A stretch of 64,000 nucleotides of DNA from Blastocladiella emersonii ATCC 22665 (GCA_025594325.1 JANHCV010000009.1:744001-808000), one strand, 5' to 3'; counted from the stretch's first letter, positions 1 through 64,000 are shown. Program-made: numbers and translations. The notes: a model not told the origin generated them from the letters alone.

Positions 1-886
1 CCGACGACCGCGGCATCGACGTGGTCCGCGAGCAGATCAAGAATTTCGCGTCCACCCGCAAGATCTTCAGCTCCGGGTTCAAGCTGATCGTCCTCGACGA
101 GGCCGACGCCATGACGCAGCCCGCCCAGGCCGCGCTTCGTCGCGGTACGCTCTTCACTCGATGCTCGCGTTCGACCAGATCTGACTCGCGCCCCCGTAGT
201 CATCGAAAAGTACACGCGCAACGTGCGCTTCTGCATCATCTGCAACTACGTGTCCAAGATCATCCCGGCCGTCCAGTCGCGGTGCACCCGGTTCCGCTTC
301 AACCCGCTCGAGCACGACCAGATCGCCGACCGCCTGCGCCACATCGCGTCCGCCGAGAGCGTCGAGCTGACCGACGACGGCATGCAGGGCCTCCTGCGCC
401 TGTCGGGCGGCGACATGCGCCGCGCCGTCAACGTCCTCCAGTCCGCGCACGCCGCGTTTGGCGTGGTTGATGAGAACGCTGTCTACACGACCACCGCCGC
501 GCCACTGCCCAAGGACGTCGAGCGGTGTACTAACTGGCTCCTCAATGAGGAGTTTTCGGCTGCTGTGCAGCGTACGCACCCACCCGTTTCTCGTCCGCAC
601 TTCGTTCACTCACACCCGCGACGTAGACCTCGCCACCCTCCGCACCGAGCGCGGGTACGCGCTGCAGGACCTGCTCGCCGACATGTTCAAGTTCGTGCGG
701 TCGCTCGACATGGGCAACGCCGCCAAGCTGACGCTCTACGAGGCCATGGCCGACATCGAGTACAAGCTGTCGCAGGGGTGCAGCGACCGCATCCAGGCCG
801 GCGCGCTCGCGGGCGCGTTCCGTCTCGCCGTCGAGCTCGCGCTCAAGGAGAGTAACAGTCAGCAGCAGCAGATTGGCGCACAATAA
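1..886 (+). CDS. RFC3: Replication factor C small subunit (yeast Rfc3 / human RFC5 type), 5'-partial
   Basis: Motifs [33 protein letters not shown] sensor ([11 protein letters not shown]) and [16 protein letters not shown] introns at 145-199 and 572-626 join the three ORF-track frames; stop at 884-886. Confidence 0.93.
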
Positions 887-934
887 ATGAGGCGTGTGGG
901 TCTCTGATTTTTGATCACATCACAACTACTACTC

Positions 935-3900
935 TCACTCTTCGCTGATCGTCGGCTCAGCCGGCGGCGCCAACGACCGCGGTCCCGCCGAGCCCGCCGC
1001 GGCAGCAGCGGCAGCGTCGCCCTCGTCGGTCGTCGTGGTGTGCAGCGTCGAGATGAGCCGCTGCATGGTGGGCGGGCACACCTGGGCCTCCTTGGCGATC
1101 CCCGCGACAAACGGGTGCACCAGCAGGTCGGCGGCCGTCGGCCGATTGTGCGGGTTCACCTGCAGGCACAGCTTGAGGAACTCGAGCCCGAGCGGCGACG
1201 CCTTGATGTTGTCCGGGATCGGTGGCGGGGACACGGCGCTACGGCGGGGCGGGGTGGATCAGGTCAGGTGTGGTTGGGGTGAGTGATGCGGCGAGGCGTA
1301 CCAGTGGTAGATGATGGCCCACTGGTTGTCGAGGTGCGACCACGGCGCTAAACACACGCACGCGTGCGCGCGGGCGGGTCAGCACGCGACCCGACACGCG
1401 CTCCCGCTCGAGCCGAGAACGTACCGCGGCCCGTGTACAGCTCGTACAGGACGCATCCGAGCGACCAAATGTCCTGGCACCCGATCCGGCCGCCGGGCGA
1501 GCCAATGATCACCTCCTACGCGTTCGACGTGCGAGTGTGAGCGCGCGAGAGCCCGCGAAGTCGACGACGGGGGAGCGTACGGGCGCGAGGTAGTTGGGCG
1601 TGCCGATCAGGCTCATGGCCGACTGGCCTGCGGCCATGGTCTTCTGGTTCGAGAGCATCTTGGCCGCGCCGAAATCGACCAGCTTGATGTTGCCGTTCTG
1701 GTCGAGCAGGATGTTCTACACCATGGCGCGCGCGTGTCAGCACCACATCCCCGCACACCACGAAACGCAACGCACGTCGGGCTTGATATCGCGGTGCACG
1801 ATACGCTTCGAGTGGAGGTACTGGAGCCCGAGGAGAATCTGGTACGTTACGCGCTGGATGATGCGCTCGTCGAGCCCGCCGACATCGACGATCGACGACA
1901 GCGTGCCGTTCGGCACGTACTCCATGAACAGGTACACCTTGTCGCGGTGCACCTCGATCCCGTAGTACTGCACCACGTTCGGGTGCGACAGCTGCTCCAT
2001 GACCTGCATCTCGTCGGCCACCATCTGCTTGAGCGTCGCAAAGTTGGCCGTGTCCTGGATCCGGATCTCCTTGACGGCGAGCAGCTCGCCCGACGTCAGG
2101 TCGATCCCCATGTACACGGACCCGTACGTGCCGCCGCCGAGGAACCGCCCGTGCTGCCACCGGATCGAGATGCTGCTGGCCGACGACGACAGCGACGCGA
2201 GCGACCGCTCAGAGACCGCGCTGTCGAGGACGCGCCCGATCAGCCGCGCCTCGCGCAGCCCGTCGACGCGCCGGTCCTCGAGCGCCTGCAGCTTGGCGCC
2301 GGTCCCCTCGAAGAAGCGCGCGTGCGGGTGCGGCTGCGTCGGGCCCGACAGCGTCAGCTGCGGCGAAAACGACTCGAAGTGCGAGATGAGCAGCGACATG
2401 CAGTGGCCGACCTGGACGCGCATGGCGGCAAACTCGCGGTCGGTCAACAACGACAGGACGCCGTGTCCCCGCGCCGCGGACCCGTCGGCGGCGCAGGTCC
2501 CGCTGCGGCAGATGGACAGCGTCGACTCGAGCGCAATCAGCGCCCACCGGAACGTCTTGCGCGACGGCTGGCCCTGCTGGTACTCGGAGTAGGACGTGCA
2601 CGTGAACCGGATCCAGTCGATGGTGAAGAGCAGCAGGCGGTGGTGCAGGCGGCGCGGGTTGGTGACGAGCCGCGAGGAGCGCTGCGCGAAATCGAACGCG
2701 TACGTGAACAGCGTCTCGACAATCACGTCCTCGTAGTGCTCCTTGATCAGCTCGATCCCGTTCAGCAGCGTGAACGTGTACTTGTTGAGCGTTGCCTCGA
2801 GCGTGTTCATGGCCACCTGCAGCCGCCGCGACTGCGACATGACCCACTGGCCCGTCACAAACTGGCCAAACTCGGCGCGGAAGTGCGGCAGCGCGTCCGC
2901 CGTCGCCGCGACCAGCAGCACGGGGCTCGGCATCTGCGACGGCATCAGCGTCGAGTGCATGGCCGTGGCCGGCAGGTCGCCCGGTGCCGCGCCCGCCGCC
3001 CCCGCCGCGTGGTCCGGCACCGGCACGGGGACCGGCGCGACCGCGGCCGCCGCCTTGACGATGCCCATGTCGCTGAGCCGGACCGTGAGCAGCGGCGAGA
3101 ACCGCAGGAACGACGGCGCGTCCGGGTAGTGGACGAGGACGACGGCGTTGGAGGGCACGAGCACGTCCGGGTTGCACGGCAGGACGCAGAGGAAGTGGAA
3201 CACGTTGATGCCCGGGTTGCGCGAGAAGACGAAGACCGACTCGGTGGTATGCGCGACGAGGCGGTACCCGAGGTCGAGCAGGTGGTTGACGAAGGCGGCG
3301 AGGACCTCGGGGCGGCGCGAGTCGCCCGGGTGCGGGCCGAGGGCGAGCGGGCACGCGCGCAAAAAGTGGTGGATCATGAGGCGGAAAAAGTGTTTGGCGT
3401 GGCGCGACCGCAGCTTGAACGTGTCGAGGTGCTTGTCGAGCTTGATGGCGCCCTTGATGGCCTCGAGGAAGAACTCCTGCAGGTGCTCGAACCGGCGCAT
3501 CACGAGCCGGCAGAAGCCCTCGGCAATGTACACGTCGAGCCCCTCGATCGGGTGCGCCGTGGTGAGCAGGTCGCAGAAGAAGCGCCACTCCGTGTCGAGG
3601 ATCTCCGACTCCTTGGTGCGGTTCTGCTCGGCGCACAGCGACATTTCGAGCAGCCGGAAGCACATGTCGAGCGACCGGAAGATGTCGGCCTCGATGGTCG
3701 GCGCGACCAGCCGCTGCGGCTGCCACCCGGGCTGCGGCGCCATGAACTCCATGTACTCGAGCCGGATCTTGTGGCCGAGGACGAGCGTCGACTTGAAGTC
3801 CTTGAGCAGCTGGTCGACGGCCGTGATGGTCAGCTCCTTGATGCGGCTCGAGTACGACAGCCGGATGCGGTGGATCTCCTGGACGAGCTCGAGCGACAGC

Positions 3901-5319
3901 TGGCCGAGCGCCGAAATGAACGTGAAGTCGATGGGCAGGTTGTAGGCGGCAAACTGGTCCGTGAACTGCAGCACCGTCGACTTGAGCCGGCGCAGGTACC
4001 GCGGCAGGTCCGACACGAACCGCCGCTCCAGCGGCGACTGCGGGTCGCGCTCGCGGAACAGCATCTCGAGAATGTTGTTGGACGTGTGGATCCACGACTC
4101 GTTGTACGCCGCCGACTCCTCGGCCGTCAGCGGCGTGTCGCGCGCGGCGCCGGGCGCCGGGGTCGGGGATGGCGATGACGGGTCGCCGTTGTTGTTGCCG
4201 TTGCCGTTGCCGTTACCGTTCGCAATCCCCGCGGCGGCCGCGGCCGCAATGGCGGGCGAGTGGGCCGAGAGGACGGGCAGGGCGCCGCCGGTCCACCGGG
4301 CGAAAATGTTCATGGTCTGGTGCAGCTCCTCGGTGAGGTTGAGCCAGGTCTGCATGACCTCGACCTTGGCCTGGAAGCGCGGGGCCATGTAGAGGGGCTT
4401 GTCGGCGCGGAAGGCGCGGTCGGTCGGGTACAGGTCGCGGAACTCCTGGACGCGGTCGAGCTGCTCGGCGACCTTGGCGCGCGTGTCCGAGACCGAGTCG
4501 CGCGGGTCGGCCATGAAGTCGAGGACGAGCAGCAGGCCGGCGTCAATGTCGGTGCGGCGCGTGTCGACGAGGTGGCGCTCCTCGAGCACCGAGTGGCCGT
4601 GGTGCACGGCGCGCAGCGCGAGCCACAGCTCGTACTTTTTGTCGGGCTCGGTCCAGCTCGACTGCGAGAACAGACTATGCGGGGGTGCGGATCAGTTCCC
4701 GTGCAAGAGCGGCAGTCGGCAGTCGGCGGGCAAGGAAAGCGTACCGCTGGGTCTCGAGCCGCAGAATCTCGCCCGTGAGCACCGACTCGAGCATCGACAG
4801 CCACTCGTAGCGGTGGAGGAGCGGGTCGGGCTCGGCGCCGCCGTCGGCCCCATCGCTCGGGACGCCCGTGGCGGTAGGCCCGCCGTGGTGCGCCGAGACG
4901 GCGGCGGACCGGCGCGCCGTCGACGACGCGGGCGGCGGCGACGGGAACGGGAACACGGGCGAGTCGGCGACGGCCGCCTGCTGGTTCGGGTTGACGAGGC
5001 TCGGGTACAGCGCGTGCGCCGGGGTCTGCGGCACGGCCGAGGCCGCCGACGCGGCGGCGGCAGCAGCCGACGAGTGGTGGTGCGCGCGCGGCGTCAGCGG
5101 CGGCGACGCGAGCGGGATGAAGTTGTCCGTGGTCGGGCCCGAGAAGGTCGGCGACGTGGGCGTCGGCAGCGTCGTGTGTGCGGCGGCGGACGACGACGGC
5201 CCGTTCGCGACGGCGGAGGACGCGTCGGGCGCGGGCGCGCGACGCATGGGCGCGTCGGCAAGCGTCGGCGGGACGCGCCGCTTCGGTGGCGGCGGGTTTG
5301 ATGGCAGCGATGATCCCAT
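935..5319 (-). CDS. SSK2: MAP kinase kinase kinase, Ssk2/Wis4/MEKK4 family (multi-exon)
   Basis: Long N-terminal helical region (ELWLALRA, RWALIALE), then kinase IRWQHGRFLGGGTYGSVY, LAVKEIRIQD, HRDIKP, DFG, GTPNYLAPE, DIWSLGC. Several GT-AG introns join ORFs 4675-5319, 1737-4607, 1516-2160 and 935-1234. Confidence 0.9.
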
Positions 5320-6010
5320 GGTGAGGGTCGCCGGCGCGGCGGCGGCGGCGGGGGTGGTCGCGGTGAAGGGGCGGCAGCCAGCTTACGCGCGTGCGGGCGG
5401 GTGGAGGAGATCGATCGCGCGTGTGATAAACTCGGGCGCGAGGAGGGAGAGCGAGGGCCGCGCGTGTCGCAGAGCCATGAGGGGCGGGCCGAGACACGGC
5501 TCCCCGGTTCCCCTGCGTGGCTGCCTGCGCCGTGTGCCCGCGATTGCTGGCGCGCGCGCACAGCGTCACGGCGGCGTGTCATCGTGCATGCGATACGTTA
5601 GCGGCAGTGCCTGTGCGTGTGTCTCGCTGCTACGGGCGTGAGAGCGCGTGTGGCGCAGTTCCCGCCGGTCGGTCGCGGCGCGCTGGTCGGCCAACGCGAA
5701 TCCGAACGCGTCGCCCCGCCTCGCGACGGGCCACGCCGACCCACGTGACGCGTAAACACCGACTTCCCCTCCTCCCGCGCCGCCGCCACTCCGCCGGCAG
5801 CGACTCGACGGCGAGCGGCCGCGCGCGCGCCGCGGGTCGGATCCATTGGACTGTGGCGTACCGTTGGGTGACGCAAGACGTAGCAACCAACGACACCACG
5901 CATCGACTCGCCCGCCCACCTCGCCGCTGCCCGCCCTCATCGACTACTCGGCGCGCGCGTGAGACGACGAATCGGTCAATCCCGCCCCACTCTACCCCTC
6001 CGCACCGACC

Positions 6011-9000
6011 ATGGCTGGACCCGCTGCCGCCAAGGCCAACCAGAAGGCCAAGCCGAAGCCGGCGCCCGGGAAGAAGCCCGCGCCCGGCGCCGCCGGTAAG
6101 AAGCAGAAGGCCCCCGCGGCCCCCGTCAAGGCCGCCGGGATCGTGAACGTCATCGCCGACGAGCACGCTCCCGACGTGCCCTCTGTCTCGGCGCCCGCTG
6201 CCGCGAAGAAGGCCCCCGCGGCTAAGAAGCCTGCTGCTGCTGCGCCCGCGCCGGCCAAGAAGGCTGCTGCTGTCGCGAAGCCTGCTGCTGCTGCCGCTGC
6301 GCCGGCCAAGGGCAAGAAGCCCGCCGCCTCTGCTGCCGCCGGCAAGAAGGCCGCGCCTGCCGCTGCTGCCGCTGAGCCCGCCAAGGCCGCGCCCGCGGTC
6401 AAGCGCACCAGCTCCGAGGCCTTCCCTCGTGGCAAGGCGCCCAAGACGGCTGCCGCTGCCGCCGCCTCCGCGGCCAACGACGCCGAGTCGGGCGACGACG
6501 AGCCCGCCGCCGCCGCCCCCGCGCCGAAGAAGAAGGCCAAGACCGAGCCCAAGCCCGCCGCCGCCGCTGCCTCGGCTGCCCCCGCCGTCAAGAAGATCGC
6601 CGCCCCGAAGAAGTCGGCCGAGCCCGATGCCGCGAAAAAGGAGAAGCACGCCTTCAACATCGCCAAGGTCTTTGCCGACCAGAAGCCCGTGTTCGGCCTC
6701 GTCAAGGACTTCAAGGAGCTCGACCTCGTCGTGGCCCTGCCCGGCAACCAGTTCGGCTACGTGTCCGTCACCGAGGTGTCGCCACAAATCTCGGCCATGG
6801 TCGCCGCCTACGCCCAGCCCGAGGACAGCGACGACGAGGATGAGGAGAAGGTCCGTTTGCGCGTCACATCACCCGTAGCTGCCCGAACGCGGCCGCTGAC
6901 ACGGCCTGACCGTGTATAGGAGCTCCCCGAGTTGCGCAAGTACTTCACCAAGGGCCAGCCCGTGCTGGTCAAGGTGACGCAGATCAAGGTCAAGGACGAG
7001 GCCTCGGCCAAGCGCCTCGACCTGACCCTGCAGCCCAGCCTGATCGCCGCCGGCCTGACCGCCGACGACTTCAAGGCCGGCACCATCGTCCAGGCCGCCG
7101 TGCGCTCCGAGGAGGACCACGGGCTCATCCTCGACCTCGGCCTCGGCAAGGACGAGCCCTCGGGCTTCGTCCCGACCGCCGCCATCCCCGCCGGCCGCTC
7201 CTTCACTGTCGGCCAGGTCGCCCTGTTCAAGGTGACCGAGCCCGCCGACGGCGGCCGCGTCATCACCGTCGCGCCGCTCCCGCTCGACGCCGCCCTCGGC
7301 TCCGACGCCTTCGCCGGCACCCGCTTCGCCAAGGGCACCGTCGCGCTCCCCGTCGCCATCGCCGCCGACGCCCGGCCAACCCCGCCCATCGCCATCGGCG
7401 ACGTCGTGCGCGCCACCATCGTCGAGCACTCGAGCGCCGGCATGAAGGTCGACCTCGTTGTCGGCGATGCGTCGGGCAAGAAGGGCAAGGACGCCGCTGC
7501 GACGCCCGCGGGCCCCACGTTCCGCGGCCTGGTCCCGTCGTACCACATCTCGGACATCACGCTCGCGCACCCCGACAAGCGGTTCCCCGTCGGGTCCAAG
7601 CACAAGTTCCGCGTGCTGACGGTCAACGGGTCCAAGTTCTCGCTGACGGCCAAGAAGACGCTCGTCAACAGCGAGCTGCCGATCGTGACGGACCACTCGC
7701 GCGACAACGTCGGCAGGATCACGCACGGCGTGATCGTCGGCGTCACCGAGACGGGCGTCGTGGTGCAGTTCTACAACCTCGCCAAGGCATTCATCCCGAT
7801 CTCGGACATGTCGCACGAGTTCCTCAAGTCGACCGACGACTTCAAGCGCGGGCAGCCCGTCAAGTGCCGCATCTACTACGCCAACGCCGAGCAGGAGCGC
7901 ATGAAGGCGTCGCTGCTCCTCGAGGGCAAGAAGGCGTCCGATGACGACGAGGCCAAGGCCCTCGCCAAGGCCCAGGCCAAGAAGGACAAGGCCGACAAGG
8001 CCAAGCTGCGCAAGTCGGAGCGCATCCTCCAGACCTTCGACTGGTCCGCGATCCCCGCCGCCACCGACCGCACCTCGGTCGCCGACCTGCACGTCGACAT
8101 GGACGTCGAGGGCTACGTCCACAACATCAAGGACAAGGCCGGCGTCTTCGTCGGGCTCTCGCCCAGCGTCACGGGCCGCATCAAGATCGCCGAGCTCTCG
8201 GACAAGTTCGTCCGCGACTGGCAGTCGCTCGCCAAGGTCGGCGACCGCATCAAGTGCCGCGTCGTCGCCATCGACGGCAACCAGGTCGAGCTCTCGTGCA
8301 AGTCGCGCAAGAAGGTCGCCGGCAGCGACGTCGAGTCCGAGGCCGAGTCGTCAGACGACGAGGACGCCGCTGACGCCATGGAGGTCGACGGTATGGCTGC
8401 GCTGTCCGACTCGTCGGACGACGACGACGAGGATGCCGACGACGAGGATGCCGACGAGGAGGAGGAGGAGCACGAGGCGCGCGCCGGCAGCGACGAGGAG
8501 TCGGACGCCGACGACGTCGACGTGGTCCTCGACACCCAGAACATGGCCAAGTCCACGGCCAAGGCCGGCGGCATCGAGGTGACCAAGGGCTTCAGCTGGT
8601 CCAACTCCATGTCCGACGACGAGGACGAGGGCGCCGACTCGGACGACGAGGACGCCGACGAGGACGAGGACGCGTCGGGTGCAGCTGGCGCTGCCGGCGA
8701 CGACGACGCCATGGACGTGGACGGCGAGTCGGGCGAGCCGTCCAAGGCCAAGCTCAAGCGGCAGAAGCAGAAGGCCAAGGACGAGGCGGAGCGCGCGGTG
8801 CAGCAGCGGCAGGCGGCGATCCTGCAGGAGCCGCAGCTCGCGACCGACTACGAGCGCATGCTGGTCGGGTCGCCCAACTCGTCGTTCCTGTGGATCAAGT
8901 ACATGGCGTTCCAGCTCAAGCTCGCCGACGTGACCAAGGCGCGGCAGGTCGCCGAGCGCGCGATCCAGACGATCCACTACCGCGAGGAGCAGGAGAAGCT

Positions 9001-9637
9001 CAACGTGTGGGTCGCCTGGCTCAACCTCGAGAACCAGTTCGGTGACCGTGAGTCCCTCGACGCCCTGTTCAAGCGCGCGGTCCAGTACAACGACCCGCGC
9101 ACCGTGTACCTGCACCTCGCCAGCATCTACACGCGGTCGGGCAAGCTCGAGGCCGCGGCCGAGCTGTACGACGACATGGTGGCCAAGTTCAAGGAGTCGA
9201 CGACCGTGTGGATGCGGTACGCCACGTTCCTGTTCGAGCAGCCCGGCCGCGCCGACGAGGCGCGCGCGCTCCTCCCGCGCGCCCTCAAGTCGCTCGCCAA
9301 GGCCAAGCACATTGCCGCCATCACCCAGATGGCGCTGCTCGAGTTCAAGCTCGGCGACGCGGAGCGCGGGCGCACCATCTTCGAGGGCGTGCTCGCCAAC
9401 TACCCGAAGCGCGTCGACCTCTGGAGCGTGTACCTCGACATGGAGGTCAAGTCGCGCGATTTCGACGCGGCGCGACGCCTCTTCGACCGCATCATCACCC
9501 TCAAGTTCTCGTCCAAGAAGATCAAATTCTTCTTCAAGAAGTACCTCGAGTTCGAGAAGAAGTTTGGCGACGACGCCCGCGTCGCGTACGTCAAGCAGCG
9601 CGCCGTCGAGTACGTCGAGTCGCTCAACCGTGAATGA
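6011..9637 (+). CDS. RRP5: rRNA biogenesis protein Rrp5 (S1 repeats, acidic tract, C-terminal HAT/TPR repeats)
   Basis: S1-like repeats (YFTKGQPVLVKV, GTIVQAAVRSEEDHGLILDLG) and C-terminal PNSSFLWIKYMAFQL, EKLNVWVAWLNLE, KRVDLWSVYLDME. One intron at 6851-6919; about 1185 aa. Confidence 0.93.
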
Positions 9638-9930
9638 GCTGGTTTTGCCGTGTATTGTTTGCCGATTATGTTTTCCACTCGTACCTTGTAATTGTTCCTA
9701 TATAGTCACTGATCCCATAGCACTGCCTTTTCTTGAGTGAGAGCGTTGACCTGACCTGTCGGGACGGCGCGGCGGGCGACATGAACGATGCGTCAAGGCG
9801 ACGCGTTTCGACTTTGCGGCTATCAACCTCTCGCACGATATATCCGCGCGCTAGCAAGAAATTGCGAAAACCGTATATATTTGTATTTCGCGACAACTAG
9901 AGGATGGGCAAGGGAAAGCGACTGCGAGGC

Positions 9931-12237
9931 TCACTCGCCATGGATGAGCGCCAACAGCGCCGACTTGTACTCTTCCGACGCGACCGTCTCGGGCGCAACG
10001 CGTCGGAGCTCGCGAATGATCGCGCGCGACTCGGCCTTGGAGCTCGCGATCTGGTCGGCTGCGCGGACGGCCTGTGCGACCCACTCTGCGTCCTTGACGC
10101 CATCAAGCGCGCCATCAGGAACTGCGCGCCAGAACGCGGCGGGAATCGGATCCAAGCTGCCGCACGACTCGATCCGCTCGACGAGGCCAACAAAGTCGGC
10201 GCGAAGCAGAATGTCCAGGAGCTCGCGGAGTGGGTCTTCGACAGTCTGGCAAGCAGCAGCTGGGCATGGGGCCGAAGGAGCAAGGTTCGGCTGAACGAGA
10301 AGGGCGGAGGACAGCTGCTGGAACGCCGTGGGATGAAGATCGCCGATCGCAGCGCGTGGATCGAGCGGAACGAGGTCGGCGATGGTGTCAGTGAACGCGC
10401 GCTGCCGCGACAAGTCGCACTCGGCGCACGTTTGGGATGAAGCGCCGCATGAGATGGTGTGCGTTCCAACGTTTAAGGAACACAGAGCGTGGATCATGGC
10501 GCCAAGGAACAGCGGAGCAGTCCCTGTTTGAGCAAGGCGCGCGATGGCACGGGAGCGCTAGGTCGGGTCGCGGAGCATGCTCACGGGAACCCAAGCAAGC
10601 GCGACGCACGAGCTTGGATCGCAACATGAGACAAACTCGGTTGCAAGATCAAATATATCCTCGAGGCTGACGAGAAGCTTGCTGCTGAAAACAGTTTCAA
10701 GGAAGTCGCAATACTGGCGCCGCTGAGCGAGCGTTGTCCAAATAGTGTCTGAAGCCAACGTTGCGACAGCTTCCATGGTTTCGACGAGAGCTTCGATCGG
10801 CAGTTGCCCGTGCTCGCCAATGTGGCGGCGCGCAAACGACAGGATCGCCCGAGGATCGGGAGTAGGACCGAAAACATCACGGCCACTACTCGTGAACGGG
10901 GGAATACATGTTGCAAAGCCTAATGAGGAAGGACGAACAAGATGGGAGAAGTCGGTAACGCGTAACGACCATTTGTGCCCGGATTTGAGCAACGCACCTT
11001 GTACCACGGCTGATGGGAACCGGTCTCCAAGTCGCTCCGTCGCCAGGACAAGCATGGGCGAGCTGGAGACGTCCCCATCCCACTCTGTGACGCCCCATCG
11101 GATTATGTAGCCCCAAGCCGACATATCGAGGAGCTCCAGATCGTCAAGGATGATCAAATTCGCGGCCGATCGCGGGATCCGCCCCATGACAAAGTCGGTG
11201 GTGATTTGCGAGTGGTCGGACTCGCGGACCTGACTGATACAACGTCCGGAGTCGAGCTTGGCGAGGCGCTGGAGCAAGGCAGGTCTCGAGCTCAAAAAGG
11301 TGACGAAATGGCGGCCGTCGACGCGCAACGGATCAGCCGTCCAGCCAAATTGCAGAAGCCACACAAGGATCTCCACCGTTTCGTCCATTGAGGTCTTCCA
11401 CTTGACAGAGGTACTCTTGCCAAAAAGATCCTTTGCATAGTCATCCAAGCACGTAACTTCTGACAGCCAAGTCTGGTAAGACGAGCATGTCAAGTTTTGA
11501 ACAACCTTAAAAAGCACCAGGTCACCCGAGAAAATGGCAAGGATACCAAGGAACTGGTCGATCGCTATCGTTGCATAGGTGTCGTCGACAAGCCAATACG
11601 CAGGCTTGGCTTGATGCGACATGTATCGCCAGGACGTCGGGCGCAAATAAATTCGAGTAACCTTCGGCAACCGGTCGTACACCCGCTGAAAGAGGTGCCG
11701 CAGCGACTGGCCATCAAGGCGGTAGCTCGCGATCACCAACAGCTGAAGCAAAGAGATGACCGGGTGCGCATCAATGGACAGAATTTGATTAACTCGACGC
11801 GTTTGGCAGAGGTCGTCGACAGTGTCGGCAAAGGTTTCCGTGTCGTAGCAAGTTGAGTCAAGCAGGGGCTCGACCAAATTTACGAGTCGATCGGCGAGGA
11901 CGGTAAGCAGGGAGGTGACACAGTCAAAGTCGGGACTGCCAGGTACAGCTCGCGGGGCAGCATCTATGCTATCGGTACCCGCCTCGAAGAGTGCACCAAC
12001 ATCGGTTGCGAGGATTTCGCGATCCCATGTGTAGTAGTTTCGATAATCGTCCGGGTGGGCGCGTTTAAGAAGATAGTTAAGCCATAGACGGTTGACCAGA
12101 CGGGTGCAGGTCGACCCGTAAAGCTCGCGATTCGCGAGACAAACAGCAAGTTTGGGGCGCGCGAGTTGGACAACCAAACCAAGGAGCTCGGTCGGTAGAG
12201 CGCCAAGCCCAATACATTGCATAGAGTTTCGATTCAT
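9931..12237 (-). pseudogene. F-box-like family copy A, interrupted by one in-frame TAG
   Basis: N-terminus LGALPTELLGLVVQL...RLW. ORFs 10558-12237 and 9931-10497 share a frame and are separated only by TAG at 10558-10560; homology to copies B, C and E continues across it. Putative 78-nt intron at 10920-10997. Confidence 0.75.
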
Positions 12238-12711
12238 GGGTCGTCAAGATACATGGGTACGGGGTCGGGGTCGTGTGGGAGCGGAGGTCGTCCGACGACG
12301 AGCAACCCCGCGGCGCCACACAAACCCCTTCCTGCTCACCCGCGACACGTGCGTCTGAACGGCGCGCTGCTCCGCTGAGGGCTTCCATAGTGCACCATTC
12401 ATCGCTTCCATGCTGTATGACTCGAACTGCCGCCCCCACCTCCCTCGGACACCACGGCCGGACCCGCGATGTCGCGTCGCGTCAATCACAGCTGAGCAGG
12501 CGGACAACGGAAAGAGCAAGTCACCCGGCCACGAGGTCAAAAAATGATGGTGTGCACAGGAATCGAGTGTATCATATCAAATCGAGTGGTTTGAACATGT
12601 AGTTACATGCTTTTGATTGCGTACTGGTGGGAGCTGGAAGGGTGGGATAGAAGAAAAACACTTACCCTGAGGCTTACATTGACATGGAGAATCAAAGTCA
12701 AAGGAGCGACT

Positions 12712-15000
12712 TCAGCTACCATGGATGAGCGCGAGAACGGCATCCTTGTACTCGTCGGACGCCATGGTCTCAGGGGCGACGCGCTGGAGCTCACGAATTG
12801 TCTCGCGCGGGCCGATGGCTGTGACGATTCCATTGCGATCCGCGGCCAGCACCGAGCGTGCAATCCATTTGGCGTCCTTGACCCCGTCAAGCCCACCGTC
12901 AGGGACGGCTCGCCAGAACGCGATTGGAAGCGAAACCGACGCGGCACGGAACGTCAGCCTGTCGATGAGGCCGGCCAAGTCGGCGTCAATGAGAATCCGG
13001 ACGAGCTCGCGGTAGGGAAAACCGATAGGTTGGCACAGCGAGAGGCAACCAGTGTGACCCATAAACTGGGTGAGATCTTGGTGCACGTTCAAAATCTTGA
13101 CCAGCGCCTTGACCGCGGACTGAGGAAGGTCGCGGATAGCGGACTGCGGGTCGATTGCAATGAGATCGGCGACAGACTCGGCCCAGGCTCGCTGGTTTGA
13201 CAAGGGGCATTCACTACATGTCATCAGAACCGAGCTCCGTGGAAGTTGGTGCTTTCCGTCGCTGGCAGTCAGCTGAGCGCAAATCATGGCACCGAGAAAC
13301 AGTGGAACAGTCTCAGACCCGCGGAAAAAGTCTGGCGCGAGCTTGCGCAATTCGGGCTGCCGGAACACGGCCACCGGAATCCATGCAACTGCCGAGCAAG
13401 CTGTACTGTCGTAAAGCGCCACAAAGCTAGCCGCAAGTTGGATCACTACAACGGGATCCACGAGGACGTTGCTGGCGAAAACGGATTTCAGAAAGCGCGC
13501 CGATGCAAGTTGCTCGTGAAAGGACGGGCAACTTGTGTAGCTTCGAGCAACGTTAACAAGCGACATGGCGAGCTCTTTGATCGGGATATCAGCCCTCTCG
13601 TCGAAATGGCGATCAGCGAATGCCAGAATGGATTGAGGCGCAAGCTCGGGGAAGGGCAGCGTGCCGTCTGGTAAAGGAGCGCATTCCGAAAACGCTAGGT
13701 GTCAGACAGTGGGTTAGCACAGGTACACGAGGTGGAACATCCGAAAGCACGTACCTCGGACCAGAGCTGGGGCGAAGCGATCTCCCAAACGCTCGGCCAC
13801 CCCCAAAAGCAGCGCCGAGTCAAGCGCATCATCGCTCTTGCTGCCAAGCAGTCCCCAGCAGATGAGATGGCCCCACGCCGCAACGTCAAGCAGTTTGAGA
13901 TCGTCGAGAATCGCGATATTGCCGGCTGACCGCGCCGCGCGCTCCGATTTCAGGCGCTCGAGGATTGCGGAGCGGTCTGATTCGCGGACCGAGCCAAGCA
14001 AGCGCTCGCGACCATGTTCGGAAAGCCTTTGAAGCAGTTGTGGCTTGAAGCAGAGATGCACAACGAGGTGGTTTCCGTTGAACAAGAGGTCCGAGTCCGT
14101 CCAACTTTCTTGCAAAAGGTAGTCGAGTAGCTGCACCGTGGCGTCAGTGGAAGCCTTCCACTCGCTGTTGCTGATCGTGTTGAGGAAGGAAACAGCAAAG
14201 AAAGGTTCGCTCATGAGTTCGGCCAGCCATGTTCCGTCGTCCGTGAGGTGGTCACGCATCGCGTCAAGAACGGATGGGCTGCCCGAAAATAACGCAATGA
14301 AGCTGAGGTAGTCGGCGAGATCGAACTGGCGCTCTTCGTCGATGTCCGCATGATTGAACACTCGCCCGGATTGATTCGAGAACAGCGCATAGGTCCAGAA
14401 AGAAAAGGAGAGTCCAGGGACGACAGGAAGCTGGCTAGAAACGTGGCGGAAGAGGTTGCTGAGCGATGCGGCGTCGAGTCGAAGTCCTGCGATGACCAAG
14501 AGTTGGAGGAGCGCAAGCACCGGATGGTCAGCGCTTGAGAGTATTACCTCGCCGTCGCGGCCCTCGTGCAAGTCCCGCAAGTCTTCGGAGAAGATATCTT
14601 CGTCGAAGAACTCGGACTCGAATGCGGATCGAGCCAAAATAACGAGTCGGTCCGCGAGGATCGTAAACAGAGAAGTGACAAGGCCAAAGCTGAGGTCACC
14701 AGGTGCAATTCGCACGGCCTCGTCGCCAATCCCAGCTTCGAGAAGCACTCCGACATCGGTGGCGAGCAAGACCTCGTCCTGGGCGTAAGTTAGCCGGTCG
14801 TCCTCGGAGGGTCCAACTTCAAGCAGATAGTCAAGCCAAAGTCGCTTCACCAGCGAGTTGCGCGCTGATCCGTAAAGCTCGCGAGTCGCAAGGCAGAGCG
14901 CGAGCCTGGGGCGGGCGAGCTGAACAACCAAACCAACGAGTTCGGTTGGCAGCGCGCCCAGGCCCGCCAGTTCGGCGGAATGCATAGAGTGTCGATTCAT
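12712..15000 (-). CDS. F-box-like family copy B (apparently intact, two exons)
   Basis: ATG at 15000 (MNRHSMHSAELAGLGALPTELVGLVVQL). Phase-1 intron 13695-13754 (GTACGT...CTAAC...TAG) joins in frame to ORF 12712-13566 ending RELQRVAPETMASDEYKDAVLALIHGS. Confidence 0.8.
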
Positions 15001-15142
15001 GGGGTGGCAGTTACATGGGAATGGAGTGCTCAACAGGGAGCGGCGAACGGTGCGGAACGGGCGGCGAATGACAACGATGAGTCGCAAGCCACCTCGGTTC
15101 GCCCACGTGGCACTCGTGCTCGTAAACCACGCGCCCGCTCCG

Positions 15143-15810
15143 AACCGGTTGCTCAATCGTATCGCACCCGTTGTGGCACAGTTGCTCGCGCGCACTGACT
15201 TTGGCGAGGTCCGGGAACTTGGCCAGCAACTCACGGATCGCGACTGCAGCGCCTGGTGCAAGCCTACGGAGTGCGAATGGGTCTATAGCTAGAAGATCCG
15301 CGATTGTATCGTGCCACGCGCGTTGATTGGAGAGGTTGCAATTGTGGCACGCCAGGCGAAATGCAGTACGCTCGGAGGCACGGTTCGAAGTTTAGAACGC
15401 ATTGAGAGACTCGAGAACGTGCTTGGCGAGCGCGTCCGGCTTTGTGCCGGCGTCAGAAAGGATCGAGAGCGAGCGCAGCCTCGCCAGCAGCAAATCGAGG
15501 AGAAATCGGACATGTTCTCCGCGTCAAGCCTGCTGCGGAAGTCCTTGACCAAGATCTCGAAGAACGGGCCGAGGTTCGACGGATATGTCGGAAACTTGGA
15601 ACGGTATTAATCGATGAAGACGGGTTCCTCCCAACCGCGCAAAACTGCGGAGAGCTGCGGCTTGGTGGCGAGGCCGGAACGTCCCGCAAAGCACAGCTCG
15701 CTCGCCGTGGCGCACACGACGGAGCGCGGGCACGCGAGCTGCAAGACCGGGACGAGCACCTCGGTCGGAAGATCTGAAAATGTGGGGTCCTGAGGCTTCA
15801 TTAGATTCAT
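15143..15810 (-). pseudogene. F-box-like family copy D, internally deleted pseudogene
   Basis: Starts MNLMKPQDPTFSDLPTEVLVPVLQL like copy E. In-frame TAA at 15607-15609, then a frameshift, then directly a C-terminal-domain fragment (ACHNCNLSNQRAWHDTIADLLAID...CHNGCDTIEQPV) truncated near 15143. Confidence 0.8.
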
Positions 15811-15982
15811 TGCAGGGAGTTACTAAGTGTGGCGACTTTGCGGGAGCAATGGCGAGAGGGAGAAAGTGCGTTAGGGCAGCAGCAACCAACACGTCGTTCA
15901 TCTCGCTGGCCAACGCACGCTTCGCTTCCCCCGCAAGCCGAGAGATTCGGAAGGCAGCAATACGTGTATTCAAAATCATGTC

Positions 15983-18304
15983 CTACTCGAGGGCCGGAGC
16001 CACAGCCGGCTCAGCCATCCCGCTCGCCGCCATGGCTCGCGGCGCAGCTCGCCAGATCTCGTGCAAGTACACTTCGTGGCCAAGCTCATCCTCAGCCGCA
16101 TCGCCCTTGCCGATCTCAGTCACGGTCCGCGCAATCCATTTGGCGCTCGTCGCGCCGTCGAGCGCGCCGTCGTCGATCGCGCGCCACACCGAGAGCGGTA
16201 CCGCCTGGCCGTGCGCTTCGCCGCCGGCCAGAACGTGAAGGAATCCCGCGAGATCCGCGCGGAGAAGCATGTGGACCATGGCGAGGACCGGCGCCGCGAT
16301 CGTGTCGCACGCGCGGTGACACAGATTGCGGCGCAGGTCAGCGAAATCCGAGGCTTTGGCGGACGTGGTCTCGATGAGCGCGGGACCGAGACTCAGGGGC
16401 ATCTGGCTGATGACAGCCGAGTCGATGGCAACGAGTTCGGCGAGCGTATCGAGCCAGGCGCGCTGCCCCGACAGCTCGCAGAAGCGGCACGCGGTGCGGA
16501 ACGTGGCGATGCGAATGCCCGGGTGAGCGCCGACGCGGCCGAGCATCTGCGCGTGGACCATGGTGGCGAGGAGTAGCGACGCCGTCTTGGCGTCGCGGAT
16601 GAAGGCCAGTGCGCGGTCGCGGGTCGCGGGATCGTGAAGGGCGGCGACGGGGACCCACACGAGCGAAGTGCACTCGAGCGGGCCGTGCTGCGAGACGAAA
16701 GCGTTGGCGAGGAGGAACATGGGCCACAGGGCGGCGCCCGGCAGGTCCGTGCTGCAGAAGATGACGGCGAGGACCGCGCTGGCCGCTTCGGGGTCGAGAC
16801 GAACGATTCGGGGTCCGTCACGACGCGTGCGGCTGGTCCGTAGTGTGACTGGCCCTTTCACGGCGAGGCACTCGGCCCACTCAGCGACATTGGCGATGAA
16901 CTGGACGAGCTCGTCCGACGACAACTGCGCCTGGGCGAGGACGAGGATCGCGTGAATCGTCCCGTGGTTTTTCGGGATGCGCGACGCGATGCTGAAGGCT
17001 AGCGAGAAAGGTCACACGGTCAGCTCAACGCTCACGAATCAATCCGAGATCAACCACGGCGTACCATGAACGAGGACCTTGCCCAGCCGGCCACCGAGCC
17101 GCTCGATGATAAACTTGGCCCGCGCGCTGCTGGACCCCGCCGCCGCCGGTTTCATGGCCTGCAACAGCAGCTGGGCCCAGGTCTGCTCGCTGAGGCATCC
17201 GTGGTCATCAAGCGCCATGACCATGTCATCGCTGGGCTTGAAGTCGTCCGCATGAAGCTGCGCGTGAATCATCAAGGTCGACTGCACAGAATCGCGCTTG
17301 GTGTACTCCATGACACGCCGAAGCACAGCGGCCGACTGAAGGTGCACCAGCGACGTGGCGTACGGCGCGACGCCGATCCACCGCGGGCCAAACACCAAGT
17401 CGAGCATGCGGACCACGTCGGCGTCCGCGGGATCGCTGGTGGAGCTCCGGAGCGAAGCGAAAAGCAGGCTGGTCGCCTCCGAGTTGCGCAGCGACTCGAC
17501 GACCCGCTGGAACTGGAAAGCGAGCTGCGGATCGGCGCGCAAGACGTCCATGATCCGCGGCGACCAGAGGAACGCAGCGTAGCGGCCGAGAAAGTCGACG
17601 AGCGAGTACTCCGCGTCCAGCGCCGTGCCGTCGACATCGGCGAACACGAAGGTCGTGGCCCGCGTCGCGGCGGTCCAGTCCTTGAACGTGAGCTTGACGG
17701 CAAAGAGCGCGGGAAAGCGAGTGCGAACGCGGTTGATGACGCGCGCGTAGTCGGCTGGATCGAGACGGCGGGTGCAGTGGAAGAGCTGCTGGACGAGCGA
17801 TGCGAGCGGGTGCTTGAAGCAGTTGACGGTGCCGCCACTGTGGCGCGCAACGTCAGCTCGAAGCAGCGCAAAGGCTTCACGGACAGCACCGACCACCGCG
17901 CCGTTGTCACCGAGATGGTGAAGCTTGGACAGCGCGAGATCGAGGAACCGGTCGGCGAGAACCGGCGCGGCCGCCACCTCGGCAGCGTAAGCGACCAATG
18001 TGGACTGCGGGCCAAGCCGGTCGCACCGCGTCTGGACCGCGCTTTCGTAAAAGTAGCCGAGGTCGGTCGCGAAGTCGGGGAACTCTTCAAAGTACGTTTC
18101 CGGGTAGCGCGGGTCGAGGTTCCGGCGCAGCTTGGAGTGCAGCCAGACCTGCGCGACGGGGCCGGTCCGCGCCACGGTGCCCAGCTCGCGCGACGCGATG
18201 CAGACGAGGAAGCGCGAGTTGGCGAGCTGCAGCAGCACGGCCGTGAGGAGCTCGGGCGGGAGCGCGGCGAGGTTGTGTTGCTGTGACTGACAAGTAGTTT
18301 TCAT
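15983..18304 (-). CDS. F-box-like family copy C (apparently intact, two exons)
   Basis: ATG at 18304 (MKTTCQSQQHNLAALPPELLTAVLLQL). Phase-1 intron 16999-17064 joins in frame to ORF 15983-16924 with ACRFCELSGQRAW, CHRACDT, LRADL, WRAIDDGALDG. Confidence 0.8.
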
Positions 18305-18863
18305 TGCAAGGTCTAAGTTCGTGGGGGAGAGAGCGGGGACCGCGAGCGCGACGCGCCTCTTGACCGACCTCCTCACCGAGCCGCAGCTCAAGCGCGTAAG
18401 GTTACGGCTGCCTTCGTGCTCGACAGTCCTCTGTTCACTGGCCCACAGGAATCCGAAGCGGCGTCAGACTGGGTCACGGTGACGCGTCCTGCTCGCGCTG
18501 CGCCACACGGGCCGGGCTGACTCGGGATTGCTCACTCACCCTCGACACGCGACGACTTCAACGTTTCACATTTATGAAAGAAGAGGGGAGAGAGAGACTA
18601 GACGGTAGAGAGTGGCCCCCGCGATCCCGCGGCCAGGGCGGCGTGTATTCAGTCATCCAGAACGGGACGATCGAGTTGGGGTGAGGGGGAGGATGGTGGT
18701 CGCCCTACCAACGAGACGAGGACAACGATTCAGTACAGGGTTTCAACCAAGCATGCATTTGGTAGGGTAGAGGGAGGGGCAACAACGGCAAAGAGGGGAG
18801 AGGTGGGGTAAGGAAGCAGGGAGGGAGGAGGTCGCGCACCATGGAGAGAGGGACGAGAACAGC

Positions 18864-19895
18864 TTAGGCCTTCTTGGCGAGACCCTCGATGTCGGCGATG
18901 CACTGGTTGACGAGATCGGCTTGCTACAAACACGGAACAGCGATGGGGAAGTGAGTGACCGATCAACCCGAGCACACCGACAAGCAGCAAAAGACGTACG
19001 ATCTTGGGGTCGGCGAGGGCGGCGTTGAGGCGGGCGAGCACCTTCTCGGCGAGCTCCTTCTGCTGGCGCTCGCGGACCGAGGTCTCGTGGCGGACCCAGG
19101 CGTCGAGGGTGCCCTTGATCTCGGCCACGTAGGCGGTGCGCTGCTTGAGCTCGTACGCCTCGGCCTCGAGGGCGGCCATGGACTTGGACATGGCGAACAG
19201 CGACTTGGTGATGTCGACGACGTCGGCCATCTCGGCGACCGAGTCGATCTTCTCGGCGACGGCGGCCTTGTGGTCGGCGCGCGCCTGGGTGAGGATGTTC
19301 ATGATGTTCGAGATGCGGCCCTCAGACCACTGCACGATGGGCTCCTTCATGCCGCGGTACAGCAGCGTGGCGATGCCGAGGAACGACGCCAGGATGAGCG
19401 TCTCCTCGTTGAACACGTAGATCTCCTTGGAGATGGCGAAGGCCGCGGCGCCCGTGCCGAGGGTCACGATGCCGGTCTTGGACACGATGTTGTTGCCGGG
19501 GAGGGCATCGATCACGCTCTTGGCCTTCTGGGCGGGCTCGGGGCGGGTCTCTGTTCGAGGCGGGAGGGTCGGCGGTCAGCTCATGGACCCGTGCGGAGCG
19601 CGCAGAGAGTAGCGACACGAACCCGACGAGTACTGGCTGGAGGCGGAACCACAAAGTCAACGCAAGGTACGGGCATGCGTTCGGTTTGCGGCGATCACCG
19701 CGATAACCGAGCACGAGCGAGCGCGAACGAAAAGTATACACGAAGAGGACAGCGAGCAGTCCGTCAGCCTTGTGCGCAGTGCCACCAGTCGCAGGGCGCC
19801 CGGACGTACCGGGAGGCCAGGGCGACGCGGGGCACGGGGGCCATGGCGCGGAGGCCGGCGGCGGCGCGGGTGGCGGCGGCGAGACGGAGGGCCAT
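18864..19895 (-). CDS. ATP4: Mitochondrial ATP synthase subunit b (subunit 4)
   Basis: Arg/Ala-rich presequence MALRLAAATRAAAGLRAM..., then IDALPGNNIVSKTG, ISKEIYVFNEET, LDAWVRHETSVRERQQKELA. Includes a 14-nt exon at 19623-19636; the last exon ends EGLAKKA-TAA at 18864. Confidence 0.92.
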
Positions 19896-20227
19896 GGTGG
19901 AAGCGGGGGCGGATGCGCGAAGTGGCGGACGTTGCGTGCAGCGGGCCAGGCGAGCGAGATGAGGGTCGGGGGCCGGGGCGTGTGCGGCGCGACGACGGCG
20001 GCCGGCGGCGGCAACGGCAGCGGCCGCGAGGCGAGAGCGGCGGCAGGGAAAATCTCGTCAAACAAGCATCACGTGGCGTCACCCTTCTCCTCAAAACTTG
20101 ATTTGACCTTCGCGAATATCATCTCATAATCGTCCCTCCCCTCTCAGAACTCGATGCAATGGAACCGCGGATACAGAATACCGTATACTATCGCCTTCGA
20201 TCCACCAAAACTCCTCCCTACACCACC

Positions 20228-20597
20228 TCAGAACCCGCCGCGCGTTCCACCCCGGGCCGCAGCCCCGCGCCCGCCACGGAACCCGCCGCGTCCACGTCCA
20301 CCACGGCCACCACGGCCTCCAAACTCGGCGGCGGCCGCGACCGCGGGCGCGTCGGTGCGGTCGTACGGGTGGAACCCGTGGTTGGCGGGCGGCGCGATGG
20401 ATGGTGGGGCGGCCGCGGGCGGGGCGGGGGCGTTGGCGGCGGCAGCAGCCTGGAAGCCGGCGGCGCCGAGCGTGCTCATGAGCTGCGCGAGCTGCTGCGG
20501 GTTGCTGTTGCTGGCGAGCTGCGACAGGCCGAACGGGTCGGCGGCGGGTGCTGGCGGCGGCACGAGCTGCGGCTGCTGCTGGGCCTGCGCGACTTGT

Positions 20598-20630
<33 letters not shown>

Positions 20631-23031
20631 AGGGTAGCGCTAGATAGGGGGCCGCGGAAGGTTGTGAGCGGAGGATGCTTCGGGAGTGAGACGACGACGA
20701 GAACGTACGCGGCGAGCGTGTTGAAGAGCCCGGGATTCACGGCCCTAGACGCGCCCGCGCGAGGTCGCTTCGTGTCAGTTTTCGCTGCTCGTGTCGATTC
20801 ACGCAGTCGCGCATGCGCACGTACAGGAGATTCAGCAGCTGCGCGGTGGTTTGAGGATTGGCCTGCCCGAACGCGCCGAGGACGCCTGCGGCTGCGGCGG
20901 CGGGGAGCGCGGTCACGGCCGGCGGCGGGGCCTCGAACGACCGCACGAAGGCCTTGAGCGTCGCGTCCTTGATGTTGGCCGATGGGAGGTTGCCGTCGGG
21001 CTACACGATTCGAGAGGAGGAGCGGAAACGACGCGAGGAAGCACACCAGCGGGGAGGTTAGACAGTAGATCGAGCAAAAAAAATCGAGTTTTCCATTGAC
21101 GACGACGGCCACGCTCTCCACCTCCACCTCCTCCAACTCCTCCACCCATCCACCAGCTCGCTCCATCCAACCTGAGCCGAGCTCGCCGTGGTCCGGCGCC
21201 AGTCCCACGCGCGCGAGTGACGCGGGGAGGGCAGCCTGAACCGAGTCCGGGTCCGAGTTCGAGATCGAGAGAGCAAGTGTGTGAAGTGCTGGAAACGAGT
21301 CAAAGCGACCACCACCACCCAGTCCGCCACGACAGAAAGAACGAGAGAAAACACGTACAATAGTCGCCCTGCGCCGCGCCTCGTACCCGGGGACCGACTC
21401 GAACACGCCGGGCGCACACTCGCGGGGCATACTCGGGGACGGCGGCACCTCGGCCTCGGACGTGTAGTTGATAGCGACGGGCGGCGCGCTACGGCGGTCG
21501 AGCGCGAACGTCCCGCGCTCCATGGCCGCCACGGGCCACGGGACGGGCGCGCGCCAGTCGATCGAGGGGTCGAGCTTCTCGCGGGCGAACGCGACACGGC
21601 CCTCGAGCTTGTCGAAGTCGCGCGCCGACCGGCCCGCCGCGCCCGCCGCGTGCGGGTGGTGCATCTCGGCCTCGGGGTCGACCTCGACCGTGAACTCCTT
21701 GACGGCGCACAGCTCGCCGCGCCCGGCCTCGTCGCGCCACCGGATGTTCCCGCGCGACTCGCGCCGCAGCTCGGGCCGGCGCAGGATCCCCGTCGACCGC
21801 GCGCGCGGCGCCGCCGTGCGCCGCGTGATCCCGGACGTCGTCGCGGTCGCCACCACGGGCGTCGCCGTCGTCGTCGATGCGTCCGATCCCGCGGATGTCG
21901 GCGACGCCACGCCCGACGCGCGGTCGCTGTCGGCCGCGGGCGCGGCCGTGTCCACGGGACTCGGGGCCGCCGAAGCAACGGCGGCCGCGGGTTTCGCGGC
22001 CGGGACAAACGGCGCCGCGGGGCGAGCCGCCGCGACCGGCGCGGCGGGGCGGGCGGCCGAGATGGACGTGGTCTCGACGAGCTGCGACAGGATATTGGTG
22101 GGCGAGGGGTTGGGCGTGGTGGGTTTGGTGATGCGCTCCTTGCGGAGGAGCGGGCGGCGACCGTTCGTGGTCGCGTTCCCGTTGGTCATGGCGGGGGACC
22201 CGTTGGCCGACGACGACGGGGTCGACGCAGACGTCGAGCTGGCGCCCGAACCAGCGCTCGAGCCGCCGGCCGAGGGCACGTACTGGGCGGCCATGGCGGA
22301 CCACTTGGCCATGAGGTTGTCGGCGGCCGCGGCCACGTCCGGGTGGTCCGCGTACTCTTTCGGCAGGCGCCGGAGCCCCTTGATGACGTTGGGCGGCATT
22401 TTCGGGAGGTGCGCGGCCGTGATGGGCAGCACGGCGAGCGTCGAGAGGAAGTCGCGCGCAAAGGCCGCGTCGCGCTCGCGGAGGCACCGCACCATCCAGT
22501 TGCCCAGGAGCATGGGCGCGCTCTGCTGCCCGATCCAGCTGGTGGTTCCGATCGATCGGGGGACGGGCGTGAGTTAGTTTTCGGATCGGTGAGTCGATGA
22601 AGCGAATCGGGGGAGCCGTACTTGTGCAGCACGTCGGGGCGCGACCGGCGCAGCATGGCGAGGAACTTGAGCTTCTCGGGTTTGCTGCGGTCGCCCTTCT
22701 CGGCGTAGAGCCACTCGGTAAAGTCCTTGGCCGAGATGGCCTCGACGCCCGCGAACCCGCCCGTGCTGGGGTCCGTGCGCGCCGTGAGGTGGTCTGGAGT
22801 TGGTGAACGGCGACGCGGCGACGGTGAAGCAGCAGCAGCAACGACGGCGCGCGGATGATCCGGAGACAGTCGGCGATACGGGTGCGTGCGGCGGAGGACA
22901 CGTTGAGGCGGAGGCGAGGGCGTGTCCGAGTGACGACAGCCGGGTTCAGCGGCAGCGGTGACGCGGACGGCGGCGGGCGGGGTGCGGCGCGGGGAGGAGA
23001 AATAGGGCAGCTCGATGGTTAGTTTCCACAT
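20228..23031 (-). CDS. PNUTS/Ppn1/Ref2-like PP1 regulatory module (TFIIS-N-like domain, RVxW-type motif, polyQ, RGG tail); probably the 3' part of a gene starting at 24493
   Basis: TFIIS-N-like segment LLGNWMVRCL...LSTLAVLPIT...ADNLMAKW; PP1-binding-like RGNIRWRDEAGRGELCAVKEF, then RDFDKLEGRVAF...IDWRAPVP; C-terminal GGRGGRGGRGRGGFRGG. Introns include 21001-21358 (358 nt). Confidence 0.72.
20600..20630 (-). repeat. (CAG)10 microsatellite encoding a polyQ tract in the PNUTS-like gene
   Basis: Plus strand (ctg)10 at 20600-20629 reads QQQQQQQQQQ in the last exon. Confidence 0.9.
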
Positions 23032-23116
23032 GTTTGAGGGGGGAGTCGGTGGTGGTGCGGGATCAGCGACGCGATCACACACGGAGAGCGAGCGGGTCGT
23101 GGGGGGACGCGTGGCG

Positions 23117-23124
23117 CTTTTATA
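23117..23124 (-). promoter_or_regulatory. TATA-like element (TATAAAAG) with three adjacent ACGCGT boxes
   Basis: TATAAAAG on minus about 85 nt upstream of ATG 23031; ACGCGT at 23107-23112, 23132-23137 and 23146-23151. Confidence 0.4.
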
Positions 23125-23236
23125 CTCTTGGACGCGTCGCAGCGTACGCGTTCGCGTCGTGCTGAGCCGCGTCCATGTTGACCGTCATCTCGTATGGATC
23201 CAAGGGAGGTAGGGAAAGAGGTAGGAAAGCGCGTAC

Positions 23237-24493
23237 CCTTGGTCTGCTGAGTCGCCGCCGGCGGCTGGGCGGCGGGAGCGCGGGCGACGGACACGGGCGC
23301 TGGCGTCGGAGCAGCAGCTGCGGGCGCAGGCGCAGGAGCCGGAGCTACGGGTGTCGGTGCCGGGGTCGGTGCGGGTGCGGGTGCGGGCGCGGGCGCGACC
23401 GTCTCCTTGTTCATGATCTTGAGGGGCGGCGGCAGCGAGGCGGCCACGGGGTCCCTGGGCGGGAGCGGGACGCGCTCGCCGGGCGTCTTCAGGGCGCGGC
23501 GGCGCGTGAACCACGAGGACATCTGCAGGTGCGGGAGCGGGGTGTGTGGGAAGGCGGAGGGACGTGGGAGTGTGAGCAAACATCCGATTTGAGGGTGGCC
23601 AGGAAGGTGGGGAACAAGAAGCAGAAGCAACCGACCTGGTACTCGAGAATGTCGCCGAGCTCCTCGCACCACGCCTTGATCTGGGCATTCGTCGGGTGGT
23701 TGAAGTCGCAGAACTTGTTCTCGAGCCACGCCTTGTCGTAGGCGGAGAAGGTCTTGCGCTTGCTGCGGAGCGGAGCGCGCTTGCCTGCAAGCGGATCGGA
23801 GTGCAAGTTGGTTAGCCATCATCAGCTTCTGCGCGCGTGGATGGACTTTCGAGTTCAAGTTTGAGCTCGAGAGTCAGAGGAGAGTAGAGTAGACGTACGC
23901 TTGGCGGCGGGCGCGCGGCCGCTGGACCGAGTCTTCATGCGCGACGAGCTGCTGCTGCTGTCGTCGCTCTCCTCCTCGTCGCCCTCCTCGTCGTCGTCGT
24001 CGTCATTCTCACTGCTCGCCACGTCGACGGCGGCCTCGGACGCGGTGCGCTTGACGGGGGCGCGGCGCGTGCCGACGCTGGCCATGGGCCCGCTCGGCGC
24101 GGCGGCTGGAGCAACGAGAGGCGCAGCAGCGGTAACGGCGGCGGCGGCGACGGTGGTGGTGGTGTTGTAGTAGTTGAGGTACGACGAGTAGGCGGCGGCG
24201 GCGGCGTAGGCGGGCATGAGCGGGTTGACGGGGACCATGCCGGGCGCAGGAGCAAACGACGAGGGGCCGATGGTGACGGGGGCGGCGGTGGGGCCGAACG
24301 GGTTGGCGCCGGCAAAGGGCGAGGGCAGGAGGGGCGAGGACGAGGACGAGGCGAGCAGGAAGCCGGACTGCGTCAGCCCGTGCACCTGCGGCGGGAAGAG
24401 CGGCACGACGGCAGTTTGCATACCGGAGGTGGCCGTGGCGGCGGCCGAGGCCGAGGCCGAAGCCGCGGTGGTTGAAGCGGGGTCGGCGGACAT
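23237..24493 (-). CDS. Atypical homeodomain-coding exons; no own stop before the PNUTS-like module
   Basis: ATG at 24493, Ala/Pro-rich N-terminus. Introns 23785-23898 and 23523-23635 yield RSKRKTFSAYDKAWLENKFCDFNHPTNAQIKAWCEELGDILEYQMSSWFTRRRALK. A strong GTACGC donor follows at 23236. Confidence 0.72.
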
Positions 24494-25344
24494 GGTGGTG
24501 ATGGCGGTGGGGTGTTGAGGGTGTTGGTGTCTCACGGCGGTGCGATGCGCGACGCGTGTGGTGCGAGACAAGTTCTCCTGACGCCTTGAACACGGGGGCA
24601 CGAGGTGCGAAAAAAATCACTTCGACGCTCGGCTCGGCGCTGAGTTTTTTGAAGAAAGTCACTCGCGCGACTTGAGTCGACTCGACTCGAGACGGCGTGC
24701 GTGCGCGTGGTCGTCCTCGACGGCGACGGCAAACGGGGGGCAGCGCAGCGGCGACAGACGAGCGGGTGGTGGTGGTGGACGCGCGCGCGTGCGATCGTCT
24801 CACGGCGCACAGCGGGCGAGGGAGCGAGAGGGAGAGTTTAAAAACGCTCGAGCACGACCCAAAATCGGGAGACGGTGCTGACGCGCGGCGAGGGAGGGGC
24901 GGGAAGGGACGGGGCTGTGAGGCTTTCTCCGAGATGCGTCTGGATCGGTTCGGTGGCGGCGGCGGCAGCAGCACGAGCGGGTCGGTGCAGCAGCAGCAGC
25001 AACTTGCGCGCGCGCAGAGGGCGGGGTCACTGACAGGACAGGAAGCGGAGCAGAGCAGACGTCGTCGTCGACGCAGATGGGCGGTTCCACACGAAGCGGG
25101 CGGGCGTCTGGGAGCTCGATGGGGAGCGTGGGCCCGCGGCGGGTTCCGCGGCCGGCTGCAGCCCCCGGAGGCGCGCGCGCTCGGGCGGAAAAGCGTGGCA
25201 GGACGGGGCGCAAGAGCATCAGCTGACCTCACGCCACTCCTATCAAATGTATCTCAGTGTCTCCCGGGCAATCAGCGCTCGCTCAAAAATGATGTCGTCG
25301 TGTATGGATGGTAGGAGAGATGATTACAAGTGAGTTGGGCTTTG

Positions 25345-27902
25345 TTACTGAGTCTGCGTTTCGGACGGCGACGAAGGGAGCGGGGCCACGCCCAGCGACG
25401 CGGCCGCGAGCTCAGGCGACGTGGTCTGCGGGATGGCCGCCGCTGCTGCTGGCGTCGCGGCTGTTGGTGATGGTGATGGCGGCCGGAACATGTCGAGCAG
25501 CCCCGTCCGCGGCGCCGCTTGATCCGCCGCTGCTGGCTTCCCCGTTGACGGCGCGGCAACGAGCACGCCACTGTCGCTCGGCTGGACCGCGGCCGGCACC
25601 GCGGGTAATGGCGGCACGGCGCCCACAACATCGGCCTCCTTGCGCCGCTCGCGCTCGCGGCGGCACGCGTCGACGTACTCGTCGCCAAAGATCTCGCGGT
25701 CGAGCGACTTTCTCCGCCGCTGCTGCCGGCTGCCGTGCCGGCGCAGCGACGACCCACCGCTGCCCGTCTCGCCGCCCTCGGACCCGGTGCGCGTGTACCA
25801 GCTCGCGGGCAACGCGGTGCGCCACGCGGGGCTCTCGGGCGGCGTAGACGTGCGCGGCGACGCGGTGGTCGGGAACAGCCGCTCGAGCGCGCTGACGACG
25901 CGCGAGTCGAGCTGCAGCGACAGGGCGCGGCCGTGCGCGCGCGAGTCGGCGGCAGACGCGGCAGAGCGCGGCCCGCCGGTGGCGCCCTTGAGCAGGGCAA
26001 AGTGGGACGCGGTCGGGTCCGCCGACGCCGGGTGCGCGGTCGCGGGCGAGCTCGGCAGGCTCGCGACAAACTGCGCGAACGACGAGATGGTCACCGAGTT
26101 GAGGTACACGTCGTCGGTCACGGCGGACGCCGGCGGTTGTTGCGATTGTCGCTGTTGTTGAGGCGGGGTGAGCCGCGGGCTCGCGGGCGACGCGGTCGCG
26201 GTCGCGGTTCCGGTCGGCAGCGGGTTGAACAGGTCCATGAGCTGCCCCGCCGGCCGCTGCTGCGGCGGTAGTGGCGCCGTGGGCTCATCGAACGTCGTAA
26301 TGATGGGCGGGACGGGACTCTTGCCTACGACGGACGTGCGCATGCGCGGCGTGAGCGGGGGCAGGTCCGCGGACATGCGTCGCTCGGACAGCTGGTCCTC
26401 GGACTCGCGGACCATCTCATCGAGCAGCCCGAGCTCGACCGTCGACTCGGCGTCGTCCGCCGCCGCCGCCCGTCGCCGCAGCCCGTCCACCGCGAGCGTC
26501 GACCGGCTCTGCCCGGCGAACGCGGACGCGTGGTCGTAGACGGACGACCGGACGCTAGGCGCGTACCCCTCGCGGAGCGGGACCGCGCCGACCGTGAGGT
26601 GGTGGTGCGGGTGGTCGCCCGTGGGCGCGGGCGAGCGGGTGCGGGTGAGCGGGCCGTCGGCGTTGGCGGGCGACGCGCGCAGGGCGCGGAGCCACGCGGC
26701 CACGTCGGTCGCCATCTTGGGCGGGCCGCGGATCGTCGCCAGGTTCTCGCGCACGCAGTCCGACAGGAGGTTGTGCAGCGAGGCGAGGTCGCCCGTGTCG
26801 GCCTGCGCGTACTGCACGAGCCACGGGTGCCGCAGCGCTTCGGCCGACGTCAGGCGCGCGTGCTGGTCGAGCGTCAGCAGGCGCTGGATAAAGTCCTTGG
26901 CTACATCGGACGGGAGTGAGACAGGGAGGCGACGATGCCGAAGCACGAGCGAAGCGTACCCTGGTCCGAGATATTGGTCCAGTACCGCGGGTGAAAGTCG
27001 ACGACGCCGCTGAGCATGCGCTGCATGAGCAGCTTGGGGTCGTCGAGCGGGCCGAACGGCGAGTACCCGCACAGCAGCGTGAAGGTGATGACGCCGATCG
27101 ACCACATGTCGCACTTTTGCGAGTACGACTGGTTGAGGAGGATCTCGGGCGCTACGGGTGCGGTGTCAGCGGGAGGTTGCGCGCTCACGGAAGCAAGGTG
27201 CTGGACGACGTACCGCAGTAGCCCGGGCTGCCGCACACGGTGAGCAGCGACTCGTCGTTCTCGACTATCCGGGACACGCTACACCACGATTTGAGACGGT
27301 CAGCAACCGGCCAAACCACGACACCACCCGGCAAGCGTAGCGTACCCAAAGTCGGCAATCATGACATCGTGAAGATCGTCGGGTGAGCGGAACAGAAGGT
27401 TCTCCGGCTTGAGGTCGCGGTGCACGATGCCGCGGGCGTGGGCGGACGCGATGCCCTCGACGACGTTGCGGATGAGCATGGCGGCGTCGTACTCGGTGAA
27501 GCGGCCGCAGTCGACGATGCGGTCAAACACCTCGCCGCCGAGGGCGAGCTCGCACACGAGGTAGTGGCGCGTGCGCGACTCGAAGTGGTCGACGAGGTGC
27601 ACAATGTGCGGGACGTGGCGCACGCGCTCGAGCGACGCCAGCTCGCGCTCCAGGAACGGCGAGTCCTCGGGCAGCCGTTTCTTCTCGATCACCTTGCACG
27701 CGTAGCGCGAGCCGGACGGCTACGGGTAGGGCGGGAGCTGTCAGCGAGGCGGTGGGGACGACAGGTGGAGCGAGTGGGCGAAGAGTACCAGGTGTATCGC
27801 CTCGCGCACGACGCCGTAGGTGCCGCGTCCCAGCACGCGGCCGAACTCGTACTGCTTTTTTCGCCCGTACGACTTGGGCTGGAAGCAGTCGAATAGGCCC
27901 AT
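25345..27902 (-). CDS. Ca2+/calmodulin-dependent protein kinase (CaMK1/Cmk-like) with long low-complexity C-terminal tail
   Basis: MGLFDCFQPKSYGRKKQYEFGRVLGRGTYGVVREA, HRDLKPENLL, DFG, CGQPGY/VAPE region, CDMWSIGVITFTLLCGYSPF; several introns; TAA at 25345. Confidence 0.88.
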
Positions 27903-28275
27903 GGTGCACGACGGCGGTGGTCGGTGGACGACGACGAGATGCGGTGGTGGTGGAGGTGGAGGCGGTGGGGGATTTGAGGGCGAGGGCGCACGCGGCCAAG
28001 CACAAGCAAGCGAAGGCGAAGAAGACGACGAGGGCGATGCACAACTTTCCACGTCAGGCCACAGCGACGAAGTCGACCCACACGGGCAGGCAGAACGGAA
28101 GGGAGGGTGAGGGTGCAGCAGAGTTGGGCAGGGCCCCTCGCGAGCGGGCGAACGGGTCTCGACGCGGCACGGCGCGTGCTCGGGATTTCGGTCGGGCCGG
28201 TGCGAGTGGAGCCGCGGATCGCCGAGGTGTTGCACGACGCGGGCGGGTTCCAGGGACACGGGGAGTGCAACGCAG

Positions 28276-28307
<32 letters not shown>

Positions 28308-28808
28308 GCGAGCGGGAGCCGGGAGGGAGGAAGGTGGCGCCGGGGAGCGAGCGAGCTGGTGTGCAGAGTCGGTCGGGGCGCTCAATCACGAGGCGAATGC
28401 ATGAAGTTTCGTGCAGCAGCAGCGGCGGCCATCCATGGAGTGTGGGGTGGTGCAGTCGACGTCGGCGGCGACGAAAGACACGGGAGAGAGGAAGGGGAGG
28501 GCGAGCCGGCCGGCGGGGCTGGCGGTGGGACGGCGGGGACGCCCACCACGTCGCCGCGCTTCATCGACACCGAACGCCGCCGATCACAACGGTCGCCTTC
28601 GCTGATGGCCCTGCCAAAATAAATCACGAGCACCTCGCTTCGCTTCGCCAATGGGCGCTAGGGTGGCACGGCCGTGGGCGAGCGGCAACGGCGTGCGTGA
28701 AGTGAGCGCGTCGGGTGGCCGGCCACGCTCCGCTGCTGCCTGCATGCAACAGTTTGCCCTGATCCAGGTCGCCGGTCCATCGTGATGCAGCGACGAGTGT
28801 ATCAAAAT

Positions 28809-31217
28809 CTACTGCCCGCGCACAGACAACATCGCCGCGGCGGGGGCCGCGGTGACCGAAAGCCCGAGCGCCGCCGTGCCCGCGGGATCGAGGAGCGTCG
28901 TAAACCCGCCGGCCGCCGCCTGCTGCGGAGGTGATGGCGCCAAGCTCGCGCCAGGGATCCGCGCAAGTCCCAGTGCGCCGCCGAGGAGAGAAGGCAAGTG
29001 CGGGCGCGGGGCAGCGGGGTCCTCAGCGGCAGCAGCCGCCGTCGTGGTCGGGGCAAGATGGTGGCGCAGCAGCAGCGCGGGGGTTCCGCCGCCTCCCTCT
29101 GCGTCACTCGCCGCTCCCGCGTCGCGCGTCCCGCCCCGCGACCGACTCCGCTGTCTCTGTTGTTGCTGCTGCTTGGTCCGTAGCCGTAGCCCCTGGTCGA
29201 GCTCGGCCGCTGTGTCGATGACGCGTTGTGCGAACGCCGTGCGGACCTCGGCCACGCGTTGCTACAGACCGCCGCCGAGACTGAGCATCCGCTGCCGCAC
29301 TGCGGGGATGCGACGACGTACGTGAAGCTGCTCGGATACGGGCGTCGTGGCCGCGACGCGTTTGAACCGCCGGCCCGAGCGGTCGAGCATGACCTGCGTC
29401 GCGTGCGGCTGCTGGTCCTCGCCGTCGTCGTCGAGGTCGCCGAGGCCTGCCGCGTTGGCGGTCCCGGGCGCCGACAGGGTTCCATCTACGGCACCACTCG
29501 CACGTCAGCCTTCACGCACACACATCCCACCGGGAACCGTACTCCTCGACCCAGGCGTCTGCTGCTGCCCCTTCCCGCCGCGATGCCGCGACGCGACCTC
29601 GATCCGCCTCGCGTCGCGCCCGAGCTGCACCTCGGTATCGACAATCGACCGCTCCATGCGCGCCGCGTTCTGGAACGCGAACCGGTACTCCTCCTCGGTC
29701 TCGGTCGACACGGCCAGCGCGTCGAGGTGCCCGACCGCCGCGCGCGCCGCGGGGCCCGCGCTGCGCAGGTGCTTCCACGACGGCGCCAGCGCCTGCGCCC
29801 GCAGACGCGACAGCGTGCGCGAGCCGCTACTGCGGCCGCCGCTGCCTACGCTGCCCGCGAGATTGGTCCGTGACCCTCGAGACGAACCGGTGCTGGCGGG
29901 ACTCCGCGTCGCGTGGTGCGCGGCGGTGGTGGCGAGGTGCTGCATCGACGCCGTAGTGGATGTCGCCGACGGCAGCGCACCGGTCCCGCCGCCGCCGCCC
30001 GCCGCCAGCGGCGACTTGGACAGCCGCAACCCGTTGCTCCCGACCTGGTGCCGGCGCGACGACGACGTTAGCCGCTCGCCCTCCTCCCCCGCACCACCGT
30101 CGCTTCCACCCGACCGTGTCACGGCCGCACGCTCGCCTCCGCTTCCGCCGCTCCGCCGCCGCGTCCCCGTGAGCTGGTGCACGCGGCGCACCGCGTCGGC
30201 GAGCGGGACTAGGTGCGCGAACGGGTTACCGCCCGTGGACCCGCGGCTGAGTGCCGCGGCGCGCTCAGCTGCGAGTGACGCGTCGAGGTCGAGCGGGAAC
30301 GCCAGCGCCGTGGACACCGGGACCGCGGCCACGGCGACCTGTCGCTTGCGCATGTCGCTCGCGCGCAAGAGTTTTTTCGGGAACTGGTTGCGCCAGTACC
30401 CCGCGCCGGGCGTCGCGGAGAGGTGCGCGTTGGGCGAGGATGTGGATTGGTCGTCGCCGCCGGGGCCCGCGGTGGCTGTGACGGCGACGGCGGGCGGCGC
30501 GAAGAGCGTGCCGGGAAGACACGTCGAGAAGCGCGGGGTCATCGCGCCGCCGCCGCCTGCGGGACTCGCACCGGCCATACCGCCGCCCGTGCCGCCGCCG
30601 ATGGAGACGGACAGGTTGCGCGCAAAGTTCTTGGACGTGTTGCGCGGGATCCCGAGCGCCGCCTGGCCCGTCCCGCCGCCGCCGCCGCCGTTCGCGAGCG
30701 CGGTGCTCCCGGTCCCGCGGCCCGATGTGGCCGGGATCGGCCGCCCGCTGACCAGGTCGTCCCACGAGTAGGCGGGCTCGGTGGGCCCTGCGGCCAGCGA
30801 CATGCCGGGCGAGCTCGCGCCGGCGCCGGCACCGGCCAGCAGCGCGTGGTCGTTGGTCGACGTGCGGCGCGTCTGCGGCGGTGCGTACTGCGTCGACATG
30901 GCGCGCGCGAGACCGCCGCCGCCGCCACCCGTGTTGTTGGTGGTGGCCATGGTCGGAGCGCGTCGCATGATGGGCGGTGGTGGAAGTGGAAGCGGGCTCG
31001 CCGTCGTCTCCTCGTCTTCCTCGGCCAGCAGATCCGGGTTCGACGGGATCACGGACAGCCGGCGCGGGCCCGGGATGGCGAGCCCGCCGGGACCCGGCCC
31101 TGGCCCCGCGAGACTGGTGCGGCGGCGGCCCGCCGGCGGCAGGGACGCTGCTGGGAGCGGTGCGGCGGGAGATGTCGTGGAGCTTCCTTGTTGCAGCATG
31201 ATGGCATCGCGTTCCAT
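28809..31217 (-). CDS. Uncharacterised Gly/Ala/Ser-rich protein with a C-terminal predicted helical/coiled-coil region (three exons)
   Basis: 570-codon ORF with strong GC3 bias. Two GTACGG/GTACGT...TAG introns near 29470-29535 and 29270-29325 extend it in frame to TAG at 28809 (…AAAMLSVRGQ). No recognised domain. Confidence 0.6.
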
Positions 31218-31879
31218 GGATGGGCCAAAGGCGAGAACTTGCCCGAGTGTCGTGTGCTCAAAGCGGCGACGCGTCGTGCGTGAAGCCGGTCATCCGCCGG
31301 GCTGCCTCCCGCGCGAAGCACGCGGCGCGAGACACGCGGCCACGACGGCGGCGAGCGCGGCGAGAGACCCGTCTCCCGCGCACCCTGACCGTCTTCGCGC
31401 GGGTGCACGCCGCGTCCTCGACGCTGGCCATCACCATCATCCTCTGAGCGTGATGGCCGCGGTGCTGGTCGCAAGTGAGGATGGGAGGGGTGAGTGGTCG
31501 GTGGCCCCTGCGCCACACGCGCAACGTGCTGCAGCTGAGCGCGCGGCGACGGCGACTCGGGTGGACGCGACGTCGCAGGCACTCGGCCTTCTCTCTCTCC
31601 CCTCGACAAGCATAGGCAACGGCCGACCACGAAGCATTCCTGTTGAGCGGTGACTCTGCACTCGCCGCAACGCATCGACCGACCGCGTGTGCTGCGCCGT
31701 CTCACCGTCCATCGCCGGCGGCGTGCTCGTGCTCGCTTCTTCCGAGGCGACCCGGCAGCTCCCCCGCCGCGCCGCATCGCGGCTTCTGCTTCGATTCTGA
31801 AGTCAAATCCACATCCATCCCCGCCGCAGATCCGCCCCCGGCCCGGCCCGCGTCTGTCTCGCGCGCATCCCGCTGTCGC

Positions 31880-34800
31880 ATGGTGCAGGTGTCGGCCTCC
31901 GCCCCGCCGTCGGACAAGCCGGCCGCGCCGACGCAGACCACGCCGTCCACGTCCACGTCGCTCCTGCTGTCGCAGTCCCCGCCGCCCGCCTCGGCGCTCG
32001 GCCTCACCGGCCCGCAACCCCCGCCGCCCTACAGCGAGTCGAGCGACGACGCGAGCGTGTCCTGCATCCTCATGTCCCCACCACCACAGGCGCAGACGGG
32101 CGCCGGCGTGCCGCTGCAGCTGCGCCGCGACCGCACCGAGTCGCACGAGCTCACGCCGTCGTCGTCGCTGCCGCTGTCGCCCGCTACGAGTCGCGACGCG
32201 CTCAACGTGCCCGGCGACCGACACGTCAACTTCTACGGCACCGCGGGCTCCGGCGCGCGAGATCCCAATGCCAGCGCTGCTGCCGCCGCTGCGTCGTCCT
32301 CGTCGCAGCCGCAGAGCACATCGGCCGCCGGCACGCGCACCTCGGTCAACCGCCCGTGGGCGTCGCGGATACCCAAGTTCTGGTCCGAGTCGAGCGACGC
32401 CGTCGTGGGTGCGCCCGCGACCACAAACGCCGAGTCGGACACGGACGACTACGCCCCCGGGTCCTCGACCACGGGCGCGACCACGCCCGCCGCCACCGAC
32501 GTGCCCGAGTCGCCGTCCGCGCAGAAGCGGCTGTCGGCGTGGGTCGAGCAGCTCCTGCACCACCGCGTGGCGCGCAAGCAGAACGCGCAGCGCGGGCGCG
32601 AGGCCGCCTTCGCCTTCTTCCCGCTGCTCGGGTCTGCGCTCAAGGTCCCGTTTGTCGGGTTCACGGCCGAGATTGTGCGTGTGTTCCTGCATGGTGGATC
32701 GAGCGGGCAATGTGCTGACCTTTGAGCAACGAATGATGTAGCCGCCCGTCATCCTCGAGGCGTTCCAGGTACGCTCGCCTCGCAGCACCCGCGGACCGAA
32801 GCTAACCCGCGACCGCCCGTAGTTCCACGTCGAGGAAGTCGACGACCGCGTCGAGCACCGTCTGCCGAGCCTGCACGCCATCACCTTCGCCATCACATGC
32901 TGCTACGGCCCGTACGCGTGGACCGTGTACCGCGACGAGGGCGACTTCCTGCAGCTGCGGTCCATGGCCGCCTTCAAGAACGTGATCTCGCGGCGGCCCG
33001 TGCACCTGCCCAACTTCCCCGGGTGGATCGACTGGCACGCGCCGCAAGCGTTCGGCGGCAACCCGCAGACGCCAACGACGCCCGCGGCGCGCGCTGCCGC
33101 CATCAAGGCGTACCTCGGCGACCTACTGCGCGCGCTCAACCTGACGCCCGAGCTCCGCCGGCTGTGCGAGTTCCTCAACTTCTCGTGCCTGTCGTTCGAC
33201 CGCCACTTCCCCAACAAGCCGCTCGAAATGTACGTGACGGTGCACTCGCCCCGGCCGCGCCGGTTCCTCGGCGCGTGCCTGGGCCCGACCACGCACCGCG
33301 CGAAACACTGGCTCATGGTCGGCCCGACGTGGCTCGTGCTGCTCAACGACATCGACGACCCGCTGCCCGAGGAAGTCGTCCTGCTCGACGGCGCGCACCT
33401 CGTCGTCGAGGAGTTCAAGTCGCGCGTCGGCGTGCTCCGGCAGCCCCTGATCCGCATCACGTACGGCGTCGGCGCGGGGGAAGAGCAGTTCCGCGAGTTC
33501 CGCGCCGAGTCGGCCCGCGAGCACGAGGACCTGCTCCTCACCCTGCGCGACATGGCCGCGCACCAGGCGCACCTCGCGCCGCACCCGTACCACGGGTTCG
33601 CGCCCGTGCACCGCGGGACGCAGGTCGAGTTCTTTGTCGACGGCGAGGCGTACTTTGACCGGCTCGCCGCCGCCATCGAGGCCGCGACGCGGTGTATCTA
33701 CATTGCCGACTGGTGGCTCACGCCCGAGCTGTACCTGCGGCGGCCGCTGAACGCCGGCGCCGAGGCGTGGCGCCTCGACAAGCTCCTGCAGCGCAAGGCG
33801 CGCGAGGGCGTCGACGTGTACGTGCTCGTGTACAAGGAGGTGGCGGCCGCGCTCGCCAACAACTCGTTCCACACCAAGTTCGCGCTGCTGGGATTGCACC
33901 CGAACGTGCACGTGCAGCGCGACCCGGACGTGCTCGGCAACGGGCTCAACCCGTGGTGGGCGCACCACGAAAAGTGCGTCATTGTCGACGAGGCCGTCAC
34001 CTTCATGGGCGGGCTCGACATCTGTTTGGGCCGCTGGGACACGAACGCGCACCGGCTCGCCGACCCGCACCCGCTCGGGTCCGGCCGCCAGGTGTTCCCC
34101 GGCCAGGACTACTCGAACCCGCGCGTCCTCGACTTCCGCGCCGTCGACTCGGCGTGGGCCACGGACATCATTGACCGCACGTCCGTCCCGCGCATGCCGT
34201 GGCACGACGTCGCCTGCGTCGTCGTCGGGAACCCGGACCCGGCGCGCCACTTTGTCCAGCGCTGGAACTACACCAAGCGCCGGAAACCCGCGTCGCACGG
34301 CGTAGTCCCCATGCTCTTGCCGCCGGGCGTCGCGAATGCGGGCATGTCGCCCGCGCAGCTCGCGGCCATCTCGGGCGTCGACGCGGCGCTCCTCGATTTC
34401 GGGGGCGGCAGGCACGACACGCAGCTCACGCGGTCCGTGTCGCCGTGGTCTGCGGGCGTACAGACCGAGAGCTCCATCTACGAGGCGTACCTCGCGCTCA
34501 TCGCCAACGCCAAGCATTTCATCTACATCGAGAACCAGTTCTTTGGTACGCTTGGTCGCGGGCGCGGCGTGTGTGCAGCGATCTGACATCCTTTAAACAT
34601 GTAGTGACGGCGACACGGCCAGACGCGCCGGCGCGGAACCGCATCGGGCAGGCGCTGTACACGCGCATCAAGCAGGCGCACGAGCGGCGCGAGCCGTTCC
34701 GCGTTATCGTCGTGATGCCGCTGCTGCCCGCGTTCCCCGGCCCGATCGACAGTTCGGCCGCGAGCACGCTGCGGTGCGTTCAGCATCTTGGCGCCGCTCT

Positions 34801-35940
34801 CAACCGCGCAAACTGATTTGACCTCACGCGCGTAGCCTCGTCATGAACTACCAGTACGAGTCCATCTCGCGCGGCCCCGACAGCCTGCTGGCGCGGCTCG
34901 CGGCGGCGGGCGTGCCGCACGAAAAGTACATCAAGTTCTACGGCCTGCGCGCGTGGGACGAGATCGTCGCGTCGCCCGAGGCCATCGAGGCCGCCGCGCG
35001 CCCGCGCGCCACGTCGCGCGCATCGCGCATGTCCCGCGCCGTCTCCGAGCGCCAGAGCGTCCGGTCGCTCCGCGGACGCACCACCAGCTTCAACGCCGCG
35101 GCGCCCGTACCCACCAACCCGCAGGGGTCGATGCCCGCGCTCGACCGCGCGAGTGCGGTGGGGAGTGCGAGCTCCATCATCTCGCCGGCCGACCAGCAGG
35201 TGGCCGCGGGGGTTCCGCCGCCCACGCTCCTCCGCGTTGACGGGACCAACGGCGGGCCTGGGTCCAGCTCGCCGTCGCCCACGCCGGACAGTGGCGAGCC
35301 CGCGGGCGTGCTGTGCACCGAGATGGTGTACATCCACACGAAGCTGATGATCGTCGACGACTCATTCCTGGTGCTCGGGTCGGCCAACATCAACGACCGC
35401 AGCATGCTGGGCGACCGCGACTCGGAGCTCGCGCTCGTGGTGTCGGGCGCGGGCGACGTCCCCGTGCGGTTCGGCGACACCGAGGTGCGCGCGGACCGCG
35501 CGATCCACGGGCTCCGCATGAAGCTGTTCAAGGAGCACGTCGGGTGCCTCGAGTCGAGCGGCCACGACGCGGCGCTCGCCAACGTGCTCGCGCCCGAGTT
35601 CAACGCGGCGTGGGAGCAGACGGCCGCAAGGAATACGCGAGTCTTCCGCGACGTGTTCCACTGCGTCCCCGACGATACCGTCGAGACGTGGACCGAGTAC
35701 TCCAAGTTCACCACCGCGGTCCCGCTCCATGACATGCCGCATGCCGACACCAAGGCCGCGCTCGGCGGAGTCCAGGGACATCTCGGTACGCTTTCTTACG
35801 CGGAAAACGCGCCGCGACGGCTCTCGCTAACACTTGTACGTCGCGTAGTCGAGTTCCCGACCAAGTTCCTGCAGCAGGAGAACCTCGGCGCGAGCCTGCT
35901 GTCGGCCGAGAACTTTGTCCCGCCCGAGATCTTCGCGTAG
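31880..35940 (+). CDS. PLD1: Phospholipase D1 / Spo14-like (PX, PH, two HKD motifs)
   Basis: FFVDGEAYF, IYIADWWLTPELYLRRP, WAHHEKCVIVD (HKD1), RMPWHDV, FIYIENQFF, YIHTKLMIVDD...GSANINDRSMLGDRDSELA (HKD2). Multiple introns; TAG at 35938-35940. Confidence 0.93.
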
Positions 35941-36217
35941 CATCCTCCCCTCCTCTCCTCTCACTGTAATAGACACGCATTCCTGACACGCCATGCATGA
36001 CACGTCGTCGCACCCGCGCTTCCCCAATGGGGCCCTTAGCTCCAAGTCGGCGCCGCGCGATTGGCCAGCTGCAGACCGTTGTTCGACGCGCGGCTGAGGC
36101 TGGCGTTGATCGACGCAAAGGAATTTTCCGGCCAAGCCACGCTCCCTCGTGCAACGGCGGGAGCTGCTGCGCCTCGTAACCTTTCAGTCGGTCGGCCAGC
36201 AGGAGGGCAGCGCGGCG

Positions 36218-36224
36218 TATAAAA
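36218..36224 (+). promoter_or_regulatory. TATA-like element upstream of the MscL gene
   Basis: TATAAAA about 110 nt before ATG 36335 in an otherwise GC-rich intergenic region. Confidence 0.45.
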
Positions 36225-36334
36225 CCCTCGACGGACCCGCGCTCCCGGTCCATGCTCTTCCGTAGCACATGCAGCTCTGAGCTTCGTCTCTCCACGCATC
36301 AACCCCTAACTCAACACCTCCATCAACATCAACC

Positions 36335-37092
36335 ATGGCTGGAGACTTTCGCGCAGTGGGCAAGGTCGGCAAGGGCGCCATGAAGGGCGGACGCATGGTC
36401 GGCAAGGCCGGCCTCGGTACGCTGCCGCCGCGCGCTCCGCCACCGCTCCCCCGGCCCCGCAGGCCCTGACTCTTCGCTTTGCAGGCGTATTCTCGGACTT
36501 CAAAAAATTCGTGGCTCGCGGCAATGTGATTGACCTCGCCGTGGCCGTCATCATCGGTGCGGCCTTCGGCGCCATCGTCAAGTCGCTCGTCGACGACCTG
36601 TTCACGCCCATCCTCGCCCTGGCCGGCGGCAACGAGGCCCTCACCTTCACCGAGAAGTTTGTCGTCATGAAGCAGGGCCGCACGTCCAACTCGACGTACA
36701 CGACGCGCGCCCAGGCCAAGGCCGACGGTGCCATCAGTACGTTGCCTTCATCATGGCCATGGCCATCGCTCTCTAGAACAGCGTGACTGACTGCTCTACC
36801 TCACCACGTAGCGCTCGACTGGGGCAACTTCCTGACGTCCGTCATCAACTTCCTGATCGTGTCGGCGGCGCTGTTCCTGCTCATCCAGGTGATCGCCAAG
36901 ATCCAGCGCCAGAAGAAGGTCGACGACACGGAGAAGTGCCCGTTCTGCCTCGAGACCATCAAGAAGGGCGCCATGCGCTGCAAGTGGTGCACCTCGGACG
37001 TGCCCCGCGACCCGCCCGAGCTCATGGCCGCCAGTGACGCGACCCTGCCCGCGTCCGAGATTGCTGACGACGGCGCGCCGCTGCGCAAGTAA
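36335..37092 (+). CDS. mscL: Large-conductance mechanosensitive channel MscL with C-terminal CxxC...CxxC zinc ribbon
   Basis: [42 protein letters not shown] (S1/TM1), [14 protein letters not shown] (TM2), [18 protein letters not shown]. In-frame spliceosomal introns at 36417-36484 and 36737-36811. Confidence 0.9.
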
Positions 37093-37363
37093 GTTGGCGT
37101 GGGAGATGAGGGAGTGTTTGTTTTTACTCGTATACATCAAGATGGTCTTGCTTTCTTCAACCATCGTGTGCTGACGCGAGGTGTGCCGACGGGGACGGGC
37201 CAAGGAGGACGCGGTCGATGGTGGCGCAGCGTCACTCGCAACTCACGAAGCGTCGGCCGGGCCGACTAGACCCCGACGAAAGCTGAGAACGAACCTATAG
37301 GCTGGCGATGAATGTATGTGTACTGTACTGGTATGGGATGGATGGGCAAAACTCTTGAAAACT

Positions 37364-39265
37364 CTAGAAGAAGCGCTTGTACTTGAGCAGCGCGAGGATC
37401 AGGATGCTGATCACGACGCATCCGAGCCAGAACATGGGGATCGCGTTCTCGTACTCGAGCTCGGGGAACGTCTTGAAGTTCATGCCAAAGTAGCCCGCTA
37501 CACGACGGCGGCAAAGAAGAGTCAGTAGGTGTCGAGGGAAGCCGTCAAGTCGCGCGAGAACGTACCAATGAACGTGAGCGGCATGAACACGACGGACGCG
37601 ACCGTGAGCAGCTTCATGTTCTCGTTGGTCTGGTACGAGATGCAGTTGAAGGCGAGGTCGGTCATGTTCTGCGCCCAGCCCTGCAGCGTCTCGATGTTCT
37701 CGAGCACCGAGTCAATGTGGTCCTGCACGTCGCCCAGGTACACGCGCGTCTCGAACGTGAGCCGGTCCGCGAGCCGCGGCAGCGCGGTCCCGTTCCCGTT
37801 CACGCCCGTGGCCAGCGAGCTGAGCGTGTTGCTACTCGCCTTGTGCTCGACGTGCCGGTCGTACGTCGCCGACGACGACAAACGCAGCGACCGCACCAGC
37901 GCCTGCACGGGCAGCAGCTTCTGCTTGAGCTCGATCAGGTTCGCGTGCGTCGCGTGCACGTGCTGGATCAGCTTGATGGTCGGCTGCACGAAAATGTGCT
38001 CCTCGATGCGCTCGAACAGCTCCTGGTACGTGTCCATGATCGGGAGGTAGTGGTCTACGTCGGGGCGGCGTGAGTCGTCGTTGTGGCGAGAGAGCGATCA
38101 CGGCGACGGACCGACTATGCTATCGACTAACGAGTTCGCGAGAAAAGACGCGTCGCACAGCGTGCGAACCATGGTGCGCGCGTTGCTGAGGCGCGCGACG
38201 ATCGGGTCGACGACGTACGACGCGTCAAAGTGGGTCATGGAGATGAGCGTGTTGTCGTTGAGCAGGAACAGGCTGCAGCTGTCAGCGTAGATGTCGAGCG
38301 GCGCCTCGAGGTCCTCGACGACGGCGCTGCGCTGCTTGAGCAGCCGGAGCCGCTGCCGGTTCAGCGTCTCGAGCGTCGGCAGCCCGCGCTCCGAGACGGC
38401 CGCCACGTCGTCGGTCGCCGCCAGACGGCACGCCAGCAGCGAAATGTACAGGTGCTGCGGGTACACGTCGTGCTTGACGCGCTGCGGCAGGTGGATCGCG
38501 TCCTCGACACTGAGCGGGTGGAGCTCTGCACACACAAAAGATCAGCAGAGGCTCGTCGCGCGACACGGGTGCACGTAACGTACTGTAGAGCTTGGTCAGG
38601 CACCGCAGCACGTCCCACGAGATCCCCTCGATATGGATCCATCGGACCGCCGCGTCCGCGGGGCGCGGCATGCCCAGGAGGTTGATGAGCCGGTCGTTGT
38701 TCAGATTCGACTCGACGTTCATGTGCTCGACGTCGAAATCGACGACCATGGCGTTGACCGCCGCCTGCAGGTTGTCGGCAAAGTACCCGTCGACCGACTC
38801 GTTCTCGATATCGATCCCCGGCGCCGCGCCCGGGATCGCCGTCACCGACGCGTGCGTCCCGGCCTTGCGCAGACCCGCCTTGGCCCGCACCGCCGCCCGC
38901 AGCTGCCGCCACCCGCCCGCCCCGCTGCGCAGGTTGATCGGCTTCCCACGCGACAGCGTGCGGCCGACGTTGGCGCCCGAGAGGCTAACGCCCGAGACGC
39001 TCGCCGCGTCGTCGGCGGTGCGAGGGCGGTCCGCCACTGCCGCCGTCCGCTTCACGCTCCGGTTGCGGAACAACGAGCTCGGGCGCCGCGGGCGCGGCAG
39101 CGACGTCAGGTTGTCACCGCCCGCGCGCTCGGCCTCGGCGGACGCGGTGCGGTCGAGCGTCGCTGCCGAGGCGGGAGGCGGCGAGGAGGTCGTTGTCGTT
39201 GCGCCGTAGCTCGCGCTCGCGCTGGAGCTCGGGCTGGGATCGGGTACTGCAGTTGATTTCTCCAT
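37364..39265 (-). CDS. CorA-family Mg2+/divalent cation transporter, copy 1
   Basis: [61 protein letters not shown] (GMN motif); multi-exon; TAG at 37364. Confidence 0.88.
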
Positions 39266-39667
39266 GGTATTGATTGCGTTGCGTTGAGTGCAGGGAGAGC
39301 GAGAGTGAGGGAGCGAGAGAGCGCCGCTTTCACGGCCTCGAGGGAGGGAGTTGGGCCGGTCGAGTGGAGGTGGCGGCGACCAGGCAGCCCCCTCGCGACG
39401 ATCACCGCGCCGCCGCCACGTTTTGCTGCGTGGCCCCGCGGAAAAATAGGACCGGGGCTGAGGCCGTGGCCATGGCCACGAGCACGGCCATCGACGGCAA
39501 CGGTGCGATGGCGAAAGACAGCTCACAATGGACCATGGCCAAGTCGGGCCCGAGCCGAGCACGGTCCCTCGCGAGCAAACCTCGCCCATGCACGCCAGAA
39601 GTTACCTATTCTTCGATCAATACACGCATCACTCGACCCAACAACAACGCGCCCCACCACCGCTGCA

Positions 39668-41876
39668 TCACATGAAGTGCTTGCGCTTGAGCACGATGAG
39701 GATCGTCGTGACGATGACGGCGCACACGGCCCAGAAGATCGGGTACGAGTACTCGTACTTGAGCTCGGGGAAGTTCTCAAAGTTCATGCCGTACACACCA
39801 GCCCTGAACAGCGACGAGGAGTTTCAGTCGTGGCACCAACTCACCGAACGGGTGTAACGTACAGCCAAGTGATGGGGAGGAACACGACAGACGCGACCGT
39901 GAGCACCTTCATGTTCTCGTTGGTCTGGTACGAGATGCAGTTGAACGTGAGGTCGGTCAAGTTCTGCGACCACTCCTGCAGCGTCGTGACGTGGTCGAGC
40001 ACTGTGTCGATGTGGTCCTGCACGTCGCCCAGGTACGTCTTGGTCGTCGCACTGAGCCGCTCGGCCCCGCCGTGCGACGCCGATGTCCGGTGCACCGACG
40101 AGCGCAGCGAACGGATCAGCGCCTGCACCGGCGTCAGCTTGCGCTTGAGCTTGATCAGATCCGCGTGCGTCGAGTGCAAATCTACGAGGGATTGAGTGCA
40201 CGTCAGCCGGGAGCGAGGCGCGCGAGGTTGAGCAGAGAGCCGTACGCTGGATGATCTGGATCGACGGCTTCTCAAACACGGTCGCCTCCATGCGCGCGAA
40301 CAGCTCCGAGTAGCTCTCGGTGATGGGCAGGTAGTGGTCTACACGGCGGGAGGTCAGTACCGGTTCACTCGCGCGATGACGCGAAGCAATACCGACCGAC
40401 AATCGAATCGACTAACGCATTTAGGAGGAACGACGCACACGACTCGGTGCGCAGCATGGTGCGCGCGTTGTTGAGCCGCGACAGGATCGGGTCGACAATG
40501 TACCCGCTCGTGAAGTGCGAGATGGTGAGCAGCGTGTTGCCGTCGTCCATCAGGAACATGTTGAGCTACACAAGGCGAGGCGAGCGCCGTCAGTAGCGAG
40601 CGTGCACCGCGTAGTCGCAAGTAACGCACCGAGTCGGCGTCAATGTCGACGAGCGTCCACTCAGACTTGCCGTCGGCCGGCGTAGCACGCGTGCGCTGCT
40701 TGAGCAGACGGCGGCGCTGCACGTCGACCTTGGACAGGTCGGCCGCCGAGTCGGTGGGCGGCGCCGTGACCGCGTCGTCGGTGCCCGCGAGGCGGCACGC
40801 CAGCAGCGAGACGTACAGGTGGTTGGCAAAGTTGTCGACCTTAACGCGCTGCGGGAGGTGCAGCGTGTCCTCGATGCTGAGCGGGTGGAGGCCTAGACGG
40901 GCGCGAGTGCGTGTCAGCGCCTAGTCCGGTCAGCGCAGCGTAGCTGCGTACCGTAGTGCTTGGACAGCGGCTTGAGCACGTCCCACGAGATCCCCTCGAC
41001 GTGGACCCAGCGGACCAGCGACGACTCGGGCCGCGGGCGCGCAATGGCCGCGACGAGGTCGGTGTTGTCGAGCGAGTTCTGGATCGCCACACGCGACTCG
41101 CAGTAGTCGACGACCATGCCCTTGACGGGCGCCTGGAGCCGCTCGCCGAAATACTTGTCAATCGACTCGCTCTCGACGTCGATCCCCGGCGCGGCGCCCG
41201 GGACCGCGCGGATCGGCGCCTCCTGGATCGACGCGGCGGTCGTCATGAGCGCCGTCTTGGCGCGCATCGCCGTCCGCAGCTGGCGCCACCCGCCGGCGCG
41301 ACCGCCGCCGCCCGCCGGGTCCGCGTCGAGGCTCGGGCGGTTGGCCGAGGAGAAGGTGCTGCGGCGGAACAGCGAGCTCGGGCGGCGCGCGGGTGGGTGC
41401 ACGCTGACGGCGGGCGAGCTCGGGGCGATCGCCGTGGTCGAGTCGGTCACGGCCTGGTCGGTGCCCCCGGTCGAGGCACTGCGGGACACGCTCATGGGCG
41501 TGTCGGAGACGATGGGCGCGAGCGACCCCGTGGATGCGCCCGGTGCGTCGTCGTCGACGGTGATGTGGCGGTGGCGCGGTTCGGCGGCCGCGGAGGCCGA
41601 AGCGCCCGATGCAGTGGAGCGAGTCGGTGACGCGGCGGGGAGCGACGCAGGCGCTGCGGCCGAGGTCGGGCTCTTGCGCGAGGAGTTGCTGCGGGATCTG
41701 CCCATGGTGGAGCTAGGCCTTGAATCAGCGTAGGGCAAGGGAGACTCGTAGGAGTTGCGTGGTAGGAGCGGATCCGTCGAGCGAGGTCGGGGTATCGAGG
41801 TCGCCGAGGAGGAGAGCGCGCTCGGCGGGCTGGCCGACAGCGGCAGGATGGGGGATCGGGGTGCTTGGGACGTCAT
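39668..41876 (-). CDS. CorA-family Mg2+/divalent cation transporter, copy 2 (tandem paralog)
   Basis: [53 protein letters not shown]...GVYGMNF. Similar exon layout to copy 1; the start could also be the ATG near 41706. Confidence 0.88.
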
Positions 41877-41984
41877 ATTCCGAGTGCAGCGAGTCGTGTC
41901 TCCTGTTACATGGGCTGATGCTCGCCGGTCGTATCCGAGTGGGAGGCGCGGTTATGCTCGGGGGACAAGCTCGAACCGAGTCAC

Positions 41985-41998
41985 GTTTCGTGAGCGAC
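41985..41998. promoter_or_regulatory. X-box (RFX site)-like motif GTTTCG-TG-AGCGAC upstream of the TMEM218-like gene
   Basis: Resembles GTNNYY-NN-RRNAAC and lies 81 nt before ATG 42079. The duplicated copy at 44675-44688 reads GTTTCC-TG-AGCAAC. Confidence 0.3.
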
Positions 41999-42078
41999 GC
42001 GTTGCGCCACGCTTTCCGCTTCCCCTCCTAACAACCGACGCTTGCGAACCCAATGCGGTCGTGTAACTTTATGCAACC

Positions 42079-42608
42079 ATGTCGACGACAGTTCGAGTGC
42101 TCGGCCTAGGCCCTGGTCTCTTTGTTCTCATCCTTCTCGGAGCGGTTTCGGCGACCATCTGCCTCCTCGCGAGCCGCGCCAACAACGCGAGGTTGTGCTC
42201 GTGATCCTCACTGATCCTGTCTTTCAACTTGACTCACGTTTCTTGTTCTCGGCTAGCCTCATCGTGCTCGTCACAGCATCAGCATACGCGGCCGTGGTCG
42301 CTATCCTCCTTGCCCTGCCACGGACGGGCGACGACTCGGTGGCAGATGCCCTTGCTCGACGCAAGGTGTGTGACACTGCGACCGCAGCGATAATTCAGCA
42401 ACGTGATGATCTGATGCAGTTGACGCCCACGTAGGAGCTAAGCTTCGACCAAACCGACGGCTCCGTCTACCTCCGCATCTTCCTGCTCGCCGCCGCAGTT
42501 TTCACGCTGCTCGTGGCCCGCATCGGGTATCTCGCTGCGTACACGATGCAGCCCGTGTACGCGAGCACCGTGCGCACGCGCGCGATGAAGCTCGCCAGCG
42601 TTTCTTGA
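42079..42608 (+). CDS. TMEM218: TMEM218-like ciliary transition-zone membrane protein (three exons; absent from the ORF track)
   Basis: Exons 42079-42191, 42257-42365 and 42435-42608 give MSTTVRVLGLGPGLFVLILLGAVSATICLLASR...ILLALPR...YLRIFLLAAAVFTLL...YTMQPVYAS. This matches the TMEM218 pattern VLGVGAGVFIL...LLSR...LLFPR...YVLEPIYA as I recall it. Confidence 0.75.
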
Positions 42609-43111
42609 ATTCAATTTTGTGTATCCCGGCTTGGCCCAGGACTAGACGAACGGACAGTGAGGCCATCCTCGATCCGAAACCATTGCGCGAGCGATGCTTG
42701 ATGCACAGATCACCGTCAAAGGGCAGGCTCGGCAGAAGTCGTGCAGCATCGCGGGGCTGCAGTTGACGCGCATGTGAGTTGACGCAAGGAGATGATTGGA
42801 TCAATTCCCTGCACTGTGCGCGACGCGTCGAGTGTGTGACGCATGCCGGAAACGAGACGCGTCTGGGGCGTGTCTCGCGCGGGGGACACTCGCGAGCGCA
42901 GTGCGCGTCGTGACTATCCCAACCGACCAGTCGCCATCCGAAAATCGCGACTGCATGCAATCCACGAATACTCATGTAAATTGACCAAATCGCCATGTAT
43001 ACGCACCGTGTCAACCGCGCCCATGCCTCGGTGCGGGCCGCGGGCCTGCACAACCGAGGTCAACCACGGATCCCCACCCAGGGCCTCGGCCAGCCGAGCT
43101 TGTCCGCACCC

Positions 43112-44500
43112 ATGGCTGGCAACGCGTCCAACTTCGTCATGAGCAGCAGTGACGAGGAGGGCGATGTCGCGCCAATACCGAGTGATCCACCAGCCTTCAC
43201 TCAACGCGGCGAGCGGGCCAGCGAGGCGGCCGCTTCGCGTCTCATTCGCCCCACAGCGCACTCGATCATCTCTGAATCCCTCCGTGAGAACGCGCTTGAT
43301 GTCATCCCGACGATGCTACTATTCGAGTACCCGATCCCGCGCGCTCCGCCCGTCATGACCGTGCCCACGACCATCGTCCCGTCGATCGCCGGGACTCCCG
43401 CGTCCGCGACGTCCCTAACCATCACGGTGCAGGACGCGATGCGCCTCAACGAGCCCGAGTGCATCAACGACACGCTCATTGAACTGTACTGCAAATACTT
43501 GCTGGACACCCTGACCCAGGCCCATCGCGCCGCGGTACACTGCTACAGCCCTTACTTCTACTCGCTGCTCGCACGCACCGGCGCCGACCGCGCGGCCGGG
43601 TACCGCAATGTTGCGCGACACACACGCGACGTCGATCTCTTCGCCAAGAAGCTCATAATCATCCCTATGTACGAGCCGACGCAATGGTACCTCGCCGTCG
43701 TGTTCAACATCAGCGACATGATTGATCGCGGCGACTTGGCCACTGTCGCGGACAACGTCGTGCCGGTCCAGGAGTCCGCTACGCTTGACGACACGTACCA
43801 CCTCGGCAACGAGACGTTCATCGTGATTCTCGACAGCCGCCCCAAGTCCAGGCACAAGCTCGCTGCGGACCAGCTCGGCGACTATTTCGTCCGCGAGGCC
43901 AACGCGCGCGGGCTGAAGGTCAAGGCCGGCTATGAGGTGTTCAAGATTGACGCCAAAGTGCCGACCCAGCTCAACGACTACGACTCGGGCGTCTACGTCA
44001 TGCACTTCATCGAGCGCATCCTGCACAACCCGCGCCTCATGCTCAAGACCATTCTCGACATGGTCCTTGTGAAACGGCCGCGAGCCAAGCCCAAAGCCGA
44101 GTCGAAGACGGCAACCGCGGGCTTGTCGTCGCTTGCCAGGATCGCTGCCGAGTTCGCTGCAGGCAGCGGCGCATCGACGTACGACGATCCGTGGGCCGCC
44201 ACCGAGATCCCGGTCAAGCGCTTGGCCCTCGCTCACCTCGTCGTCCGTCTGACCACCGAGTACCGCAGGGTGCTTGGACTCGCGGTGGGCGAATCTGGCA
44301 CCGCGGCCGCGGATAACGCGGGCCGTAGCCGCGAGCCATCACCGGACATTTTCAGCGTGGTCGAGATCCAGCCGTGCCACCTGCCGGCTACGGACGCATG
44401 TTCCACCTCAGCGGGATCGGCGGTACACAGTAGCGGCGCCAAGCGCAAGCGCGAGACCTCCAAGGACTGCAACTTGAGGAAGCAGCGGTACATCATGTGA
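43112..44500 (+). CDS. Ulp/SENP-type (peptidase C48) protein with catalytic His and Cys replaced; intronless
   Basis: INDTLIELYCKYL, SPYFYSLL, VDLFAKKLIIIP, QWYLAV (normally HW), ILDS, PTQLNDYDSGVY (normally QxNxxDCG). Continuous 462-codon ORF. Confidence 0.85.
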   Translation: MAGNASNFVMSSSDEEGDVAPIPSDPPAFTQRGERASEAAASRLIRPTAHSIISESLRENALDVIPTMLLFEYPIPRAPPVMTVPTTIVPSIAGTPASATSLTITVQDAMRLNEPECINDTLIELYCKYLLDTLTQAHRAAVHCYSPYFYSLLARTGADRAAGYRNVARHTRDVDLFAKKLIIIPMYEPTQWYLAVVFNISDMIDRGDLATVADNVVPVQESATLDDTYHLGNETFIVILDSRPKSRHKLAADQLGDYFVREANARGLKVKAGYEVFKIDAKVPTQLNDYDSGVYVMHFIERILHNPRLMLKTILDMVLVKRPRAKPKAESKTATAGLSSLARIAAEFAAGSGASTYDDPWAATEIPVKRLALAHLVVRLTTEYRRVLGLAVGESGTAAADNAGRSREPSPDIFSVVEIQPCHLPATDACSTSAGSAVHSSGAKRKRETSKDCNLRKQRYIM

Positions 44501-44774
44501 ACGAGCCACGACAGGGAGGCCCCAAGGTAGAGTTTAACAAATACATCATGAGTTGAGCGAAGCAACACCTCTCGCGACGCGACCAACATCAGTTAGCCGG
44601 ACACTTATCGAGCCGAAAGGGCTGAGCGCAGTCCTGGGGCCCCACGCCTCGTAGCGGGCAAAGCTCGGGGTCACGTTTCCTGAGCAACGCGTTGCGCTAC
44701 GTTTTGCACTCTCGCCCCAGCCAACGCCCGCCCACCTCGAGCAGCCATACAACTACGTGCAACTACGCCAAGAT

Positions 44775-45263
44775 TAGGTCTAGAACGCGGTCAAGGCCAT
44801 GGCTTCCCCCTCGCAGCGATGACAACGACCGCCTTTCTCGTCGCGCCGTTGGCGCGAGCGCGAGCGCTTGCGGCCGTGATCCTCACTGATCCTGTCAATC
44901 GACTTGTCTCACGTTTGTTGCTCTCACTTAGCCTTGTCATGCTGATTTTAGAGCCGGCGTACGCGACCGTGACCGCCTCGCCGGCGCTTCATGGATGGGC
45001 GCGAACTTGGTCGCTGATGCTCTCATTCAGCGCCGGTTCACCTGCGTTCCTGGCGTCGTCATAAATCAGCAACACGGCGGCCCGGTGCAGCTTGCGGACG
45101 CGTGGGAGCTGAGTTGCGGCAGGATCGATGGCCCCATCAAGCTCCCCATCATCCTGCTCGCCGGCGCGGTTCCCGCCCAGAGTCGCTCGCCGCATACATC
45201 ATGCAGCCCGTGTTCGCGGGCAGCGGGTGCACGCGCGCGAGGAAGTTCACGGGCGTTTCCTAG
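44775..45263 (+). pseudogene. Degenerate duplicate of the TMEM218-like gene
   Basis: Matches intron 1 (gtgatcctcactgatcctgtc), exon 2 (VADALIQRR vs VADALARRK) and exon 3 (ELSCGRIDGPIKLPIILLAGAV...LAAYIMQPVFAG...GVS-stop vs ELSFDQTDGSVYLRIFLLAAAV...LAAYTMQPVYAS...SVS-stop), with indels. The start position is approximate. Confidence 0.8.
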
Positions 45264-46543
45264 CGAGCGGGGGCGCGTCATCCCGCGAACGTGGGGGCGG
45301 CTTGAGCGGCGCAAGCCTCAACGTTCCACACAGCATCGGCGGAGCTTCGCGGCGCGCATCGCAATGCAGCATCGCCCCCGCAACTCGCGCGCAGGAAGGT
45401 TGCGGCCATTTTTGATGCGGATCGATGCATGGTTCGTCCCCACGGCGAGACGGTTGTGCGACTCGAGAGTTTGTGATGCGAGAGTGGATGGGCGAGTGAG
45501 AGGGTCGGTGGGTTGCACGGCCGCCGTTGACTGTGAGGGTGCCGGGGCGGACGGGCTCCACGGCGGCCATCGACATGAGGACGCGCGGGGAGAGAGAGAT
45601 GCTGGGCGACGCTCGATGGAGGTGGCGACCGGATTCCCGGCCGCGGATTCCGCACACGCCGAGGCCGAGGGTTCAGCTCGGTCAGCGAGCGACATCGGAG
45701 GGATGAACTGCCCGATCCACAGACCCAGACGGCGCGTTCGGCTGAGTTTCCGTGCCGGCTAACTCGGCCTTCCGCATAAGCGGCGGCGTAGAACGCCATA
45801 CGCCAGGGCGACGCCAGGCCGCCAGCTTTACGCCAGCTGGCGTCCGGCGTCGCGCGCCTGACCCAGGCTAGCCCGGAAATGTAACGCGACGTAGCGCGGC
45901 GCCGCCATGATAACGCGGCAGAAGGCCGGCGCGGCGCCGGGTGTCCGCGATCAGCGCGGAATCATTGCGTTTCACGGGCCAACTTCCGGCGTATGGCACT
46001 GGCGATATGGTGCTATCCACCCCCGCGCGGCAGCAACCTGTTCTTGGCAAACGGGCCCCATGGCACGATCGCTCGCCCGCGCGTGACCGGCTTTGACTCA
46101 GGTGACGAACCCTCGCCGCGCTGTGCTTGTTCACGCCACCGCCCCCTGCCATAACTGCCATGCGGTCACACAGTCATGCGGGAGCAGACTTCCCGCCGTA
46201 CCGAGATGGCGTTATGCCATCACGCGGACCTCGCACACGGTGACTGGTGACGGCTGCGTGGCGAAAAGGGAAGTGAAACTGGCAAGCCAGTCATGGCCGC
46301 CACTGGCGTCAGCGCTCGAAACTCCCCTTGTTTGCTCGGCTCTCGACCGCTGCGCGCACCTTTCGACCGGCGCGCTCAAATAGTCGGGCTCCCCCGCACA
46401 CTCCCCTCGCTTCGTCCAGTATAGACGTTCGACGACCGGCCCGGCGCGACAACAGCACACCATCATCCTGCCCATCACCGCCTGACGCCGCTGCTGGCCG
46501 CCGCATCGACCACCGACCTACACCACCACCACCACTACCTACC

Positions 46544-49500
46544 ATGGGCGCCGCCGACGTCAAGAACGAGAAGGCGGCCGAGCTCGACAAGAAGAAGTCG
46601 TCGAGCTTCGTGGTCGACGAGGAGTTCGAGTCGATCGTCAACGACATCGTGCCGACCACGGATGACGTCAACACCCCCTCCCTCACCCTCCGTGTCTGGA
46701 TCATCGGCACGGTCTTCACGGTGGTCCTGGGTGTGCTCAACCAGATCTTTACTTTCCGCACCAACTCGTTCGCGGTCAGTTCGTACGTGTCCGCTGAACC
46801 GATTACGCGCGATTCCGGGACCAAAAGCAGAAAACTGACGGAGATACGCCCGAACGTAGCTATGTTGCTGTCCTGCTGTCGTACCCGATGGGTCTCTTCA
46901 TGGCCAAGGTCATCCCCTCGGTCAAGTTCTCGCTCTTCGGCGTCGAGGTCGACACCAACCCCGGCCCGTTCTCGGTCAAAGAGCACGTCCTGATCGGCAT
47001 CTTCGGCTCGACTGGCGCCGCCGGCATCTACGGTACCGACAACCTCGTTGTGCAGCAGGCCTTCTACAACCTCGATGTCGGCTACTTCTGGGGCCTGCTC
47101 TTCCTGTACACGACCAGTACGCTTGGCTTCGGTATCGCCGGTGTCTGCCGTCGCTTCCTCATCCGCCCCGCGCACATGATCTGGTACGCTCTCTCGCTCG
47201 GTCGCTCGACCTCGGTCTCGGCCCCGCCCCTACCCCTCTCCCCTCGCAGTTTCGACCGCCGAACGATGCTGCACGGGCACGAGCGCACGCTTGCCCACCG
47301 TCGCGCGTCGTTTGCGGTCGAAAATCGGCGGTCCCTCGTCCCCCTGACCTCCGACTGCGACCAAACGCTCACCGCTCGCTCCCCTACCTCCCCCGACCGC
47401 TTTCTTTTCGATGCAGGCCCGCCGTGTTGCCCAGCGTCGCCCTATACACGGCGTTCCATGACGTCAAGGTCGCTGGTGTCGCCGAGGCCGAGGGCAAGCA
47501 CTGGTCGCAGTTCAAGGTGTTCGGCATCGGCGCGCTCGGCATGGCCATCTACCACTTCATCGGCCCCGGTTTCCTCGCCCCCATGCTCGGCTACTTCCCC
47601 ATCCTCTGCTGGATCGCCCCCAACACGGTCCTCGCCAAGTACGGCTCGCCCATGGCCGGCACCGGCATCCTGTCCTTCAACCTCGACTGGACCACCTTCG
47701 GCTCGGCCGCCATGTCGGTCCCCTACTGGTCGGCCGTCAACCAGTTCGTGTCCTACGTGCTCTTCATGTGGATCATCTCGCCCCTGGCCGCCCAGGGCAA
47801 CTGGTTCAACCAGCCGAAGCCGAAGATCTCGCTCAACAGTTCCAAGCTTATGAATAATGCCGGGAAGAAGATTGGAGCTGAAATCCTCGTGGACCCGGCC
47901 ACCAACATCCTCATTGACGAGGTCTACGCTGCCCAGAAGCCGGTACGTTTTTTTTTATGGTGGTTCTCGCGTGGTGGAGGCTCGGGGCCGACCTGGCGAC
48001 CTCCCCGCGTGCCGACCTCGCTCCCTACTTCCCCCGACCTTCCCTAACCCCCTTTTCGTTCGAAAACCTAGGTGTTCATGTCCCCCTTCTTCGCGTGGTC
48101 GTACTTCGGCTCCATGGCCCAGTTCACGTCCTCGATCTCGCACACGGCCGTGTGGTACGGCAAGGACATCGTCAACCGTTTCCGCTACTCGCAGTCGGAC
48201 GCCGACGACCACGACGTGCACTGCCAGCTCATCGACAAGTACCCCGAGGTCCCCGACACCTGGTACTACGGCTTCTTCGTCTTCACGGCTGTCGTCTCGA
48301 TCATCGTCGGCCAGTTCTCGGGCATCCAGACCGAGTGGTGGGTCACCATCCTCGCCATCATCGTCTCGATCCTTGGCACCATCCCCATCTCGGTCGTGTA
48401 CGCCACCGCCGGTGTCGCGCTCTTCATGAACGTCATTGCCGAGTACGTTGCTCTTTTTCTCGCTCGACTCGTCGCCGCACGACGCGCGCGCGCCTCGCCG
48501 AGCTGACGCTGACCCACCTCTCTTGCCTCCACCCACCCAGGTTCATCATCGGTATCATCCTGCCCGGTCGCCCCATCGTCATGATGGCCTTCAAGTGCCT
48601 CGGTGTCACCGTCTCGAACCAGTGCCTCACGCTGCTCTCGGACCTCAAACTCGGCCACTACATGAAGGTCCCGCCTCGCCACGTCTTCATCGTGCAGATC
48701 TTTTCGCAGCTTCTCGCCTGCTTCATCTGCCTCGCGGTCATGGAGTCGTGGATCAAGAACCCCGAGAAGCTCGAGTGGCTCAAGGACAACGGCGGCTCGG
48801 ATGGTCCCGGCAAGGTCTGGGGCGCCACTGGCTGTACGTCTTCTCTCGTCTCTCTCCACGACTTCGACCTCGACCTCCTCTCCACCTCGACCTTCTCTCT
48901 CCACCTCGATCTCCTCGACCTCGGTCTCCTCGACCTCGAGCTCCTCGGGCTGCGCGAGCGCGAGCTCGTGCTGAAACGACGCGACGGTGGCTGCGGTGAC
49001 GCGCCTCGTCTGCTCCGACCACCGACTCCCTCGACTCCCCCACCACTCCCAACACACACTAACTCACCATCAACCACCCAGATAACGTTTATTACAACGC
49101 CTCGCTTATTTGGGGCGCGATTGGCCCGATCCGCTTCTTCTTCGAGTCGGTCTACTCGCCCATCATCATTGGCGGTCTCGTCGCCGGTGCCGTGCTCCCG
49201 ATCATCTTCCGTGTGTGCGCCATGTTCATTCCCGGCATCCCGTGGCACCTGTTCCACGCGTCGCTGCTGTTCACGGTCGGCTCGCCCGGTTCCAACCAGT
49301 CGTTCGTGCTGTCGTCGTTCCTCGTCTCGACCTTCTTCCAGTTCTACATGTACCGCTGGCACTCGGGCTGGTGGCGCCGCAACAACTACGTCCTGGCCAC
49401 GGCTTTCGACGTCGGTGCCGCCCTGGTCGCCATCATTATCACCTTCGTCATCGCCGACAACGGTATCACGGCGCCCGTCTGGCTCCTGTCGCCCGACGCC

Positions 49501-49557
49501 GAGAACCCCGACGAGATGTACGGTCCCTACGGTGACTGGTGCCACTTCGAGGCGTAA
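46544..49557 (+). CDS. OPT-family oligopeptide transporter (multi-exon)
   Basis: DDVNTPSLTLRVWIIG, NPGPFSVKEHVLI, YPEVPDTWY, DLKLGHYMKVPPR, WWRRNNYVLATAFDVG; TAA at 49555-49557. Confidence 0.92.
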
Positions 49558-50547
49558 GCGCTCGCGTGGTGCACCTCCCGCCCATCATCCTCTCGCAGGT
49601 TTGTCGAGCAATTTTCCCCACCTTTGATCTTTCCACCCTTGTCCTATATATACACGCTCGCTACTGCACCGTTTTTGCATAAACTACCTGCTACTCCATC
49701 CTCGTCCCTGTCCTGGTCTCGCTAAGGTTCGCTTGAGGTTTTGCTCCTGGCTTTGAGCGACGTTTCCTTGTCGCTGATCGTCGCCTAGCTAGCTGTCTCG
49801 CTCGCCTGCCATGACGCTGGTCGATCGAGTAGTAGCTCGAGTCGCACCGGCCCGCCGAGAACAGCTGCGTTGGCTGCCTCCGCCGTGAGGTTGGTTACGT
49901 GATGGCCGCTGTGATGGCCACGACCGCGGCCACGTTTCGCCACGCACCTTGAGCAAGTTGATTCCCACTCAGCAAATTCAGCTCTAGCTCGAACCGTACT
50001 ACGCGAAATGATACTTTGAAGAGTTCCCCTGTTGAGACGGGCATCACGGCTCAACGATGTGTCTTCGAAGTCCGCTCCTCACCACGAGCGCGAAGAAGCG
50101 ACGCGAGCTCATGTGACGCTTAAAATGAACGACGCGTCAACATCGCCACCTCGCCGCCCAACTCGGGCATCCCACGCTCCCCCTCCCATGCATTTTTCGG
50201 AGCCCATAACCTGCTGCAACATGTATATCGACACTTCTAAGACGCATTGGTCCACTCTTCGCGCGCACAACTTGGGGTCGACCAGCCGCCGTCCCGGCCC
50301 GGCGCGCTCAACGAGAACGCCGTGTACTTGGTACTCGCCGCGAGCGCAACTCGCTTCCTCTATCGAACTGTACGTTAAGCATGACTCGCACACAACCTTA
50401 TCGTGTCGGTGGGTCCCACGAGATGCTGCTCAACAGCGGCGTCACGGTTCCCCAGCTAGGACACCGCTTTCTTTGTGCCTGCGAGACTCACCGACCTCCT
50501 GCATCGTTTCCGAAACGTCTAGTTCGTCATTTCCGTCCCTTTGGCAG

Positions 50548-53500
50548 CGCTGAGTACGTCCGCATGGTCGACGGCGTCATCTCGGTCTTTGGTGGCTTCG
50601 ACACCATCTGCTACTACTCCAACGTCGACCTGATCGTCGAGCTCGCCGATTCGGCCGGCGTCGACGCCGTGTGAGCCGTTTTTGGCCACGCCTCCGAGAT
50701 CCGGCGCCTACCCGACCGCCTCGACGAGAAGGGGATCGTCTTCATCGACCCGCAGGCAACGCCATGCGCGCCTTCGGCGACAAGATCTCCTCCACCATCG
50801 TCGCCCAGTCCGCCAACGTCCCCACCTTGGGCTGGTCCGGCGACGGGCTCGTCACCGACGCCCGCAACGCCGACGGCATGATCGACGTTCCCGAGGACCT
50901 GTATCTCAAGGCCTGCGTCACCGACGTCGAGCAGGCCATCGAGGTCGCGGACTGCGTGGGCTACCCGCTCAAAGTACGCTAATTCTCCTGTTTTTCTGAC
51001 GCACGACCGACCAGCTCGCTCACCCTCGCACCCTCCCCCCCAAAACCAATAGATCAAGGCGTCCGAGGGCGGCGGCGGCAAGGGCATCCGCAAGGTCACG
51101 GACCCGTCGCAGTTCCGCGCCGCGTTCGCGCAGGTCGCCGCCGAGGTGCAGGGCTCGCACATCTTCCTCATGCGCCTGGCGTCCAACGCGCGCCAGCTCG
51201 AGGTCCGGATCCTCGCCGACGCCTACGGCAACGCCATCTCGCTGTTCGGCCGCAACTGCTCGGCCCAGCGCCGCCACCAGAAGATCCTCGAGGGGGCCCC
51301 CGTCACCATCGCCGACCCGGCCATCTCCGAGGACATGGAGATGTCGGCCGTCCTCCTCGCCAAGCTCGTTGGCTACGTCAACGCCGGCACCGCCGAGTTC
51401 CTCTACGACGTGGACAGCAACAAGTACTACTTCCTCGAGCGCAACCCGCGCCCGCAGGTCGAGCACTCGACCACCGAGATGGTGTTCGGAGTCAACATCT
51501 CCGCGGCGCAGCTGCAGGTCGCCATGGACATCCCGCTGCACCGGATCTCGCCCGTGTGCATGCTGTACGGGCTGCAGCCGCACACCACGTCCGAAATCGA
51601 CTTCCACTTCGACAACCCGCAGTCGCTGACGATCCAGCGCAAGCCGGCGCCAACGGGCCACGTCATCGCGTGCCGCATCACGGCCGAGAACCCGGACGCC
51701 GGGTTCAAGCCGTCGGGCGGGCACCTCGTCGAGCTCAACTTCCGGTCGTCGACGGACGTGTGGGGGCTACTTCTCCGTGTCGGCCAACGGCGGGCTGCAC
51801 GAGTTTGCCGACTCGCAGTTCGGCCACGTGTTCGCGTACTTCCACGACCGCCACCCGTTACGCCGCAACATGATCATGACGCCCAAGGAGCTGCGCATCC
51901 GCGGCGACTTCCGCACGAACGTCGAGTACCTGATCACGCTGCTTGAGACGGACGAGTTCGCCAACAACCACTTCTCGACCGAGTGGCTCGACGCCCGCAT
52001 CCAGCAGAAGCTCACGGCCGAGCGGCACGACCGATGGGTCTCGGTCGTCACGGGCGCCGCCACCATGGTCTTCCTCGCCGCCGAGGATCAGAAGGCCCAG
52101 TTCCTCAAGTCGCTCGACAAGAGCCAGGTGCCCACGCTCGCCGGCATCAATGACGAGTTCTCGACCTCGTTCATCTTCGACGGCGTCCGCTACGACATTG
52201 CCCCGTGATGCTCACCGCGCGCGACCTGCTCGTTCTGCGCCTCAACGACTCGCACGTCGTGGTCCGTACCCCCGCCCTGCCCGACGGCGGCGTCCTCGTC
52301 ACCTACGCGCAAGGGTCTCACGTCACGTACGCTTCCGACAACGTGGCCAGCACCCGCATGTCCATCAACGGGCGCACCGTGGTCCTCGAGCAGGAGGCGG
52401 ACCCGACGCAGCTGCGGTCGCCGTCGCCGTCGCCCGGCAAGCTCGTGCGCTGGCTCATCCCCAACGCCGGCCACGTCGACACCGGCCAGGCGTTCGCCGA
52501 GATCGGGGTCATGAAGATGATCATGCCGCTCGTCACCACCGACGCCGGCACCTTTGCGCCTGGCCGCAAGCAGCCCGGCTCGCCCATCGCCGCCGGCGAG
52601 ATCCTCGCCGTCCTCGAGCTCGACGGCATGTCGCAGGTCAAGACCGCTGAGGTGAGCGTCGAGCCGTTCCCGTCGTCGATCGCCAGCTCGACGTGGTCGG
52701 CCTCGCTCGAGCGAGGCCGAAATGCGCGGTTTGCTGCTGTGCTCCTGTCGGCCGCCACCGCCACGGCCGCGCCCCTGGCCTCGGCCGTCGTCGTCCTCGT
52801 CGGCAAGGCCAACAAGGCGCACTAGCGGTACCTCGACCTGCAGCAGGTGCTCGACCTGGCCGTCGACGGTTTCAAGCAGGTGCAGCCTGTCGCGTCGCTG
52901 CTGGCCGCGTACCTCGACGTGATCCACCGCCCCGAGCTCCCGTTCCTCCACACGGCGCAGGTCCTCGGCAGCTACCACGGCCGGCTGCCCAACGGGCTCG
53001 AGGGCAAGCTGCTCGACCTCAACTCGACCGCGTCCACCGAGACCACGCCGTTCCCTGCGGCCGAGCAGCCGCGCTCCTCGCCACGGTGCCCGACCAGGCT
53101 GCCATCGCGCCGATCCTCGAGGTCGTCCGCAGGTACGAGGCGGGTGCCGACGCGCACGCGGTCGACGGTTCTACGTGTTCGAGTCGCCGTTCATGTTGGG
53201 CGGAGACGCTGTCCACATCGAGAAGCGGTGCTAAAGCTCCGCACCCGCATGGAGCTCGAGGCGCAATACTGGACGTGCTTCTCGCGCTCGCGCGCCGCGT
53301 GGAAGGGTAAGGCGATCGGCGTGGTCCTCGACCTCGTCGCCGCCCAGCGCTCGGTCCTCGCCCGCTCGCCCAACGTCCAGAAGCAGCACACGGCGCTGCA
53401 CCAGCTCGCCGAGCTCGGCGGCACCGCGGCCGTCTCGGTCGCCGCCAAGGCCAAGGGCGCCCCAGTCGGTCTAGCTCCGCGCCCGTGCGCTGCTGATCGC

Positions 53501-56490
53501 GATGCAGCTGCCCGGGTTCGACGAGCGGTACCGCCAGTTCCGTGACGTGGCGCGCGCCGTCGCGGGGCTGCCCGAGGCGTCGCCTGCCGCGCGCGAGGAG
53601 GCCTTGAACCTGATCAACTCGCCCTTCTCCATCTTCGACGTGCTCCCCTCGCTCTTCTACGAGCACGACGTGCCCGCCGTCGACCGCCTTATCGCCCTCG
53701 ACATGTACGTGCGCCGCGCCTACAACACGTACCGCGTCCACGCCGTCAAGAAGCGCGACGCGTTTCTCGTCTCGCTCGTTGAGTGGCAGTTCCAGGTCTC
53801 CGCTCACGACCTCGGGATCGGGAACGCGTCGACCGCCGCCGCCGGTGGGTCAGCGTACGACAACCTGCGCGCCGCGTCGGTCTCGAACGTGACGCTCATG
53901 GTCAAGCGCGTCGAACTCGGCCCCGTCCGCGTCGGCATCATGGCCGCCGTCTGCGACGCCGCCGAGCTCCAGCTGCACCTGCCCGGGATTCTCGCGCTGT
54001 TCCCGCAGGTCCAGGCCAAGAAGCTCGGCCGCACCGAGCCGTGGCACGTGCTCAACGTCGCGATCGAGGTGCCTGCGGCCAACACCTGGGACGACGAGGC
54101 CGACGGCGCTGAAACCGACGCGGCGCTGTCGTCGCTGTTCGGGTCGCTCCTGACGTTGTCGACGGCGGCGCTCAGGTCGCGCGGGATCCGCCGCGTCACC
54201 ATGGTCGTGTACCGCAAGGGCCAGTACCCGCGGTACTTCACGTACGGCGAACGGCTGGCGTTCGGCGAGGACGCGACGATCCGCAACATCGAGCCGTCCG
54301 TCGCACGCGTTGCAGCTCGAGCTGTACCGGCTCGCGCGCTTCAACCTCGTGCCCGTCGCCACGCCTACCAATCGCAGCATCCACGTCTGCCACGCCGTCG
54401 GCAAGGACAACGCGCTCAACTCGCGGTTCTTCCTCCGCGCCCTGGTCCGCCCCGGCGGCCCCACGCCCAGCGTCGGTGAGCGGTGGACAGTCGAGTACCC
54501 CACGGCCGATTCCAACGGGATCCTCATCGACACGCTCAACGAGCTCGAGCTCGCGGCCGAGCGGTTCCCAAACACCGACTACAACCACCTGTTCCTCAGC
54601 TTCCTGCCCGAGCTCCCCGTGTCGCCCAACGAGGTGCAGGACTCGTTCGCCGGGTTCTTGATGCGCTACGGCAAGCGGCTGTGGAAGCTGCACATCACGA
54701 GTGCCGAGGTCCGGTTCCTGTGCCACCTGCCGACCACCGGCGCCGAGACCACCACGTGCCGGTTCTCTGTGTCGAACTTGTCTGGGGTGATCAAGGCCGA
54801 GCGGCACCGCGAGGTCAAGGACGACCGCGGGCGCGTCGTGCTGCACACCGAGGGCACGTCGTCCGCGTCGGGCAAGGGCGAGCACCACCTCGCGCCCGCC
54901 GACTGGGCGTACCCGAACAAGGAGAAGGTGCAGCCCAGGCGGCACCGCGCCCACGTCATGGGCACCACCTACATCTACGACTACCTCGACCTCGTCCACG
55001 AGGCCCTCGCCCAGCAGTGGGCGCGGTACCCGCACCTCGCGCGGCCCGCCGGCAACCTCGTCGACGCCGTCGAGCTCGTCCTCGGCAAGGACGGCGCCCT
55101 GTGCAAGGTCGCCCGCCCGATCGGCTCCAACACGTGCGGCATGGTCGCGTGGCTCGTCGAGATGAGGACGCCCGAGTGCCCGCGCAGCCGGTTCATGGTC
55201 CTGATCGCCAACGATATCACCTTCGCCATCGGCTCGTTCGGCCCGCAGGAGGACGACGTGTTCGCCGCCGCGTCCAAGCTCGCCCGCGAGCTCGGCGTCC
55301 TGCGCATCTACGTGTCCGCCAACTCGAGCGTGCGTATTGGTCTCGCCGACGAGGTCCTCGCCGCGTACCGCATCGCGTGGGTCGACCCGCGCGACCCCGC
55401 GCTCGGGTTCAAGTATCTGTAACTCACGCCCGAGGACTACGTCCGCCTGCGCGACTCGGTCACAGTCGAGCGCCTCGTTGACGACGACACGGGCGAGACG
55501 CACATGCGCATCGTCGACGTGATCGGGATCAAGGACGGGCTCGGCGTCAAGAACCTCATGGGCTCGGGCCTGATCGCCGGCGAGGCGTCGGCCGCATACG
55601 ACGAGATCTTCACGGCCACGCTCGTCGCGTGCCGCTCTGTTGGCATCGGCGCGTCCCTGGTGCGCCTCGGCCAGCGCGCGATCCAGTGCGACGGCCAGCC
55701 CATCATCCTCACGGGCGCCGCGGCCCTCAACAAGGTAATCGGCCGCGACGTGTATTCGTCCAACCTGCAGCTCGGCGGCGTCCAAATCGTGATCGGCAAC
55801 GGCATCTCGCACCTCACCTCCATCGATCCGCTGCACGGTGTCGCCCAGATCATCCAGTGGCTCAGCTACGTCCCCGCCCACCGCGGCGCGCCGCTCCCGA
55901 TCCTCCAGGCGCCCATCAGCAACCCGGCGGCGATTGCCGCCGCGCACCCGGCCTCGGCCTTCTCGACCACGGCTTCCTCGGTCGCGGACGGCGCCGCCGG
56001 CGACGCCGCCTCGTACCAGTTCGACGAGGCCGACCGCGACATTGATTTCGCGCCGACCAGGTCGCTGCACGACCAGCGCCGCATGCTGCACGGGCACCGC
56101 GACGAGTCGGGCGCGTGGGTCGGCGGGTTCTTCGACCGCGGCTCATGGATGGAGACCATGGACGGGTGGAGCAAGACGGTCGTGGTCGGCCGCGGCCGCC
56201 TCGGCGGTGTTCCCGTCGGCGCGATCGCCGTCGAGACGCGCACCGTCGAGGCCGTGATCCCCGCAGACCCGGCGAACCCGGACTCGGCCGAGACTATCGT
56301 CGAGCCGCCCGGCGTGTGGACGCCCGCGTCCGCGTACAAGACGGCACAGGCGATCCGCGATCTCGGCCGCGAGGCTCTCCCGCTGCTCACCTTCGCCAAC
56401 TGGCGCGGGTTCTCGGGCGGCCAGCGCGACATGTTCGACACCATCCTCAAGTTTGGCAGCTACATTGTCGACGCGCTGCGCACTTACCGC
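50548..56490 (+). pseudogene. ACC1: Unprocessed acetyl-CoA carboxylase pseudogene, truncated at both ends
   Basis: Biotin carboxylase ([22 protein letters not shown]), biotin carrier (VMKM) and carboxyltransferase (ANDITF, ANWRGFSGGQRDM) motifs in order. Stops at 50672-74 (W to TGA), 52206-08, 52823-25 and 55420-22, plus many frameshifts. Intron 50974-51052 is retained. Confidence 0.92.
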
Positions 56491-56496
56491 GCGTAG

Positions 56497-56558
56497 CGCG
56501 ACTGGCCATGGCGGCTAGTGGGTTAGCTGAGCTGGCTGCGGCTCGGGTCATTGAGTAG
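56497..56558 (+). pseudogene. Residual C-terminal 20 codons of an F-box-like copy-C paralog
   Basis: Reads ARLAMAASGLAELAAARVIE-TAG versus copy C's APRAMAASGMAEPAVAPALE-TAG. The following intergenic DNA also matches the C-D spacer (15810-15983). Confidence 0.75.
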
Positions 56559-56771
56559 TACACAATTCTCAAGCACATGGCTGCAGTTCGCTAAGGCCTG
56601 ACGAATCGACAGGTAACCGAGGCGGGCGGCGAGATGAGCAACGCGGTGTTCGCCGCATTGGGCTCGCTGCTCTGCTCGCCGCTTGAACGCACCACTGCGC
56701 GCTTGCGAGGGGGCTACTCTCGCTCTCCCCATATAACCCCGCCAGCGCAGCTCACTTAATAACTCACTGCA

Positions 56772-59120
56772 ATGAATCTAATGAAGCCTCGGGACCCCAC
56801 TCTTTGCGACCTTCCGACCGAGGTGCTCGAGCCAGTTCTGCAGCTCGCGCACCCGCGCTCCATCGTGTGTGCCGCGGGGCCTGAGCTCTGCGCCGCTGTG
56901 CGCTCCGGCCCCGTCGTTCGGTCGTGGCTGTCGCGGGTCTTGCGCCAGGACGTCCAATCCGGATGCGTGGCCAAGTCTGCAGGTTGAATTATCGTCATTA
57001 TCCGACCGATCTCGGCTTGTACTTTGAACACAACATCCGGAGCGGTCCTCGTCGGCTCCGCACGCAGGGTCCTCCTGCGTCCGCCAAAGGCCTTCTCAAA
57101 TCGGCGGCAGCTACCGCTCTCATTGACCAGCTTCTCGATCTCGCGCTGGACAAGCTACGCTTGGACCTTGACGATAACGTCGTGCTTGCTAAGATTTCAG
57201 CTACCATCCTCAAGGCATTCCGCGTGCTTCGCAATGCTGTCAAATCGACCAAGTCATACGTTAACTGCTTCGAGCACCCAGGCGCGTCGCTTGTGCAGCT
57301 CCTGCTTCATTGCACGCGTCACCTTGACGTCGCCGAGTACGCGCACGTCATCGCGCGTGTTTTCACTCGTCTTCCGCAGCTTTTATTGGCCAAGCTCAAG
57401 CTCCGCGCCTGGGTCTCGCACACTTGGGCGTCGCGTCTTGCTCTCGACAAGTTCACTTTGCAGGGCAGCAACAACGACCCGGACATGTCGCTGACCAACT
57501 TCCTCGCTTACTACGCTGCGCATCTCTGGTCGCCCAAAATCATCGACGTGCTCCACGCCAATTCGAGGCTCGGGCTTCAACGTCTGCGGATTACCGAGCT
57601 GCTGCGCACCAACCATGGCATGTCACAGCTGCTCTCAATGCTCCCGATCAAATCCGACGAGCCGGGTGACCAAGACGTTATCGACACGCTCAATTGGCTT
57701 CTCGGTGCACAATGGTGTGAGAGGACGTTGACCTTTTACGGCGGCAAGCACCTGTTTGTTTGGCTTGCGATACTCAACTACGCCGCCGCCCTCCGCCACG
57801 CTATTGCATGCAGGCATGGCGACGCGTTGCTCGAAGTGAATCGTTGTAGTCAACAATCAGGCCTCGCGGCATTCCTTAACAACAAGCACCAGCTCAGCGC
57901 CGGTGTCGTCAAAGTACTTGATGACCATTTAAACTTGAATGGAAAATTTTGGGTTCGACAGCTTGAAAAGGCCTTCAGGCATTGTCACGGCATTCATCAC
58001 AAAACGCGCGTCAAGTTCATTGTTAAGCAACTTGGGCACCGGCTGCGTAGCGTGCTTGCGAGCGGTATGCTGATCCATCATCTGCTCTTTGGTTCCCATT
58101 GAAGGTCACTAACATGACATGTCCCCGTTCGGCTAGCTTTTTTTTGAATTTCTTCCTTACAACTGCATGGGTCTCCATCGGAGTCATGTTCTTGTTTTGG
58201 CCCAGACCCACTTTTCCCCTGACCAGCTACTTCGGTTCCTAGGCACGCTGGTGGATCAAATGTGCTGCTTCATCACGAACGATCTCTCAGGCAGCTTTGA
58301 AGTGCGCATGCATTGCGCCACGAAGGAGTTTGATGATGATGCAGCCAACATGGCTCTAGCCGTTATCTTTCGCAGCGAAGACCTTCCCGACGGCGCTCTC
58401 TGGCCCATATTCCTTCTGGCCAACGCTTTCGTCTCGCGTTACGGACCACTCGAGTGCACCGCCCTCGCGTGGGTTCCCGTAGCCGCTTTTCGCGACCCAG
58501 CCACCCGCGACCGCGCGTGCGAGTGGATTCGCACCGAGGAAACGGCACCGCTTCTTCTCGCCGCCATGCTCCACGCACAGCATCGTGGCCGTGTTGGCGT
58601 CCACGCAGCCGTCCACCTGAACACGTTCCGCAATGCGTGCTCCAAATGCCCGCTTTTCGGACAGCGTGCCTGGCTTCGCACAATGTCCGATCTCATTGCC
58701 ATCGACTCAGCCGCGGTGCGCACAATCGTGCCGAAACTTGGACGTGCGCTCTGTGCGGCACTTGAGGGCATTCCAGATCTCGCCAAGTCTGATTCGCGTG
58801 CCGAAGATTGTCACGGCGCATGCGACACACTCAAACACCCGATGCTCGCCATGATCCAGCTGCTGCTTCGCGCTGATCTTGCGGGCGCGCTGGACATGCT
58901 CGCGAGCACCGAGTTGCACGGCGGCGAGATTCCACTTTCCGTGTGGCGCGCGATCGACGCAGGCGCGCTTGACAGTGTCAAGGGCACCGAGTGGATCGTT
59001 CGGACCGTCTCGAACCTCAAGGAGTCGACCGGTTCCAGCGGCGTCAATCTGGCCTTCAAGCGCGAACTTCGGCGCGTTGCCCCGCTGACCATGTCGAGCA
59101 GCGGGTTTCCTGCACTTTGA
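56772..59120 (+). pseudogene. F-box-like family copy E, full length but with three +1 frameshifts
   Basis: MNLMKPRDPTLCDLPTEVLEPVLQL start; extra bases near 56955, near 56989 and in the T8 run 58138-58145; family intron at 58065-58136; C-terminal ACSKCPLFGQRAW, CHGACDT, WRAIDAGALDSVKG. Confidence 0.75.
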
Positions 59121-59669
59121 GTTGCGTAGTAGTTTTCCTCCTGAATACACAGCATAAAGCATCCCTCGATTTTGGCAGTGAAGTCGTTCCACTCTCAGGC
59201 ACTGTACGAGACTCCACGACGCGTAAGAATGCGCGATCGGGGGACTATTTAGACCGATTTCGGTGTTTATGAGCGCAACTAGAAACGTATCGAGGGCTAA
59301 AGCCCTCTTTCTAGACCGGGTCGCTGCCGGATAGGGTGCCGACGCTCACGTGAGCGCGATCCACGCGAGCGACCCGAAAACGCGTGACAGACGCGTCGTT
59401 TCTCATGTGACTGCTGTGGCGCAACGCGTCCTGGCCTTGCACGTGATCGGCCTCGGCCCAACCCGCGGAAGCGCCGCGCGGCGCCAACCACTCAAGGGCG
59501 AGCGGAGCGCGTTGCACCGACTCGCGTGCTTCGCGAGCTTCTGAGTTCAAGAGGATCGGAGCGATGTGAACGTAGGAGAACGAAAAGTATATCTTTGTGC
59601 GGGAGGAAACAAGAGTCTGCGTGAGCCTGCGCGAGGGGAATGAACAAAGTCGGGGCGGGAGCGAGTGCA

Positions 59670-60455
59670 TCAGGTCGACGAGGACAGGCGGCCGCTGCGG
59701 CGCCGCTTGGGCTGCGCCTCGTGCTCGTCGTTGACGACGCACTCCTCGTGCTCCTCCTCGTGCTCCTCCTCGGCGGCCGCGGCGGCGGTCGCCGCCGTGC
59801 GCTTCGTCGCGTTGGCGGTAGACGTCGGGACACCGGCTTGGTCGTCACCGATGGCGGCGGGCGTGCACGCCGCGAGCGCCGCGGTTGTCGGAGCCGCAGC
59901 TGCGGCCGCGTCGTCCATGTCGCACCCGACCGACACGGAGTTCGAGTCCGGCACCCCCACGACGATCTTGTCGATGCTGCCGATCGCGATGAACGAGTGC
60001 GTCCAACTGGGGTCCGCGCAGCTCGGGAAGCCGCCGTACTTCTTGGTGCCGGTGTTCATGCCGCCGGCGTTCTTGGTGTTGGCGGGCGAGTTGATGGCGG
60101 GCGACACAACAGCCGGCGGATGGATCGCGTGCTCCTGCGTCACGGGCGCCGCGGCGGGCGAGACGACGGCGGCCGAGATGTCGACGGGCTGCTGGATCGT
60201 GAGCTGCTGCGCCGCGGGTTCCGCGGCAATCGAGGCGGCGGCCTGCTGCACACCGTGACCAGCGGCGCCCGATGCGACGCCGTTTGCCGCGGCGCGGGCG
60301 GCCTGGTGCGCGGCGAGGTTGTTGACAAGGTTCTCGCGGCCGTCGCGCTTGCACTCGTGGCCCTTCATCGTGCGCGGCACGCCTGCCGAGGTGAAGGCCT
60401 CGTCGCCGGGGAAGCCCGGGTCGTCGTCGGATTCTGACGAGTCCGACGCGTTCAC
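59670..60455 (-). other. Start-less, codon-biased ORF antisense to the helicase inside the element (possible captured gene fragment)
   Basis: 261 codons with host-like GC3 bias, no ATG at its 5' end, ending in an acidic tract and an NLS-like PKRRRS; no domain recognised. Confidence 0.5.
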
Positions 60456-63206
60456 GTCGCAGAGGAACCGCGGCCGCGGCGGTGCCGTCAGCGTCGCGCG
60501 AGCCGGACCCGTGCTTGGCGTCGTCGGTCAGTCGGAGAACGACATTGTTCTCGACCCGACTATCGTCAACTCGGACGTGGAGGGCATCCTGGCTGACGAC
60601 GGCAAAACCGAGGCGAGCCTCGAGCGCATCGAGAGCGTGACTTCTACGCTGATCCCTGGAATGGGCCACGGCATGATGGGCACCCTGCTCTTCCCCGACG
60701 TGCAGCCGTTCGATGTCAACGCCGCGCCGCCGCCGCCGCCGTACCTCGAGACACCCATCTCGCCGACTGACGTCAAGAAGATCATGGCTCAACTGTGCGC
60801 TGCCGCGGCTCAAGGTCATCCGACTGCGGATGTCGGCGCCGTACCTGTCGTTCCCGGGCCCGGGCAGCCACCCATGATCGGTATTGTTCCTGCAGTGCCA
60901 TCTGGAGCCTCGACAAACACATCTCAGCATGGTATCGACCCGGAGATGGCCGTCGACGTGCCCGAACCAGAACTCGGACCAGCCCTCGACGTTTGGCGCA
61001 GCGCCTTCACGACCACGCCAAAGGATCCTGACGCGCTCGCGCGGTTCCTCGTCACCAAGGCCGCGGACTCGATCAGCAACTTTGCCTACGACACACGCGG
61101 CGACGAGTAGAGCGACGAGAAGCAGCGCACTGTGCACACGCCCACGTACGCGAGCCTCGCGCAGGTCTCGCTCAAGTTCAACCTCAACGAAGAGCAGCAC
61201 CGCGCGTTCGTGCTCTTCCTCATGCCGCTCATCGACAGCTTCATCGGCGGCAACGCGGGTATCGCAGACGCTGCGGCCTCGGCCGAGCAGAACTTGATCC
61301 TGCTGGGCCGCGACGACGTCCAACATGTCGTCGGCACCGCGGCCCTCCCGCCCTTGAGCAAGGACCGGACGCCGATCATCCTCACTGGCTCGGGCGGCAC
61401 GGGCAAGTCGCGCGTCGTCAATGCGATCCGATACTTTCTCGCGTCCTGGAACCGGGAAAAGTGCCATATGGTCATGGCCATGACCGGGATCGCGGCCGCC
61501 AACGTTGGCGGTACGACCTTCCACGCCGCGTTCTCTTTCTCGCTAAGGCCGAAAGAAAACAGCCCGGACGTGGCCCGTTTGCGTACAGATCCTGCGGTTG
61601 CCATCGCGTGGAAAGGGCGTCTCGGCGTCGTCATCGACGAGTTCTCCATGTGCGACGCGACTTTACTCGGCCGTATCGACGCGAACCTGCGCCTTCTGCG
61701 GCGGTGCGACGAACCATTCGGCGGGTGCATCGTCGTGCCGGCGATCATTTACAGCTGCCTCCCGTCAACGGAACTGCCCTGTACAAGGTGCCCGCCGTGC
61801 TCAACGACGCGCCGGACTCATTCTACCTGCGCATGACGTCAAATCAATTGACGGTCCCCGAGCACGTGGATCGAGGCCAGGTCGCGTACTGGCGCGCTAC
61901 ACGCGCTGTTCGTCTCGTGAAGAGCAACCGATTTGTCGACGATCCACCATGGGGCAACGAAATGGACGCGCTCCGCCTCGTCGAGGCGTCGGACACGCTG
62001 TGCGACCTGATCAACTCGCGTACGACCACTCAGCTTCAGCAGCAGGTCGACGAAAACGGCAACAACGTCCTCAAGGAGATCCTCAAGCAGCCCGGGCTCA
62101 CGGTTATCGCGCCCGACAACCACACGCGCCACGCCTTCAACCTGCTCTACACGCGGCTCGCAGCAGCAAACCCGAACCGCATCGTGTTCTAGTTCAAGGG
62201 CAACATCACGCGCCCGCGTGATAGGCGCCGCACGCGTGAACGTGTCGCTATCTGCGACAAGGACGTGTTCCGCCTTGGAGGAGAGCCAGAAACCACGACT
62301 GAACTGCCGGCCATCCTCGAGCTCTTCGTCGGAATGGAGATGCGCGTCAAGACCAACCAGTGCGTAGCAAAGGGGTGCGCGAACGGTGCGGTTGGCGTCG
62401 TGCACCACATCGACTGGAAGCCCGAGACCACGTTTACGCGAACCGCGTCCAACATGTACCGGCCATCCTGCGCTCCACTCAACGTGTGGATCGACCTGCC
62501 CGACGCTCCTTGTGGCCCTCGCTTCCCGGGCATGCCGGCCGCGTGGCCTGACACGGTCATCCCGCTTGCCGTGGAGAAGAAGGACCTCCTGTACATGGCG
62601 GGCGGTTCCCCGTCGCGAGAGCGGGTCGTCAGCACAACGGGGGATTCGCTCCCACTCTGTGTCAACAACACCAAGACCAACAGGAGCAAGTATCCTAATC
62701 ATGCCGTCGCGCACATCGAGCAGTACCCGATGGTGCCAGCCTTCGCCATGATGGTCCACGGGGTTCAAGGCGTGACCAAGAACGCCATCGCCCTGGCAGC
62801 TCCGCGTCCCGCGGGCATGGAGCGTCTCATCAGCGGCGCTTCCCTGTACGTGGCGTTATCGCGGCTTTGTCGCTCAAAGTACCTGTGGGTGCTTCAGCCG
62901 ATCCCGAGAGCCGTGCTCAAGTCCATGAAGCCGGATCCACTCGCAGTGGCCGAGGACAACCGGCTCCAGATGCTCGACGAGCTGACCAAGACCGCTTTCG
63001 ATCAAGGTACAGCCATCGCGCCAGGCGACCCGCGCATCGCTAAACTCTTTGACGACGCGACTCTCTTCTCGCGCCAGCACGCGGCTGAGAAGATAGTCGC
63101 CAAGCGCGCGTCAGATGCTCTCAACGCAAGGTTTCGGCGATTGGCCAACAAACGTGCTGGAGGCGAGGACGGCTCACAGAACGCCAAGAAACAGAAAACA
63201 CAGTAG
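60440..63206 (+). pseudogene. PIF1-family (SF1B) helicase of Helitron type, disrupted
   Basis: LNEEQHRAF, Walker A GSGGTGKS (61387-61410), TGIAAANVGGTTFH, VIDEFSM, GDHLQLPPV, LFVGMEMRV..N, YVALSR. TAG at 61108-10 and 62190-92, frameshift near 61738. No HUH Rep motifs found; the 5' limit is approximate. Confidence 0.88.
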
Positions 63207-63554
63207 AGTATTAACCTAGTGTATTCTATCATCTAATCCATCAATAGCACGATTTCCATAGCTCGATCACCTAAATCTCCTGTGCGGGACGCACGCGACA
63301 GCACCTCCACCACTCGTGCACCATACGTGGCGGGGGCTTAAGCCCTCGATTGAAAACCAAACGCGAAGCGTTTAGGTGCCTCAAGTATAATTAATACATC
63401 ATGCTTGCCCAGCCCGTTCGGAGCGGACGCGTCGTTCACGAGCACGAGGGCCACGTGGTGGAGGTCGAAGGAGCGTGGGACTCATCTTCCTCGCCGCTCC
63501 GCCCCGTTCGCCGCTCCCCGTTGAGCACTCCACTCCCATGTAACTGCCACCCCC

Positions 63555-64000
63555 ATGAATCGACACTCTATGCATTCTTCCGGACTCGCGGGCCTAGGCG
63601 CGCTGCCGACCGAGCTCGTTGGTTTGGTCGTTCAGCTCGCCCGCCCCAGGCTCGCGCTCTGCCTTGCGACTCGCGAGCTTTACGGATCAGCGCGCAACTC
63701 GCTGGTCAAGCGGCTTTGGCTTGATTACTTGCTTGAAGTTGGACCGTCCGAGGACGACCGGCTAACTTACGCCCAGGACGAGGCGCTACTCGTCACCGAC
63801 ATTGGTGCACTGCTGGAATCCGGAGCTGGAAATGCTGTCAATCGAATTGCACCGGGCGATCTCGACTTTGACCGTGTCACCTCGTTGTACACGATCCTCG
63901 CGGAGCGACTTGTACGCCTGGCTCGACCCGTCATCGAGTCCGAGTTTTTTCAGGAAGACGTCTTCTCCGAGGACTTGCGGGACTTGTACGTGGGCCGTGG
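63555..64000 (+). CDS. F-box-like family copy F, 3'-partial (close paralog of copy B)
   Basis: MNRHSMHSSGLAGLGALPTELVGLVVQLARPRLALCLATRELYGSARNSLVKRLW; open to the window end; absent from the ORF track because it has no stop. Confidence 0.85.
   Translation, partial: MNRHSMHSSGLAGLGALPTELVGLVVQLARPRLALCLATRELYGSARNSLVKRLWLDYLLEVGPSEDDRLTYAQDEALLVTDIGALLESGAGNAVNRIAPGDLDFDRVTSLYTILAERLVRLARPVIESEFFQEDVFSEDLRDLYVGR

Follow-up and report, generated by a model that had tools for sequence, protein, structure and literature searches.

LUMINIDEPENDENS (LD) of Arabidopsis is the Ref2/PNUTS-like subunit of the APRF1-TOPP4 module and was recognised as the plant equivalent of PNUTS/Ref2 only in 2024 (PMC7616277). 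The LD class has been reported as restricted to land plants, arising after the Chlorophyta/Streptophyta split (PMC2775110). In Schizosaccharomyces pombe, Ppn1 needs a basic patch, a VxW motif and a D/E-L element to bind Dis2 (PMC7990198). Binding of Swd2.2/WDR82 involves a WPL/I motif, defined in PMC13710762, and an RG half-helix. Our literature search found no description of a homeodomain-PNUTS architecture in fungi.

Here we describe a gene of the water mould-like fungus Blastocladiella emersonii that combines a homeodomain with a PNUTS-type module and is free of internal stops. It lies in a window of 64,000 nt, from the first letter of which all positions are counted. We consider it probable that the locus is a single gene for the B. 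emersonii member of the PNUTS/Ppn1/Ref2/LUMINIDEPENDENS family, a regulatory scaffold of the nuclear PP1 module that carries an atypical homeodomain at its N-terminus. In animals, yeasts and plants, scaffolds of this family link the phosphatase PP1 to the machinery of transcription termination.

Gene structure and blastoclad orthologues

The gene occupies the minus strand from the start ATG at 24493 to a stop codon ending at 20228, and its eight exons form a CDS of 3006 nt encoding 1001 aa; all features given below lie on this strand. Exon 1 (23899..24493, 595 nt, ending in phase 1) agrees exactly with the beginning of GenBank protein P0001, has a third-position GC content (GC3) of 0.90 and encodes a low-complexity N-terminus, an acidic/Ser tract and the start of the basic run preceding the homeodomain. 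Intron 1 (23785..23898, 114 nt, GTACGT...CAG), with a GCTAAC branch box 27 nt from its end, is followed by exon 2 (23636..23784, 149 nt), which encodes homeodomain helices 1-2. The homeodomain is interrupted by intron 2 (23523..23635, 113 nt, GTCGGT...CAG) and continues in exon 3 (23237..23522, 286 nt, ending in phase 1) with helix 3 (SSWFTRRRA) and an Ala/Pro-rich linker. Beyond intron 3 (22794..23236, 443 nt, GTACGC...CAG, phase 1), exon 4 (22622..22793, 172 nt) encodes the first helices of a PNUTS-type TFIIS-N domain. After intron 4 (22539..22621, 83 nt, GTACGG...CAG, ACTAAC 35 nt from its end), the first part of exon 5 (22283..22538) supplies the rest of this domain, which spans residues 344-486. 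The remainder of exon 5 (21359..22282) encodes a Ser/Thr/Ala/Pro-rich disordered linker and then a conserved C-module holding a putative PP1-docking box (21692..21790, residues 651-683) and a putative WDR82-binding box (21497..21568, residues 725-748). Intron 5 (21001..21358, 358 nt, GTACGT...TAG, TCTAAC 57 nt from its end) leads to exons 6-8 (21000-20825, 20744-20709 and 20639-20228, separated by introns of 80 and 69 nt), which encode a conserved IK(D/N)..K.F block, polyQ (residues 868-890), an RGG tail (residues 972-1001) and the stop. PolyQ and RGG tail are thus present downstream as an earlier note on this DNA had described.

The GenBank entry (P0001, H9P43_007221) also has a single "hypothetical protein", of 1019 aa, with the identical 23236/22794 junction. 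Since the GenBank model is an ab initio prediction for which no RNA evidence is named (PMC9730499), this agreement is no independent experimental proof. GenBank takes a later donor at intron 2, which places 18 extra residues within the homeodomain. The homeodomains of Allomyces and Sorochytrium are collinear with the 23635 splice of intron 2 and not with that of GenBank, whose splice inside the homeodomain presently hides the domain from Pfam; one correction is needed.

Ten matches came from an exhaustive phmmer search in which the TFIIS-N region was the query, four of them TPR-repeat false positives. In Allomyces javanicus (P0002), the homeodomain (263-317) and the TFIIS-N region (from 341) lie in one stop-free ORF (L001:4430-4963). 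In the Sorochytrium orthologue (P0005), homeodomain and TFIIS-N domain are accompanied by a PNUTS-like CCCH finger at the C-terminus, and the downstream neighbour of the gene is ATP4, as in the B. emersonii window. A homeodomain N-terminal to a TFIIS-N ("LUMI"-type) region in one polypeptide, the layout that marks the LD class, is therefore found in the gene model, in the Allomyces ORF and in Sorochytrium, which bears out the LD-like arrangement claimed earlier.

Of the seven introns in the B. emersonii gene, five agree with Sorochytrium introns in column and phase (two only within one to three columns). Intron 4 has the same column and phase 2 in B. emersonii, Allomyces and Sorochytrium, and intron 5 the same column and phase 0 in Sorochytrium, its Allomyces counterpart being two columns off. 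For intron 1, Sorochytrium has a same-phase intron one alignment column away; the counterpart of exon 2 is also exactly 149 nt long with the same phases, and at intron 2 Sorochytrium has an intron in the same column, in phase 0.

Word-indexed protein searches with the C-half ORF, the TFIIS-N region and the Sorochytrium C-module retrieved only the query itself, divergence among the relatives having left no 5-residue words in common. A metagenome scan with the orthologue alignment gave no match. A single metagenome locus from another scan had no further match to any orthologue and was judged a bacterial false positive.

The junction between homeodomain and TFIIS-N exons

The earlier note had proposed that the homeobox exons are joined to the downstream part of the gene, and we reproduced each element of this proposal, namely the GTACGC donor at 23236, the CAG acceptor at 22794, the 443-nt intron between them, the G|AC join and the 358-nt intron. 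Exon 3 ends with ...CAG ACC AAG G at 23237, directly before the donor, and the acceptor ...CTCCAG ends at 22794, so that the join creates an Asp codon and continues in frame (...QQTK-DHLTARTD...). GC3 is ~0.9 in the exons, 0.64 for the frame of an ATG at 23031 within intron 3 and 0.52 for read-through of the donor; it climbs back to ~0.95-0.96 exactly at the acceptor (22793), from the first codon of exon 4. Codon periodicity is absent from intron 3 in all frames, and coding-like sequence before the conserved exon-4 block contains no ATG. The GC3 profile, an exon 4 that has no start codon of its own and the structure of the orthologues together suggest that intron 3 is spliced.

Intron 3 is composed of 43% C and 19% T and contains ACTAAC at 23023; after this box, an AG-free run of 217 nt reaches the acceptor. 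As this strand of the window has three longer AG-free runs, the one in intron 3 is not decisive by itself, and we rejected it as proof of a distant branch point.

Intron 3 also holds a TATAAAAG-like string, upstream of the in-frame ATG at 23031, and from this ATG the frame stays open for 80 codons, into exon 4. Since the intron is four to five times as long as the short introns of the gene and the model of B. britannica is without a homeodomain, the locus might be read as a pair of genes, one for a short homeodomain protein that stops at a TAA at ~23019 and a separate PNUTS-like gene starting from ATG 23031 or from a promoter inside 23236..22794, which would make the single-gene model an artefact. 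The two ORFs would overlap, however, and leave no space for a terminator and a promoter. The extension from ATG 23031 shows neither the GC3 of the exons nor their periodicity, and by our own estimate chance alone would give so long a run without stops in ~5-10% of cases at this base composition. Moreover, the 22794 acceptor marks the exact start of the conserved block, and the Allomyces sequence that aligns with this block shares a single ORF with the homeodomain. Allomyces has no intron at this position, and Sorochytrium has a 66-nt intron in the same alignment column, but in phase 0 rather than phase 1. Taken together, these observations make two separate genes highly improbable.

The same ATG, TATAAAAG-like string and long intron would also fit one gene with an internal promoter in intron 3, from which a homeodomain-less PNUTS-like isoform is made alongside the full form. 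Relatives in animals and Dikarya as a rule have no homeodomain (PMC7990198), and in B. britannica the protein start lies ~100 residues ahead of the TFIIS-N domain and is preceded by a T-rich region. Yet the sequence holds no positive sign of such a promoter, the extension is not coding-like and the next in-frame Met falls within the conserved domain; we regard this isoform as unlikely. A single gene in which exon 3 would be spliced to exon 4 is the reading backed by both coding statistics and orthologues.

An atypical homeodomain

Exon 2 alone matches the Pfam Homeodomain over positions 1-37 (E 0.04). When exons 2 and 3 are joined, the match to PF00046 extends over positions 1-53 of 57 with an E-value of 8e-5 and 22.8 bits, 0.1 bit under the gathering cut-off of 22.9. 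A three-species homeodomain profile matched 172 PDB chains over positions 6-63, with a best E-value of 6e-7 and homeodomains in all of the top 60 places. The profile evidence agrees with the earlier identification, and the homeodomain is real but atypical. In helix 3, Trp48, Phe49 and Arg53 are kept, and Asn51 is replaced by Arg in B. emersonii and Allomyces and by Thr in Sorochytrium, so that the set of DNA-reading residues Trp48/Phe49/Asn51/Arg53 is incomplete. The missing Asn51 makes sequence-specific DNA binding doubtful, and the homeodomain may not read a specific DNA sequence.

The TFIIS-N domain resembles that of PNUTS

Searched against the PDB, a profile of the TFIIS-N domain matched PNUTS with an E-value of 2e-10 (positions 11-141), Med26 with 6.6e-6 (positions 85-141) and TFIIS with 1.5e-3. 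The PNUTS match spans ~130 residues versus ~55 for the other TND families, and its E-value is better by four orders of magnitude. In Pfam, the region matched Med26 with 13 bits against a cut-off of 20.6. The AF2 model of the domain has a pLDDT of 92.6. Among Foldseek matches in Swiss-Prot, PNUTS takes ranks 1-7, LD rank 8 (TM 0.62, residues 194-312) and Ppn1 rank 10; in the PDB, four PNUTS TND structures come first. TM scores are 0.75-0.78 for PNUTS (rmsd 2.2-2.4 A over ~141 residues) and 0.5-0.64 for other families; Set2 and IWS1 likewise appear among the fold matches. The earlier suggestion of a TFIIS-N-like domain can thus be sharpened: PNUTS is the best match by profile and by fold, LD and Ppn1 are in the top 10, and the domain is, as judged from sequence profile and predicted model, specifically of PNUTS type.

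Putative PP1- and WDR82-binding boxes in the C-module

The putative PP1-docking box consists of GILRRP, a basic patch, N-I-R-W (residues 665-668), eight residues and L-C-A-V-K-E-F; W, D, G, L and F are invariant in six sequences from five blastoclad species. N-I-R-W stands in the register of TVTWPE of PNUTS (4MOY) and VSW of Ppn1; the hhalign alignment to PNUTS has an E-value of 0.31 over six columns. The box departs from these in having Asn instead of Lys/Arg before Ile and a Trp-to-Leu gap of 8-9 residues, not 6. In B. emersonii, positions -1 and -2 from Ile are both non-basic; the Coelomomyces sequence there is KKKSVKW. Conservation and register thus speak for the RVxW-like motif of the earlier note, which is a match of pattern, the E-value to PNUTS being not significant. 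VKEF, which the note had included in the docking motif, belongs instead to the conserved block after the docking Leu. We also considered VKEF as a second RVxF site and dropped this reading, as V-K-E-F does not fit V-x-F.

The putative WDR82-binding box reads I-D-W-R-A-P-V-P-W-P-V, then E-R-G, with P, R and G invariant across blastoclads. It aligns with the WBR of S. pombe Ppn1 (9SCD chain C, IIWYKPVPIKF...RGYKC) over 23 columns, with weak statistics (hhalign E 0.02). The distance from Trp to Trp between the two boxes is 61 residues in B. emersonii and 58 in Ppn1. For two parts of the Ppn1 WBR, the LI-like motif and the charged helix, no counterpart was identified in the B. emersonii protein, and no CCCH finger was found downstream of its stop codon. 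Taken as a whole, the C-module (basic patch, I-x-W, [DE]L, I-x-W-x-x-P, RG) appears to repeat the order and spacing of the PP1- and WDR82-binding motifs of Ppn1, though with weak statistics.

These weak motif alignments, a C-module with no match in the PDB (as single sequence or as hmmsearch profile) or in Pfam, and the presence of Set2 and IWS1 in the fold lists would be compatible with a generic TFIIS-N/Med26/IWS1/Set2-type module in an ordinary homeodomain transcription factor that is no PP1 scaffold, the boxes being conserved for some other reason. This is very unlikely in light of the lead of PNUTS over all other TND families in E-value, length of match and TM score, and of the Ppn1-like order and spacing of the boxes. 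In addition, the Sorochytrium CCCH finger and the B. emersonii RGG tract are both PNUTS-like endings, and the exhaustive phmmer search found no second PNUTS-type protein of B. emersonii. We therefore retain the PP1 scaffold as the preferred reading.

Distribution, proposed function and evolution

At least three genera of blastoclads, and probably Mucoromycota too, have the homeodomain to TFIIS-N layout. It is seen in the orthologues of Allomyces and Sorochytrium; for Mucoromycota there is a lead only, an Atlas cluster of 68 proteins, mostly from this group, with Homeodomain plus Med26. The gene models of B. britannica and Coelomomyces are without a homeodomain, and tblastn and a six-frame HMM search found none upstream of these genes, within the 251-1106 nt that separate them from the contig ends; with so short an upstream region, these species may have lost the homeodomain or may have a homeodomain-less form.

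In the proposed mechanism, the I-x-W box, flanked by basic residues on its upstream side and [DE]L on its downstream side, would dock the PP1 catalytic subunit via the RVxF groove, and the I-x-W-x-x-P...RG box would wrap the WDR82/Swd2 propeller. The TFIIS-N domain is predicted to bind TIM-type motifs of elongation factors and the RGG tail to bind RNA. Together, these parts could bring PP1 to elongating RNA polymerase II, leading to dephosphorylation of Spt5 and the CTD and to termination. The homeodomain may serve as a chromatin, DNA or protein tether upstream of the PP1 module.

A layout shared by at least three genera of blastoclads, and probably by Mucoromycota, implies either that the fusion is much older than thought or that a termination-phosphatase scaffold repeatedly captured a degenerate homeodomain. 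We only tentatively entertain, as possible but doubtful, that the homeodomain-PNUTS fusion predates the split between the fungal and plant lineages, was kept in Blastocladiomycota, Mucoromycota and streptophytes and was lost in animals, Dikarya and green algae, the modules having originally been tethered via an Asn51-less homeodomain. Whether the fusion is old or repeated, the homeodomain is likely a working part of the module and not a relic. The layout of plant LD, whose homeodomain has been regarded as peculiar to land plants, also exists in early-diverging fungi, and blastoclads are genetically simpler organisms in which to ask what the homeodomain tethers.

Comparison with known PNUTS-family scaffolds

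S. pombe Ppn1 (C74.02c) and S. cerevisiae Ref2, subunits of the CPF/DPS phosphatase module, have the TFIIS-like domain in common with the B. emersonii protein, and the spacing from V-x-W to the WDR82 motif in Ppn1 is nearly equal to that between the two putative boxes. The N-terminal 172 residues of Ppn1 are disordered, poorly conserved and without a homeodomain (PMC7990198).

Animal PNUTS (PPP1R10) is the best match of the TFIIS-N domain, has its V/I-x-W site in the register of the putative B. emersonii box and likewise ends in a Gly/Arg-rich tail. Its TFIIS-N domain begins at residue 15, hence there is no homeodomain, and it has Lys/Thr where the B. emersonii box has Asn before Ile; the B. 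emersonii box also has two or three extra residues before Leu. The CCCH finger of PNUTS, carried as zf-CCCH by the Atlas PPP1R10 clusters, is shared by the Sorochytrium orthologue and absent from B. emersonii. An RGG tract is present in animal PNUTS.

LD (Q38796), compared here by fold rank, Atlas score and published residues, is less near to the B. emersonii TFIIS-N domain than animal PNUTS is, and the conserved blocks LD1-LD5 and the partners FLD/SDG26 are features of LD. Both homeodomains lack Asn51, with W48F and N51X in LD (PMC2775110) and N51R here, whereas Trp48, Phe in LD, is kept in B. emersonii. The LD cluster is the first named Atlas match for the Allomyces segment of homeodomain plus TFIIS-N (0.81; Atlas scores range from 0.74 to 0.81 and are leads only). 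In LD as in the B. emersonii protein, an atypical homeodomain comes first and a TFIIS-N domain second, ahead of a long disordered region that holds motifs, putative in B. emersonii, for the binding of partners.

A single gene very probably spans the 443-nt intron

The C-terminal open reading frame of the gene matched a single GenBank protein, H9P43_007221 of B. emersonii (P0001; 1019 aa, "hypothetical protein"), with 100% identity. Reading the minus strand and assembling exons from canonical splice sites, we obtained an eight-exon model (24493-23899, 23784-23636, 23522-23237, 22793-22622, 22538-21359, 21000-20825, 20744-20709, and 20639-20228), whose 3006-nt coding sequence specifies 1001 aa without internal stops. 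The seven introns measure, in order, 114, 113, 443, 83, 358, 80, and 69 nt; all start with GT and end with AG, and six start with GTACG. An earlier note on this DNA had placed a phase 1 donor at 23236 and an acceptor ending at 22794, joined as G|AC to read QQTK-DHLTARTD, and had described a second long intron of 358 nt. The rebuilt model reproduces all of these features. The GenBank protein uses the same 23236/22794 junction; since that model is an ab initio funannotate prediction, RNA evidence not being named (PMC9730499), this represents agreement, not proof.

The locus is very probably a single gene across the 443-nt intron, as the earlier note proposed: codon-position GC, an absent start codon, orthologues, and intron positions all argue for it. 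GC3 of the exons is 0.82–0.96 (0.90 overall), codon periodicity is absent from the 443-nt stretch in every frame, and coding character resumes precisely at 22793. From an ATG at 23031, 80 stop-free codons run in frame with exon 4. In this frame, the codon-position GC is 0.72/0.70/0.64 (GC3 0.64), and reading on through the donor gives a GC3 of 0.52; by codon-position GC, the ATG-23031 stretch shows no sign of translation. In coding-like sequence, no ATG precedes the conserved exon-4 block, which means that an upstream exon is needed. A single stop-free open reading frame of Allomyces (L001:4430-4963, the Allomyces locus) encodes the complete homeodomain together with the initial 60-odd residues of the domain after it, and in Sorochytrium the homeodomain and TFIIS-N are joined across short introns.

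When intron positions are placed on the protein alignment, five of the seven in B. emersonii coincide with Sorochytrium introns in column and phase (two of the five within one to three columns). These include both introns flanking a homeodomain exon that is 149 nt long in the two species. The 443-nt intron occupies the column of a 66-nt Sorochytrium intron, in phase 1 vs. phase 0. It carries an ACTAAC box at 23023 followed by a 217-nt AG-free tail, a combination that would fit a distant branch point. It does not settle the matter, since the same strand of the window contains three AG-free runs that are longer still. A TATAAAAG-like string is present in this intron (23019-23130, minus strand). 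Overall, the Sorochytrium orthologue (L002:3001-6849) has 14 introns, B. emersonii seven, and Allomyces five. Three positions are common to all three species, one lying two columns off in Allomyces, and intron loss in GC-rich lineages is suggested.

An atypical homeodomain and a corrected intron 2

GenBank and the orthologues conflict at intron 2 (23523-23635, minus strand), which lies inside the homeodomain. The GenBank donor lies later than 23635 and adds 18 residues (VGCFCFLFPTFLATLKSD) between homeodomain helices 2 and 3. The Allomyces and Sorochytrium homeodomains are collinear with the splice from a GTCGGT donor at 23635, which also yields the 149-nt exon of Sorochytrium. On these grounds, we favor the 23635 donor as the correct splice, and the public model would need correction. 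Pfam detects no domain in P0001 as annotated, with the insert, but a homeodomain at E 8e-5 once the splice is corrected.

Pfam homeodomain scores in three species (22.8, 18.5, and 21.3 bits) fall just below the 22.9 cut-off. A profile built from the three sequences matched 172 PDB chains along the entire domain, the top 60 being homeodomains (best E 6e-7), which bears out the identity assigned in the earlier note. Helix 3 of the B. emersonii domain reads W-F-T-R-R-R, retaining Trp48, Phe49, and Arg53, with the near-invariant Asn51 replaced by Arg. Position 51 is also Arg in Allomyces and is Thr in Sorochytrium.

The TFIIS-N domain resembles that of PNUTS

In a single-sequence search of the PDB, the top four matches to the TFIIS-N domain were the four PNUTS N-terminal-domain entries (E 0.002–0.013). 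A six-sequence profile scored against the PDB again placed PNUTS first (E 2e-10, profile positions 11-141), followed by Med26 (E 6.6e-6, 85-141), TFIIS (E 1.5e-3, 77-141), IWS1 (E about 5e-3, 43-139), and Elongin A (E about 5e-3, 62-141). The AlphaFold2 model of P0001 residues 358-505 has a mean pLDDT of 92.6. Foldseek against Swiss-Prot models ranked vertebrate PNUTS 1–7 (TM 0.75, rmsd 2.2 Å, 141 residues), Arabidopsis LUMINIDEPENDENS (LD) 8 (TM 0.62), and S. pombe Ppn1 10; against the PDB, the four PNUTS TND structures came first (TM 0.71–0.78). Since PNUTS leads by both profile and Foldseek, the predicted domain is of the extended PNUTS type, as opposed to a generic module of the Med26 or TFIIS kind. 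The TFIIS-N-like domain of the earlier note thus aligns best with PNUTS by profile search and structure prediction.

A conserved C-terminal block with candidate PP1 and WDR82 motifs

Six blastoclad sequences, with an overall identity of 22–33%, align in a sharply conserved C-terminal block. Its conserved elements are, from N- to C-terminal, G-I-L-(K/R)-(K/R)-P, basic residues, (I/V)-x-W-x-D, G..(D/E)-L-C-A-(V/I)-(K/R)-E-F, A-R-A-L-E..E-G-R..F-G-R-E-K, E-P-x-I-x-W-x-x-P, and R-G..S-x-E. In Ppn1, binding to Dis2/PP1 requires a basic patch, V508-x-W510, and D515-L516, and the PNUTS motif is RKRKTVTW followed by a Leu (PMC7990198). The WDR82-binding region of Ppn1 begins with EIIWYKPVPIKF (the "WPL/I" motif), followed by RGYKC over the propeller pore (PMC13710762). 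Using the PNUTS peptide from 4MOY and the Ppn1 WDR82-binding chain from 9SCD, profile comparison set NIRWRD on PNUTS TVTWPE (E 0.31, 6 columns) and IDWRAPVPWPV...ERG on Ppn1 IIWYKPVPIKF...PRG (E 0.02, 23 columns), both in the expected register, though neither match is strong.

The polyQ and RGG tract described in the earlier note forms the C-terminal end of the B. emersonii protein, in which we found no CCCH finger. In contrast, a CCCH finger ends the Sorochytrium orthologue and is also found in the animal PPP1R10 Atlas clusters.

Distribution and genomic context

Exhaustive phmmer searching, with TFIIS-N as the query, found relatives in four further blastoclads: Allomyces javanicus, Sorochytrium milnesiophthora, Blastocladiella britannica, and Coelomomyces lativittatus. 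The order homeodomain, then TFIIS-N, is shown in Blastocladiella, Allomyces, and Sorochytrium. No homeodomain was found in the B. britannica and Coelomomyces models and flanking DNA, where the genes begin only 251–1106 nt from contig ends.

The B. britannica relative (L003:1-700, MU624971.1) has 677 aa, shares only 28% identity with its B. emersonii counterpart, and has its own Ser/acidic N-terminus preceded by a T-rich region. Its 298 nt of available upstream DNA contain no homeodomain, and the gene downstream of it is not ATP4; this relative may be a form without the homeodomain, or else a paralogue.

Directly downstream of the B. emersonii gene, on the same strand (~19300-19960, minus), lies the gene for mitochondrial ATP synthase subunit b (ATP4). 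Because ATP4 is likewise downstream in the same orientation in Sorochytrium (L002:7127-8269), the pair represents conserved microsynteny across blastoclad genera.

Atlas feature searches, used as leads only, returned a cluster of 68 proteins, mostly from Mucoromycota (82% of members have Homeodomain, 72% have Med26), and the plant LD cluster as first named match for the Allomyces segment (0.81). AlphaFold DB fold clusters, also leads only, contained unnamed proteins with the domain 140–500 residues from the N-terminus. Separately, an Atlas fold search found a cluster of 179 proteins, mainly from chlorophytes, that combines a SAND domain (in 74% of members) with Med26/TFIIS-N and whose representative model matches the B. 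emersonii TFIIS-N domain (TM 0.76). If this is real, green algae would combine another DNA-binding domain, SAND, with a PNUTS-like TFIIS-N.

Proposed function and comparison with known systems

Most likely, the protein would act as a PP1-WDR82 scaffold on elongating RNA polymerase II, with the homeodomain as an added tether. The conserved short motifs would contact PP1 and WDR82, the PNUTS-type TFIIS-N fold would provide the link to the elongation machinery, and family membership points to a role in termination (PMC7616277, PMC13710762).

Our literature search on this theme found no description of a homeodomain-PNUTS protein in fungi. Judged by sequence and predicted structure, the protein adds a new fungal member, LD-like in architecture, to the PNUTS/LD family. 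The observation in the earlier note is confirmed and its interpretation supported by the gene model, the homeodomain, the PNUTS-type TFIIS-N domain, and orthologues with the same domain order.

The B. emersonii protein resembles Ppn1 in the spacing from the putative docking Trp to the second Trp, which is 61 residues (668 and 729 of the 1001-aa model) vs. 58 in Ppn1 (510 and 568). The plant LD class is reported to have arisen after the Chlorophyta/Streptophyta split, and its homeodomains are described as W48F and N51X (PMC2775110). The blastoclad protein resembles plant LD in the order of homeodomain and TFIIS-N and in the replacement of Asn51.
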